Of a DNA stretch of 64,000 nucleotides, positions 1 through 64,000 are shown piece after piece. The first letter of the stretch is position 1; the number at the start of each line of letters is the position of its first letter. The notes below the pieces were generated by a model. The model had not been told where the DNA came from. It worked only from the letters and a program-made list of their open reading frames with translations, and made no database searches. Both the position numbers and the translations under genes were made by a program. The DNA is from Macrostomum lignano (taxonomy: Eukaryota): positions 186,001-250,000 of the forward strand of contig NIVC01000876.1 of NCBI GenBank assembly GCA_002269645.1. Direction: 5' to 3'.

Positions 1-903
1 GAGGTTCTCTGGCTTCCACTGCTCGACCGGCGTCTCCTCCACCATTCGGAACGTGATAGTCTTCGCGTGGTACGGCTTCAGGCCTTGCTGGTTGAAGCCG
101 TCCTTGCTGCAGATGACCTTCTTTACCAGGTACTTGAGAGTGACAAACAGCTGGCCTTGGAGAGTAGTGAGACTTCTGAGCATCCGCTTCTCCAGGAAGC
201 TGGTGCTCACACGGAGCTCCTGGCCTCCTCGACCAGGAGAGGCTGCGTGCACCACGTGACAGGGCGTTGAGTCGGAGTCGACATCTTGTTGTAGAGCCTG
301 CAGAACAGACTTTGGTATGTTTGAGTTGAAGACTCGAGGAGGCTGGAGCGGCCTAATGCTCGGGTAGCAGCAAAGAAGATCGGCTAAGACGTTGTCAACC
401 GCCGGTTTTAGAGCAGACCCAACTGAAGCGAGTGCCGGACTTGAGGCTGCAATTAAAAGAGTTCAGCAGTTAGGGCAGAGCGATCTTCTAAAAAGCAGAA
501 GTAAAACACAAAGCAGCAATGAATTTATAATAAGTGTAGAAACTGTAAATTATTACCGAATCCATCGCGAGAGATATGTCCATTGAGGTACTCATTCTGG
601 AGGCTCGCCAGGGTGTTGCACTTGCATGGTCCTTTCGGGTGATGAATTTGACCTTGGATCAATCTCATCACATCTATGTCGGACTCCTTTGCAGTTAGAC
701 CGTCCAAGGTCTTCAGACTGTTGCCCCAGCCTTCTGAGTAGCTTCCAACCACAAATATGCCATCGTATCTCAGTCTTTTTTGCATAATTTCTTGCAATAC
801 ATCAGCTACAGCACTTTGGAGGGAAGCTCTGGAGTCCACGAATCCAGATTGAGTAAGAGCTGAGTGCAGCTTGATACTCAGCTCTGAGTCACTGAGTGCG
901 TCA
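1..903 (-). CDS. Exons 2-3 of the fusion gene: Mab-21/cGAS-like nucleotidyltransferase domain
   Basis: Exon 2 (903-557) carries GS (746-741) and DID (680-672). Exon 3 (446-1, not in the ORF track because it has no start codon) reads ASSPALASVGSALKPAVDNVLADLLCCYPSIRPLQPPRVFNSNIPKSVLQALQQDVDSDSTPCHVVHAASPGRGGQELRVSTSFLEKRMLRSLTTLQGQLFVTLKYLVKKVICSKDGFNQQGLKPYHAKTITFRMVEETPVEQWKPENL. Confidence 0.88.
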
Positions 904-2584
904 CTGAAATGATTCAGTTCGAATGGATTGGTGTGAGGTATAAATTTTCCCTACTTCAAAGCAGCTGCATGAAATTAACCTTAACTTACGTTTCCAGTAA
1001 AGTTGAGACTGGACTGCCATGCACATCAAAAGTTATCACCGGTTGACCGAGTTGCACTCCGTTAAGTAGCTGAGCAATTTTCTGATGACCGAAACGAAAT
1101 GCAATATCGAGAGGTCGCTCGCCGCTGCTTGACTTAAGGTCAATGTCAGCACCAGACTTGAGCAGTAATTTCACTACATCACAATGCCCCCTCTGTGAGG
1201 CTATATGCAAAGCCGAGTAACCCCGGGCCGAAATGCAGTGAACATCAGCTTGCGCATTGATTAGAGAATTCACAACTTTAACATGACCATGGTGGGAAGC
1301 GATGTAAAGTGGTTGGTGCCCAATGCCTGTCCTAGCGTCAACGTCTGCTGAAGATTTAATGACAGACTCGACAGTCAGGTGATGACCCCGCTGTACTGCT
1401 GCGTGCAGTGGTAAGTAACCCCACTTCGATGCGAGGTTAACATCAGCTTGAGCTTTGATGAGGCAGTCTAACACACGGCTGTGACCATTCTGTGCAGCAA
1501 TGTGAGCTGCCGTGAGACCGTTAACTGTTTGGATATTAAGGTCAGCATTTGATCCGATCAGGGACTCGACGACCTCCCAGTGACCATGCTGCGCTGCTCT
1601 ATGCAAAGCTGAAAATCCCTTTCGCGACTGAAGATCGACATCGGCTTTGAACTTGATGAGCAAGTCCACAATATCTTTAAAGCCATTAAGCGAAGCTATT
1701 TGTAGGACAGAGTCACCATAACTTGTCGAATAGTTCACATCAGCTAGTGCCCTGAGGAGTAGCCCAACAACTTGCACTTGACCACCAAGTGTCGCCGCGT
1801 ACAGTGGAGACAATTCGACTTTTTCATGAAGATTAACGTCGGCTCCTGCTTTGATGAGTGCGTCGACTACCCTCACATGGCCATACCTTGACGCGACACA
1901 CAGAGGAGATGAGCCATTGCTTGCGAGAATATTTATTTCTGCTTGTGCACTGATGAGCGATTTGACAACTAGCTCGTGCCCCACTTGAGAGGCGATGTAG
2001 ATTGGGCAGGAACCGCTGCTGTTTCGAGCATTGACGTCGGCTTGCGCTTTGATGAGTGCGTCAACAACTCGCTGATGCCCGTTCTGCGATGCGATGTGGA
2101 GTGGCGAGAATCCGTCCAGTGTTTGAAAATTGACATCAGCCTGCGCACCAATCAGCAGATTCACGACGTCAACATGTCCATTTTGCACCGCTACGTACAA
2201 TGGCGAAGTGCCACTCGATCCACTTGATAGATTTACGTCGGCTTGAGCTTTTACAAGCAAGTCCGCTACGTTTAGATGGCCATTCTGGGCTGCGATGTAC
2301 AATGGGGGCGATGAGGATTCGCCAAGTTTAGAATGAATGTCGGCATCGGCCGCTGCTTTGAGCAGTCTGCGGACGGAGCGGTGCTGCCCGACCACGCAGG
2401 CCAGCTGCAGCGGGGAGATCCTTGCTCCTCTGAACTCGCAGAACTCATCAACGCTCATGGCGCAGTTCAGACACCGTTCGATCATTCTCAATTCGCCAGC
2501 TTCTATGGCAAACAAAAAGTCTCGAGCTGTCAGCTCATGCTTGTCATCGCAGTGTCGCTGGAGCGGTGTAGCTGCCTCCTGCAT
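1..2584 (-). CDS. Ankyrin-repeat / Mab-21 (cGAS-like receptor, cGLR) nucleotidyltransferase fusion protein; 3 exons visible, 3' end outside window
   Basis: Exons (minus): 2584-990, 903-557, 446-<1. Intron 989-904 (GTAAGT...ATTTCAG, 86 nt, phase 2, AC+T=Thr). Intron 556-447 (GTAATA...TTGCAG, 110 nt, phase 1, G+CC=Ala). The spliced frame is stop-free for 796 codons. NTase motifs: GSYSEG...SDIDVM, AVDNVLA, LRVSTSFLEKRML, LKYL, PYHAKT...WKPENL. Confidence 0.88.
990..2584 (-). CDS. Exon 1 of the fusion gene: about 14 ankyrin repeats plus a degenerate N-cap
   Basis: 33-aa periodic motif G.SPL.IA...GH..VV..LI.A.ADVN in ORF 986..2584. The ORF-track stop lies inside a GTAAGT splice donor at 989. Confidence 0.95.
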
Positions 2585-2996
2585 CGGTAATGACGACGAA
2601 CAGTTTTCAATGCTTCAGTGAAATTAACCTCGCGACCTGTGCCTAAAACTTGTACGAATAGACTTCAATGCGTGCATTATAGCATAGCATTAGCTATTTA
2701 AGTGTGTGCAGGCATTTTCGTTTTCCGCAACTGTTGGCAGCGAAGCTCTGGACCAATTAAAAGCAATGTGTCTTTATATCTCTTTAAAACTTTCTGAGTT
2801 GATTTTTTTAATACAAGCTTGTTTGTTCTCATTCTGGTTATAAAATGTGAAAGGCCACGAGAGCGACCCGTTGAAAAGTAAAATCCGACAAACGTCAACT
2901 TAATTCATAGTTTTGACAAGTAGCTCATAGTTTAACAGTTCATTCTCAAAAAGCAGTGAAGCTCCTTGTACAAAACTTCATTGGTTTGAAATGACC

Positions 2997-4423
2997 TCAA
3001 TTTCCATTTCGAATGGTCATCTCCAAGTCCAGCAGCAGGTCCGTTGAGCGAAGGCTCGACTCGCTGCAAACCTGAATCTCCAAATTCTCTAACTCAGCCT
3101 CCGACTGATGAAGCTCGTCTTGCTGCAGCTCGGCCGCAGCAGCAGAAGCTGGCGCTTCTTTGCCTCTGCCAGCCGCTCCTGCAGAGCGTCCTCTTGGCGC
3201 TGCTGGGTCCACCGGTTGCTTGGGGACACATAAGGATGGTGTTGAAGTTAATACTCTAAACTCTGACTTCCGACTGTTCTCACTCCTCGACTGTCACTAC
3301 CCGACTGTCACTACCCGACTGTCACTACCCGACTGTCACTCCCCAACTGTCACTCCCCAACTACTACCCGACTGTCACTCCCCAACTGTCACTACCCGAC
3401 TGTCACTCCCCAACTGTCACTACCCGACTGTCACTCCTTAACTGTCACTTCCCGATTGTCACTTCCCGACTGTCACTCTCGACTGTCACTCCCCGACTGT
3501 CACTACCCGACTGTCACTACCTGACTGTCACTCCCAGACTGTCACTTACCCGACTGTCACTCGCCGACTGTCACTTAAGTCACTACTTTCAGATCACCTC
3601 ACAGGCCGCTACTCACCTTTTACCTTCAAGGCAGTTCGCTGCATCCAGCATCGCCACGGCCACCTGCCGAGCCTCGCGCCGCCGCCAGAGAGTCTCCCGT
3701 TGCCTCTGCCGCTCTTCAGTCAGCTTTGAGTTCAGCAGCTGCAGCCCCACAAGCAGCTCAGCGGCCTCTGTAGTCGCCGCCTCCGAGCTGCCTTCCGCCT
3801 CTCTCGGCTCCTCAGCCGCTACTTCCGGCCGACCAGCACGATCCGGCGAGTCCAGCCGCCACCGTCAGCTGCCTGCGCCACGCCCGGCCGCGCCCGCCTC
3901 GCGTAGTCCGGCAGCGGCTGCTCTCGACGCTTCGCCGCCGCCGCCGCTGCCGTCATCGTACCCGCCACCTTCTGCCAAGCGTCGCGGCCGACCTCGCGGA
4001 GAAACTCCTCCACGCGGGCCTTCGCGCGGCGCTCCTCACTGAGGCCCGACATGCGGTCCACCTCCGTGTGAGCGATGGAGGGCCCGCCTCGCTGCGCAGC
4101 TGGGGAGATGGTCAAAAATGTCAAGCCTCTCACCCAGCATCTCAGCCTCACCCAGCAGCTCAGCCTCACCCAGCGTCTCAGCCTCACCCAGCATCTCAAC
4201 TCCATCCTGATTAAAAGTGTCAAGTTCCATCCTCAGCCTCATCATCACCCAACATCACGGCTTCATCCTTACCGAGAACCTCAGCCCGGTCCCGTAATTC
4301 TTTCTGTCCGCTGTCAATGCAGTCTCCCAGACTCCTCAGGCCTCGCCTCATCCTTGCGATGCTCTCAATGAATCTGACCGCTTTGCGCTGCAACAGCTCG
4401 GATGACAGTCGGGCAAAGTCCGC
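2997..4423 (-). pseudogene. Orphan coiled-coil protein gene, at least 3 exons, two apparent 1-nt frameshifts (pseudogene or consensus error)
   Basis: Exons 4423-4273 (ADFARLSSELLQRK...), 4099-3617 and 3218-~2997, with phase-compatible GT/AG sites (TTCAG|4423, 4273|GTAAG, CCCAG|4099, 3617|GTGAGT, CCAAG|3218). E/R/Q/L-rich helical peptides (TEERQRQRETLWRRREARQ; QRQEDALQERLAEAKKRQ). An upstream exon may lie near 5100-5240 but no donor was identified. Confidence 0.45.
3288..3576. repeat. 14-bp minisatellite (CCGACTGTCACTAC-like), intronic
   Basis: Tandem degenerate copies seen directly. Confidence 0.9.
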
Positions 4424-4451
4424 CTGAAGGAAATTTGGGGGGGGGGCAGAT

Positions 4452-5105
4452 GGAAATATGAGGGAATATGGGGAAATATGGGGAAATATGGAGAAATATG
4501 GAGGAATATGGGGAAATATGGAGAAATATGGAAAAATATGCAGAAATGTGCAGAAATATGCGGAAATGTGGGGAAATATCGCGAAATATGGAGAAATATG
4601 CAGAAATATGCAGAAATATGCAGAAATATGCGGAAATATCGGGAAATATCGGGAAATATGGAGAAATATGGAGAAATTTGGGGAAATGTGGGGAAATATG
4701 GGGAAATATGGAGAAATATGGAGAAATGTGGGGAAATATGGGGAAATATGCAGAAATATGCGGAAATATCGGGAAATATCGGGAAATATGGAGAAAATGG
4801 AGAAATATGGAGAAATATGGGGAAATATGCAGAAATATGCAGAAATATGCGGAAATATAAGGAAATATGCAGAAATATGGGCAAATATGGTAAAATATGG
4901 AGAAATATGGAGAAATATGGGGAAATGTGGGGAAATACATGGAGGGGGAAATATGAGGAAATATGCGGAAATATCGGGAAATATGGGGAAATATGGAGAA
5001 ATTTGGAGAAATATGGAGAAATATGGAGAAATATGGAGAAATATGGAGAAATTAGAAATATGCGGAAATATGGGGAAATATGGGGAAATATGAGGAAATA
5101 TGGGA
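4452..5105. repeat. 9-10 bp minisatellite (GGAAATATG / GAGAAATATG / CAGAAATATG)
   Basis: Tandem copies; source of the spurious MEKYGEIWRN-type ORFs. Confidence 0.95.
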
Positions 5106-5825
5106 AGCTCATCGGTGAACGCGTGGCGTCACAGATTGACGAAGACTTCCCCAGACTTCGATCGTTGATCCTCGCCGATTTCGACTTTCCAGCCTTGACT
5201 GACCTCGACTTTGGCATCACAAAGTAAATTCAATTGACTTTGAGCAGCTCAGTGTGTGCTCAAGTTGTGCAGACTTTGACTCTCTTATCCGACTAAAATT
5301 TTTATCCAAATTCTGTCGGTTCGCTTTTTTATCCACGTAGAAAAAACCATCGAATGAGTGGCTCTCCTTGATTAAATTGATTAACAAAAATTAAAAATCA
5401 GAGAGAGGCTCTGCAGAGCAACCCAGGTGGGAATTCTAGCTGTACCAAAAACAATTCCTGAATTTAATTAACTCAGATTTTAGCAAAACAGCTGTTGCTA
5501 TTGGAGACAAGAAACCTAAACAGTCCTCGTGTTGACCTCATGAGTATTCAGTTAAAAAATACGGTTTTGTGCTTGCTTACGTTATTTTTATTTACTGAGA
5601 TAGAAGCCCACTGGCTTAATATGCTACTTTAAGTACAAATTTGGACATGGTGTAGCTGAACAAAATATTGTTACATTTCTGTTTTGAAACTTTAAACCTG
5701 AACTTATTCAGTCTTAGAGAATGACCGGATGGAACAATATCGGCCCTTGTATCCTTTAGGAGGCGCTAAAGTTGCAAAGTTTTGCTGATTCTCTCTCTAA
5801 ATTACTTGTTGACTGTTTTACTACA

Positions 5826-6690
5826 GGTTACATTCCCACAATCTGGAGAATGTCAGAGTCGTGTTCATCCCGAAACCCGCCAAGGGTGACTACACCAACG
5901 TGAAATCCTTCCGGCCCATCAGCCTCACCTCCTTTTGTGTTAAGCTGATGGAGAGGCTCATCCTGTGGAAGCTTCGAGAGTGCGACCTGCGCTCCGACCC
6001 CGTCAGTAAGTACCAGTACGCCTTCCAGCCTGGGAAGACGACTAAGCACGCTCTCCATGCCATTACCTCCAAGATCGAGAGTGCCATCCTTAGCAAACAA
6101 CTCGCTTGCGGGATGTTTGTTGACTTCGAAGGAGCATTGGACAATGTCCTTTTCCGCTCCTTCAGAAACTCTCTTTCCCGCAGGAATGTGAGACACAGCA
6201 TTGTCCGCTGGATTTATTTTATGATCCGCAATAGGTTTGCGACATCTACGCTTATGGGCGTTACCTACACCCGGGCGGTGATGAAAGGCGGCCCCCGCAA
6301 GGTGACGTGCTGACTCCACTTCTTTGGAATCTCGTCATGGACGAGCTCCTAACCGCTGACATCCCCAGCAGTATCACCAGGGCGGGCTACGCCGATGACG
6401 TTGCCGCGGTCGTCAGCGGACCCGACCCCGCCACTCTGCGCAACCTGATGCAGCAATTTGCCGACAAGGCGGCCGACTGGGCTACGCAGCATGGCCTAAA
6501 TATCAGCGTCACCAAGACTGTCGCTGTCGTATTCACCAAGCGCGGTGCGTGGGAGATGCAAAACCTCACTGTCTATGGTAGAAACATCCCCTTCAAGAAG
6601 GACGGCAAATACCTCGGTGTGACGCTAACGCATGACCTGCGCTGGACGAAGCACCTTGATAACGTCATCGTGTCGGGCAAAAGCTGCGCA
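5826..6690 (+). mobile_element. Non-LTR retrotransposon reverse transcriptase fragment (R1/LOA-like), truncated at both ends and frameshifted
   Basis: [75 protein letters not shown]. Frameshifts near 5850 and 6295. Confidence 0.93.
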
Positions 6691-6962
6691 GAGCCATCGG
6701 GCCATCGAGCCATCCTTCCTTCCTTCCTTCCTTCTTTCCTTCCTTTAGAACTCCGGCAAGATAGACAAGAAAATTTTTCTTTATCACAAAACATGATACT
6801 GAATATGGTCAGTGTTGAGTATTTATTGAATACTTTAAATTCACAATAACATTACCATAGTATTCAAACAAAATTCTAAAATGTAATGTCTAATATAATC
6901 AGGACACCAAAACACGAGTGCAAACAGGTGTTGAGTCTTTGTGTAATAAACTCCAATTGAAG

Positions 6963-9107
6963 CTAAGCCACCTGGCTGATTTTTGCTTGTCGGACCGCGC
7001 CCCCAAACAGAGCCTTCAGCGCGGCCACCTGGCCGAGTCCGCAGGCCAGCACAGCAACCGCCAGGATGCCGCTGAATGTCGCAACCCGCCTGTTGAGGTC
7101 GTCGCTCAATGCTCGGCCTTCGACTTCCCGGGCCCGGTGCATCGTCTGGGCCGCCTCCGCCCGCACGAGCTGCTGGTGGACGGCCTCCAGCTCCGATTGC
7201 AGCAGCGTCAGCGCGGTGGGCGGGGTGACCCCGGCCTCCTCGGCCAGGGAGGGCGCCCGGCTCCTGTCCAGAGCGAACTGCACCACCTTGTGTGTCACTG
7301 TTGAGAACTCGTTGCCGAAGCAGAAGGCGTACGCGCCGCCGCCCATAAATTTGAACGCCCGTTCGTCTGAGCGCGCCCTTAGCTTGGAGTAGATCTTCTC
7401 GCCTGTCAGTTACGAATGCCAAACGTTATTGATTGTAGAAATATGCAATTAATATTGACAGGAAAGTTGGCACGCGAAGGTGTATTCAGCACGCCAGTGA
7501 AGTATGAGACAGACTGGGCCTATGGGCTACGGTCTGCGATGCTTCACGCCTGCCCCTATCTTTGGCAGGTCAAGGCTGGTGGGAGGTCTGCACCCTCTAT
7601 TTGCCGCTGGCAGCCGCAGACCCCACGCTGTCTCGCAAGTCGACCCAGGGTACTCGTCCCCGCGTGTGTTCAAGGCAGACCCTAGGGCTGCTGGACAGAC
7701 TGGGCTCCGGCGCTGGCGACCCTATCCAGTGGCTTCGGCCGAATTTGGGTATGCGGGTCTGGCTCGCCAACCTGCAGGCCGTGGTACTGCCCAACGTACT
7801 CTCTAATGCCTAAGGTGTTGACCGTGCCGATGGGCTGGAAGGCCGGGGAGTAGTCCGGTAGCAAGCGGTCCCCCTCCTGGTGTCGGGCCAGCCTTGAGGG
7901 TTCTATTGGCCTACTGCCCGGTCAGGTGGAGCGGCCGGGTGGGTACCGCGCCCCTTTGAGGGTAGCCCACCAACCTTTTATCATGGCCTTCGAGCCGACT
8001 ATGGATAACCACCGTCCATAGCGACGCGTCGGCCGTTCAGGGATTAGCGGAATGGGCGCCCGCGCCTTCCCGCTGTGTCCCCTCCGGGACAGCCCTGCAG
8101 CTAAGTCAAGTAAGTCAAAGACAGGAAAGTTGTGGACACCCTGGACTCGGTCCTACATCGTCCTACAGCCATCGGAAAGGCAACTCCGCCCATTCCGCAG
8201 ACTCTTGAGTACATGCAATCGGGCAGATACTGTACTCGACACGCACTCGCACACACGCTCACACGTGTACACCCTCTGTGCCTTGGGGGTTGGCCCTCGT
8301 TGATGCATGAATCGCACTTTAGCCAATTTTCGTGAAGAGGCCCCAAATAAATATCGCGGAGTCGAAAGCCGTGGTCTGTGACTCGAGAGTCGTCTTCTGA
8401 GCTGCTGCCGTCATTCGTTGAGCTATCCTGTCCCCAGAAAGTTAGTACAGGTAGACTAGCATTTTCAGCTTCAAATGCGAGTGTTTGATGCTTCAAGTAT
8501 ATCCGGTTAATAACGTAAAGTCATCGTCGGTTGTTCGCTTTCGTTGTCAGACGATAAACATGCCCGTTGAAAACGAGGGTTTAAACTTGAATGTAAATTA
8601 ACGAAAAGTTACTTTTGGTTGGTTAATTTACCGCAGTTTAACTTTGGAAAAAGCGAATTCACGTTAATTAACCAAACACTGTGTGGGTTATTTCGGTTAA
8701 CAAACTCGGAAATTAACGTATATTTACCCTCCGTAAAGTCAAGTAACGTCAAGTAACGTTTATTCACCTAAAATTACGTTAACTAACCTTCAGGCTAATA
8801 GTTAATTAGCGCCCAGAATATTAACCCTCGTTTTCAACGGGCAGTACACACAAGTACACATGAGGGACTTCGGACTTCAGAGGTTCTCACCTGTTGGCGA
8901 GCGGACTAGAAAGTCCACATCGTTGTTGCCGCCGCGTACGACGCGGAATCGCAGCAGAAACGAGTCGCGCGACTCTGATTTATCGAACGCCTGATGGAAG
9001 CAGAACTCCTCATTGTCTGGCAGCTCGAAGGCCAGTCGCTTCGGGTACTGGTCGAAGCATTGGGCAACGGCCGGCAGCGTGGCCAGCAGCAGCTGAAGGA
9101 TCAGCAT
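6963..9107 (-). CDS. TMED7: p24/emp24/gp25L family GOLD-domain cargo receptor, gamma subfamily (TMED7/TMED3-like), 218 aa, 2 exons
   Basis: Exons 9107-8891 and 7402-6963; intron 8890-7403 (GTGAGA...GACAG, phase 1). Signal peptide, FELPDNEEFCF, GGNNDVDF, Y.FCFGNEFSTVTHK, coiled coil, C-terminal TM helix. Confidence 0.9.
7490..8310. other. GC-rich, hairpin-rich island in the TMED intron; probable transposon UTR remnant or structured RNA
   Basis: Four stems found by eye (see findings); no recognisable ORF. Confidence 0.35.
8561..8843. mobile_element. 283-bp MITE-like element with perfect 21-bp inverted repeats
   Basis: TGCCCGTTGAAAACGAGGGTT (8561-8581) and AACCCTCGTTTTCAACGGGCA (8823-8843); AT-rich interior; no clear TSD. 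Confidence 0.7.
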
Positions 9108-9700
9108 GATGCAGCGATTTGGCGATCTGTTCTGTCCGACAATCCTGTTCAGACAAATTTCGCACTAAGATACTAAAAAACAAAGTGCCCAAGAGCTGAC
9201 TGAGTTCCGACAGTGTTGCATGCATGGCCTGCTCAATCCTCAATTCTGTGCAATACTTTTCTCTCCTAGTAGAGGGAACGAGACTCCCTGGCAGGCGCTG
9301 TACAACCAGGCAGAGCGTGCGAACGTGTAGAACAATTAATCGATTTTATTTGCTCATGCAGCTTTGGCCTGGCAAAGCGGATTACTGTCGGCTCGATCCC
9401 CACTGTGCTGTTAAGTATTTGAAGTTGTACAGCCTAATGTCCAATTCCGTTTGTAATTTTTCATAACGCATATATAATGTCTTTTATCATAAATAACGAG
9501 AATTTATTTATAAAAATCACAGCCCAAGCAGGCAAGGAACCGCTCTTACTCTATCCAGATGTTTGTGGCAGAAGAAAGAAAACACAACAATTTTGGCCTT
9601 GTAAATAAAAATATTTGTTGTTTTATGACATTGTGCAAGCACAAATGCACTTTGTCTATTTGTCAATAGCAGCCGATCGTGGTCTCGAACTCAGGACGGC

Positions 9701-13300
<3,600 letters not shown>

Positions 13301-14065
13301 TGTCTTCAGCTGTCCGGGATGGGGAGGCAATGCAAGAGAAAGCGCAGCTCTGTAGCGTCAGGTGGGGAGCTTGGAGCAGTGGCAGTCTGAGCCTCCACCT
13401 GTGCTGCCGCGGTTATCTTATAGTCTGTGGCCCGGCAGATCTGCACGGAAGTGAGGAGAGGAGAGTCATGATGTGGGGTTGCAGCCTCACGTCCCATTGT
13501 TTGTTCCCGACTGCAAGCTCCCCCTTGCCGGGTGTCTTCTGGCTCCTCCTCTCCTCCTATTCCTCCCCAACACCGTGTTGCCGGCCCCGCTGTCGCCCGG
13601 GGAGACCATGCAGCGGGGCGGGTGATGAGATGATAAGGGAAGAGATAGTGAGGCTAAATTATTGAGCCAATTTTCAGCTTTCTGTCAAATATTATTTTCG
13701 CTGGACTTTTAGCTGTCTGTTTGCAGCCTTAACAGGCAAATATTCACGGTTGTGGCAAGATCATATTTTTTTCTTAGAAAAAAATTGAAGGCGGGGTTTT
13801 TTTTATAAATACTCGAATATTCGTATTTGATTGCTTTGATTGAAATTGGCAAACTATTCTTTTTCATGCGAAAATTTTTCAATAGCCTAATGATTCAGAA
13901 AGCAGCTGCTGATAATATTGCGCAATATTTGTGTAGGAAAAAAGAGAAAAAAATCCTGAATTACCATGGTAGTACATTTTCGTCGTAAAGCCAGCCTTCA
14001 AACATTCTAGGAAACGTAGTGTCCCATCCAAGGACCACTATACATATGCTGTTATTTACTGCGAG

Positions 14066-14710
14066 CAGGGGCGTCGCCAAGGATTTTATGGTGGGGGATA
14101 AAGCCAAGAATTCAGCGTGTACATGTACATGACTAAATTTTGGCATTTATTTTGGCGCCGCAGGCACTCTGGCACCGCAGGCACTCATTTTAGCGCCGCA
14201 GGCACTCATTTTAGCGCCGCAGGCACTCATTTTAGCGCCGCAGGCACTCATTTTAGCGCCGCAGGCACTCATTTTGTCGCCGCAGGCACTCATTTTAGCG
14301 CCGCAGGCACTCATTTTAGCGCCGCAGGTACTCATTTTAGCGCCGCAGGCACTCATTTTAGCGCCGCAGGCACTCATTTTGGTACCGCAGGCACTCATTT
14401 TATAAAGCGCTGCAGGCACTCATTTTAGCGCCACAGGCACTCATTTTAGCGCCGCAGGCACTCATTTTAGCGCCACAGGCACTCATTTTAGCGCCACAGG
14501 CACTCATTTTAGAGCCCCAGGCACTCATTTTGGCGCCGAAGGCATTCATTTTTGTGCCGCAGGCGCTATATTTTGGTTCCCTGAAGAAAAAGTATTGATT
14601 ACCACAACGACTCACAAGGTGGGGGGGACAAAGCATTGGGATGTCCCCCCAGAGCTTTTACTGGGGGGGGGGGATATGTCCCCTCTGTCCCCCCGGTGGC
14701 GACGCGCCTG
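14066..14710. mobile_element. hAT-type non-autonomous element (MITE) with internal 21-bp minisatellite
   Basis: 14-bp TIRs CAGGGGCGTCGCCA / TGGCGACGCGCCTG (1 mismatch); 8-bp flanks ACTGCGAG / GCTGCGAG (7/8 identical, TSD); internal (GCACTCATTTTAGCGCCGCAG)n at about 14146-14560. Confidence 0.82.
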
Positions 14711-16679
14711 GCTGCGAGTACACTACTCATTCCCTCAATCTTTTCCTTACCTTTAATTCCTTGATAGCTTCTATAAAAGCAGAATTGACATGGAAATCTT
14801 GACGAGCTGCCTTTGATGGATGGAGAAGCTGCGCAACTGAGCGAGTATTCCAAGGTTCTGCCTAGAGAACTGCACTTATGAATAATGACGTATAGCTGAC
14901 CTCAGTCGGGGCTTTGACAGCTCGATATAATCACACTCTGCACTGTCGCTGAGACCAATTCTTATCTGCTGCGAGCTCTCTGCCTTAGTTTGCAGTTGTT
15001 GGCCCAGCAGCTCAGCCATTTAGAGCTTTTCAGGGTCGACTTGGTTGACATTACGAAATATAATTATAATTGGCAAATAATGTTTAGCCAATCTGTATAG
15101 AGGTGGACCGCATGCGATAGACAAGATAACAGTCAGTTGCCCTCTCCTGCTATATCTTCGAGCTCTTTTGAGCTCATTAATTGTATATAAAAATACCGCT
15201 GCGGCTGGTCGGTCATCTTGGAAAGCCAACGCCAGTCTGTGATTGGCTCTGGAGCAACGCGATCCCTGTGCTGCTCTGTTGGAAAACCGAATGAGTGTTT
15301 ATTCAAGGCCATTGTTTGGCTTCGCGGGGGGGGGGGCGAACTGCTCATGTTTAGTAGAGCAGCAGATTGTTCAAAGCCACGCAAATACCAATTCCATCGC
15401 GCCCGTGCGCTAACTTGGAATTCCTGCAGTTCTACCCCGCCGAAGATTTGCCCTGAGAAGTTTACAGACAATTTAGAAATTCCTAAATATTTTATCTTCT
15501 TACATTGTGCGTCATATTCACGTTTTTTAAGGTTAAGAAAGCACCTCAACAAGAAATCGCAACAACGGCTTTAAATTTGAATTTAAATATGCAACGGTGC
15601 AATTGGGGCGATTAAACTGCACGCATAAAATGCAATAAGAGGGATCTTGCCGAATTTTTACAGCATAGTAGTATTCACTGTGCTCTTTGACAAACGGCCC
15701 CGATCGATCACGGGCGTAGCCAAGGTTATTCCTTCAATTTCTATACTGAATATGTGGTCCTTTATTGGACCATATCAAGAGATGAACACTGGATCTCCCT
15801 TCTATCAAAAGCAGTAACACTTTTCGTGTTGAAAATGACAACGTGCTATCTTACCTATTGTATTTTTCGGTAAATCCCTCCTTCAAAAATTCCAAGAAAC
15901 GTTGTTCCCAGCAGTTCTGCTTGTAGTCCTTGAGAGCATAATTGAGTTAATGGAATCCATAATCAATATTAGTACGAATTTCTTTATAATCTAGATGTTT
16001 TTCTAAATATAGGTATACAGTGCTATAATAGTAGGAATAGTAGCTTCTGGATGGCATATCAAAATTTTCGGCTTCTACACTTTCCATGCATCATCGAATG
16101 GAAATCACCGGTGTCAACACAGTTAATAAAGCAAAACCTCATGTATTAAAATTTTCAAAGAAATATTTTTTGCTAAAACTATTTAAATCTTTTTAATTTG
16201 CTTTGAAATTTTAAAAAAGTATAAAAGTTATTTCTGTGAAAAAAGTTAGCACTAATTTTAAGACGTGTTTTAACTTTCATCGGTCATTTTCTTCATTAAC
16301 GATCGGGGACCGTCATCCTTTTTTAAGCATCATGCCTTATGCTATGCCTTAGCTGCGGTCACCTGTTTTGTTTGATCGTTCGGAGAGCGAATTTTGTGTC
16401 TACTCTTGGCTTTATTAAATAAATTGTTCTAAAATTTATTTATCATAGGCCTATTGCCATATTGGATTGGATTGAATTTAAGTCCAATAGTATTGGACTT
16501 AAATTTTTCTAAAATTTATCTTGGACTAGGCCTAAATTTTTTCAAAATGTATACTTAGTTTAACTTAGTATATATTATTGCTAATAATTAGAAATCGTAT
16601 CATTAGTTGCCAATCAGTACAAGCCAGACCTATTTAATTTATAACATACATACCCTTTTGGTGAATTGATTTTAGGCAT

Positions 16680-16835
16680 AGGCCTAAAAAGTTTTGGCAG
16701 TGCTTATCCCCACGGTACCATAGGAATAATTTCTGTCTTATTCCAACGGAACCGTGGGAATAATTTTCTGCTTATCCGCATGGCACACTGACGAGATAGC
16801 TGTCCCATCTCCTGCATATGTCATGGGAATAATTT
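16680..16835 (+). repeat. Left arm of an approximately 155-bp diverged inverted repeat
   Basis: Reverse complement of 19058-19217, about 85% identical by eye. Confidence 0.8.
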
Positions 16836-17209
16836 TCTGCTTATCCGCATGGCATACTGACGAGATAGATAGGCCTAGCTGCCATATCTTCTACATATAC
16901 AAGCTGTTGAAACCCGTGGATTTTGAACCCGGGGAATTCCAATCCCCAGAACTACTTTTGGATATATTCTGAAATCTAAGACTATACACAAACAAAAACT
17001 TACTATTAGTTAGTAGGAGAGAGGTAGACATAAAATGGAGCAGATTCGTGTAAAATTAGGGTTTGAGGCAAACATTGATATTGTTTGATAGGGGTACTCC
17101 GCAGAATGTCAGGCAATGTCTGTCTGACTCTAAAACATGTATTGGCAAACTCTGGCCTCTCCCTGACTCTCCCTATGTCCCTTGGATCCTTTAAAATTTC
17201 TATTGTCTC

Positions 17210-17640
17210 TTCTGTTTCTTTTCTTCTCTCTAGTCCCTTGTCTCTCCTCTCTCCTCTCTTTTCTTTTCTCTCTCCTCTCCTCTCTCTTCTCTTCTCTCTC
17301 CTCTCCTCTCTCCTCTCTACTTTTTGTTTTTTTCTCCTCTCCTTTCTCCTTTCTACTCTTTCATTTTCTCTCTCCTCTCCCCCTCTTCTCTAGTCTCTTC
17401 CTTCTCTCTATTCTTTTCTCTCTTCTCTTAACTTTCTCCTCTACTCTCTCATCTCTCCTCTTTTCTCTCTTTCTCTTTCTCCTTTCTCCTCTCTCATTTA
17501 TCTCTCATTTCTCATTTCTTATCTTTCTTTCTACCTCTCTTATCTCTATAACCTTAGAGATGTAGAGATGTATCTTTATCTCTTCTCTCTTCCCTTTACT
17601 CTTTCTTTTCCTCCCTCTTTCTTCTTTCCACTCTCATCTG
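17210..17640. repeat. CT-rich polypyrimidine low-complexity tract
   Basis: Seen directly. Confidence 0.85.
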
Positions 17641-18199
17641 CCCCTCTGCCATGACTTGGATTCTTTATCTGGCCTTTGAGTTAAAAGTCTGCCCATCCCT
17701 ACTTGGAAAGCCAGTTTGTGGGACATAGTACTCTCATGGTTGTTCTCATGCTTTGATCACGTCATATTTCTTGCCAATTTGCAGCCCTGAAAGGAATTTG
17801 TGTATCTTCAGCTCCACTGCAGTCTGCATCAGTCTAACAACCAAGGAAATATGCATTTCTTAGGAGGCCATTTAAAATTTACACAGTACCTTTAAGAGAA
17901 ACCTAAAATTTCTATGGTGTGCCTAATTTATTAGGGTTGTATCGCATTGCATTGCAGCACCTTTTCATAAATCTTTTGCTTTTACAAACCATGCTGGATT
18001 CTCTCAATTTGCCAATTGCCAATTGCCATCCACTTTTAAACTGCTGCAGAGTTTGCCAATACAGAGGGCAGTGGTTAGAATTTCTCACTAAACTGTTATG
18101 GCTAAACGTAGCCTCTCCACTCTCAGGGTGCAGAGAATGCCATAAACAAAGCTATTCCAAAACACTGTACATTGCCATGTACATTGAGCCCTATTGCCT

Positions 18200-18866
18200 G
18201 ACCCTTCGTCTGGGCTGGCGCTAGGGACGTGAGCAGCCAAAACAACAGAAAAAGCAGACAAACTTCATATGCTTACAGTTTCTGTCCTGATTGAGATACA
18301 GAGTTGAGACTTTACATTTAGACAAAGAATGAGTCAATGAAGAATTGTGTCAAGTTTGAAGTTAATCGCTTCACATGGAACAAACTTATGGCAGCTGAAA
18401 GTTAGTCAATTTTGAAACCTTTTTACACATCTGGGCCCAGATCGGCATCGGGAAAAAGAGGCAGGTGGGCGGAGGTTGGGGTGGTTGCTATGCTGAAAAA
18501 ACAGCCTAACTTTTAAAGTGCACAGCACCGCTCAGGATTAACTTTGAGACTCAAAATTTTACATGATTGTGCCAAAATAGTTTAAGATTATTTGTGTCAA
18601 ATTTGAAGAGAATTGGTAGAAGTGGAGTGGAGCTATAGAGGATTAAGTGAAAAAATCGCGCATTTTGAGCAGTTTTTTGTACTTTTAGGTAGGAAAACTT
18701 AGGTCTAGGAAATTTAAAGGTAGCCTAAGACATTCTCCGTAGTAAGTTTAGGGTGGGTGTAAAGTTTGGTGTCATTTGGTTGAGCGGTTTGGGAGTCCAT
18801 AGCGAAGTAATTTGTCCACAGACAGACAGACAGATAGATAGAGTTTTGATTTTTATATGTATAGAT
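18200..18866 (-). mobile_element. Probable non-autonomous Helitron-like (HINE/Lep1-type) element
   Basis: Minus strand starts ATCTATACATATAAAAATC...(TCTG)n...AAACCGCTCAACCAAATGACACCAAACTTT; repeated GTGTCAARTTTGAAG motifs. Family assignment is from recalled similarity only. Confidence 0.45.
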
Positions 18867-19057
18867 ATGCTGTACATGAATAGTTTATAGCTTTTTGAAA
18901 GGGAATTTGAATTGAGGATACTAAGAAGCTGTTGAGCTCGATCAACACCACAACTAGCAATTTTGCATAAAAAAGCTAATTAATCTTTACTTCTATTAAA
19001 CAAATTGTCAAGCAAAGTTATGTTGTTATACTGCACTTAAACTGTAAGTACTAAACT

Positions 19058-19217
19058 AAATTATTTCCATGGCATATGTGGAGGATGGGCCAGCTGTCTC
19101 ATTAGTGTGCTGTGCGGATAAGCAGAAAATTATTCCCACAGTACTGTTGGAATAAGACAGAAATTATTCCTACAGTACCGTGGAGATAAGCACTGCCAAA
19201 AGTTTTTGGCTAGGCCT
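19058..19217 (-). repeat. Right arm of an approximately 155-bp diverged inverted repeat
   Basis: Reverse complement of 16680-16835. Confidence 0.8.
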
Positions 19218-20325
19218 AATTGATTTTTACCAAAACATTTTTTGGAAAATCATCTAGGATTCATGTTATAGGACTTGCAGGTTGAATTTTACATTAAATA
19301 AGATTATCCTTTGGTCCTTGCCCTTGTACTTACCTTAGGCCTAAACTTGCTTTAAAGAATGTCTTAGATAGGCTACCTTAAAATTTCTTAAATCCAAGTC
19401 TTCCTATCTAAAAATGCAAAAAAATGCTAAAAAGTATATTTCCATAGGTATCCACACTTTTGGTGCCTATATTTTTGGTGACCAGCATTTCAGTTGCCCT
19501 AGTTTGCTTTTTGGTTCCTATATTATAAAGTAGAATTAGGCAAAAAATATAGAAAGTGAGCCATAATTCAGCAATTAGTGATAAGTATTATAATTATTAT
19601 AATAGTTATTATAATAAGTATTATTCATTTTGTTAAGCTAAATTGCAATTTTGATTTTTTTTAAAAGTCAATTTATTTGAATTTTTTTATTTTGTCTCTT
19701 AACTTTTAATGACTTGATTTTTTACATGATTATATAACTTGAAAAATCAATACTAAAATGGATTTGTCCCATTTCATAATTTTGATCAAAACTATATATA
19801 ATAACAATAGTTGATAGATTTCATCTTTACATAGCTAAGTCTTTTTAGCAATGTGCGGGTTCCTTGATAGATAATTCTCCCAACAGATATTTTTTCCTTT
19901 GAGCAGATAATTGAAAGAAAAAAGGAATTCATGCTTTGAGATACATTCTTTACTCTGATGCCATATTCAGCTTAAAAGAATTATAAGCAGAAATTTTCTA
20001 TCCCAAAAAACTGGCACAAATGCAAAGTATATCAAAAGATGAATTCATTTGGCACCACTTACAAACACATTTTGGAAGCAAATATCTCGGGAAATACAAA
20101 ATGCAATCATGTGTCTAAGATGTCATTGCAAAGCTAAGACATGCGTCAAGAATTGATAAAAGTTTAAGAGAAAGTGATTAAAGCATAGAGATGTAGCAAT
20201 TAATCAAAGTTTTGGATGATCTTAGTTGAAGATTTTTGATCAACTAAAAGTTTGATTTATTGCTGCATTTCAATGCTTCAATCATTTGGTCTGAAACTTT
20301 TATTAGTTCCAGAGCAAAAAATGAT

Positions 20326-20330
<5 letters not shown>

Positions 20331-20396
<66 letters not shown>

Positions 20397-20650
20397 AAGA
20401 TGAGAGGAGAGAGAGAAGTAGAAAGAGAAGCAAAAGCAAAGGAGAGAAAAAGAAGAGAGAAGAGATAAAAGAATAGAGTAAAGAGAAAAGAGAGGAGAGA
20501 TGAAAGAAGAGATAAGAGAGGAGAAGGAGGAGAAAAAGAAGAAAAAAGGAGGGATGAGTAAAGAGAGGAAAGAGAAGACAAGAAAGAGTAGAGTAGAGAT
20601 TAGCAATAATGAGAGATGAAGAAAGAAGGAAATAAAGACGAGAGAGAAGT
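20331..20650. repeat. (GA)n microsatellite followed by a purine-rich tract
   Basis: Seen directly. Confidence 0.9.
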
Positions 20651-21839
20651 CTTAAAAGTTAAAAGTTTTAAAGGACACAATTGAAATAGAAGAAGCAGAA
20701 GCCAGAGTTTGCCAATGAAGGTTTAGCCAAATGTTATTCTATGTAGCACAACAGCATTTAAAAAAAGCATGCAAAAATAGTTCTAGGGATTCAAATTCAA
20801 TGGGCTCAAAATCCAAAGGTTTAAATAGCTTGTCATATTATAAATGCTTCCTATTAATTTCTAGAAATTTAAATAGTATTAATTTTGTCAACAAAATAAG
20901 TCAAGTAGACCATGAAAAATGAAATATATTGTTTTTTCAAATAATATAGTTAGACACTCTAGTAAGATTATGAAAGTTTTCAACAATTTTGTTTTATTTC
21001 ATAAATCTTAAATGCTTAAGTAAAGAAGATCATGTATAGCGTCAGTATAGCGTCATGTTTCTAAGATTTGTCAAATACTAAAAATATCATATTTAATTAA
21101 ACATATAGTATTGGCAGTCTTAAATTCAAATTACTGCTAGAAACTTTTATGTATATAACATTATCCAATAGTGTTAGTGTTAGCTGTAGCTATGGCTACA
21201 GGATCCTAAGGCAAATATGGTAAAATAGGTGCTTATGGCAGCTAAGGATACGTCTACAGTAGCTAGCTGCTGTTACGGCTACAACTATAGAAATATGGTA
21301 GTTGCTGTCACTTTCCCTAGATTCCTATAGCTGTAGTTATTAATTAAAAAATTGAAAAAAATATTAGAAACTGGTAGAGTAAAACAAATATACTTTAGTA
21401 AACTGTATTATTAACTTATACACTTATAGAATATACCTAATAAAGTACAATAACACTAGCAAACTCTAATTTTTATTAATGTGAAAAGTTCAGCATTAGT
21501 ACTTTCAGTAGCAATTAAGTATTGTTGCTCTGTAAAAAGACAAAATATAATTTTTCAAAGGCAATCAAGTGTTTCTTTTATTTTCTAAATTAATTTGCAG
21601 TTGTTTAAGCACCAGTTTATTTTCTTGATTTAAAATATTTTGTTTTCTAGACTTATTGTTAAAACTATGGCTACAGCTACAGGAACTATGGGAATATGGT
21701 AATATTGGGGTCCCTATGGCTATGGATTACCGAATTAGAATAAGCCATAGTTTTGCTTACAGCTATGGCTATAGTACATAGACCCTCCTTATGGCGGAAC
21801 ACTATTATCCAAAGTATGAAGTATATCTAAATATACTTT

Positions 21840-22070
21840 TCCATATACTAAAAATGAGTTGTTTGTTTGTACGAAATCGATTATCTCCCAAATGGCTGAA
21901 CCGATTTTGTTCAAATTTGCACTGTTCGATCAGAAATTTTCCCGGGACAGTACATGTATCTTGGCTAAGAAATTGCTAAATGCTAAAGGGATTAAATATT
22001 TGAAAAACATGCTTTTTTGCAAAGGTCAAGCAAACTTTTCGACTTGAAATGCATTTTAAGAATGCTAGAG
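21840..22070 (+). mobile_element. Probable non-autonomous Helitron-like element, short copy
   Basis: TC start, ATATACTAAAAATGAG(TTGT)n...AAATGGCTGAACCGATTTTGTTCAAATTT, CTAG near 22066. Confidence 0.45.
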
Positions 22071-22384
22071 AAAAAACTGACTGGTTGAATTCTGATTCTG
22101 AAATAGATTGCATCATAACTGAATTGTAACTCCAACTTGAATTGTGTCATAGTATTGAAAATGCAGTGTGGAAGCGTAGCACCAGACTTGATTTATTTTG
22201 CGTAACCATATTGTTAACTGATACTGACTGACTGAGAAATTGATTATGTCATAACTGCCTCGTGTGATTTACTCTATGCTTGGAGTAAACAGACTGAACT
22301 GCTAAATGCAGGGACAATGGTTCGAATTTTGAAAGAGTGGAGTTTTTTAATTAAAGCTTTTTAACGCCAAGAAAACTAAAAAAT

Positions 22385-23200
22385 CATTGAAGCGTCATGT
22401 AAAAAATCATAAAAGCGTCATGTAAAAAATCATAGAAGCGTCATGTAAACAATCATAGAAGCGTCATGTAAAAAGCATAGAAGCGTCATGAAAAAATCAT
22501 AGAAGCGTCATGAAAAAATCATAGAAGTGTCATGAAAAAATCATAGAAGCGTCATGAAAAAATCATAGAAGCGTCATGTAAACAATCCTAAAAGCGTCAT
22601 GTAAACAATCATAGAAGTGTCATGAAAAAATCATAGAAGCGTCATGTAAAAAATCATAGAAGCGTCATGAAAAAATCATAGAAGCGTCATGAAAAAAATC
22701 ATAGAAGCGTCATAAAAAAATCATAGAAGCGTCATGTAAAAAATCATAGAAGCGTCATGTAAAAAATCATATAAGCGTCATGAAAAAATCATAGAAGCGT
22801 CATGTAAAAAGCATAGAAGCGTCATGAAAAAATCATAGAAGCGTCATGAAAAAAATATCATAGAAGCGTCATGAAAAAATCATAGAAGCGTCATGAAAAA
22901 ATCATAGAAGCGTCATGAAAAAATCATAGAAGCGTCATGAAAAAATCATAGAAGCGTCATGAAAAAATCATAGAAGCGTCATGAAAAAATCATAGAAGCG
23001 TCATGAAAAAATCATAGAAGCGTCATGTAAACAATCCTAAAAGCGTCATGAAAAAATCATAGAAGCGTCATGTAAACAATCATAGAAGCGTCATGAAAAA
23101 ATCATAGAAGCCTCATATAAAAACTAATGAAAGTGTCATTTAAAAAAATAAAGAAGCATCATGGAAGAATAAAAGAAGCGTCATGTCAGACATGAAATAA
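22385..23200. repeat. 22-bp minisatellite AGAAGCGTCATGAAAAAATCAT
   Basis: About 35 tandem copies. Confidence 0.95.
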
Positions 23201-23229
23201 GTGTCATGTAAAAATTAAATGAAGCTATA

Positions 23230-23661
23230 GTGCTGTGCTGGGAAGAATTACTGAGACGTTAGGCTCACAGACAATAACTGAGATTACAGGGGGGTTTCTG
23301 AGATGTCAAAGCAAAAGTCAGAAGCTACTTCAAAGTTCATGTACTTTACTTAACTTTTTTATTGCATTCTCTGTTGGCTCGCCACGGGGGGCGCTGATAG
23401 AAGAAGAGTAATGTAAAAATAAAAGTAGCACTATGTATACATAAAATAAAAGTCATGTCAAAGAAGGAAGGAATCACTTAAATGCCAAGGCTTAGGGAAG
23501 AAGAATTGCTGAGATTTCAAGGCTTTAGGTTGGGTTAAAGTTAGGTTTAGGTCAGGTTTGGGTTGAGGGTTAGATTTTAGTGGGTTTCAAGGTTAAAAGG
23601 GGATTTTTTAGATTTCAAGGTTTATGGGGGCATCGCTGACATGTCAAGGCTTACGAGGGGA

Positions 23662-23716
<55 letters not shown>

Positions 23717-24150
23717 CATCTATAGCTGAGATGTCAAGGCTCACGGGCGAATAAATGAGATGTCAAGGCTAAAGTCAGAAGCTACATGTAGTTTATTGAA
23801 AAAAGTTATTATATTATTTGTTGGCTCCTCACGGAGGGATCGCTGATAGAAAAAGCATAATGTAAAAAATAAAAGAAGCTTCATGTCGAAGTTAAGAGAT
23901 TCATTTGGGAATCCCTACGATGTCGAGGCTTGCAGGGAATCGCTATAATGCTGTAGTAGTGCTATAATGACTCTTAGAGAGAATTACTGAAATTTCAATG
24001 CTTTAGGGTTAGGGTTAGGGTTAGGGTTAGAAAGTAGACAGATTTTTAAAGATTTCAAGGCTTATGGGGGCATCGCTGAGATGTCAAGGGGGGAGTTGAT
24101 ATGTTAAGGCTTGTGGGGGGAATTGCTGACATGTCAAGGCTTACAAGGGT
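23230..24150. repeat. Two diverged approximately 430-bp tandem units, each with a telomere-like tract, separated by (ATCT)n
   Basis: Shared order AAAGTCAGAAGCTAC - TTGGCTC..CACGG - CGCTGATAGAA - GAATT.CTGA.ATTTCAA.GCT - TTAGGG-like tract - GATTTCAAGG.TTATGGGGGCATCGCTGA.ATGTCAAGG; perfect (TTAGGG)4 at about 24003-24030. Confidence 0.75.
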
Positions 24151-24769
24151 ACTGGTAGCTCGTAGCGTACTGGAGCGTACTGGTAGAAGTAGCTCTGAAA
24201 GAAGGCAAGTATGGTTGAATTTCAATGTCTGTTATAAAATTCTGCACAAGAATGTTTTATTGGTACATAATCCCAGAATTAAAATGAGAATTCGATTCCT
24301 AGTCCCCTCCCTAAGGATTTTTTTTCATTTTAAAGGATTCGTCCCTTGCTTATTGGCCACCCCGAAGGGGGGCGCTAGATTGCTAGTTATAATACCTATT
24401 TTTAATATTATTTTTTATCATTTACTTTAGTGACAAATTATGATCTTTACTTTTCTTTGTTAAGAGATACAGGTTTCAAAAATAATGGCAGATGGAATTC
24501 TTCCTAGTCTAGTAATTTTTTTAAACTTTGGTAGAAGTTTGAAGAATTAAAATAAACTCTAAATGTATCAGACTTTGCTAGACAATACTAGCATGATAAT
24601 TAATTTTAGTATATCTTTAAGATAAATGTTGATATTTTTGAGTTTAATATATCTGAGCAAAGAAACTACAAAATAATTTGTTTTGTAACTTTTGGCTTTA
24701 CTTGTATTTTTAATGCAAACTTGCTTCAACCAAATGATGATAATCAATTTGCATGGCACTCTGGCCGCC

Positions 24770-27700
24770 ATGCCCCTGCCTAGCAAGTCTCGGGTGTATG
24801 CAGATGCCAATCAGGTCCGGGAACGGCAGTACTGGGACTACGAAGTGCTTGTGATTGAATGGGGCAACCAGGATGACTATCAGATTGTGCGCAAGCTCGG
24901 CCGGGGCAAGTACTCGGAGGTGTTCGAGGGAATCAATGTTGCCGCGAATGAGAAAATTGTCATTAAGGTGAGCGCATTAAAATGCTTTTAATATTGCCAG
25001 CATTGTGTCAAATTTATCAGCAGAATTTGAATCCGTCTCATAGTCTTCTAGATTATATTTCTCATGACTCATGGATTTCTGTCAGTCATAGCTCATGACC
25101 CATATAGATTTGTCAGTCATTACTCATGACCCATTTAGACTTGTGTCAGTCATAGCTCATGACTCATTTAGATTTTGTCAGTCATAGCTCATGACCCAAT
25201 TAGATTTCTGTCAGTCATTGCTCATGACCCATTTAGATTTCTGTCAGCCATTGCTCATGACCCAATTAGATTTTGTCAGTCATAGCTCATGACCCAATTA
25301 GATTTCTGTCAGTCATTGCTCATGACCCATTTAGATTTCTGTCAGCCATTGCTCATGACCCAATTAGATTTGTGTCAGTCATAGCTCATGACCCATTTAG
25401 ATTTGTGTCAGTCATAGCTCATGACCCATTTAGATCTGTGCCAGTCAGCTCATGACCCATTTAGATTTCATCTACAAAAGTCTTCAAAATTGGCAGGTGC
25501 TCAAGCCGGTAAAAAAGAAGAAGATCAAGCGGGAGATCAAGATTCTGGAGAATCTGAAAGGCGGCGTCAACATCATCGGTCTCCAGGGCATCGTCAAGGA
25601 CCCGGTGTCGCGCACGCCCGCCCTGATCTTCGAGCACGTGAACAACGCGGACTTCAAGCAGCTGTACCAGACTCTCACGGACTATGATATTCGATTCTAC
25701 CTATTCGAACTGCTGAAGGCATTGGACTATTGTCACAGCAAGGGCATCATGCATCGGGATGTGAAGCCGCACAATGTCATGATTGACCACGAGCACAGAA
25801 AGGTTAGTTAGCCAAACTAAGCTGAGCACTAAGTAGATGTCGAAGCATCAGCCTATTAACATAAAGGTATACTTACTCCCGCTTTTTACCCAACAGTCGG
25901 TATGATGAAGATCTGGAATTTTAGCCGATAAATTACTTTACTATTTTTAACCTCTATCGCTGCATTACAATGCGACAGTGGCTATCGATACATATCGGCA
26001 TACATTAGCTACGATTCACTTGTAGCAGGCAGTCGATCTGTGGAGGCTCTTTGATTTTTCTGGAGCCGTTCACTTTTGCAGCTGTTTGACAGCACAAGAT
26101 CTTTTAATGCTCTTTTAATATCTTTTTATCTACATTCCCCAGTTTATCTGATAGATGTGAATTCCCTAGTTTATCTCAGAGATCTGATTTCCCCAGTTCA
26201 TCTCAGAGATCTGAATTTTTCAGTTTACCTCAGAGATCTGAATTCCCCAGTTCATCTCAGAGATCTGAATTCCCCAGTTTATTTGAGAGATCTGAATTCC
26301 CCAGTTCATCTCAGAGATCTGAATTCCCCAGTTTATCTCAGAGATCTGAATTCCCCCGTTTATCTCAGAGATCTGAATTCCCCAGTTTATCTCAGAGATC
26401 TGAATTCCCCAGTTCATCTCAGAGATCTGAATTTCCCAGTTTATCTCAGAGATCTGAATTCCCCAGTTTATCTCAGAGATCTGAATTCCCCAGTTCATCT
26501 CAGAGATCTGAATTTCCCAGTTTATCTCAGAGATCTGAATTCCCCCGTTTATCTCAGAGATCTGAATTCCCCAGTTAATTTGAGAGATCTGAATTCCCCA
26601 GTTCATCTCAGAGATCTGAATTTCCCAGTTTATCTCAGAGATCTGAATTCCCCCGTTTATCTCAGAGATCTGAATTCCCCAGTTTATCTCAGAGATCTGA
26701 ATTCCCCAGTTTATCTCAGAGATCTGAATTCCCCAGTTCATCTCAGAGATCTGAATTCCCCAGTTTATCTCAGAGATCTGAATTCCCCAGTTTATCTCAG
26801 AGATCTGAATTCCCCAGTTTATCTCAGAGATCTGAATTCCCCAGTTTATCTCAGAGATCTGAATTCCCCAGTTTACTTTACCTAAATTCTTGCAGCTTCG
26901 CCTCATTGACTGGGGCCTTGCGGAGTTCTACCACGCCGGCCAGGAGTACAATGTGCGGGTGGCATCCCGGTACTTCAAGGGGCCCGAACTGCTGCTGGAT
27001 TATCAGGTTTGCCTTTGACATCGCCTTGCTTTGATACTTTAAATATCATTGCGAAATATAACCTCTGGTATGGCAGCTCAGGTAGCTTCAGGTATGGCAG
27101 CTCAGGTAGCTTCAGGTATGGCAGCTCAGGTAGCTTCAGGTATGGCAGCTCAGGTAGCTTCAGGTATGGCAGCTCAGGTAGCTTCAGGTATGGCAGCTCA
27201 GGTAGCTTCAGGTATGGCAGCTCAGGTAGCTTCAGGTATGGCAGCTCAGGTAGCTTCAGGTATGGCAGCTCAGGTAGCTTCAGGTATGGCAGCTCAGGTA
27301 GCTTCAGATATGGCAGCTCAGGTAGCTTCAGGTATGGCAGCTCAGGTAGCCTCAGCTTCCTCGCTTCACACGCCCGTCCAGATGTACGATTACTCCTTGG
27401 ACATGTGGAGCCTGGGCTGCATGTTCGCCTCCATGATCTTCAAGAAGGAGCCGTTCTTCCACGGCCACGACAACTACGACCAGCTGGTGCGCATCGCCAA
27501 GGTGCTGGGCACCGACGAGCTGTTCGCCTACATCAGGAAGTACCAGATGGCATTGGACGCGCGGTTTAACGACATTCTGGCCAAGCACAGCAGGAAGCGG
27601 TGGGAGCGCTTCGTCCATACCGCAAATCAGCATCTCGTCAGCGCCGAGGCCATCGACTTTCTCGATCGGCTGCTGCGCTACGATCACGCGGAGCGCCTCA

Positions 27701-28990
27701 CCGCCAGGGAGGCCATGGAGCATCCTTACTTCAGTGAGCTGAGCTGGCGTGTGGGATATGGGAATGAAGTGTGGGATCTGGGACTGAAGTGTGGGGATCT
27801 GGGAATGAAGTGTGGGATATGGGACTGAAGTGTGGGGATCTAAGACTGAAGTGTGGGATATGGGACTGAAGTGTAGGGATATGGAATGAAGTGTGGGATA
27901 TGGGACTGAAGTGTGGGATATGGGACTGAAGTGTAGGGATCTGAACTGAAGTGTAGCGATATGGACTAAAGTGTGGGATATAGACGAAAGTGTGGGATAT
28001 GGGACTGAAGTGTGGGGATATAGGAATGAAGTGTGGGATATGGGACTGAAGTGTGGGGATCTAAGACTGAAGTGTGGGATATGGACTGAAGTGTAGGGAT
28101 ATGGGACTGAAGTGTAGGGATATGGGACTGAAGTGTAGGGATATGGGGCTGAAGTGTAGGGATCTGAGACTGTAGTGTAGGGATCTATTGCTCTATATCT
28201 GGGATCTAGGTTCTAGATAAAAGATATAGAAATATAGTTATGGGTGGGATCTGAGACTTGAGACTGAAGCAGCATCTGAGTCAATGGAGCTCCGTCCCCC
28301 TCTGTCTGCCCCGCAGCTCCCATCGTGCGGGACCAGGGCGGCATGCCGCCAGCAAACTCCTCCGCTCTCGCACCTGACGGCACGGCCGGTTCCGCTGGGG
28401 CCACCGGCATCGGCGGCAGCTCCGCAGGCGGTGAGTAGATTATGAGATGCTGGGAGATTAGATTATGAGATGCTGGGAGATTAGATTATGAGATGCTAGA
28501 AGATTAGAGATGCTAAGAGATAGATTATGAGATGCTAGGAGATTAGATCATGAGATGCTGGGAGATTAGATTATGAGATGCTAGGAGATTAGATTATGAG
28601 ATGCTAGGAGATTAGATTATGAGATGCTAAGAGATTAGATTATGAGATGCTAGGAGATTAGATCATGAGATGCTAGGAGATTAGATTATGAGATGCTAGG
28701 AGATAGATTATGAGATGCTGGAAGATTAGATTATGAGATGCTAGGACATTAGATCATGAGAGTCTAGGAGATAGATTATGAGATGCTAGGAGATTAGATC
28801 ATGAGATGCTAGGAGATTAGAATATGAGATGCTGGGAGATTAGATCATGAGCTGTCAGGAGATTAGATCAAGAGCTGCTAGGAGATTAGATAATGAGCTG
28901 AAAAATGTCGAATCGCTTCTCCCAACCCCCGCAGCTGTCGGCTACGGCACAGCCACCTCAGGCAGTTCGGGTCCCATCTATCAGAACTGA
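24770..28990 (+). CDS. CSNK2A1: Casein kinase II subunit alpha, 378 aa, 6 exons
   Basis: Exons 24770-24967, 25497-25802, 26896-27006, 27382-27733, 28317-28430, 28935-28990 (1137 nt, phase-consistent). GCCGCCATG start; [43 protein letters not shown]. Confidence 0.97.
25075..25468. repeat. 32-33 bp minisatellite, CK2a intron 1
   Basis: GTCAGTCATAGCTCATGACCCATTTAGATTTGT. Confidence 0.93.
26140..26876. repeat. 27-bp minisatellite, CK2a intron 2
   Basis: GAGATCTGAATTCCCCAGTTTATCTCA. Confidence 0.95.
27066..27352. repeat. 24-bp minisatellite, CK2a intron 3
   Basis: GGTATGGCAGCTCAGGTAGCTTCA, near-perfect. Confidence 0.95.
27745..28190. repeat. 20-21 bp minisatellite, CK2a intron 4
   Basis: GGGACTGAAGTGTGGGATAT. 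Confidence 0.93.
28437..28900. repeat. 23-bp minisatellite, CK2a intron 5
   Basis: GATTAGATTATGAGATGCTAGGA. Confidence 0.93.
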
Positions 28991-29747
28991 GTTGGCGGGC
29001 TTGGTTAATAAATAATGCAAATTAATATTGACTGCATTGAAGCTCGGCGGGCGGCCGCGGGGCTGTTGGTAATAATCAATATTTTTTTATTCGTGATTCT
29101 GCAGTTGAGCTGTCTGTAGTGTTCGCGGTTTTATAATAATTTGTTTTAATTTTTTTCCAATTTCCAATTAATTTTTTCTTGATGTCTCACGCTTGAGAAA
29201 TGAATGTTGGATAAAGTGAGCAAAGGGTGAAAAAGTAAGAGCAGGTAGTTTGGGATATAGATTTTGCTAACTGATTTGCCAACAATCAAAACAATAATTT
29301 CCTGGATTACCATATTTCCGTTCGTGTCAATTTCCTTTCCTAATCTGGAGCTTCTCCGACCGCTTCCTTCTCCGTCTGCTTCAATCTGTTGCTTTAACCT
29401 GAGACTTGAGTTTGTGCTGCACAAGTTTTAAATTGCCGAATTAAGTATCATACATTTATTCAATATTTAAATCTCTGTTTTATAAGGGGGGCGTGTGTGA
29501 TCTGCTATATTGAATATTGTGTGAAACATTGATCAACTTTAGTAGCCTGTCACATTTTCTCTCACTTATTACTGACTAAGAAGTAGTAATTGAAATTAAT
29601 TCTAGTAAAAATATAACTGTGTACATTTCTGCCCAATTATAACATGGCCGTTGGTGTTGGCGTTGCGCTTGAACTCACAGGCAGTGGACTGGCCTTGACT
29701 GACACGAACATCTTGCTGAATCTGCTTCTGTGTTTATTGCTTTTCCA

Positions 29748-30093
29748 TGTCAGGTGATAGCTGACTGACAGGACAGTCTGACTGCTACCTGTCAGGTGAT
29801 AGCTGACTGACAGGGCATTCTGACTGCTACTTGTCAGGTGATAGCTGACTGACAGGACAGTCTGACTGCTACCTGTCAGGTGATAGCTGACTGACAGGAC
29901 ATTCTGACTGCTACCTGTCAGGTGATAGCTGACTGACAGGGCATTCTGACTGCTACCTGACAGGTGATAGCTGACTGACAGGACATTCTGACTGCTACTT
30001 GTCAGGTGATAGCTGACTGACAGGACATTCTCACTGCTAACCTGTCAGGTGATAGCTGACTGACAGGACAGTCTGACTGCTACCTGTCAGGTG
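29748..30093. repeat. 42-bp minisatellite, about 8 copies
   Basis: CTGTCAGGTGATAGCTGACTGACAGGACAGTCTGACTGCTAC; contains inverted CTGTCAG/CTGACAG. Confidence 0.93.
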
Positions 30094-30654
30094 CTATTGG
30101 AATACGTATGTAACAATGCATTTACTATCTGAAAATACTATTTATAAGTGCATACTCGAAGTTTCTAAATGCTAGCTGTGCAAATGCTTGTAAGCCTACT
30201 TTAAGTAGGCTACGCGACACTCGATTTAATTCAACAGAACGATAGTAGAAAAAAACAGTTAAAAATTGCGAGCTCACGCACCAGCGCATGCAGATGTGGC
30301 GGCTGAAATCCGGGATGAAATGCGGGCGGAGTCGCTCGCTTCCCGTGGGGCCTCTTTGCCGGCCGGCTCCGAGTGGGGATCAATTGGTCCGGCTTTCTCG
30401 GGGCAACGCGGGCCCGTAGAGATAATCGCCTCTGCAATCTGCTGCCTGCTCTGTGTGTTTCACTGGCTCCCCTGGCACTGTCCTCGGAATCCCCCCAGGA
30501 GTGCCAAACTGAGCTCAGCGATGCAGAAAGAAACTTTTTGCCCGCATCCAGAATTCCCTATTGAAGATCATATATTGGTGGTTCTCCGTTCCTGCGTATG
30601 TCATTGCCTTCTTGTTGTTATTTTGACCCTCTGATTGTGTGCTGTTGCTGTCTG

Positions 30655-31300
30655 AGCCCTGCTAGCACTCCCTGAATACCCTGCTAGTACTCTCTGAATA
30701 CCCTGCTAAGCACTCCCTAAAACCCTGTTAGTACTCCCTATATACCCTGCTAGCACTCCCTGAATACCCTGCTAGCACTCTCTGAATACCCTGCTAGTAC
30801 TCTCTGAATACCCTGCTAGGACTCTCTGAATACCCTGCTAGTACTCTCTGAATACCCTGCTAGTGCTCTTTGAATACCCTGCTTGCACTCTCTGAATACC
30901 CTGCTAGCACTCCCTGAATACCCTGCTAGTACTCCCTGAATACCCTGCTAGCACTCCCTGAATACCCTGCTAGCACTCCCTGAATACCCTGCTAGTACTC
31001 TCTGAATACCCTGCTAGCACTCTCTGAATACCCTGCTAGCACTCCCTGAATACCCTGCTAGCACTCCCTGAATACCCTGCTAGTACTCTCTGAATACCCT
31101 GCTAAGCACTCCCTTATAACCTGCTAGCACTCTCTGAATACCCTGCTAGCACTCTCTGAATACCCTGCTAGCACTCCCTGAATACCCTGCTAGTACTCTC
31201 TGAATACCCTGCTAGTACTCTCTGAATACCCTGCTAGCACTCTCTGAATACCCTGCTAGCACTCCCTGAATACCCTGCTAGCGCTTCCTGAAGCCCCTGC
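30655..31300. repeat. 22-bp minisatellite
   Basis: CCCTGCTAGCACTCTCTGAATA. Confidence 0.95.
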
Positions 31301-31954
31301 ACACGCCCCTGAATTCAAAGGGCCTTCTGAACCCCCTTGCCAGCAACCCCTGCGGTGCCTTCTGGCACCCTTTCTGTCATCATCCTATAGCTCTGGCACT
31401 GACAACCTGTACATGTTTCACATCTGCAGTATAACTAGATCTCTAGGCTGGGGTAGTTATCCGGCCAAGCGAAGCTGCAGTCATGCAAATTGTAGATCAT
31501 TCTGCATTGGTCCTGCAGCAGCAGCTGGCGCAGGCGTTGTACATGCAGTTGAGTCAGTGTTCACTTCAAACACCCCCCAGCCGCTGATCTCTTTTGTTAT
31601 CTTAGCGAGTGGAAGTCCCGGTCAGCTGATTTCATTCTGGCTGAATTCGGCCTGGCTAAGCTCAATGCGAGCGGTCAGGCGAAAGAATAAATGATGCGCC
31701 CATTTTCTGCTTGGTTAGCCGCGACATGGTCCCGCGCAATGCCCCGCATCCTCCTCGTCCCTTGTGACGTCATCGCCCGGCAGCTCAAGAAAGAGGGCTA
31801 AGGAGGCAGGAAGGAGATTTAGCATGTCAAGTTGCGGGGATCTGATTTTGGAAGATATGAAATATCATACTTGGCTTTGGCATTCAGTTTCCTGAGTAGC
31901 CATCAGATACAAGTGTGTGGGATAGACTACCTATGGATGTAGTTGAAAATCAGA

Positions 31955-32570
31955 AACCGCCCCTCAAATGAAATGGCGCCCCCTAAAGTTAACTGGCTCC
32001 CCCTCAACTGAAATGGCGCCCCTCAACTGAAATGGCGCCCCTCAACTGAAATGGCCCCCCTCAACTGAAATGGTGCCACCTCAACTGAAATGGCGCCCCC
32101 TCAACTGAAATGGCGCCCCCTCAACTGAAATTGCGCCCCCTCAAATGAAATGGCGCCCCCTCAACTGAAATGGCGCCCCCTCAAACAAAAAGGCGCCCCC
32201 TCAAATGAAATGGCGCCCCTCAACTGAGATGGCGCCCCTCAAATGAAATGGCACCCCTCAACTGAAATAGCGCCCCCTCAACTGAAATGGCGCCCCCTCA
32301 AATGAAATGGCGCCCCTCAACTGAGATGGCGCCCCTCAACTGAGATGGCGCCCTCTCAACTGAGATGGCACCCCTCAACTGAGATGGCGCCCCTCAACTG
32401 AAATGGCGCCCCTCAACTGAGATGGCGCCCTCTCAAATAAAATGGCGCCCCCCTCAAATGAAAAACCGCTAACTCAAATGGAATGGCGGCGACACAAATA
32501 AAATGACGCCCTCTTAAATGGAATTGCGCCCCAGCAATTGAAATGGCGCCCTCTCAACTAAAATGGCGCC
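31955..32570. repeat. 20-22 bp minisatellite
   Basis: CCTCAACTGAAATGGCGCCC with a variable C run. Confidence 0.93.
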
Positions 32571-32961
32571 TCGTTAAGGACGCCCCGCAGCTGGTTTTGC
32601 GAAGGTGATGGACTTCAATTAGCATTTATGCAAAAATACTACCAGAGATGCACCTAGCCATGAGATGCTGAGCGTACATTACATGCCTGGTGTGCGGCTT
32701 GTAAAATCCATGACGATTATTTAACAGGAATAAATCATCGCCATGTGGTTCGGATATTCGAGTCTTTTTTGAAGAATGCCGCCATTTTTCTGCTGCCCAT
32801 TTCTAATCTCGGCAGTTAATTTTGCTGACTGCGCACTGCTTGCATGGCCGCTCATATCCGCTCTCTGGCGTGCGTCTTGCTGCCCATCGGGCCCGTGACT
32901 CACCGCGTGCGGCATAGGAAAATGCGCGAGAAATGAATTGAAAATTTTAGCTGCCATTTCT

Positions 32962-32969
32962 TCTGTCTG

Positions 32970-33012
<43 letters not shown>

Positions 33013-33033
33013 ATGTATGTCTGTCTGTCTTCG

Positions 33034-33098
<65 letters not shown>

Positions 33099-33141
33099 GT
33101 CTGTCTGTCTGTCTGTCTGTATGTATGTCTGTCTGTCTTCG

Positions 33142-33196
<55 letters not shown>

Positions 33197-33429
33197 ATGT
33201 CTGTCTGTCTTCGTGTCTGTCTGTCTGTCTGTCTGTCTTCGTGTCTGCCTGTCTGTCTGTCTGTCTATCTGTCTTCGTGTCTGCCTGTCTGTCTGTCTGT
33301 CTGTCTTCGTGTCTGCCTGTCTGTCTGTCTGTCTATCTGTCTTCGTGTCTGCCTGTCTGTCTGTCTGTCTGTCTGTCTTCGTGTCCGCCTGTCTGTCTGT
33401 CTGTCTGTCTATCTGTCTTCGTGTCTGCC

Positions 33430-33472
<43 letters not shown>

Positions 33473-33761
33473 ATGTCTGTCTGTCTGTCTGTCTATCTGT
33501 CTTCGTGTCTGCCTGTCTGTCTGTCTGTCTGTCTTCGTGTCTGCCTGTCTGTCTGTCTGTCTGTCTTCGTGTCTGCCTGTCTGTCTGTCTGTCTATCTGT
33601 CTTCGTGTCTGCCTGTCTGTCTGTCTGTCTGTCTGTCTGTATGTATGTCTGTCTGTCTGTCTGTCTTTCTGTCTTCGTGTCTGCCTGTCTATCTGTCTGT
33701 CTGTCTGTCTTCGTGTCTGTCTGTCTGTCTGTCTTCGTGTCTATCTGTCTGTCTGTCTGTT

Positions 33762-33798
<37 letters not shown>

Positions 33799-33842
33799 TC
33801 GTGTCTGCCTGTCTATCTGTCTGTCTGTCTGTCTTTCTGTCT
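32962..33842. repeat. Interrupted (GTCT)n microsatellite
   Basis: Recurrent TTCGT interruptions. Confidence 0.97.
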
Positions 33843-34429
33843 GTTGTCCACCTTAATCTGTCCTACTATATGTCTGTTTGCTTGCCTGTCTGCATTAGTG
33901 TGTCTGTCTGCATGTCTGGCCCATGTCCATCAGTTCTTTTATCAGTCTAATTTTTCTGTTTGTCTTTTCGCGTAATATCTGCCGGCTGTATCGGCGGTAT
34001 ACTTCGTCCCCGCCGATCCTGACCCTCTTGGCAACAAGAACCCAAGACGCTTAAGCCGGGTGTCGCGCGACATTCTTGGCAATAAATAATCGCATTTCTC
34101 CTGCCTATCGGCAAAGCGTGGAATGTGTCCCGCGGCCTGGGTTGAGGGGCAGTTTGCAACCTCAGTTGGCATCCCGGTGCGAACCCAGCAGAATTTACTC
34201 TGCAGTCACCAGTATCCTCACTGTTGCAACCAAAACTTCTGCTGAAAAAAGCACTGCAGAATTTCAGTTTCCCATTCCAAGGAACGCAGCGGGTTAATAG
34301 AGTTAAAATGAGTGATGGAGAATGTGGACAGTTGTGGGGTGGCACTTTCTGAGGCATGAGAGCGGGGCTTCTGACATTCTGTTTAGAATAGTATAAAAGC
34401 AGACTGAAGGTATATATGATCTAAGCCGA

Positions 34430-35170
34430 GGGTGAGATGAGAGATAAGATCCAGACTGGAGGTGAGATGGGATAATCAAGACTGGGGGTGAGATAATAGA
34501 TAAGATTCAGGCTGGTTTGAGATAAAGATAAGATCCAGACTGGGGATGAGATGAGAGATAAGATTCCGACTGGGTGTGAGATTAGAGATAAGATCCAGAT
34601 TGGGTGTGAGATTAGAGATAAGATCCAGATTGGGTGTGAGATTAGAGATAAGATGCAGACTTGGTGTGAGATGAGAGATACGATCCAGATTGGAGGTGAG
34701 ATGAGAGATAAGAATCAGACTGGTGTGAGATGAGAGATAAGATCCAGACTGGGGTGAGATGAGAGATAAGATCCAGACTAAGTGTGAGATTAGAGATAAG
34801 ATCCAGATTGGGTGTGAGATTAGAGATAAGATCCAGACTTGGTGTGAGATTAGAGATAAGATGCAGACTTGGTGTGAGATGAGAGATACGATCCAGATTG
34901 GAGGTGAGATGAGAGATAAGAATCAGACTGGTGTGAGATGAGAGATACGATCCAGATTGGAGGTGAGATGAGAGATAAGAATCAGACTGGTGTGAGATGA
35001 GAGATAAGATCCAGACTGGGGTGAGATGAGAGATAAGATCCAGACTGGGGTGAGATGAGAGATAAGATCAAGACTGGGGGTGAGATTAGAGAATCAAAAC
35101 TGAGGTTGAGATGACAGATAAGATCAAGACTAGGGTGAGATGAGATATAAGATAAAGACTTGGGTGAGAT
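34430..35170. repeat. 28-30 bp minisatellite with an approximately 208-bp higher-order duplication
   Basis: GAGATAAGATCCAGACTGGGGTGAGATGA; blocks from 34551 and 34759 are nearly identical. Confidence 0.92.
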
Positions 35171-35802
35171 GAAAGATTCGCCCATCTCAGGGCAGATTGG
35201 GGTGCTGAGACAATGCAATGCTGATTGTCTGGGAGAAGAATTTCTCAACTCTCAATCAGAAATTTTCACAGTGCTTCCAAAAGCAGAAATCCCCGCGCTC
35301 GGCCGAAAGAGAGATCGGGGGTGGCAAATCCCGAAATCGAAGAACTTGTCCTCACCAACTGGAGATGAAGCCGGGAGCCGAGTTTAGCCCCAGCTCAAAG
35401 TGTGAGATCTTTCGGGACAGTCTCTCGCGCTGATGAAGCTGCGCGGACCTTTTCTCCACTCGAGGGCTCATGGCTTGGACTCCTAATTGTTTGAGTTCAC
35501 ACTGGGTCCGGGGGGTCAGAGACAGGGGCAGAGTGCCGCGAATTCGGTCTTTTTGCCGACTTTGGCCAGCCCCTCAAAATCTGTGCCGCAGTTGCCGAGG
35601 GCGAAAGAAGTTGCCGGGCTGTCTGTGGGGCCAGCCGTCATTGAGTTAGCCTTGGCTTCGGCTGCCCGACCGCGGCTCAGTCGATAAAATCTCCAGCCGG
35701 CGAATTTCTTGATCTGCGTGTCAATTGGGTGAAGGAGGGATTTTTCTGTGTGAGAGATTCTCTTTTGCAACTCTCTGATGAGTCCATTTTTTTAGCACGA
35801 GT

Positions 35803-36265
35803 CTTACCCGAATCTTCACTGAACCCGAATCTTCACTGAACCCGAATCTTCACTGAACCCGAATCTTCACTGAACTCGAGTCTTCATCACTGAACCCGAA
35901 TCTTCACTGAACCCGAATCTTCACTGAACCTGAATCTTCACTGAACCCGAATCTTCACTGAACCCGAATCTTCACTGAACCTGAATCTTCACTGAACCTG
36001 AATCTTCACTGAACCCGAATCTTCACTGAACTCAAATCTTCACTAAACCCGAATCTTCACTGAACTCAAATCTTCACTGAACCCGAATCTTCACTAAATC
36101 CGAATCTTCACTGAACCAGAATCTTCACTGAACCCGAATCTTCACTGAACTCAAATCTTCACTGAACCCGAATCTTTACTGAACCCGAATCTTCACTGAA
36201 CCCGAGTCTTCATCACTGAACCCGAATCATCACTGAACCCAAATCTTCACTGAACCCGAATATTC
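35803..36265. repeat. 17-bp minisatellite
   Basis: CTGAACCCGAATCTTCA. Confidence 0.95.
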
Positions 36266-36774
36266 AGCAAAATTAATTTGTACCAACCTTAATCTAAACC
36301 AATTCGAAATTTAATTGAAATATGAATTTAACTCGGTTTTATTGAACCGCAAAGTCCTGAGCCGGCAGCGCTCTGCCTTCCTGTATGCTTTTTTCAGTGA
36401 GACTTTTGTCTAAATTAACTTAACAACTTTTTCCAGGTCCAGCATCCTAATCTGCAGCCTCATCCGCAGAGGCCGCAATGACAGCTGGTCAGATCCATTT
36501 TATGCCCAGCGGTTCCGCCCTGCCGGCCCTCTGGGACTTTGTTTTGTTGCTTAGATTTTCTTTGAAACATATCGGCGCTTATCGCTTGAATATTAGTCAT
36601 ATGAAACGAATGTATTTATAGAATTAGACACAAGAATGATGATGGAAGACCCGGGCGCCTCCGATAGCGGTGGGGACTCGCTATTCAAGGACATCTGAGC
36701 AGTAAACTCTGGAGTGGAAACCCATTCGTTTTTAACACATTTTATCGCAAAATTTTGTGATTTCGCAGTTTTTT

Positions 36775-37370
36775 AGGATTGGAGATTTGGGATTTGGGAT
36801 TTGGAAGTTTTGGGGATTTGGGATTTGGCATTTGGAAGTTTTGGGGATTTGGGATTTGGGATTTGGAAGTTTTAGAGATTTGGGATTTGGAAGTTTTGGA
36901 GATTTGGGATTTGGGATTTGGAAGTTTTGGGGATTTGGGATTTGGGATTTGGAAGTTTTGGGGATTTGGGATTTGGAAGTTTTGGAGATTTGGGATTTGG
37001 GATTTGGAAGTTTTCGGGATTTGGGATTTGGAAGTTTTGGAGATTTGGGATTTGGGATTTGGAAGTTTTCGGGATTTGGGATTTGGAAGTTTTGGAGATT
37101 TGTGATTTGTGATTTGGAATTTTTTGGGATTTGGGACTTGGGAATTTTTGGGATTTGAGACTTGGGAGTTTTTGGGATTGGGGACTTGGAAGTTTCGGGG
37201 ATTTGGAATTCGGGAGTTTTGAGATAGGGGGTTTTAAGAGTTTTAGGATGGGTTTAGAGAGTTTGGGGGTTTGGGATTTGGGAGTTTAGGGGATTTGCGA
37301 TTTGAGTATTTTAAGGGTTTAGGGTTGGAGAGTTTTGGGATTTAGGATTGGGGAGTTTTGGGATTTGAAA
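36775..37370. repeat. G/T-rich (GGGATTT)n array with GGAAGTTTT interruptions
   Basis: Seen directly; degenerates toward 37370. Confidence 0.9.
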
Positions 37371-37753
37371 GAAAGAATCAGGACACTGGGACTCGTAAGC
37401 TTGTCTGGGAGGCGCACAGTCCGCATCCAGATCGCCTGGGCTGGCCGATTCCAATCGCCAGCTGTTGCAGAAAAAACCTCCAAAAGAACGGAGGCAAGAA
37501 TCATAATAAACTGCTTTTTATCAAGCCGCAATCTCCCCGGGAAAATTCTCCCCTCTCTTAGCGGCGCATCTGGGGAAGCTGTGGAGTTTCCTGTGCTGAG
37601 GGGATATTCGAGACCGGCCGGGGTGTTGACAGTGGCTGAGGGTGAGGAGAAGGCGCCCCATCACCTCCCTGTGGCTTATCACTTCTCCTTCCTCACTTGG
37701 TGGCGGCGGGTAGGAGCCGCGAGCCAGCGATATTAAAGTTTGCTGTGTGCTGT

Positions 37754-37787
<34 letters not shown>

Positions 37788-38009
37788 GCACACCCGGTGC
37801 ACACACCGCTATATCAAGTATTTAGACGTTGAGGCCCCAGGTTCCTCCTTATCAGCGACACAAGGTGAGAGAGTAAAGTCTCTATGTAAAAAAGATGAAG
37901 GAGCTCTGAGGCTGCAGGTCTGCTCCGTTCTTGACTGCATGTGTTTTTTGTTCTGTGTTGGGATAAGTGGAAGTGGGGGCAGAAGGGCTCGAGAGAGCAA
38001 GCAGTAACA

Positions 38010-38860
38010 CAAGAAAAGAGAGGGAGGGAGAAGTAGGGTGAGAGAGGGAACACGGGAGGGTAGGAGAAGAGGAGACAGGAGGGTGAGAGAGGGAGACAAG
38101 GGGTGAGAGAGGGAGAAAGAGAGGGAGACAGGGGGAGAGAGAGAAACAGGAGATTGAGAGAAGGGGAGACGGGAAGGTGAGGAAGGGGAGCCAGGAGGGT
38201 GACGGAGAGGGGGAGACAGGGAGTGAGGGGGAGACAGGGGGTGAGGGGGATACAGGAGGGAGAGGGAGAGGGGGAGACAGGAGGGAGAGGGGGAGACAGA
38301 AGGGTGAGGGGGAGCCAGGAGGGTGAGGGAGAGGGGGAGACAGGAGGGTGAGGGGGAGACAGGGGGTGAGGGAGAGACAGGAGGGAGAGGGAGAGGGGGA
38401 GACTGGAGGGTCAGGGGGGAGACAGGAGGGTGAGGGACAGGGGGAGACAGGAGGGTGAGGAGGGAGCCAGGAGGGTGAGGGAGAGGGGGAGACAGGAGGG
38501 TGAGGGAGAGGGAGATAAGAGGGTGAGAGAGATGAGAAAGGAGGGTAAGAGAGTTGAGACAGGAGGGTGAGGGAGAGGGGGAGACAGGAGGGTGAGGGAG
38601 AGGGAGACAAGAGGGTGAGAGAGATGAGAAAGGAGGGTAAGAGAGTTGAGACAGGAGGGTGAGGGGGAAACAGGAGGGCGAGGGGGAGACAGGAGGGCGA
38701 GGAGAGACAAGAGGGTAAGAGAGATGAGAAAGGAGGGTAAGAGAGTTGAGACAGGAGGGTGAGGGAGAGGGAGACAAGAGGGTGAGAGAGATGAGAAAGG
38801 AGGGTAAGAGAGGGGGAGACAGGAGGGTGAGGGAGAGGGAGACAAGAGGGTGAGAGCAGG
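38010..38860. repeat. GA-rich polypurine degenerate array
   Basis: GAGACAGGAGGGTGAGGGAGAGGG-like units; short (CA)n at about 37755. Confidence 0.88.
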
Positions 38861-39299
38861 TATCGAACATGGCTCGAGTTCGCATTTGAAAAGTCCACCC
38901 AGAGCTGGCCAAAGCTCGTAATGAGCGGGGAGTGAAGGCGGGCTGCAGTGCACTTGGTGGCTCTGCCCTATCGCACTATTATTAACACTGGGCTACTTGC
39001 AGTTCGCACCCCCGCCCTCACTGTGCGCCTCTGTCCCTCCCTCCAGGGTCTCGTTTAGTTTGTCAATCAACGAATATCCAGAGGGGCAGCCCCCCACTGC
39101 TCTGCTATTGACTTTGCAAACTGTATCGGTCATTTTGAAGCTCCCCCGAGCAGTTGAAGGGGTTCAATGTTTTTGTGAACTTTGCAGATGAGCTGTGGAA
39201 ATTGACAGCTCTGTTGGCGCTCTGAATGATCTGGCGCGGAAATAAATGTTGAGATTTGATGCCTGTGGCGCTTAACTGCGAGACAAACTGTGCTAAATC

Positions 39300-41365
39300 C
39301 GGTGTCAGATGGTGCCTAATGTGTGTCAGATGGTGCCTAATGTGTGTCAGATGGTGCCTAATGTGTGTCAGATGGTGCCCAATGTGTGTCAGATGGTTTG
39401 TAATGTGTCAGAGAGGGATCCTAATACGGCTGTCAGATGGTGTCTAATTTGTCAGAGAAGGATCCTAATACGGCTGTCAGATGGTGTCTAATGTGTCAGA
39501 GAAGGATCCTAATACGGCTGTCAGATGGTTTGTAATGTGTCAGAGAGGGATCCTAATACGGCTGTCAGATGGTGTCTAATTTGTCAGAGAAGGATCCTAA
39601 TACGGCTGTCAGATGGTGTCTAATTTGTCAGAGAAGGATCCTAATACGGCTGTCAGATGGTGTCTAATTTGTCAGAGAAGGATCCTAATACGGCTGTCAG
39701 ATGGTGTCTAATTTGTCAGAGAAGGATCCTAATACGGCTGTCAGATGGTGTCTAATGTGTCAGAGAAGGATCCTAATACGGCTGTCAGATGGTGTCTAAT
39801 GTGTGTCAGATGGTGCCTAATGTGTGTCAGATGGTGCCTAATGTGTCAGAGAGGGATCCTAATACGGCTGTCAGATGGTGTCTAATGTGTCAGAGAAGGA
39901 TCCTAATACGGCTGTCAGATGGTGTCTAATGTGTCAGAGAAGGATCCTAATCTGGCTGTCAGATGGTGTCTAATGTGTCAGAGAGGGATCCTAATCTGGC
40001 TGTCAGATGGTGTCTAATGTGTCAGAGAGGGATCCTAATCTGGCTGTCAGATGGTGTCTAATGTGTCAGAGAGGGATCCTAATATGGCTGTCAGGTGGCG
40101 TCTAATGTGTCAGAGAGGGATCCTAATCTGGCTGTCAGATGGTGTCTAATGTGTCAGAGAGGGATCCTAATCTGGCTGTCAGATGGTGTCTAATGTGTCA
40201 GAGAGGGATCCTAATCTGGCTGTCAGATGGTGTCTAATGTGTCAGAGAGGGATCCTAATCTGGCTGTCAGATGGTGTCTAATGTGTCAGAGAGGGATCCT
40301 AATCTGGCTGTCAGATGGTGTCTAATGTGTCAGAGAGGGATCCTAATACGGTTGTCAGATGGTGTCTAATGTGTCAGAGAGGGATCCTAATACGGCTGTC
40401 AGATGGTGTCTAATGTGTCAGAGAGGGATCCTAATACGGTTGTCAGATGGTGTCTAATGTGTCAGAGAGGGATCCTAATCTGGCTGTCAGATGGTGTCTA
40501 ATGTGTCAGAGAGGGATCCTAATCTGGCTGTCAGATGGTGTCTAATGTGTCAGAGAGGGATCCTAATACGGCTGTCAGATGGTGTCTAATGCGTCAGAGA
40601 GGGATCCTAATACGGTTGTCAGATGGTGTCTAATTTGTCAGAGAAGGATCCTAATACGGCTGTCAGATGGTGTCTAATTTGTCAGAGAAGGATCCTAATA
40701 CGGCTGTCAGATGGTGTCTAATGTGTCAGAGAAGGATCCTAATACGGCTGTCAGATGGTGTCTAATGTGTGTCAGATGGTGCCTAATGTGTGTCAGATGG
40801 TGCCTAATGTGTCAGAGAGGGATCCTAATACGGTTGTCAGATGGTGTCTAATGTGTCAGAGAGGGATCCTAATACGGTTGTCAGATGGTGTCTAATGTGT
40901 CAGAGAGGGATCCTAATACGGCTGTCAGATGGTGTCTAATGTGTCAGAGAGGGATCCTAATACGGTTGTCAGATGGTGTCTAATGTGTCAGAGAGGGATC
41001 CTAATCTGGCTGTCAGATGGTGTCTAATGTGTCAGAGAGGGATCCTAATACGGCTGTCAGATGGTGTCTAATGTGTCAGAGAGGGATCCTAATACGGCTG
41101 TCAGATGGTGTCTAATGCGTCAGAGAGGGATCCTAATACGGTTGTCAGATGGTGTCTAATGTGTCAGAGAGGGATCCTAATACGGCTGTCAGATGGTGTC
41201 TAATGTGTCAGAGAGGGATCCTAATATGGCTGTCAGATGGTGTCTAATGCGTCAGAGAGGGATCCTAATACGGCTGTCAGATGGTGTCTAATGTGTCAGA
41301 GAGGGATCCTATACGGTTGTCAGATGGTGTCTAATTTGTCAGAGAGGGATCCTAATATGGCTGTC
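39300..41365. repeat. 44-bp heterodimeric minisatellite, about 45 copies
   Basis: GTCAGATGGTGTCTAATGT (19) + GTCAGAGAGGGATCCTAATACGGCT (25); 21-bp monomers at the left end. Confidence 0.97.
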
Positions 41366-41749
41366 AAAGATGGTCAGGGAAGTGTCAGGGGAAGCCTAAT
41401 AAAAGTGTCAAGAAAACGCATACCCCAATAAAGTGCCCTCCGCCCCAGGCTGTTTCTGCAGTCTCGCATTGCGCCTGTCTTCCAGGGCCCGCGAGGCTGT
41501 CAATAAAGCAAACAAACTTGCCCGGCTGCCTCGTGTCGGCTTTCCCGCTGCCCCAATTGCGGCGATTCGCGTGAATCCCCGACCGGCTTCTCGTATTCAT
41601 CTTTGCCTCGCTGTTTATCCGATTTTTTCTGGACCCGTTGGCCCCCCAATGCTGGTCCTCTGTTGTTTGTGCCAGTGAACTTATTTCTGCTTTTGATGCA
41701 CTTTTGATGATGCAGCTGCTTGTGGGGATGATGAGATTGGAGACTGGCG

Positions 41750-42125
41750 GGGAGAGGAAGATGAGAGAGGGCTGTGAGAGAGAGAGATGAGAGAGGGGGA
41801 GGGAGATAGGAGAGGGTAGGAGAGACAAGAGAGGGAGTGGGTAATAAAAGAGAAAGAGAGGGAGAGGGAGAGGGAGATAAGAGAGGGGAGATAAGAGCGT
41901 AGGAGAGGGAGAGGGAGATAGGAGAGGCTGAGGGAGAGGGAGATAAGAGCGTAGGAGAGGGAGAGAGGAGAGGGTGAGAGAGGGAGATAAGAGCGTAGGA
42001 TAGAGAGAGGGAGATGGGAGAGGGAAAGATACGAGCATAGGAGAGAGAGAGGGAGATAGGAGGGAGAGATGGAAACAAGAGAGGGGAGACAAGAGAGGGG
42101 AGGGAGATAGAAGGGGAGAGAGACA
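41750..42125. repeat. GA-rich polypurine tract
   Basis: Seen directly. Confidence 0.85.
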
Positions 42126-42959
42126 AGCCAGAGGAACGCAGCAGAGTGCTATCAGCCTGAACTTTCTCAAGCCTTACTAGGCTGCACGTTCACCTTCAGC
42201 GAATCAATCACGAAGGAGGCGGTTTTCACCAGCGGGGCTTATTGAGCAGGCATCAGACCGCCGGCTCGAGGCCTGACCATGTCGCTTGAAAAGTGCATCT
42301 GGCACCGCCTGGGCCTGACAGCTTTCTTTCTGATCGTCAAGAAAATGATGAAGCACCCATGGTCAGCTCTGCGGAGTCTGGAAGCGGCAGATGACGGCAA
42401 GTGCCAGATGAATCAAAAATAACCCGGCCTGAAATTTCAGAGGCGCCATTTTAGGCCTCCGCCCTGGGTGAATGAGTTTTCCTAGGCAGGAAGTCATAAA
42501 TCTTGCGGACACCTCGCCACGATCTCCCATTGTCTGCCATCAGCCTGGCGGCAAAATTTGCGCCCGGGCGGGTCTCCGCTGCTGAGCCGCAGAGGATGGA
42601 GAGGGGAGACTGGCGCCAGGATCTCGCTGTCAGGCAATCAACAGGGTGTCATCGGATTCCGTAATTCAATTTGCAGATCTTGTTGCCGACTGGGCGACTG
42701 CGAGCTGGGTTCGAGGCTCAGGACTTCGGGCTCATTGGGGCCTGTTTTGCGTGCTTCTGCACTCAGCCAGCCAGTCAGTCAGTCAGCCAGTCTAATTGTC
42801 TGCCTGCCTGCCTGCCTGCCCTGTGCGCTGAAAGATGAGCTCTGCTGAAATTGGCGAGCCAGGAAGTCAGCAAGTCAATTTTGTGGGGAGCAGCTGGTGG
42901 TGCAGCCTGGCTTGAGATGCTCAGTGACATTTTCTGTGCTTTTTATTAGCTTTGAGTTC

Positions 42960-43310
42960 ATCGGTGAGTTCATGAGTGAGTTCTTGAGTGAGCTCATGAG
43001 TGAGTTCATGAGTGAGTTATGAGTGAGTTCATGAGTGAGTTCATGAGTGAGTTCATGAGTGAGTTATGAGTGAGTTTATGAGTGAGTTATGAGTGAGTTC
43101 ATGAGTGAGGTCATGAGTGAGTTCATGAATGAGTTTATGAGTGAGTTCATGAGTGAGTTTATGAGTGAGTTATGAGTGAGCTCATGAGTGAGTTCATGAG
43201 TGAGTTCATGAGTGAGTTTATGAGTGAGTTATGAGTGAGTTCATGAGTGAGGTCATGAGTGAGTTCATGAATGAGTTTATGAGTGAGTTCATGAGTAAAT
43301 TCATGAGTTA
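42960..43310. repeat. 11-12 bp minisatellite
   Basis: TGAGTGAGTTCA. Confidence 0.95.
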
Positions 43311-44224
43311 GCATTTCAAAATGACATTCACTGCAGTCACTTGTTGGCTGACAATGAGGCAGGGAAGTGCAGGTCAGGCAGTTTGCAGTTACTCAGCTCA
43401 AATATTTGCTGACTGACAGCCCTGCATGCACCCGGCGCAGATGATAACTCCCGGGTCCGCAGATCAGGTCACCGCCCCGTCTGCCAGCAGTATGGCAAAT
43501 GTTTGGCAGCAATTTTAATAAATCTGATGCAGCTTTATGAAAATGTCCCAACACAGCTCTCAGCTCACGGAAGCTAAAATATAATGCCTATAGATAGTAT
43601 CATCGTGGACTACTAAGTACGGTTATCTATATAGAATTTGGATTGGAAACCGGGGCTACCCCTGCAGAGACAATCCGCCAGCCCTCCGAGAGCTGCCAGT
43701 TAAGTTGAGTGGGCGGTGGCAGCAGCGGCGGTGCCATCACGCAAGCGCAGCATCGGTCAGCTGACAGCTGAGTCCTCTCCGGCTGGGACTTCCTGATCGG
43801 ATTAATTATCTCGTTGGCCGGCCGGCCGGCCCTCCATGTCCTCGCCAATGCTCTCTCCCTTCCCGGAATCTCATTGAAACTAAACCCCCCCCTTAGCAGC
43901 AGCCTCATCTGAGCTGGGGAGGCTGGGAGACAGAAATTAGCGGAATACAATGGCAGGAAAAATGGACGGTCCCACAGTCTGTCTGTCTGTCCTGACTGGA
44001 ATTTTGCCGCAGCAATCTCTGGGAGCCGACGAGAGTGAAGTTTCCTGACTGTCCAGTCGGTCTCGAAAACAATTGGCGAGCTGGGCGAGAGTGAGTGAGC
44101 TGAAATGTGTGCCAATTTGGCTAATTCACTCACTTTCACTTGAGTCCGATTGCTCCGGTGTATGGTGGAGCTCTGGGGCCTCGGCTAGTGCGCTAATTTT
44201 CATCCCATGGTGCAAACCATGGGA

Positions 44225-44818
44225 TGGCGCCAGATCAGAGATTAACAGAGATGGCGCCAGACTCAACTAGCAGAGATGGCGCCAGACTCAACTAGCAGAG
44301 ATGGCGCCAGACTCAATTATCAGAGATGGCGCCAGACTCAATATTATCAGAGATGGCGCCAGACTCAATATTATCAGAGATGGCGCCAGACTCAATATTA
44401 TCAGAGATGGCGCCAGACTCAATATTATCAGAGATGGCGCCAGACTCAATATTATAAGAGTGAGAGAGCTTACTCTCTCATTGCTTACTTTCTCACCGCT
44501 TACCATCTCAACGCTTACTTTCTCAACGCTTACTCTCTCACCGCTTACTCTCTCATTGCTTACTCTCACCGTTTAATCTCTTACCGCTTACTCTCACCGC
44601 TTACTCTCTCACCGCTTACTCTCTCACCGCTTACTCTCTCACCGCTTACTCTCTCACCGCTTACTCTCTCACCGCTTACTCTCTCACCGCTTACTCTCTC
44701 ATCACTTACTCTCTCATCGCTTACTCTCTCACCGCTTACTCTCTCACCGCTTACTCTCTCACCGCTTACTCTCTCACCGCTTACTCTCTCACCGCTTACT
44801 CTCTCACCGCTTACTCCT
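44225..44818. repeat. Two abutting minisatellites: 27-bp CAGAGATGGCGCCAGACTCAATATTAT (to about 44455) and 15-bp ACCGCTTACTCTCTC (from about 44465)
   Basis: Seen directly. Confidence 0.93.
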
Positions 44819-45444
44819 CTCTCCATCTGACTCGTGCCCTCCATCCGACTTCACTTTCTCAGCAATTATCCAGTTTCCAAGAGCCCCATCATTCATTATC
44901 TTACTCAAACTGATACTTCAAACGAATTTTATTTGCCATTCCAACTCAGCCGGTGCAGGTGAGTTAAATGGGCCCGCGGAGACCCTTCAACCCTCAACAG
45001 CCCCATTTTCGATACAAACTCCAATTTTAAAGTGAGTATTTTATTTTTCAAGCCGCTGCACGCTTAACGTATCTGTATGTTTAGGCGGGGTCAGCGCACT
45101 ACGAACTGGAGTTCTGATCTCGATTGCGTAACCACCCCTTAGTAATTAAGGCCAGCGACCCCATCGGCTCCTCAATCCCTGGCCTCTTCCTTCCTGCTTC
45201 TTTTAGTCGGCGACCTTTCATTCTCTTCTCCTGTCCAGCTGAGCTGTGGTGTGCTCAGCCTGTCTGAGTGGCTCTTCCGACATCTGCGGCTGCCCTCCCA
45301 GCCTCTCCTGTCCTTCATCTCTGCCGATCGCATTCTTGGCTTGATTTAGAAATCTCAGTTTACCAAGCTTTTGCTGTTGTTGTCGACTTCATTTGGATTT
45401 ATCAGGAGCGGAGGATTGAAATCTTGAAGCTGGATTTTTAGCTC

Positions 45445-46440
45445 AGTCTGAGTCTACCTCTGTGTCCCCTGAGTCTACCTCTGTGTCCCCTGAGTCTACC
45501 TCTGTGTCTCCTGAGTCTACCTCTGTGTCCCCTGAGTCTACCTCTGTGTCTCCTGAGTCTACCTCTGTGTCCCCTGAGTCTACCTCTGTGTCTCCTGAGT
45601 CTACCTCTGTGTCCCCTGAGTCTACCTCTGTGTCCCCTGAGTCTACCTCTGTGTCCCCTGAGTCTACCTCTGTGTCCCCTGAGTCTACCTCTGTGTCCCC
45701 TGAGTCTACCTCTGTGTCCCCTGTGTCTACATCTGTGTCTACCTCTGTGTCCCCTGAGTCTACCTCTGTGTCCCCTGAGTCTACCTCTGTGTCCCCTGAG
45801 TCTACCTCTGTGTCCCCTGAGTCTACCTCTGTGTCCCCTGAGTCTACCTCTGTGTCCCCTGAGTCTACCTCTGTGTCCCCTGAGTCTACCTCTGTGTCCC
45901 CTGAGTCTACCTCTGTGTCCCCTGAGTCTACCTCTGTGTCCCCTGAGTCTACCTCTGTGTCTACCTCTGAGTCTCCTGTGTCTACTTCTGAGTTTACCTC
46001 TGTGTCTACCTCTGTGTCTACCTCTGTGTCTACCTCTGTCTTACTCTGTGTCCACCTGTGTATCTATCTCTGTGTCCACCTGTGTATCTACCTCTGTGTC
46101 CACCTGTGTATCTACTTCTGAGTCTACCTCTGTGTCAACTTCTGAGTCTACCTCTGTCTTACTCTGTGTCCACCTGTGTATCTACCTCTGTGTCCACCTG
46201 TGTATCTACCTCTGTGTCTACATGTGTATCCACCTCTGTGTCTACATGTGTATCTACCTCTGTGTCTACATGTGTATCTACCTCTGTGTCCACCTGTGTA
46301 TCTACCTCTGTTTCCACCTGTGTATCTACCTCTGTGTCCACCTGTGTATCTACCTCTGTGTCCACCTGTGTATCTACCTCTGTGTCCACCTGTGTATCTA
46401 CCTCTGTGTCCACCTGTGTATCTACCTCTGTGTCCACAGA
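45445..46440. repeat. 21-bp GTGTCCCCTGAGTCTACCTCT array grading into a related 24-bp GTGTCCACCTGTGTATCTACCTCT array
   Basis: Seen directly; source of the spurious SPESTSV ORF. Confidence 0.95.
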
Positions 46441-46974
46441 TTTACATCTACAATTTACCAATATCTACCTATGCATCTACCTTTATGCCTACACATTTAT
46501 CTACACGTGTCTACCATTTTATCTACTTTTGTATTCTTAATTCTGTATCCACCTCGAACTTTCTAATTTGCTGTCATCCAATTTTATGACCGAACTCTCG
46601 ACATCTCAGCTGTCAATTGACTAACCTTTCAGTTGAGATTCTCTGTGCCAGGTTGCAGCAGCTGATGCTCTCTCTTAAGGTTTCAGGTGGCGGCTGGCCT
46701 TCAAACGAAACCTTTCAATGAAATCCCGGCCGAGTTTGGCGTCGGATTTCGGCCCATTAGCGAGTTCAGAAACCCCTCTGGCATGGCTTTTGTTTGTTAA
46801 TGCTGGCTGCTGAGTAGCAGCTCATGCTCTGATTGTCAGCACTCGCTATGGGGTTGCGTACTGAATAGCTGAACTCACTTCTTCAGTAGGCTGGAGACCT
46901 GTGGCCTCTATGACCCTATGACTAAGCCGATTATTTAATCAATATTACTATATGACTATGATGACCCTATGAAC

Positions 46975-47865
46975 AAGATGATCATGACCAGCATGACCAT
47001 ATAAACAAACGACTGTATGACCAAAATGACCATATGACCAAAATGACTGAATGACCAAAATGACTGAATGACCAAAATGACCATATGATCAAAATGACTG
47101 AATGACCAAAATGACTGAATGACCAAAATGACCATATGACCAAAATGACCATATGACCAAAATGACCATATGATCAAAATGACTGAATGACCAAAATGAC
47201 CATATGACCAAAATGACCATATGACCAAAATGACCATATGATCAAAATGATTGAATGACCGAAATGACCATATGACCAAAATGACCATAGGACCAAAATG
47301 ACCATAGGACCAAAATGACCATATGACCAAAATGACTGAATGACCAAAATGACTGAATGACCAAAATGACCATATGACCAAAATGACTGAATGACCAAAA
47401 GGACCATATGACCAAAATGACCATGTGACCTAAATGACCATGTGACCAAAATGACTATATGACCAAAATGACCATGTGACCAAAATGACCATGTGACCAA
47501 AATGACCATGTGACCAAAATGATCATATGACCAAAATGACTATATGACCAAAATGACTATATGACCAAAATGACTGAATGACCAAAAGGACCATATGACC
47601 AAAATGACCATGTGACCTAAATGACCATGTGACCAAAATGACTATATGACCAAAATGACCATGTGACCAAAATGACCATGTGACCAAAATGACCATGTGA
47701 CCAAAATGATCATATGACCAAAATGACTATATGACCAAAATGACTATATGACCAAAATGACCATGTGACTAAAATGACCATGTGACCAAAATGACCATGT
47801 GACCAAAATGACCATGTGACCAAAATGACCATATGGCCGAAATGACTGTACGACCAAAATGACTA
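46975..47865. repeat. 17-bp minisatellite (9+8 dimer)
   Basis: TGACCAAAA-TGACCATA. Confidence 0.95.
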
Positions 47866-48689
47866 CATGTATATGAGCAAGATCATTCTGTAACCAGCAT
47901 TACCCATCAACAAAGTGACCCCTATCAGTGACCCCTAGCGCCTGTCACAATGTCAAGCGCTAATCCTTACAGAAATTTTCTCCACTCGAAATAAAACCCC
48001 CGGCCTCCCATTCGAGGATTCGATCAGGTTTGAGCTCTGTGTCCTGAGCTCAATGCATGCTGCAGCACCGAACCCTCCCCCCTTACAAATCGAATATCAA
48101 CATGGGAATTGAAAGCCTCAGATGAGGATTTCAACTCGCAGGCATTGGCGAAAACTGTTAACCCGAATATCCGATGCAGGCAAACGTTGCTTTGGAAACT
48201 TTCGAGTCTTTACTCAACCCAGTGATTACGCAATCATATTTCTGCTGGCTGCTCCCCCCGCTACCGGTGCGAGAAAATGCAGAATAAGTCGGCTATGAGA
48301 CCGCGGCTCGATCGCCCCCCCCCTCCCTGCAGCGGGGAAATCCTTGCCCGTCCACTTCCCACTCGAAACACCGGTGTTTGAGGCGAGCTGGAGTGTAGGC
48401 TGGAAGTCTGGGATCGAAATCCCCCCTACTGTCCTGTGGGACTCCTGACTGACTCTGTGAGTCTGACTGCAGCCGCGTCCCAGATCTACTGTGCCCCACC
48501 TGACATCAGCGGCGGCTCCCTGCGATTCGCTGGAAACTGCCTGCTCAGGCCGTTTCTGATGCGAAAGCAGACTGGATGAATGATCTGCTGGCAATCACTC
48601 TGTAGCTCTCCCCCACTCACCTCTGCCATCTCTCTGCCTCTACCCTCCCCCTCTTCTCTCCCCTCCACCCTCCTTCTTCCCCTCCCTCT

Positions 48690-49220
48690 CTTCTCTCCTC
48701 TCCCCTTCTTCTCCCTCCTCCTATTATTCTCTCCTCTCCCCCTCCTTCTCTTCTTCCTCCTTCTCTTCCTCCTTCTCTTCCTCCTCCTTCTCTTCCTCCT
48801 CCTTCTCTTCCTCCTCCTTCTCTTCCTCCTCCTTCTCTTCCTCCTTCTCTTCCTCCTCCTTCTCTTCCTCCTTCTCTTCCTCCTCCTTCTCTTCCTCCTC
48901 CTTCTCTTCCTCCTTCTCTTCCTCCTTCTCTTCCTCCTCCTTCTCTTCCTCCTTCTCTTCCTCCTTCTCTTCCTCCTCCTTCTCTTCCTCCTCCTTCTCT
49001 TCCTCCTTCTCTTCCTCCTTCTCTTCCTCCTTCTCTTCCTCCTTCTCTTCCCTCCTCCTTCTCTTCCTCCTTCTCTTCCTCCTTCTCTTCCTCCTTCTCT
49101 TCCCTCCTCCTTCTCTTCCTCCTTCTCTTCCTCCTTCTCTTCCTCCTCCTTCTTCTCCTCCTTCTCTTCCTCCTTCTCTTCCTCCTCCTTCTCTTCCTCC
49201 TCCTTATCTTCCTCCTTCTT
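48690..49220. repeat. CT-only low-complexity array
   Basis: CTTCTCTTCCTC-type units. Confidence 0.92.
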
Positions 49221-49814
49221 TCTCCCTTTTTTCTTAAATTCTAATCAATTATTTTTGCACCTGGACTCTTATCAACATGTTACAAGCCAAATCTTGTATT
49301 TTTGCTGCTAAACAGCCTGACTATTTTCAGTCTATTATTACAAAAAAACACAAGCTTTCAAAACCCGTTGATCTCAGGTCCGAAGTGAAGTGTCCGATCT
49401 CAGGTTGACAGAGGCGGCACAATGGCAGCTCAAATAACAGAACGCGTAAGACTAAACTGCCAGACACAGTTAGCGGTTTGAATGCTCAAGTTGAGCATAC
49501 CTACTCATTAAAGTCGGCAGTTTAAAGCCCAAAAGGCGGCGGTTCTCACCATTTTTTCTCGGTCCTGACAAGGGCCACCTTGGCTATTCAAGACGAATTT
49601 TAATGCAGTTTTTTGTTTTTTTGCTGTTTAATGCTGCGAAGTTGAGCTTGCGCTAGATACCAGATGAGATGTAGTGCCCTGGGCATGGTGAGGATAGGTG
49701 AGAAGAAAGGTATAAAGGAAGAGGTAGATAAGAAGAATTAGATAGGAGATGTAGAATGGGAAGGTAGATACGTAGAGAAGAAGAGAAGACGATAGGGATA
49801 TGTTCATAGTGAGA

Positions 49815-50050
49815 GGTAGATAATGAGAGGTAGATAATGAGAGGTAGATAATGAGATTTTGGATAGGGAGAGGTCAATAATAAAAGGTATATAGTGATAA
49901 GTAGATATGGAGAGGTAGATAGGGAGAGGTAACTAATGTGAGGTAGCTTATGGGAGGTAGCTAATGAGAGGTAGCTAATGAGAGGTAGCTAATGAGAGGT
50001 AGATATGGAGAGGTAGATATGGAGAGGTAGATACGGAGAGGTAGATAGGT
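49815..50050. repeat. 14-bp degenerate minisatellite
   Basis: GAGAGGTAGATAAT. Confidence 0.8.
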
Positions 50051-53000
50051 CAAGGCATTTGTACCTAATCGGATCCAGCTCAGAACCGAGCATCTGTCAC
50101 CTAAAAGCGCCATTATAAACTGGTTACTCAGCACCTAATTAATGCCTGCCTGCTGCTATTTGAAAGGCCAGCCCAGCCCAACTGGAGTACAACGAGTTTG
50201 CGCCAAACAAACTCAAGAAATCGCCACTTCTAAAACAAAAAAGCACTGTGAGTCACTGCTATGCCCAGCGAATTACAGATGTGGCCGTGGGTTTATTGAG
50301 CTCAAACTCTGAGTGGCCCGGCCAGTCCTGCAGCTACGCCCCGGTTTTCCTCACCCTCTCATTGGTCCGCGAGCGGTCAGCGGCCTTTCAAGTTGACTCT
50401 CGTGTGCTTATTACTGCAGTCTGGGGACTGCTCGAGGTCGCCAACCCCCCTGCCTACTGTCGAGTTATTCGGTGACCCCCGCTACAGCTGACAAGGGACT
50501 CTGACTGTACATTAAGTGCCGACAGCCGCTCAGAAACATCTGCTGTCTTTCTTCTGTAGCGGATGCTGCTCTGCTAAAAGCAGCAGACGTGTGCAAGCTG
50601 CAAGGTGAGACTGCGATTTCTACTGTTGCGGGGTTTCACACAATGGATCTTCGGGTTACTGGAGACTCCGCCTTGAGGCTGCTTCAGAGTTTGTTGCTAT
50701 GCAAGAGGCTGCAGCGTGTGGGGGTCTTCTTTTAGCTTCGGATAAAAGCAGCTCGCGAGCTTGAAAGCCTCTCCTGCTTTTTCTGCTTTTGCAACAATAG
50801 GCCCAGCATTTCCTCAACAGTTGCCCCCAAAACGCATTCGCAGTTGTCTTCGCCTGGCAAGCGAAAAAAAAATTGTCGGTTGAGTCGCAGCTGAGTAAGG
50901 GCTCAGGGGAGGGTGACGCCTCGCGCTGACTTCTCATGCGAGAACTCCAGCATCCTGCAGCAGCCGGGCTGGACCCTGAACAATGGGGGGGGGGGCTGAG
51001 GAACTGGGTTGAAATTTTCTAAGAAATCCAGTTTTCAGCCAGCTCAGGTGAGCTCAGAGGCTTAAAACGTTGGTGGCCCATCTCACTCTCTGTCTCCCCT
51101 GTCAGCCTCTCTCTCTCTCTCTCTCTCACTTGATCAGGCGAGGTGCTTTCAAGCATGACCACCCAGGGGCGGACCTGTGGGCTCCCAACAGCCATTCACT
51201 GCGGGAGAAATTTCAGCAGCTTTACAGCAAATAAGATTGTGTGACAGCAGGTTGCCTTTCAATTTTTGAAAGTGCACCAGCACCTGAAGGCTCTCGATAG
51301 GAAATAATAGGAAGGATGGGGGCTGCTGCTGTGACGGAGTGGTTGCTCAGCGGGCTACGTCGACAAATCGAGAGACTGACGGAGCCGGAGGAGGAGGAAC
51401 TTCTTCAGTTTGTCTACCTCGGCTCCCAGCCAGGTTCAACGTCCACGAGGATCTGTGGAGGCAGCTCTGCAGTAGTCCGAGGCCCTTACCGCCCTGCGGT
51501 CTGGAGGTCCGGTGCACTACTGCAAATTTCAAGCAGCCAGTCTGACAATCGATAACCCTGGTTTGACTTTCTTAGCCTGTGAGCCGCCTGCTGACTTTCT
51601 GCTGCTCTGCCGCTGCTTCTCCCCCGGACAAGCGGCAGACGCTCCGCCCACCGAAGTCCCCGCGCGCGCGGTGCAGTGCGCTGTCAGCTGTTGCCAAAAC
51701 ACTAAAAGAAAACTGTTGCTTCTAGGAGCAGAAGAGAGACGGGGGGGGCAGATTAGTGTCATACTTTATAAAACTTTTCTTTGCTACTTCTTAATCTAGT
51801 CTCCTTAGTCCGTGCACCAGTTCAAGGGAAGACAGGAGCCAACAGGAACTTCTTCGGGTGCATTAAACACCCCCCCGCCAAGGATGCCCTCCGTGTCAAG
51901 TTGGCATTTTTGGTCCAGCAATCTGACGCAATCAATCATGTCAGTCCATTGTCGCTGCTTGGCCGGGTTTCCCTGACGTGGCGTGGCGTACGCGAGTTGG
52001 CAGTCGGTGGGGTCACGGGGGTTCAACCCTCCATCCTTCCCTGTCTGTGCATCGTGGAGAATCGGTAGAGCAGGACTTGACGTGTTGAGGCCAGACAGCT
52101 ACAATCCCGCACCGCATTTGCTTTCTAAAAGGGCTTGGCGGCGGTGCTCACGCTGTGTTTTACCTTGGCCTGAAAGGAATCTGTCTGAGCCTACCCCTCC
52201 CTCCTCAGCCCCAGTTCGACCTTCCAGGAAGGGAGGTCGCGTCCTGGGCGAGGCTGCTTGTCAGGGGAACAAAAAGGTTGCCAGCTACCAAAATAATGCG
52301 GACTGGGCCCAGATAAGAGACCAGAAAGAGGGGGTGGCCCGGCTGCTGCTGCCGCGGAGGGGAAGGCAGCGGGAGTAGGTGTTACGTAAGAGCCCAAGGG
52401 CAATGGCGGGTGTGTATTGGCAGAGCGCAGTTGTTCTGGATACAGACCGGAGCCCAGAGGGTCGGGTCGTTTCTGTCAGCTGCTCCCGCTCTCTCCCCCC
52501 TTATTGCTTGTGCTGCAAATTTTTCTCTCATTGGGGAGGACAATTGCAAATCGGATTCTTGTCTGTCTTGCGAAATCCCAGAGGGGCCGGCAGTCCCCCG
52601 AGGTGGTGCCGATTGCGCAACGCAGCTCCGTGCTCGGGGGTACGCGTAATTCCCGCCCTGGTCAATCGGTCCGGTCCGTCCTGCGTTGTTTTTAGCGCAA
52701 AAGAAAAACAATTTGTGCCGAGAGTTTTTGACAGCTAGAAATTTTCGGCAGACTTCACTTTCTTTTTCACTTTTTTTCGCAACTCTCAGCACACTTCAGT
52801 TGCGGCTGTCGGAAATCTTAGCCGAGCTTTATTCAACTCTTAGAGGTCTTCTCGATCCCGATTTTCCGGCAACAAAGTTTTAATGACAAAGACGGAAAAA
52901 TAAAAATATTAACAAAGAAATGAAATGCTGTGGGAGCCTTCAGGTTTGGACCAATTTCTGTCGAGTGGTTGCGCAATCAAGGCGCTGCCGCACCAACCTG

Positions 53001-53255
53001 CGCTCCAACGCCTTCGCGGTTGAGAAAGTGGAGAAAGGAGTTGCTCAGAAGAGTGAAACAAGAAACTTACTGTTGTTTGAGCTCTGTCTGCCGAGAGCGG
53101 CAAGTTAAATCGGGGAGCTCTTCAAGGTTAATTAAATGAAAGCAGCGGCACTGAAGACTATCGACTCCACACTGAGCAAACTTATGGGTCAATCAGGGCA
53201 TTCCAGACATTTCAGGAAATAAAAAATTGGATTTTTTGTTCCTGAGGTCTTACGG

Positions 53256-53420
53256 GTGCTCACATAGGGTGTAACAGCGGCCCTGACTTTCTCATCGTCA
53301 GGCATTTACACTGGGGTTGGTCCTCGTGGGTTGTAAATTGCACGACAAACCACCGGCTGAAATGAAAGTAGCCATTCGATAGCCAGGAATCGAACCCAGG
53401 GGTCGTGGAAGCTTCGAGTC
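53256..53420 (-). mobile_element. tRNA-derived SINE (copy 2), 5'-eroded
   Basis: B-box GGTTCGATTCC on minus (53396-53386); 3' body and tail match copy 1. Confidence 0.55.
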
Positions 53421-53444
53421 CTGCAAAACGAATCTCCAGTCCCC

Positions 53445-54180
53445 CCGACATGTATCAAACTAGCATTGTTAATCCCTAGCCCACCCGATATGTATCGAAA
53501 TTAACTTTGTTAATCCCCAGCCCACCCGAAATGTATCGAAACTAACATTGTTAATCCCCAGCCCACCCGAAATGTATCGAAACTAACATTGCTAATCCCT
53601 AGCCCACCCGAAATGTATCGAAACTAACATTGTTAATCGCCAGCCCACCCGATATGTATCGAAATTAACTTTGTTAATCCCCAGCCCACCCGAAATGTAT
53701 CGAAACTAACATTGTTAATCCCCAGCCCACCCGAAATGTATCGAAACTAACATTGCTAATCCCTAGCCCACCCGACATGTATCGAAACTAACATTGTTAA
53801 TCCCCACCCCACCCGACATGTATCGAAACTAACATTGTTAATCCCCAGCCTACCCGACATGTATCGAAACTAACATTGTTAATCCCCACCCCACCCGACA
53901 TGTATCGAAACTAACATTGTTAATCGCCAGCCCACCCGACATGTATCGAAACTAACATTGTTAATCCCCACCCCACCCGACATGTATCGAAACTAACATT
54001 GTTAATCCCCAGCCTACCCGACATGTATCGAAACTAACATTGTTAATCCCCAGCCTACCCGATATGTATCGAAACTAACATTGTTAATCCCCACCCCACC
54101 CGACATGTATCGAAACTAACATTGTTAATCCCTAGCCCACCCGACATGTATCGAAACTTACATTGTTAATCGCCAGCCCA
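53445..54180. repeat. 41-bp minisatellite, about 18 copies
   Basis: CCCACCCGAAATGTATCGAAACTAACATTGTTAATCCCCAG. Confidence 0.96.
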
Positions 54181-54721
54181 AGCGGGTTACGCAATACAGG
54201 AGGAAAAACTCTCGACTGGAGAAAAAACGGATGAAGATTGAAAGAAAGCGAGAGGGAAAAATCAAAGCGATTGCGGCCGGTCCTGGGGATAAAAATGCTT
54301 AGGGAATTATGGCCGGCACGGATCCGCCTCCGCCCCCCAGCCGTCTCCTCAGTCTCCGTGTCCGCGCGATCAATAAATAATCAGATTACATCATCACTGC
54401 CGCCCTTGTGGGGGAAAATCGGTAAGGAGGGCCGGCCGCGACTGACTGGCGCAGGGAAAGTGGAGGAGCAACGCCTCATGGCGGGCCCTTTTGAATTGGG
54501 GATTTCCTCAGCTTTTATCTTCCCCTCTCTTGCCTGCCGCCGAATTAGCGCTGCGGGGTTGGAGGCTCTGAGCCTGGTCACGGATGCTCAGCTTTTTATC
54601 TGCTCATCGGACGCAGCCGCGGGGTCATTACCGACTTTACCTGCCTGCTGTGGCTTGCTGGTTGCGGACTGCCGGGTCTCTCACATCCCTGTTGGCTCTT
54701 GAATTTTAATTTATCTTCTTT

Positions 54722-56148
54722 TCTGTCTGATTCCCCTTCCCTCAGTCTAATTCCTCTTCCCCCTGTCTGATTCCCCTTCCCCCAGTCTAATTCCTCTTCC
54801 CCCGTCTGATTCCCCTTCCCCCAGTCTAATTCCCCTTCCCCCGTCTGATTCCCCTTCCCCCAGTCTAATTCCCCTTCCCCCCGTCTGATTCCCCTTCCCC
54901 CAGTCTAATTTCCCTTCCCCCTGTCTGATTCTCCTTCCCCCAGTCTAATTTCCCTTCCCCCTGTCTGATTCCCCTTCCCCCAGTCTTATTCCCCTTCCCC
55001 CTGTCTGATTCCCCTTCCCCCAGTCTAATTCCCCTTCCCCCTGTCTGATTCCCCTTTCCCTAGTCTAATTCCCCTTCCACTCTGTCTGATTCCCTTCCCC
55101 CGTCTGATTCCCCTTCCCCTCTGTCTGATTCCCCTTCCCCCAGTCTTATTCCCCTTCCCCCTGTCTGATTCCCCTTCCCCCAGTCTAATTCCCCTTCCCC
55201 CTGTCTGATTCCCCTTTCCCTAGTCTAATTCCCCTTCCCCCTGTCTGATTCCCCTTCCCCCAGTCTAATTCCCCTTCCCCTCTGTCTGATTCCCCTTCCC
55301 CCAGTCTAATTCCCCTTCCCCTCTGTCTGATTCCCCTTCCCCCAGTCTAATTCCCCTTCCACTCTGTCTGATTCCCTTCCCCCGTCTGATTCCCCTTCCC
55401 CTCTGTCTGATTCCCCTTCCCCCAGTCTTATTCCCCTTCCCCCTGTCTGATTCCCCTTTCCCTAGTCTAATTCCCCTTCCACTCTGTCTGATTCCCTTCC
55501 CCCGTCTGATTCCCCTTCCCCCAGTCTAATTCCCCTTCCCCTCTGTCTGATTCCCCTTCCCCCAGTCTAATTCTCCTTCCACTCTGTCTGATTCCCTTCC
55601 CCCCTGTCTGATTCCCCCTCCACTCTGCCTGATTCCCCTTCCACTCTGTCTGATTCCCCTTCCCCCTGTCTAATTCCCCCTCCGCTCTGTCTGATTCCCC
55701 TTCCCCCTGTCTAATTTCCCTTCCCTCTGTCTGATTCCCCTTCCCAATGTCTGATTCCCCTTCTACTCTGTCTGATTCCCCTTCCCCTCTGTCTGATTCC
55801 CCCTTCCCTCTGTCTGATTCCCCCTCCACTCTGTCTGATTCCCCGTTCCCCTCTGTCTGATTCCCCGTTCCCCTCTGTCTGATTCCCCGTTCCCCTCTGT
55901 CTGATTGCCCCTTCCCCTCTGTCTGATTCCCCTTCCCCTCTGTCTGATTCCCCCTTTTTCTCTCTGTCTGATTCCCCCTTTTTCTCTCTGTCTGATTCCC
56001 CCTTTTTCTCTCTGTCTGATTCCCCCTTTTTCTCTCTGTCTGATTCCCCTTCCATTCTGTCTGATTCCCCTTCCATTCTGTCTGATTCCCCTTCCCAATG
56101 TCTGATTCCCCTTCCCCTCTGTCTGATTCCCCTTCCATTCTGTCTGAT
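54722..56148. repeat. Approximately 21-bp C-rich minisatellite
   Basis: TCTGTCTGATTCCCCTTCCCC with alternating variants. Confidence 0.95.
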
Positions 56149-56584
56149 ACCTCACACTGTCTGATGGTGCTATTTTTTACCAGTTTACAGACAGAATTCT
56201 GGAAGCACTTCCACAGCAAAGCCCCGCAAGTCTCAGCTACTGCTTACTGGAAGGGAGTTTGGCCGGCAGATCTCTGTACAGAATGGCTGCAACTCTTTTA
56301 AATTCATTGGAGCGGAAAAGCGGAGTTCAGTGCGTCTCGAAAAAATGTCGTCTTTCATTTTTTCTGCTCGAAGAATCGAGCCGGCAGGTCCTGCAGGTGC
56401 TGCAGTTTCAGCTGAAAGTTCGTGCGGCGGCTGCGCTGCTTCCGGTGGCCCCCGTATGGACTTGAAAATTCGAGCTGAACTCGGTTGCTACCCGACCGTG
56501 CGGAGTTGGCCTGGTTCCGGGCTGTCTCCGCGTCCTGATTCTTCAGTCTGTGCTCCCCGCTCCTCTCCGCTCATCTCCCGCCTC

Positions 56585-57380
56585 TCCCTCTAACCCTGCC
56601 TCTTCCTCTCTACCATCTCTCCTCTCCTCTCTCCTCTCTCCTCTCTCTCCTCTCCACTCTCTCCTCTCTCCCCTCTCCTCTCTCCTCTCTCCTCTCTCCT
56701 CTCTCCTCTCTCCTCTCCCCCTTCTCTCCTCTCTCCTCTCCTCTCTCCTCTCTCCTCTCTCTCCTCTCCACTCTCCTCTCTCCTCTCTCCTCTCTCCTCT
56801 CTCCTCTCTCCTCTCCCCCTTCTCTCCTCTCTCCTCTCTCCCCTCTCTCCTCTCTCCTCTCCTCTCTCCTCTCCTCTCTCCTCTCCTCTCTCCCCTCTCC
56901 CTTCTCTCCTCTCTCCTCTCTCCCCTCTCTCCTCTCTCCTCTCCTCTCTCCTCTCCTCTCTCCTCTCCTCTCTCCCCTCTCCCTTCTCTCCTCTCCTCTC
57001 TCTCGTCTCTCCTCTCTCCCTCTCTCCTCTCCTCTCCTCTCTCCCCTCTCCCCTCTCTCCTCTCCCCCTTCTCTCCTCTCCTCTCTCTCCTCTCTCCTCT
57101 CTCTCCTCTCCACTCTCCTCTCTCCTCTCTCCTCTCTCCTCTCTCCTCTCCCCCTTCTTTCCTCTCTCCCCTCTCTCCTCTCTCCTCTCCTCTCTCCCCT
57201 CTCCCCTCTCTCCTCTCCTCTCTCTCCTCTCTCCTCTCTCCCCTCTCTCCTCTCTCCTCTCCTCTCTCCCCTCTCCCCTCTCTCCTCTCCTCTCTCCTCT
57301 CTCCCCTCTCTCCTCTCCTCTCTCCCCTCTCCCCTCTCTCCTCTCTCCTCTCTCCCCTCTCCCCTCCCCTCTCCTCTCCG
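56585..57380. repeat. CT-only polypyrimidine array
   Basis: (CTCTC)n-like. Confidence 0.93.
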
Positions 57381-58189
57381 CAAAGCCTATCCAACCCTCT
57401 TTCTTCTCCTGTTTTAATTTAAATAATTTTTTAATTGATTATTTCCGTCATTTCAGTAGGAAATCTTCAAGGGACAAAACAGTCACTTATGGAAAACTAA
57501 TTTCGACAAAACAGTTGAACTAGTGAGGGGGCGGCGCCACATTCTCCGGCAATGAAATCGAAATGAACAATGGCAGAAGAAGAGAACAGAGAGCAGTGGG
57601 CGGAGTGAGTCTTTCCCAAAGGCAGCTCAACAGCCATTCGCTCCTCTCGAAGCACTTGAGTCTCGGGTGTTGATTCAGTGCTGGCACTGTGTGTTTCTGC
57701 TCCTAGGATCAATATTTGCATGTTTGACACGAGCCGCGCATGCAGAGCGGCAGCTCGTCTCTCTTATCCTTCTGCCGCAAGCTATGCTAAGGTAGACACG
57801 GAAACAACACACGGAGGTGAGAAGAGGATTTCTTAAAGGGCTTTCCCTCCACCCCCAGAAAACTCGCTCTCACTTCTGAGACCGCAGCCGCCCTGTGAGA
57901 CTCAGCCAGGAGTGCCGGAGTGGTGGGAGTGCGCGGCTGCAGCAGAGTGCACCCTGCCTGATCAATATTTGCACCGGGGATGGCAGCTTAAAGCAACAGC
58001 CAGCTGGGAAGCCTCTGGGCCTCGTCTGGACTCCCCACATGGGACGGTTGCTCATCAATAACCGATTAATTGTTAGCAATGGCACCCTTGCGGCTCTGCT
58101 CTGATGCGATGTGTGATGGGGCTTCCGTAGGCTGCAGTGCGTGAGATTTCTGATGAAATTTTGGATCAACTTTCTATAGACCTGATGCC

Positions 58190-58960
58190 ATAGATATTGT
58201 ACCGATAGATCCGTTGTGTCTATAGATCTAATACCGATAGATCCTCTTTGTCTATAGATCTAGTACCGATAGATCCAGTGTGTCTATAGATCTAGTACCG
58301 ATAGATCCAGTGTGTCTATAGATCTAGTACCGATAGATCCAGTGTGTCTATAGATCTAGTACCGATAGATCCAGTGTGTCTATAGATCTAGTACCGATAG
58401 ATCCAGTGTGTCTATCGATCTAGTACCGATAGATCCTCTTTGTCTATAGATCTAGTACCGATAGATCCAGTGTGTCTATAGATCTAGTACCGATAGATCC
58501 AGTGTGTCTATAGATCTAGTACCGATAGATCCAGTGTGTCTATAGATCTAGTACCGATAGATCCAGTGTGTCTATAGATCTAGTACCGATAGATCCAGTG
58601 TGTCTATCGATCTAGTACCGATAGATCCAGTGTGTCTATCGATCTAGTACCGATAGATCCAGTGTGTCTATAGATCTAGTACCGATAGATCCAGTGTGTC
58701 TATAGATCTAGTACCGATAGATCCAGTGTGTCTATAGATCTAGTACCGATAGATCCAGTGTGTTTATAGATCTAGTACCGATTGATCTATAGTGTCTATA
58801 GATCTAGTACCGATGGATCGATTGTGTCGATAGATCTAGTACCGATGGATCGATTGTGTCGATAGATCTAGTGCCTATGAATATCTACCTAGCAATCCAT
58901 CGACTATAAGCTGGGTGCTTATAGATTTAGTGATTATAGATCTATTGTGCCTATAGATCT
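58190..58960. repeat. 32-bp palindrome-rich minisatellite (15+17 dimer)
   Basis: ATAGATCTAGTACCG-ATAGATCCAGTGTGTCT. Confidence 0.95.
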
Positions 58961-59549
58961 GCATTCAAAGTACAGCAAATATTTTGATTAATTTTCTGCA
59001 TCTCCAGACTTTCTAAATTCACTCTTGCTTAAAGTAAATGCAGCCCGAGAGCTCCAGGCATTGAATTCTGAGCAGCCTCACCCATCATCCCATCGCCATC
59101 CCCTTTTTGTTGCCATGGAAACCAGACGGAATCATTTCAATCTTCGCTCGACGTTAGAGAGAGTTGCCTTCGCAGATGACATCGAAGCTGAAGCGGGAGG
59201 GGGTTGGGGCTGCCTTGTTTGCGGCCGCAAATCCCCTCTTAAGATCCCATCGGCTCGGATTGAAAGTGAAACGCTGCCGGTTTTCCCTGACATTGGCTTG
59301 GGGATTAAAATCCCCTCCCGAATCTTTTATCCCAGAGATTTCAAAACTTGTATTCGTGCGTATCAGCGAGATTGGTTTGATGAGCACGAGTTTTACCTGC
59401 CTGCGTCTCTCTGATTGCCCCGCTGCGAAATTGACATGACGGAAAACTTGGGGGGGAGGCGCACATGACCTGGATTGGGCTCGACTCGGTGAGGATTTTA
59501 TTCCCAATGAGGTGAACGCCTGTTGCTGATGGAGCGACACTATTTTAGC

Positions 59550-61510
59550 TGAGAAGACACTGAGACAGGCACTGAGACACTGAGACAGACAATGAGACAG
59601 ACACAGAGACAGACACAGAGACAGACACTGAGACAGACACTGAGACAGACACTAAAACAGAAACTGAGACAGACACTGAGACAGACACAGAGACAGACAC
59701 TGAGACAGACACTGAGACAGACACAGAGACAGACACTGAGACAGACACTGAGACAGACACTGAGACAGAAACTGAGACAGACACTGAGACAGACACTAAA
59801 ACAGACACTAAGACAGACACTGAGACAGACACTGAGACACTGAGACAGACAATGAGACAGACACTGAGACAGACACTGAGACAGACACTGAGACAGACAC
59901 TAAGACAGACACTGAGACAGACACTAAGACAGACACTGAGACAGACACTAAAACAGACACTCAGACAGACACTAAGACAGACACTGAGACAGACACTGAG
60001 ACAGACACTAAGACAGACACTGAGACAGACACTAAAACAGACACAGAGACAGACACTGAGACAGACACAGAGACAGACACTGAGACAGACACTAAGACAG
60101 ACACTGAGACAGACACTAAAACAGACACTAAGACAGACACTAAGACAGACACTGAGACAGACACAGAGACAGACACTGAGACAGACACTGAGACAGACAC
60201 TGAGACAGAAATTGAGACAGACACTGAGACAGACACAGAGACAGACACTAAGACAGACACTGAGACAGACACTGAGACACTGAGACAGACAATGAGACAG
60301 ACACTGAGACAGACACTGAGACAGACACTGAGACAGACACTAAGACAGACACTGAGACAGACACTAAGACAGACACAGAGACAGACACTAAAACAGACAC
60401 TAAGACAGACACTAAGACAGACACTGAGACAGACACTGAGACAGACACTGAGACAGACACTGAGACAGACACTGAGACAGAAACTGAGACAGACACAGAG
60501 ACAGACACAGAGACAGACACTGAGACAGACACTGAGACAGACACTAAGACAGACACTGAGACAGACACTAAGACAGACACTGAGACAGACACTAAAACAG
60601 ACACTAAGACAGACACTGAGACAGACACTGAGACACTGAGACAGACAATGAGACAGACACTGAGACAGACACTGAGACAGACACTGAGACAGACACTGAG
60701 ACAGACACTAAGACAGACACTGAGACAGACACTAAGACAGACACTGAGACAGACACTAAAACAGACACTAAGACAGACACTGAGACAGACACTGAGACAC
60801 TGAGACAGACAATGAGACAGACACTGAGACAGACACTGAGACAGACACTGAGACAAACACTAAGACAGACACTGAGACAGACACTGAGACAGACACTGAG
60901 ACAGACACTGAGACAGACACTGAGACAGAAACTGAGACAGACACAGAGACAGACACTGAGACAGACACTGAGACAGACACTGAGACAGACACTAAGACAG
61001 ACACTGAGACAGACACTAAGACAGACACTGAGACAGACACTAAAACAGACACTAAGACAGACACTGAGACAGACACTGAGACAGACACTAAGACAGACAC
61101 TGAGACAAACACTAAGACAGACACTGAGACAGACACTAAGACAGACACTGAGACAGACACTAAAACAGACACTAAGACAGACACTAAGACAGACACTGAG
61201 ACAGACACAGAGACAGACACTGAGACAGACACTGAGACACTGAGACAGACAATGAGACAGACACTGAGACAGACACTGAGACAGACACTGAGACAAACAC
61301 TAAGACAGACACTGAGACAGACACTAAGACAGACACTGAGACAGACACTAAAACAGACACTAAGACAGACACTAAGACAGACACTGAGACAGACACAGAG
61401 ACAGACACTGAGACAGACACTGAGACAGACACTGAGACAGAAACTGAGACAGACACTGAGACAGACACAGAGACAGACACAGAGACAGACACTGAGACAG
61501 ACACTGAGAC
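59550..61510. repeat. 12-bp minisatellite with block-level duplications
   Basis: GAGACAGACACT; a marker variant CTGAGACACTGAGACAGACAATGAG recurs six times. Confidence 0.97.
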
Positions 61511-62187
61511 AGTCGCAGCCCCGGCAGAAGACGCTGTGAGCTGACAGTCACTGAGTCCCCCAGTATACTTGGCCAGCCATGCGTGCAGCAGACCACAATG
61601 GCTGCCGCTCGCCTTTCATTCAAAGCTCAACAACAAAAGCCCAGACAAAAACATCAGACACTTGACTCAACGCGAGCTCTCAGTTCTCATCACGGCTGTC
61701 GGGGGGATTAGCGACACACCGAACCCGCCCCGGATTCCGCCAGCGGTTGCGCAAACCGCCCGACACCAGATGGTGCGCCGGCTAGCGCTCACCGCGGGGC
61801 GTCGCTCGCAGAGTTGATGATGACGCTGAGTGCGGGAGGCTGGGCTGAGCTGAGCTGAGTTCATCGTTTCGCTCAAAGTGGCGCACAAGATGAGCCGCCC
61901 GGAGCCCCGAGGCGGCGGCGGCGGACTCGTCCCGGCCATCAGCTTCCGCTCTGATGCGCTCGGAAGCCCCGCGCTGTGACGCCTCCTCGCCTAACATCGT
62001 CGCGAAGCCACTTGTGGGCTACTCGGCGAGGGCCAATTATGCCCGGCTTTGGATGGGCGAATGGAGGGCGACAGGGGTCAGCGCTGGAGAGGGGACAGAT
62101 GGCAGCTGCAATGCCGAATATTATATCGAGTAGGGCGGGATGCTAACTTGGTGTGACAGAGACTCGGAAATGCTCGGTGTAATTGAT

Positions 62188-62745
<558 letters not shown>

Positions 62746-64000
62746 AGCAGGTGCACGAATCTGCTCTCAAAGAGATGGCAAATCATTTGAAAATAGATAT
62801 CCGAGTCACGAATGATTGAAACGGCTTAATTATGAAATGCAGGTTTTCAAAATCAGTGAATTGGAAAAGCGGAAATGCGGACACACCCAGTCTGCTTGTC
62901 TGCTTGTGGATTAAAACAAAATTGATGTCATTTTAAACAAAAAATTTGCCGTCAAAAATTGCTGTTTTGTATTCCTTTATTCTGGGCGTTGTCCCCGGGT
63001 TGCCTATCTCCCATTGTTTAGTCTCCCCTCTCAGCGCTGTGTCCGGATTTCAGCTCGACCAGAAAATGCAGAATCTGTTGACCAACTCGCCGCCCCGGCT
63101 GCTCGACATCAATTAAATGATTTTACGAGCGAATCTGCATGCACGGGGTGACCCGCAAAAAAGTAGCCATTTAACTGTAAACTGTGGCCGTCATAAAATG
63201 TCTGGGGGGGGGGTTGCAGCCATAAACATGACCGGCCGCTTAATGAGGATGTTTAATGGGAGGCTGGGCAGCGGATTTCCTGTAATTTTCAGGGGAAAAA
63301 ATCCCAATAAAATAGTCATTCAAGAGTCTGAGCTGTCCAGGTGTGAAAATAAGAAACTGCAACAGCCCCAGTTCGCTCCATCAATCAGTGGCTGCTGCAC
63401 GGGGTCGGTCATGATGGATGAGGACCAGAAAGACCAGAAGCAAAAACGTGGCGCGCAAATGAAGAAACAAGGCGACCCACAAGGCGGGTCGATGGACACC
63501 GGAGTGACAGCTCGTCTTTGTGCGCGAACCTCTCGCGGTTTCAAATATCTATCGATACTCCACTGGGTTTGCAACAAAAAAGTAACGAGATAACAGACTG
63601 GGGGGGGGGCGGAATATTGAAACCCGCGACCTGCTTGGCAACTGAAACCAGGGAGACACCAAAATCTGAGCCCAGAGTTTGATGATGAAGACAACAAGAA
63701 ATTGAAAGGAACAAAATCACCGCCCCACCCCACAGGTGGTCTCACGATTTCAATCATCACTGATTCAACCGCCACTTCCGTGAGGAGGCGGTGCGCTTCC
63801 ATCCGAATTTGCGGGGAGCAAAGCGGAACCGGCTATCCCGCCATTATTGGCGATGGCATCACTCCAGCTTCCATCATCTGCACCTCTTTCCAGACGTCCA
63901 AGTCCTCATTAGCAACGCTTTGAACCTCCCGCTGGGGGAGGATGGCTGGCCTGACCCCTGCCTTGGACCAGCGGTCCTCTGTCAATCTTCGGGCAGCTGC

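What the first reader, a model, noticed from the sequence alone, without database searches (positions are those of the whole stretch)
1..2584. Hidden ankyrin-repeat + cGAS-like receptor (cGLR/Mab-21) fusion: candidate self-contained nucleotide second-messenger immune sensor
Seen in sequence: the ankyrin ORF does not really end at 986. Its stop lies inside a GTAAGT donor. Splicing across an 86-nt and a 110-nt intron keeps one frame for 796 codons, joining about 14 ankyrin repeats to a Mab-21/cGAS-fold nucleotidyltransferase that continues off the window. Established knowledge: animal cGLRs are pattern-recognition enzymes that make cyclic dinucleotides for STING. In the related OAS-RNase L pathway it is an ankyrin domain (of RNase L) that binds the nucleotide signal 2-5A. 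Inference: the ankyrin solenoid could be a protein-ligand sensor or autoinhibitory module replacing the nucleic-acid-binding N-terminus of cGAS, or a reader of the enzyme's own product. Domain-fused cGLRs are known in invertebrates, so I cannot say the architecture is new, but I know of no functional characterisation of such a protein.
Basis: partly seen in the sequence, partly recalled or inferred. Interest (0 to 1): 0.88.

Follow-up and report, generated by a model that had tools for sequence, protein, structure and literature searches.

The report
Flatworm ankyrin–cGAS-like receptor gene
This is the first two-thirds of a flatworm (Macrostomum) gene that joins 14 ankyrin repeats to a cGAS-like signalling enzyme; it is one of over a hundred paralogues of an already catalogued architecture whose trigger and product are unknown.

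Summary
The minus-strand ankyrin ORF (2584..986) ends in a TAA inside a GTAAGT donor. Removing two canonical GT..AG introns (989..904, 86 nt; 556..447, 110 nt) leaves 796 open codons that run off the window.

The spliced protein is collinear with full-length Macrostomum lignano proteins. The closest annotated paralogue (BOX15_Mlig016300g1) has introns at the same places and in the same phases.

Exons 2-3 have no direct Pfam or PDB sequence hit, but four other lines of evidence place them in the cGAS/cGLR family:
- The family profile hits only cGAS and cGLR1 in the PDB.
- Profile-profile comparison with published cGLRs gives 99.5% probability.
- An AlphaFold2 model (pLDDT 88.5) matches only cGAS and Cv-cGLR1 by Foldseek.
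- The motifs G-S, D-I-D, X55, D are present.

The architecture is not new. Li et al. 2023 list ankyrin-fused cGLRs, including M. lignano accessions. They also put five M. lignano relatives, cloned without the ankyrin part, into their biochemical screen; none is labelled active.

So this is a new paralogue of a known kind. Enzyme activity, ligand, product and receptor (STING or another) remain untested.

The parts
990..2584 (-). Coding exon 1. ATG at 2584..2582, 531 2/3 codons. N-terminal cap-like region plus the ankyrin array and a linker.
   Evidence: ORF list and splice test. In-frame stops lie just upstream of the ATG. Paralogues align from residue ~17.
1034..2431 (-). 14 ankyrin repeats of 33 aa (residues 52-517).
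   Evidence: Pfam Ank_2 E=2.8e-125, Ank 13 stretches. Register count.
904..989 (-). Intron 1, 86 nt, GTAAGT...TTTCAG, phase 2. Contains the apparent stop TAA at 988..986.
   Evidence: Same phase and position within one codon as intron 1 of Mlig016300g1.
557..903 (-). Coding exon 2 (115 2/3 codons). Holds the N-terminal spine helices of the NTase, G585-S586 (746..741), and D607-I-D609 (680..672).
   Evidence: The hhalign alignment places GS and DxD on the cGLR motifs. AF2 shows a helix-helix-strand-GS...strand topology.
447..556 (-). Intron 2, 110 nt, GTAATA...TTGCAG, phase 1.
   Evidence: Identical codon position and phase in Mlig016300g1. An intron sits at the same place in metagenome contig L002.
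1..446 (-). Coding exon 3, partial (148 2/3 codons, runs off the window). Contains the third catalytic Asp D665 (396..394), the PCHVV and LRVSTSFLE motifs, and the start of the Mab-21_C-like helical lobe (LKYLVKK...YHAKT...EQWKPENL).
   Evidence: About 330-370 further residues are expected beyond the window, by comparison with paralogues.
2585..2996 (-). AT-rich 5' flank (5'UTR/promoter region) between this gene and the end of an upstream minus-strand ORF (stop near 2997).
   Evidence: Sequence and ORF list. No function tested.

Best explanation
Window 2584..1 (minus strand) is the 5' two-thirds of one three-exon gene from Macrostomum lignano or a very close relative. It encodes an N-terminal 14-repeat ankyrin solenoid, a short linker, and a cGAS-like receptor (cGLR) nucleotidyltransferase domain. 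Shown here: the gene structure, the cGAS-like fold, and a complete G-S / D-x-D / D catalytic motif set that is at least 90% conserved across the family. Inferred: the protein is a cytosolic sensor enzyme that is inactive at rest and, when triggered, condenses NTPs into a nucleotide second messenger, most likely a cyclic dinucleotide. Also inferred: the ankyrin array, the faster-diverging part of the paralogues, supplies specificity by binding a protein or other ligand, or by holding the enzyme off until a ligand arrives. In this reading it replaces the nucleic-acid-binding N-terminus and the zinc thumb of cGAS, which are absent here. The expansion of the family to over 100 clusters at 50% identity in one flatworm fits an immune receptor repertoire. 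The downstream receptor is unknown.
For: Gene structure.
Family membership: the profile of the family hits only cGAS and cGLR1 in the PDB (best E=7.3e-6). hhalign against nine cGLR constructs from Li et al. gives 99.5% probability, E=1.3e-22, over 301 columns, with GS, DxD and the third Asp aligned. The AF2 model has pLDDT 88.5 and pTM 0.85. The Foldseek top 50 are all cGAS or Cv-cGLR1, with E from 2.4e-7 and TM 0.5-0.57. Pfam Mab-21_C scores above the gathering cut-off in 2 of 8 full-length relatives and just under it in most of the others.
Link to published cGLRs: direct BLASTP gives 33-40% identity (E 1e-59 to 2e-34) to the five M. lignano cGLRs in the Li et al. 2023 screen.
Conservation: catalytic S54, D75, D77 and D133 of the fragment are nearly invariant.
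Selection: dN/dS is 0.1-0.24 in all parts. ANK dN is 0.55, against 0.12-0.24 for the NTase exons.
Expansion: 103 clusters at 50% identity; every one whose source was shown or looked up is M. lignano.
Zinc thumb: the stretch between the WRLSFS-like and LKYL-like motifs is about 12 residues here and about 24 in cGAS.
Against: No transcript data were available, so splicing and expression of this particular copy are inferred from paralogues.
No enzymatic activity is known for any member. The five M. lignano NTase-domain constructs in Li et al. carry no 'active cGLR' label in Table S3.
Pfam Mab-21 (PF03281) does not match, and exons 2-3 alone hit nothing in Pfam or the PDB by sequence.
The window lacks the last ~350 residues, so I cannot show that the gene is intact.
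I could not check whether STING exists in Macrostomum. Li et al. say most flatworms lack cGLR signalling.
The predicted pI of the family cores ranges from 5.5 to 9.4 and says nothing about nucleic-acid binding.
Confidence: 0.6

Rival explanations
1. The protein is a real ANK-Mab21-fold fusion but works without catalysis, as a scaffold or adaptor. Precedents are MAB21L1/2 in development and shrimp Mab21 proteins reported to activate IKK-epsilon outside nucleic-acid sensing. In this reading the ankyrin array recruits partners.
For: No M. lignano construct is labelled active in the Li et al. screen. Pfam's Mab-21 NTase model does not match. A non-canonical Mab21 mechanism is published (PMC12928593, abstract seen).
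Against: GS, DxD and the third Asp are at least 90% conserved across diverged paralogues (27-74% identity). That is unexpected if catalysis were dispensable; Li et al. describe Mab21L1/2/3 as lacking a functional active site. The screen constructs lacked the ankyrin part and any unknown ligand, so their lack of an 'active' label is weak evidence.
Confidence: 0.2
2. This particular copy is an unexpressed or decaying paralogue, a young pseudogene in a large and repeat-rich gene family.
For: Its exact product is not among the database proteins; the closest has 74% identity in the NTase part and 52% overall. The 3' third lies outside the window and cannot be checked. The locus sits among dense minisatellites and a decayed retrotransposon.
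Against: 796 codons are open across two intact canonical introns. dN/dS is well below 1 in every segment. All catalytic and framework motifs are intact.
Confidence: 0.12
3. There are two separate genes: an ankyrin protein ending at TAA 986 and an independent NTase gene downstream.
For: The unspliced ORF does end at 986. Prokaryote-style gene callers split such loci, as in L002.
Against: Exon 2 has no in-frame ATG ahead of the conserved N-terminal helices. Dozens of annotated M. lignano proteins carry both parts in one chain, and the intron positions are conserved.
Confidence: 0.03
4. The NTase makes a different kind of product from a cyclic dinucleotide, for example linear 2'-5' oligonucleotides (OAS-like) or tails on RNA (TUTase or poly(A) polymerase-like).
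For: There are faint Pfam MTPAP-like palm matches (E~0.05) in relatives. UniProt names some fragments 'NTP_transf_2 domain-containing'.
Against: All significant PDB sequence and fold matches are cGAS or cGLR. No OAS or TUTase appears in the Foldseek top 50. The C-terminal lobe matches Mab-21_C.
Confidence: 0.05

Closest known systems
Macrostomum lignano ANK-cGLR paralogues, e.g. BOX15_Mlig016300g1 (P0129, 1148 aa) and PAA45980.1, PAA86972.1, PAA57558.1, PAA93208.1, PAA68676.1 (Li et al. 2023, Table S3 #89-93)
   Same: Same architecture (N-terminal ANK array, linker, cGLR NTase, conserved C-terminal extension). Same three-exon structure and intron phases. Same catalytic and framework motifs.
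   Different: Identity to the closest relative is only 52% overall and 74% in the NTase part. The exact protein is not in the databases searched. Relative to Mlig016300g1 the gene is a mosaic: dS is 0.12 in the last 91 in-window codons and above 2 elsewhere.
cGAS and characterised animal cGLRs (human, mouse and pig cGAS; C. virginica Cv-cGLR1, PDB 8gjw; cGLR1, PDB 8gjy)
   Same: Predicted fold, bilobal NTase core, G-S activation-loop motif, [D/E]h[D/E] X50-90 [D/E] triad, WRxSFSxxE-like and SYHxKT-like motifs, Mab-21_C lobe.
   Different: Sequence identity is 15-20%, and Pfam PF03281 does not match. The GS-to-DxD loop is about 9 residues longer and carries the conserved motif EGWGNxLxxLDGRTD. 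There is no cGAS-type zinc-thumb insertion, and an ankyrin array replaces the basic N-terminus. Activity, ligand and product are unknown.
ANK-fused cGLRs of other phyla (e.g. Stylophora pistillata; rotifer and mussel accessions in Li et al. Table S2)
   Same: Ankyrin repeats joined to a cGLR core. They were noted as possible protein or ligand interaction modules, and none has been functionally dissected.
   Different: Whether these fusions share an origin with the flatworm family was not tested. The flatworm family is a very large single-species expansion.
MAB21L1/2/3 (developmental Mab-21 proteins)
   Same: Same superfamily fold and the Mab-21_C lobe.
   Different: Li et al. describe those as lacking a predicted functional active site. 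This protein and its family keep GS, DxD and D.
OAS / RNase L pathway
   Same: An NTase-fold sensor plus an ankyrin domain within one signalling logic.
   Different: Here both modules sit in one polypeptide. No OAS structure appears among the top fold matches. Nothing tested here links these ankyrin repeats to nucleotide binding.

Membership tests
cGAS-like receptors (criteria of Li et al. 2023, PMC9980059, methods) | Predicted structural homology to cGAS | tested here: met
   AF2 model of the window's 264-aa fragment: pLDDT 88.5, pTM 0.85. Foldseek against the PDB: top 50 all cGAS or Cv-cGLR1, best E=2.4e-7, prob 1.00, TM (query) 0.5-0.57. The fragment lacks the last helices of the domain.
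cGAS-like receptors (criteria of Li et al. 2023) | G[S/G] activation-loop motif | tested here: met
   VGSYSEGWGN, G585-S586 (window 746..741). It aligns to the GS column of nine published cGLRs. S is at least 90% conserved in the family.
cGAS-like receptors (criteria of Li et al. 2023) | [E/D]h[E/D] X50-90 [E/D] catalytic triad | tested here: met
   D607-I-D609, then 55 residues, then D665 (PAVDNV). D665 falls in the column that holds SVDLVPAL of the coral cGLRs. All three are nearly invariant in the family.
cGAS-like receptors | Synthesis of a nucleotide second messenger on activation | not testable with these tools
   Five M. lignano relatives, cloned without the ankyrin part, were in the published 140-enzyme screen. 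None carries an 'active cGLR' label in Table S3.
cGAS-like receptors | A cognate receptor (STING or other) in the same genome | not testable with these tools
   No eukaryotic genome search remained available. No paper in the library treats Macrostomum STING. M. lignano is not in the held copy of Li et al. Table S5.
Pfam Mab-21 (PF03281, NTase part) | HMM match above the gathering score | tested here: not met
   No match at E<=1 for the window's exons 2-3, and none at E<=0.1 in eight full-length relatives.
Pfam Mab-21_C (PF20266, HhH/H2TH-like lobe) | HMM match above the gathering score (24.1 bits) | tested here: inconclusive
   The window ends inside this lobe, so the fragment gives no hit. 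Among full-length relatives, P0037 scores 28.1 bits and P0055 24.6 bits (above cut-off), while five others score 15.6-22.3 bits (below). Precomputed PF20266 hits appear on several more relatives.
Ankyrin-repeat proteins | Tandem 33-residue ANK repeats recognised by Pfam | tested here: met
   Ank_2 E=2.8e-125, Ank E=3.3e-87 with 13 stretches. 14 repeats in register.

The most novel reading that the evidence does not exclude
The flatworm ANK-cGLR family is a germline-encoded receptor repertoire. The hypervariable ankyrin solenoid, not nucleic-acid binding by the NTase, recognises pathogen or danger ligands and releases a cGAS-like enzyme. The product signals through a receptor other than canonical STING. 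This would partly replace the TLR/NLR/cGLR pathways that other flatworms have lost. It would also explain why ANK-less constructs were not flagged as active in the published screen.
Probability: 0.2. Interest if true: 0.7.

Novelty: new member of a known kind. Interest (0 to 1): 0.3.

Why it matters
The find corrects a likely annotation error, since an ORF-based reading would call only an ankyrin protein here. It also adds one more copy to a strikingly large ankyrin-cGLR expansion in a laboratory flatworm in which RNAi and transgenesis work.

The family is a good place to ask a question that remains open: what do the accessory domains of fused cGLRs do, and what activates the many 'orphan' cGLRs? 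This single locus does not open that question. The architecture and the M. lignano family are already in the supplementary tables of Li et al. 2023.

Tried and rejected
- **Direct Pfam scan** of exons 2-3 (E<=1) gave nothing.
- **Direct phmmer** against PDB sequences gave nothing. A shallow 8-sequence profile gave only chance hits.
- **First AlphaFold2 run** with the 8-sequence alignment was useless (pLDDT 37). It was replaced by the 30-sequence run.
- **My first guess for the third catalytic position** was PCHVVHAA, which would have implied a dead enzyme. I rejected it. The hhalign alignment and the relatives in Li et al. place the catalytic Asp in PAVDNV. CHVV aligns with the conserved GCHVV motif of mollusc cGLRs.
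- **Third homologue search** with a divergent-member alignment returned only 9 proteins, one of them new.
- **Predicted pI** as a proxy for nucleic-acid binding was uninformative: 5.5-9.4 across the family.
- **tblastn for further copies** in the window found none.
- **Literature search** for Macrostomum with STING, cGAS or Mab21 found nothing relevant beyond the Li et al. supplements.
- **Species assignment from shared repeats** with locus L001 found no shared repeats, only the paralogous exons.
Full report
**Observation**

On the minus strand an ATG at 2584 opens a 532-codon ORF that stops at TAA 988..986. It carries 14 in-register 33-residue ankyrin repeats at residues 52-517. Pfam gives Ank_2 E=2.8e-125. 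The stop lies inside GTAAGT (989..984).

I tested all nearby boundaries. The one fully canonical GT..AG solution is:
- exon 1: 2584..990
- intron 1: 989..904 (86 nt)
- exon 2: 903..557
- intron 2: 556..447 (110 nt)
- exon 3: 446..1

This gives 2388 nt, or 796 codons, with no stop, open to the window edge.

**Is the splice model real?**

No transcript data can be reached with these tools, so I used homology and gene structure.

The 264 residues encoded by exons 2-3 find only Macrostomum lignano proteins. A profile search of 1.84 billion cluster representatives found 103 clusters at 50% identity. Many are 1000-1400 aa, with this domain at about residue 500-800. Every one whose source was shown or looked up is M. 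lignano.

The spliced window protein aligns in one BLASTP HSP (residues 17-796) with such proteins at 42-52% identity. The alignment is gapless and well conserved across junction 2. It runs through a variable linker at junction 1.

The closest annotated relative is BOX15_Mlig016300g1 (P0129, 1148 aa). It is 74% identical in the NTase part and 52% overall. I fetched its locus from assembly GCA_002269645.1. Its CDS is reproduced by exactly three exons of 543 2/3, 114 2/3 and 490 2/3 codons.
- Intron 2 splits ...NGHIWCPGF|ASKPA with TTCG|GTAA...GCAG|C. That is the same codon position and phase as the window's ...NGHISRDGF|ASSPA.
- Intron 1 has the same phase and lies within one codon in the linker.

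Exon 2 has no in-frame ATG ahead of its conserved N-terminal helices. The two-gene reading is therefore very unlikely.

**What exons 2-3 encode**

Direct searches fail. Pfam finds nothing at E<=1, and PDB sequence searches find nothing. Deeper evidence converges on the cGAS/cGLR family.

1. Full-length relatives hit Pfam Mab-21_C (PF20266). P0037 scores 28.1 bits and P0055 24.6 bits against a cut-off of 24.1, and five others score 15.6-22.3 bits. The window ends inside this lobe.
2. A 22-sequence family profile with the window fragment first hits 15 PDB sequences at E<1e-4. All are cGAS or cGLR1; the best are 7lz3_A (E=7.3e-6) and 8gjy_A (E=1.4e-5).
3. hhalign of that profile against nine mollusc and coral cGLR constructs copied from Li et al. 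2023 Table S3 gives probability 99.5%, E=1.3e-22, over 301 aligned columns.
4. An AlphaFold2 model of the window's own fragment, built with a 30-sequence alignment, has mean pLDDT 88.5 and pTM 0.85. Foldseek against the PDB returns only cGAS and Cv-cGLR1 in the top 50. E-values start at 2.4e-7, probability is 1.00, and TM normalised to the query is 0.5-0.57.

**Active site**

Li et al. define cGLRs by three features: predicted structural homology to cGAS, a G[S/G] motif, and an [E/D]h[E/D] X50-90 [E/D] triad. The window protein has all three motifs:

| Feature | Residues | Window coordinates |
|---|---|---|
| G[S/G] | G585-S586 in VGSYSEGWGN | 746..741 |
| [E/D]h[E/D] | D607-I-D609 | 680..672 |
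| third acid, 55 residues on | D665 in PAVDNV | 396..394 |

In the hhalign alignment these fall on the GS, DxD and third-Asp columns of published cGLRs. The third-Asp column is the one that holds SVDLVPAL of the coral cGLRs. All are at least 90% conserved across paralogues that are 27-74% identical to the window fragment.

My first guess was that PCHVVHAA marked a degenerate third site. That was wrong: it matches the GCHVV motif that follows the core in mollusc cGLRs.

The domain differs from cGAS in three ways:
- The GS-to-DxD loop is about 9 residues longer and carries the conserved motif EGWGNxLxxLDGRTD. It is the least confident part of the model.
- The zinc-thumb insertion is absent. About 12 residues separate the WRLSFS-like and LKYL-like motifs here, against about 24 in cGAS.
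- There is a family-specific conserved His/Cys cluster between DxD and the third Asp.

**What is already known**

Li et al. [quoted passage not shown] Their Table S2 lists M. lignano accessions with Ank_2 domains. Their Table S3 lists five M. lignano proteins (#89-93) among the 140 enzymes screened. The window fragment is 33-40% identical to all five by direct BLASTP, with E from 1e-59 to 2e-34.

Construct #90 equals residues 323-721 of the 936-aa protein P0043. At least that construct therefore lacked the ankyrin part. None of the five carries an 'active cGLR' name in the table.

No paper in the library discusses these flatworm proteins, or Macrostomum STING, in its text. The architecture and the family are thus catalogued but functionally blank. 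This locus is a further paralogue that is not in the protein databases searched.

**How it most likely works**

Shown: one gene, an ankyrin array plus a cGAS-like fold, and an intact and conserved catalytic motif set.

The comparison with Mlig016300g1 adds the following:

| Segment | dN | dN/dS |
|---|---|---|
| ankyrin part | 0.55 | 0.20 |
| NTase exon 2 | 0.24 | 0.11 |
| exon 3 | 0.12 | 0.24 |

Synonymous sites are saturated outside the last 91 in-window codons, so the ratios are rough. They are consistent with purifying selection throughout and show a faster-changing ankyrin module.

Inferred: the protein is a cytosolic sensor whose NTase makes a nucleotide second messenger when triggered. 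The ankyrin solenoid provides specificity or autoinhibition. The >100-cluster expansion reflects a receptor repertoire. I put about 0.6 on this whole picture and about 0.9 on the gene model and fold assignment alone.

The main rival is a non-catalytic scaffold role, at 0.2. It is favoured by the lack of reported activity and disfavoured by the conserved catalytic residues. The product, the ligand and the receptor are all unknown. I could not test for STING in Macrostomum.

**Origin of the window**

Every homologue whose source was shown or looked up is from M. lignano, apart from one metagenome contig (L002). Against Mlig016300g1, synonymous divergence is saturated (dS>2) for the ankyrin part, exon 2 and the start of exon 3. 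It is only 0.12 for codons 706-796 (window 273..1).

That mosaic looks like gene conversion between paralogues. It argues that the window comes from M. lignano itself or a very close congener. The dense minisatellites also fit a highly repetitive genome.

**Verdict**

The functional interpretation is plausible but untested. Novelty is modest: a new member of a known kind.

Noticed in passing
window 273..1 (codons 706-796 of the gene) against L001 8378-8773: Relative to paralogue Mlig016300g1, dS is 0.12 in the last 91 in-window codons and above 2 in the rest of the gene. Nucleotide identity is 86% over window 1-396 against 67-73% elsewhere. This looks like a gene-conversion tract between paralogues.
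   Followed up: partly
L002 (JGI metagenome 3300040801, contig Ga0450804_4230032, 2867 bp), 149-499 and 1014-2528: An environmental contig carries an exon-2-like piece (57% identical) and an exon-3-like piece (49% identical) of this family, split by an intron at the same place. A prokaryotic gene caller called them as two genes. The family therefore exists outside the M. lignano reference data.
   Followed up: partly
outside the window; e.g. P0129 residues ~900-1148, A2 profile positions ~330-580: All full-length relatives share a conserved ~270-residue C-terminal extension after the Mab-21_C lobe (motifs FYFHPFLILP, LPDCARSARE, DSAWKFCF, FYMNFDALL). It has no Pfam or PDB sequence match.
   Followed up: partly
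window ~623..537 and ~375..370 (fragment residues H88, C93, C95, H109, C140/C141): A conserved His/Cys cluster lies between the DxD motif and the third catalytic Asp. It may be a family-specific metal site, in a different place from the cGAS zinc thumb.
   Followed up: no
P0010 and P0127 (database proteins): Two M. lignano gene models carry two NTase domains of this family in one chain. They are either tandem-domain proteins (as in OAS2/3) or merged neighbouring genes.
   Followed up: no
window 5861-6849 (+): Two adjoining ORFs match the two halves of Pfam RVT_1 (E=1.8e-11 and 3.8e-8). This is a decayed non-LTR-type retrotransposon fragment.
   Followed up: partly
window 12207-12746 (-): A large exon encodes two pore domains (Ion_trans_2, E=2.8e-29, with TIGYGN and TIGFGD motifs). 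It belongs to a two-pore-domain potassium channel gene.
   Followed up: partly
window 27067-27828 (+): The C-terminal lobe of a protein kinase (Pkinase E=2.4e-15; casein-kinase-2-alpha-like by eye) follows directly on a 24-bp minisatellite (27067-27355) that stays in frame with it.
   Followed up: partly
whole window, e.g. 4452-5104, 10001-10593, 39296-41366, 59549-61512: More than 40 distinct micro- and minisatellite arrays (periods 4-113 bp) occupy a large share of the 64 kb. Most long 'ORFs' in the window are translations of these repeats.
   Followed up: partly
window 2997-4223 (-): Short minus-strand ORFs just upstream of the gene (e.g. 2997-3212, ending ...LENLEIQV...MTIRNGN*) look like the 3' end of a neighbouring gene. 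They have no Pfam match and were not identified.
   Followed up: partly
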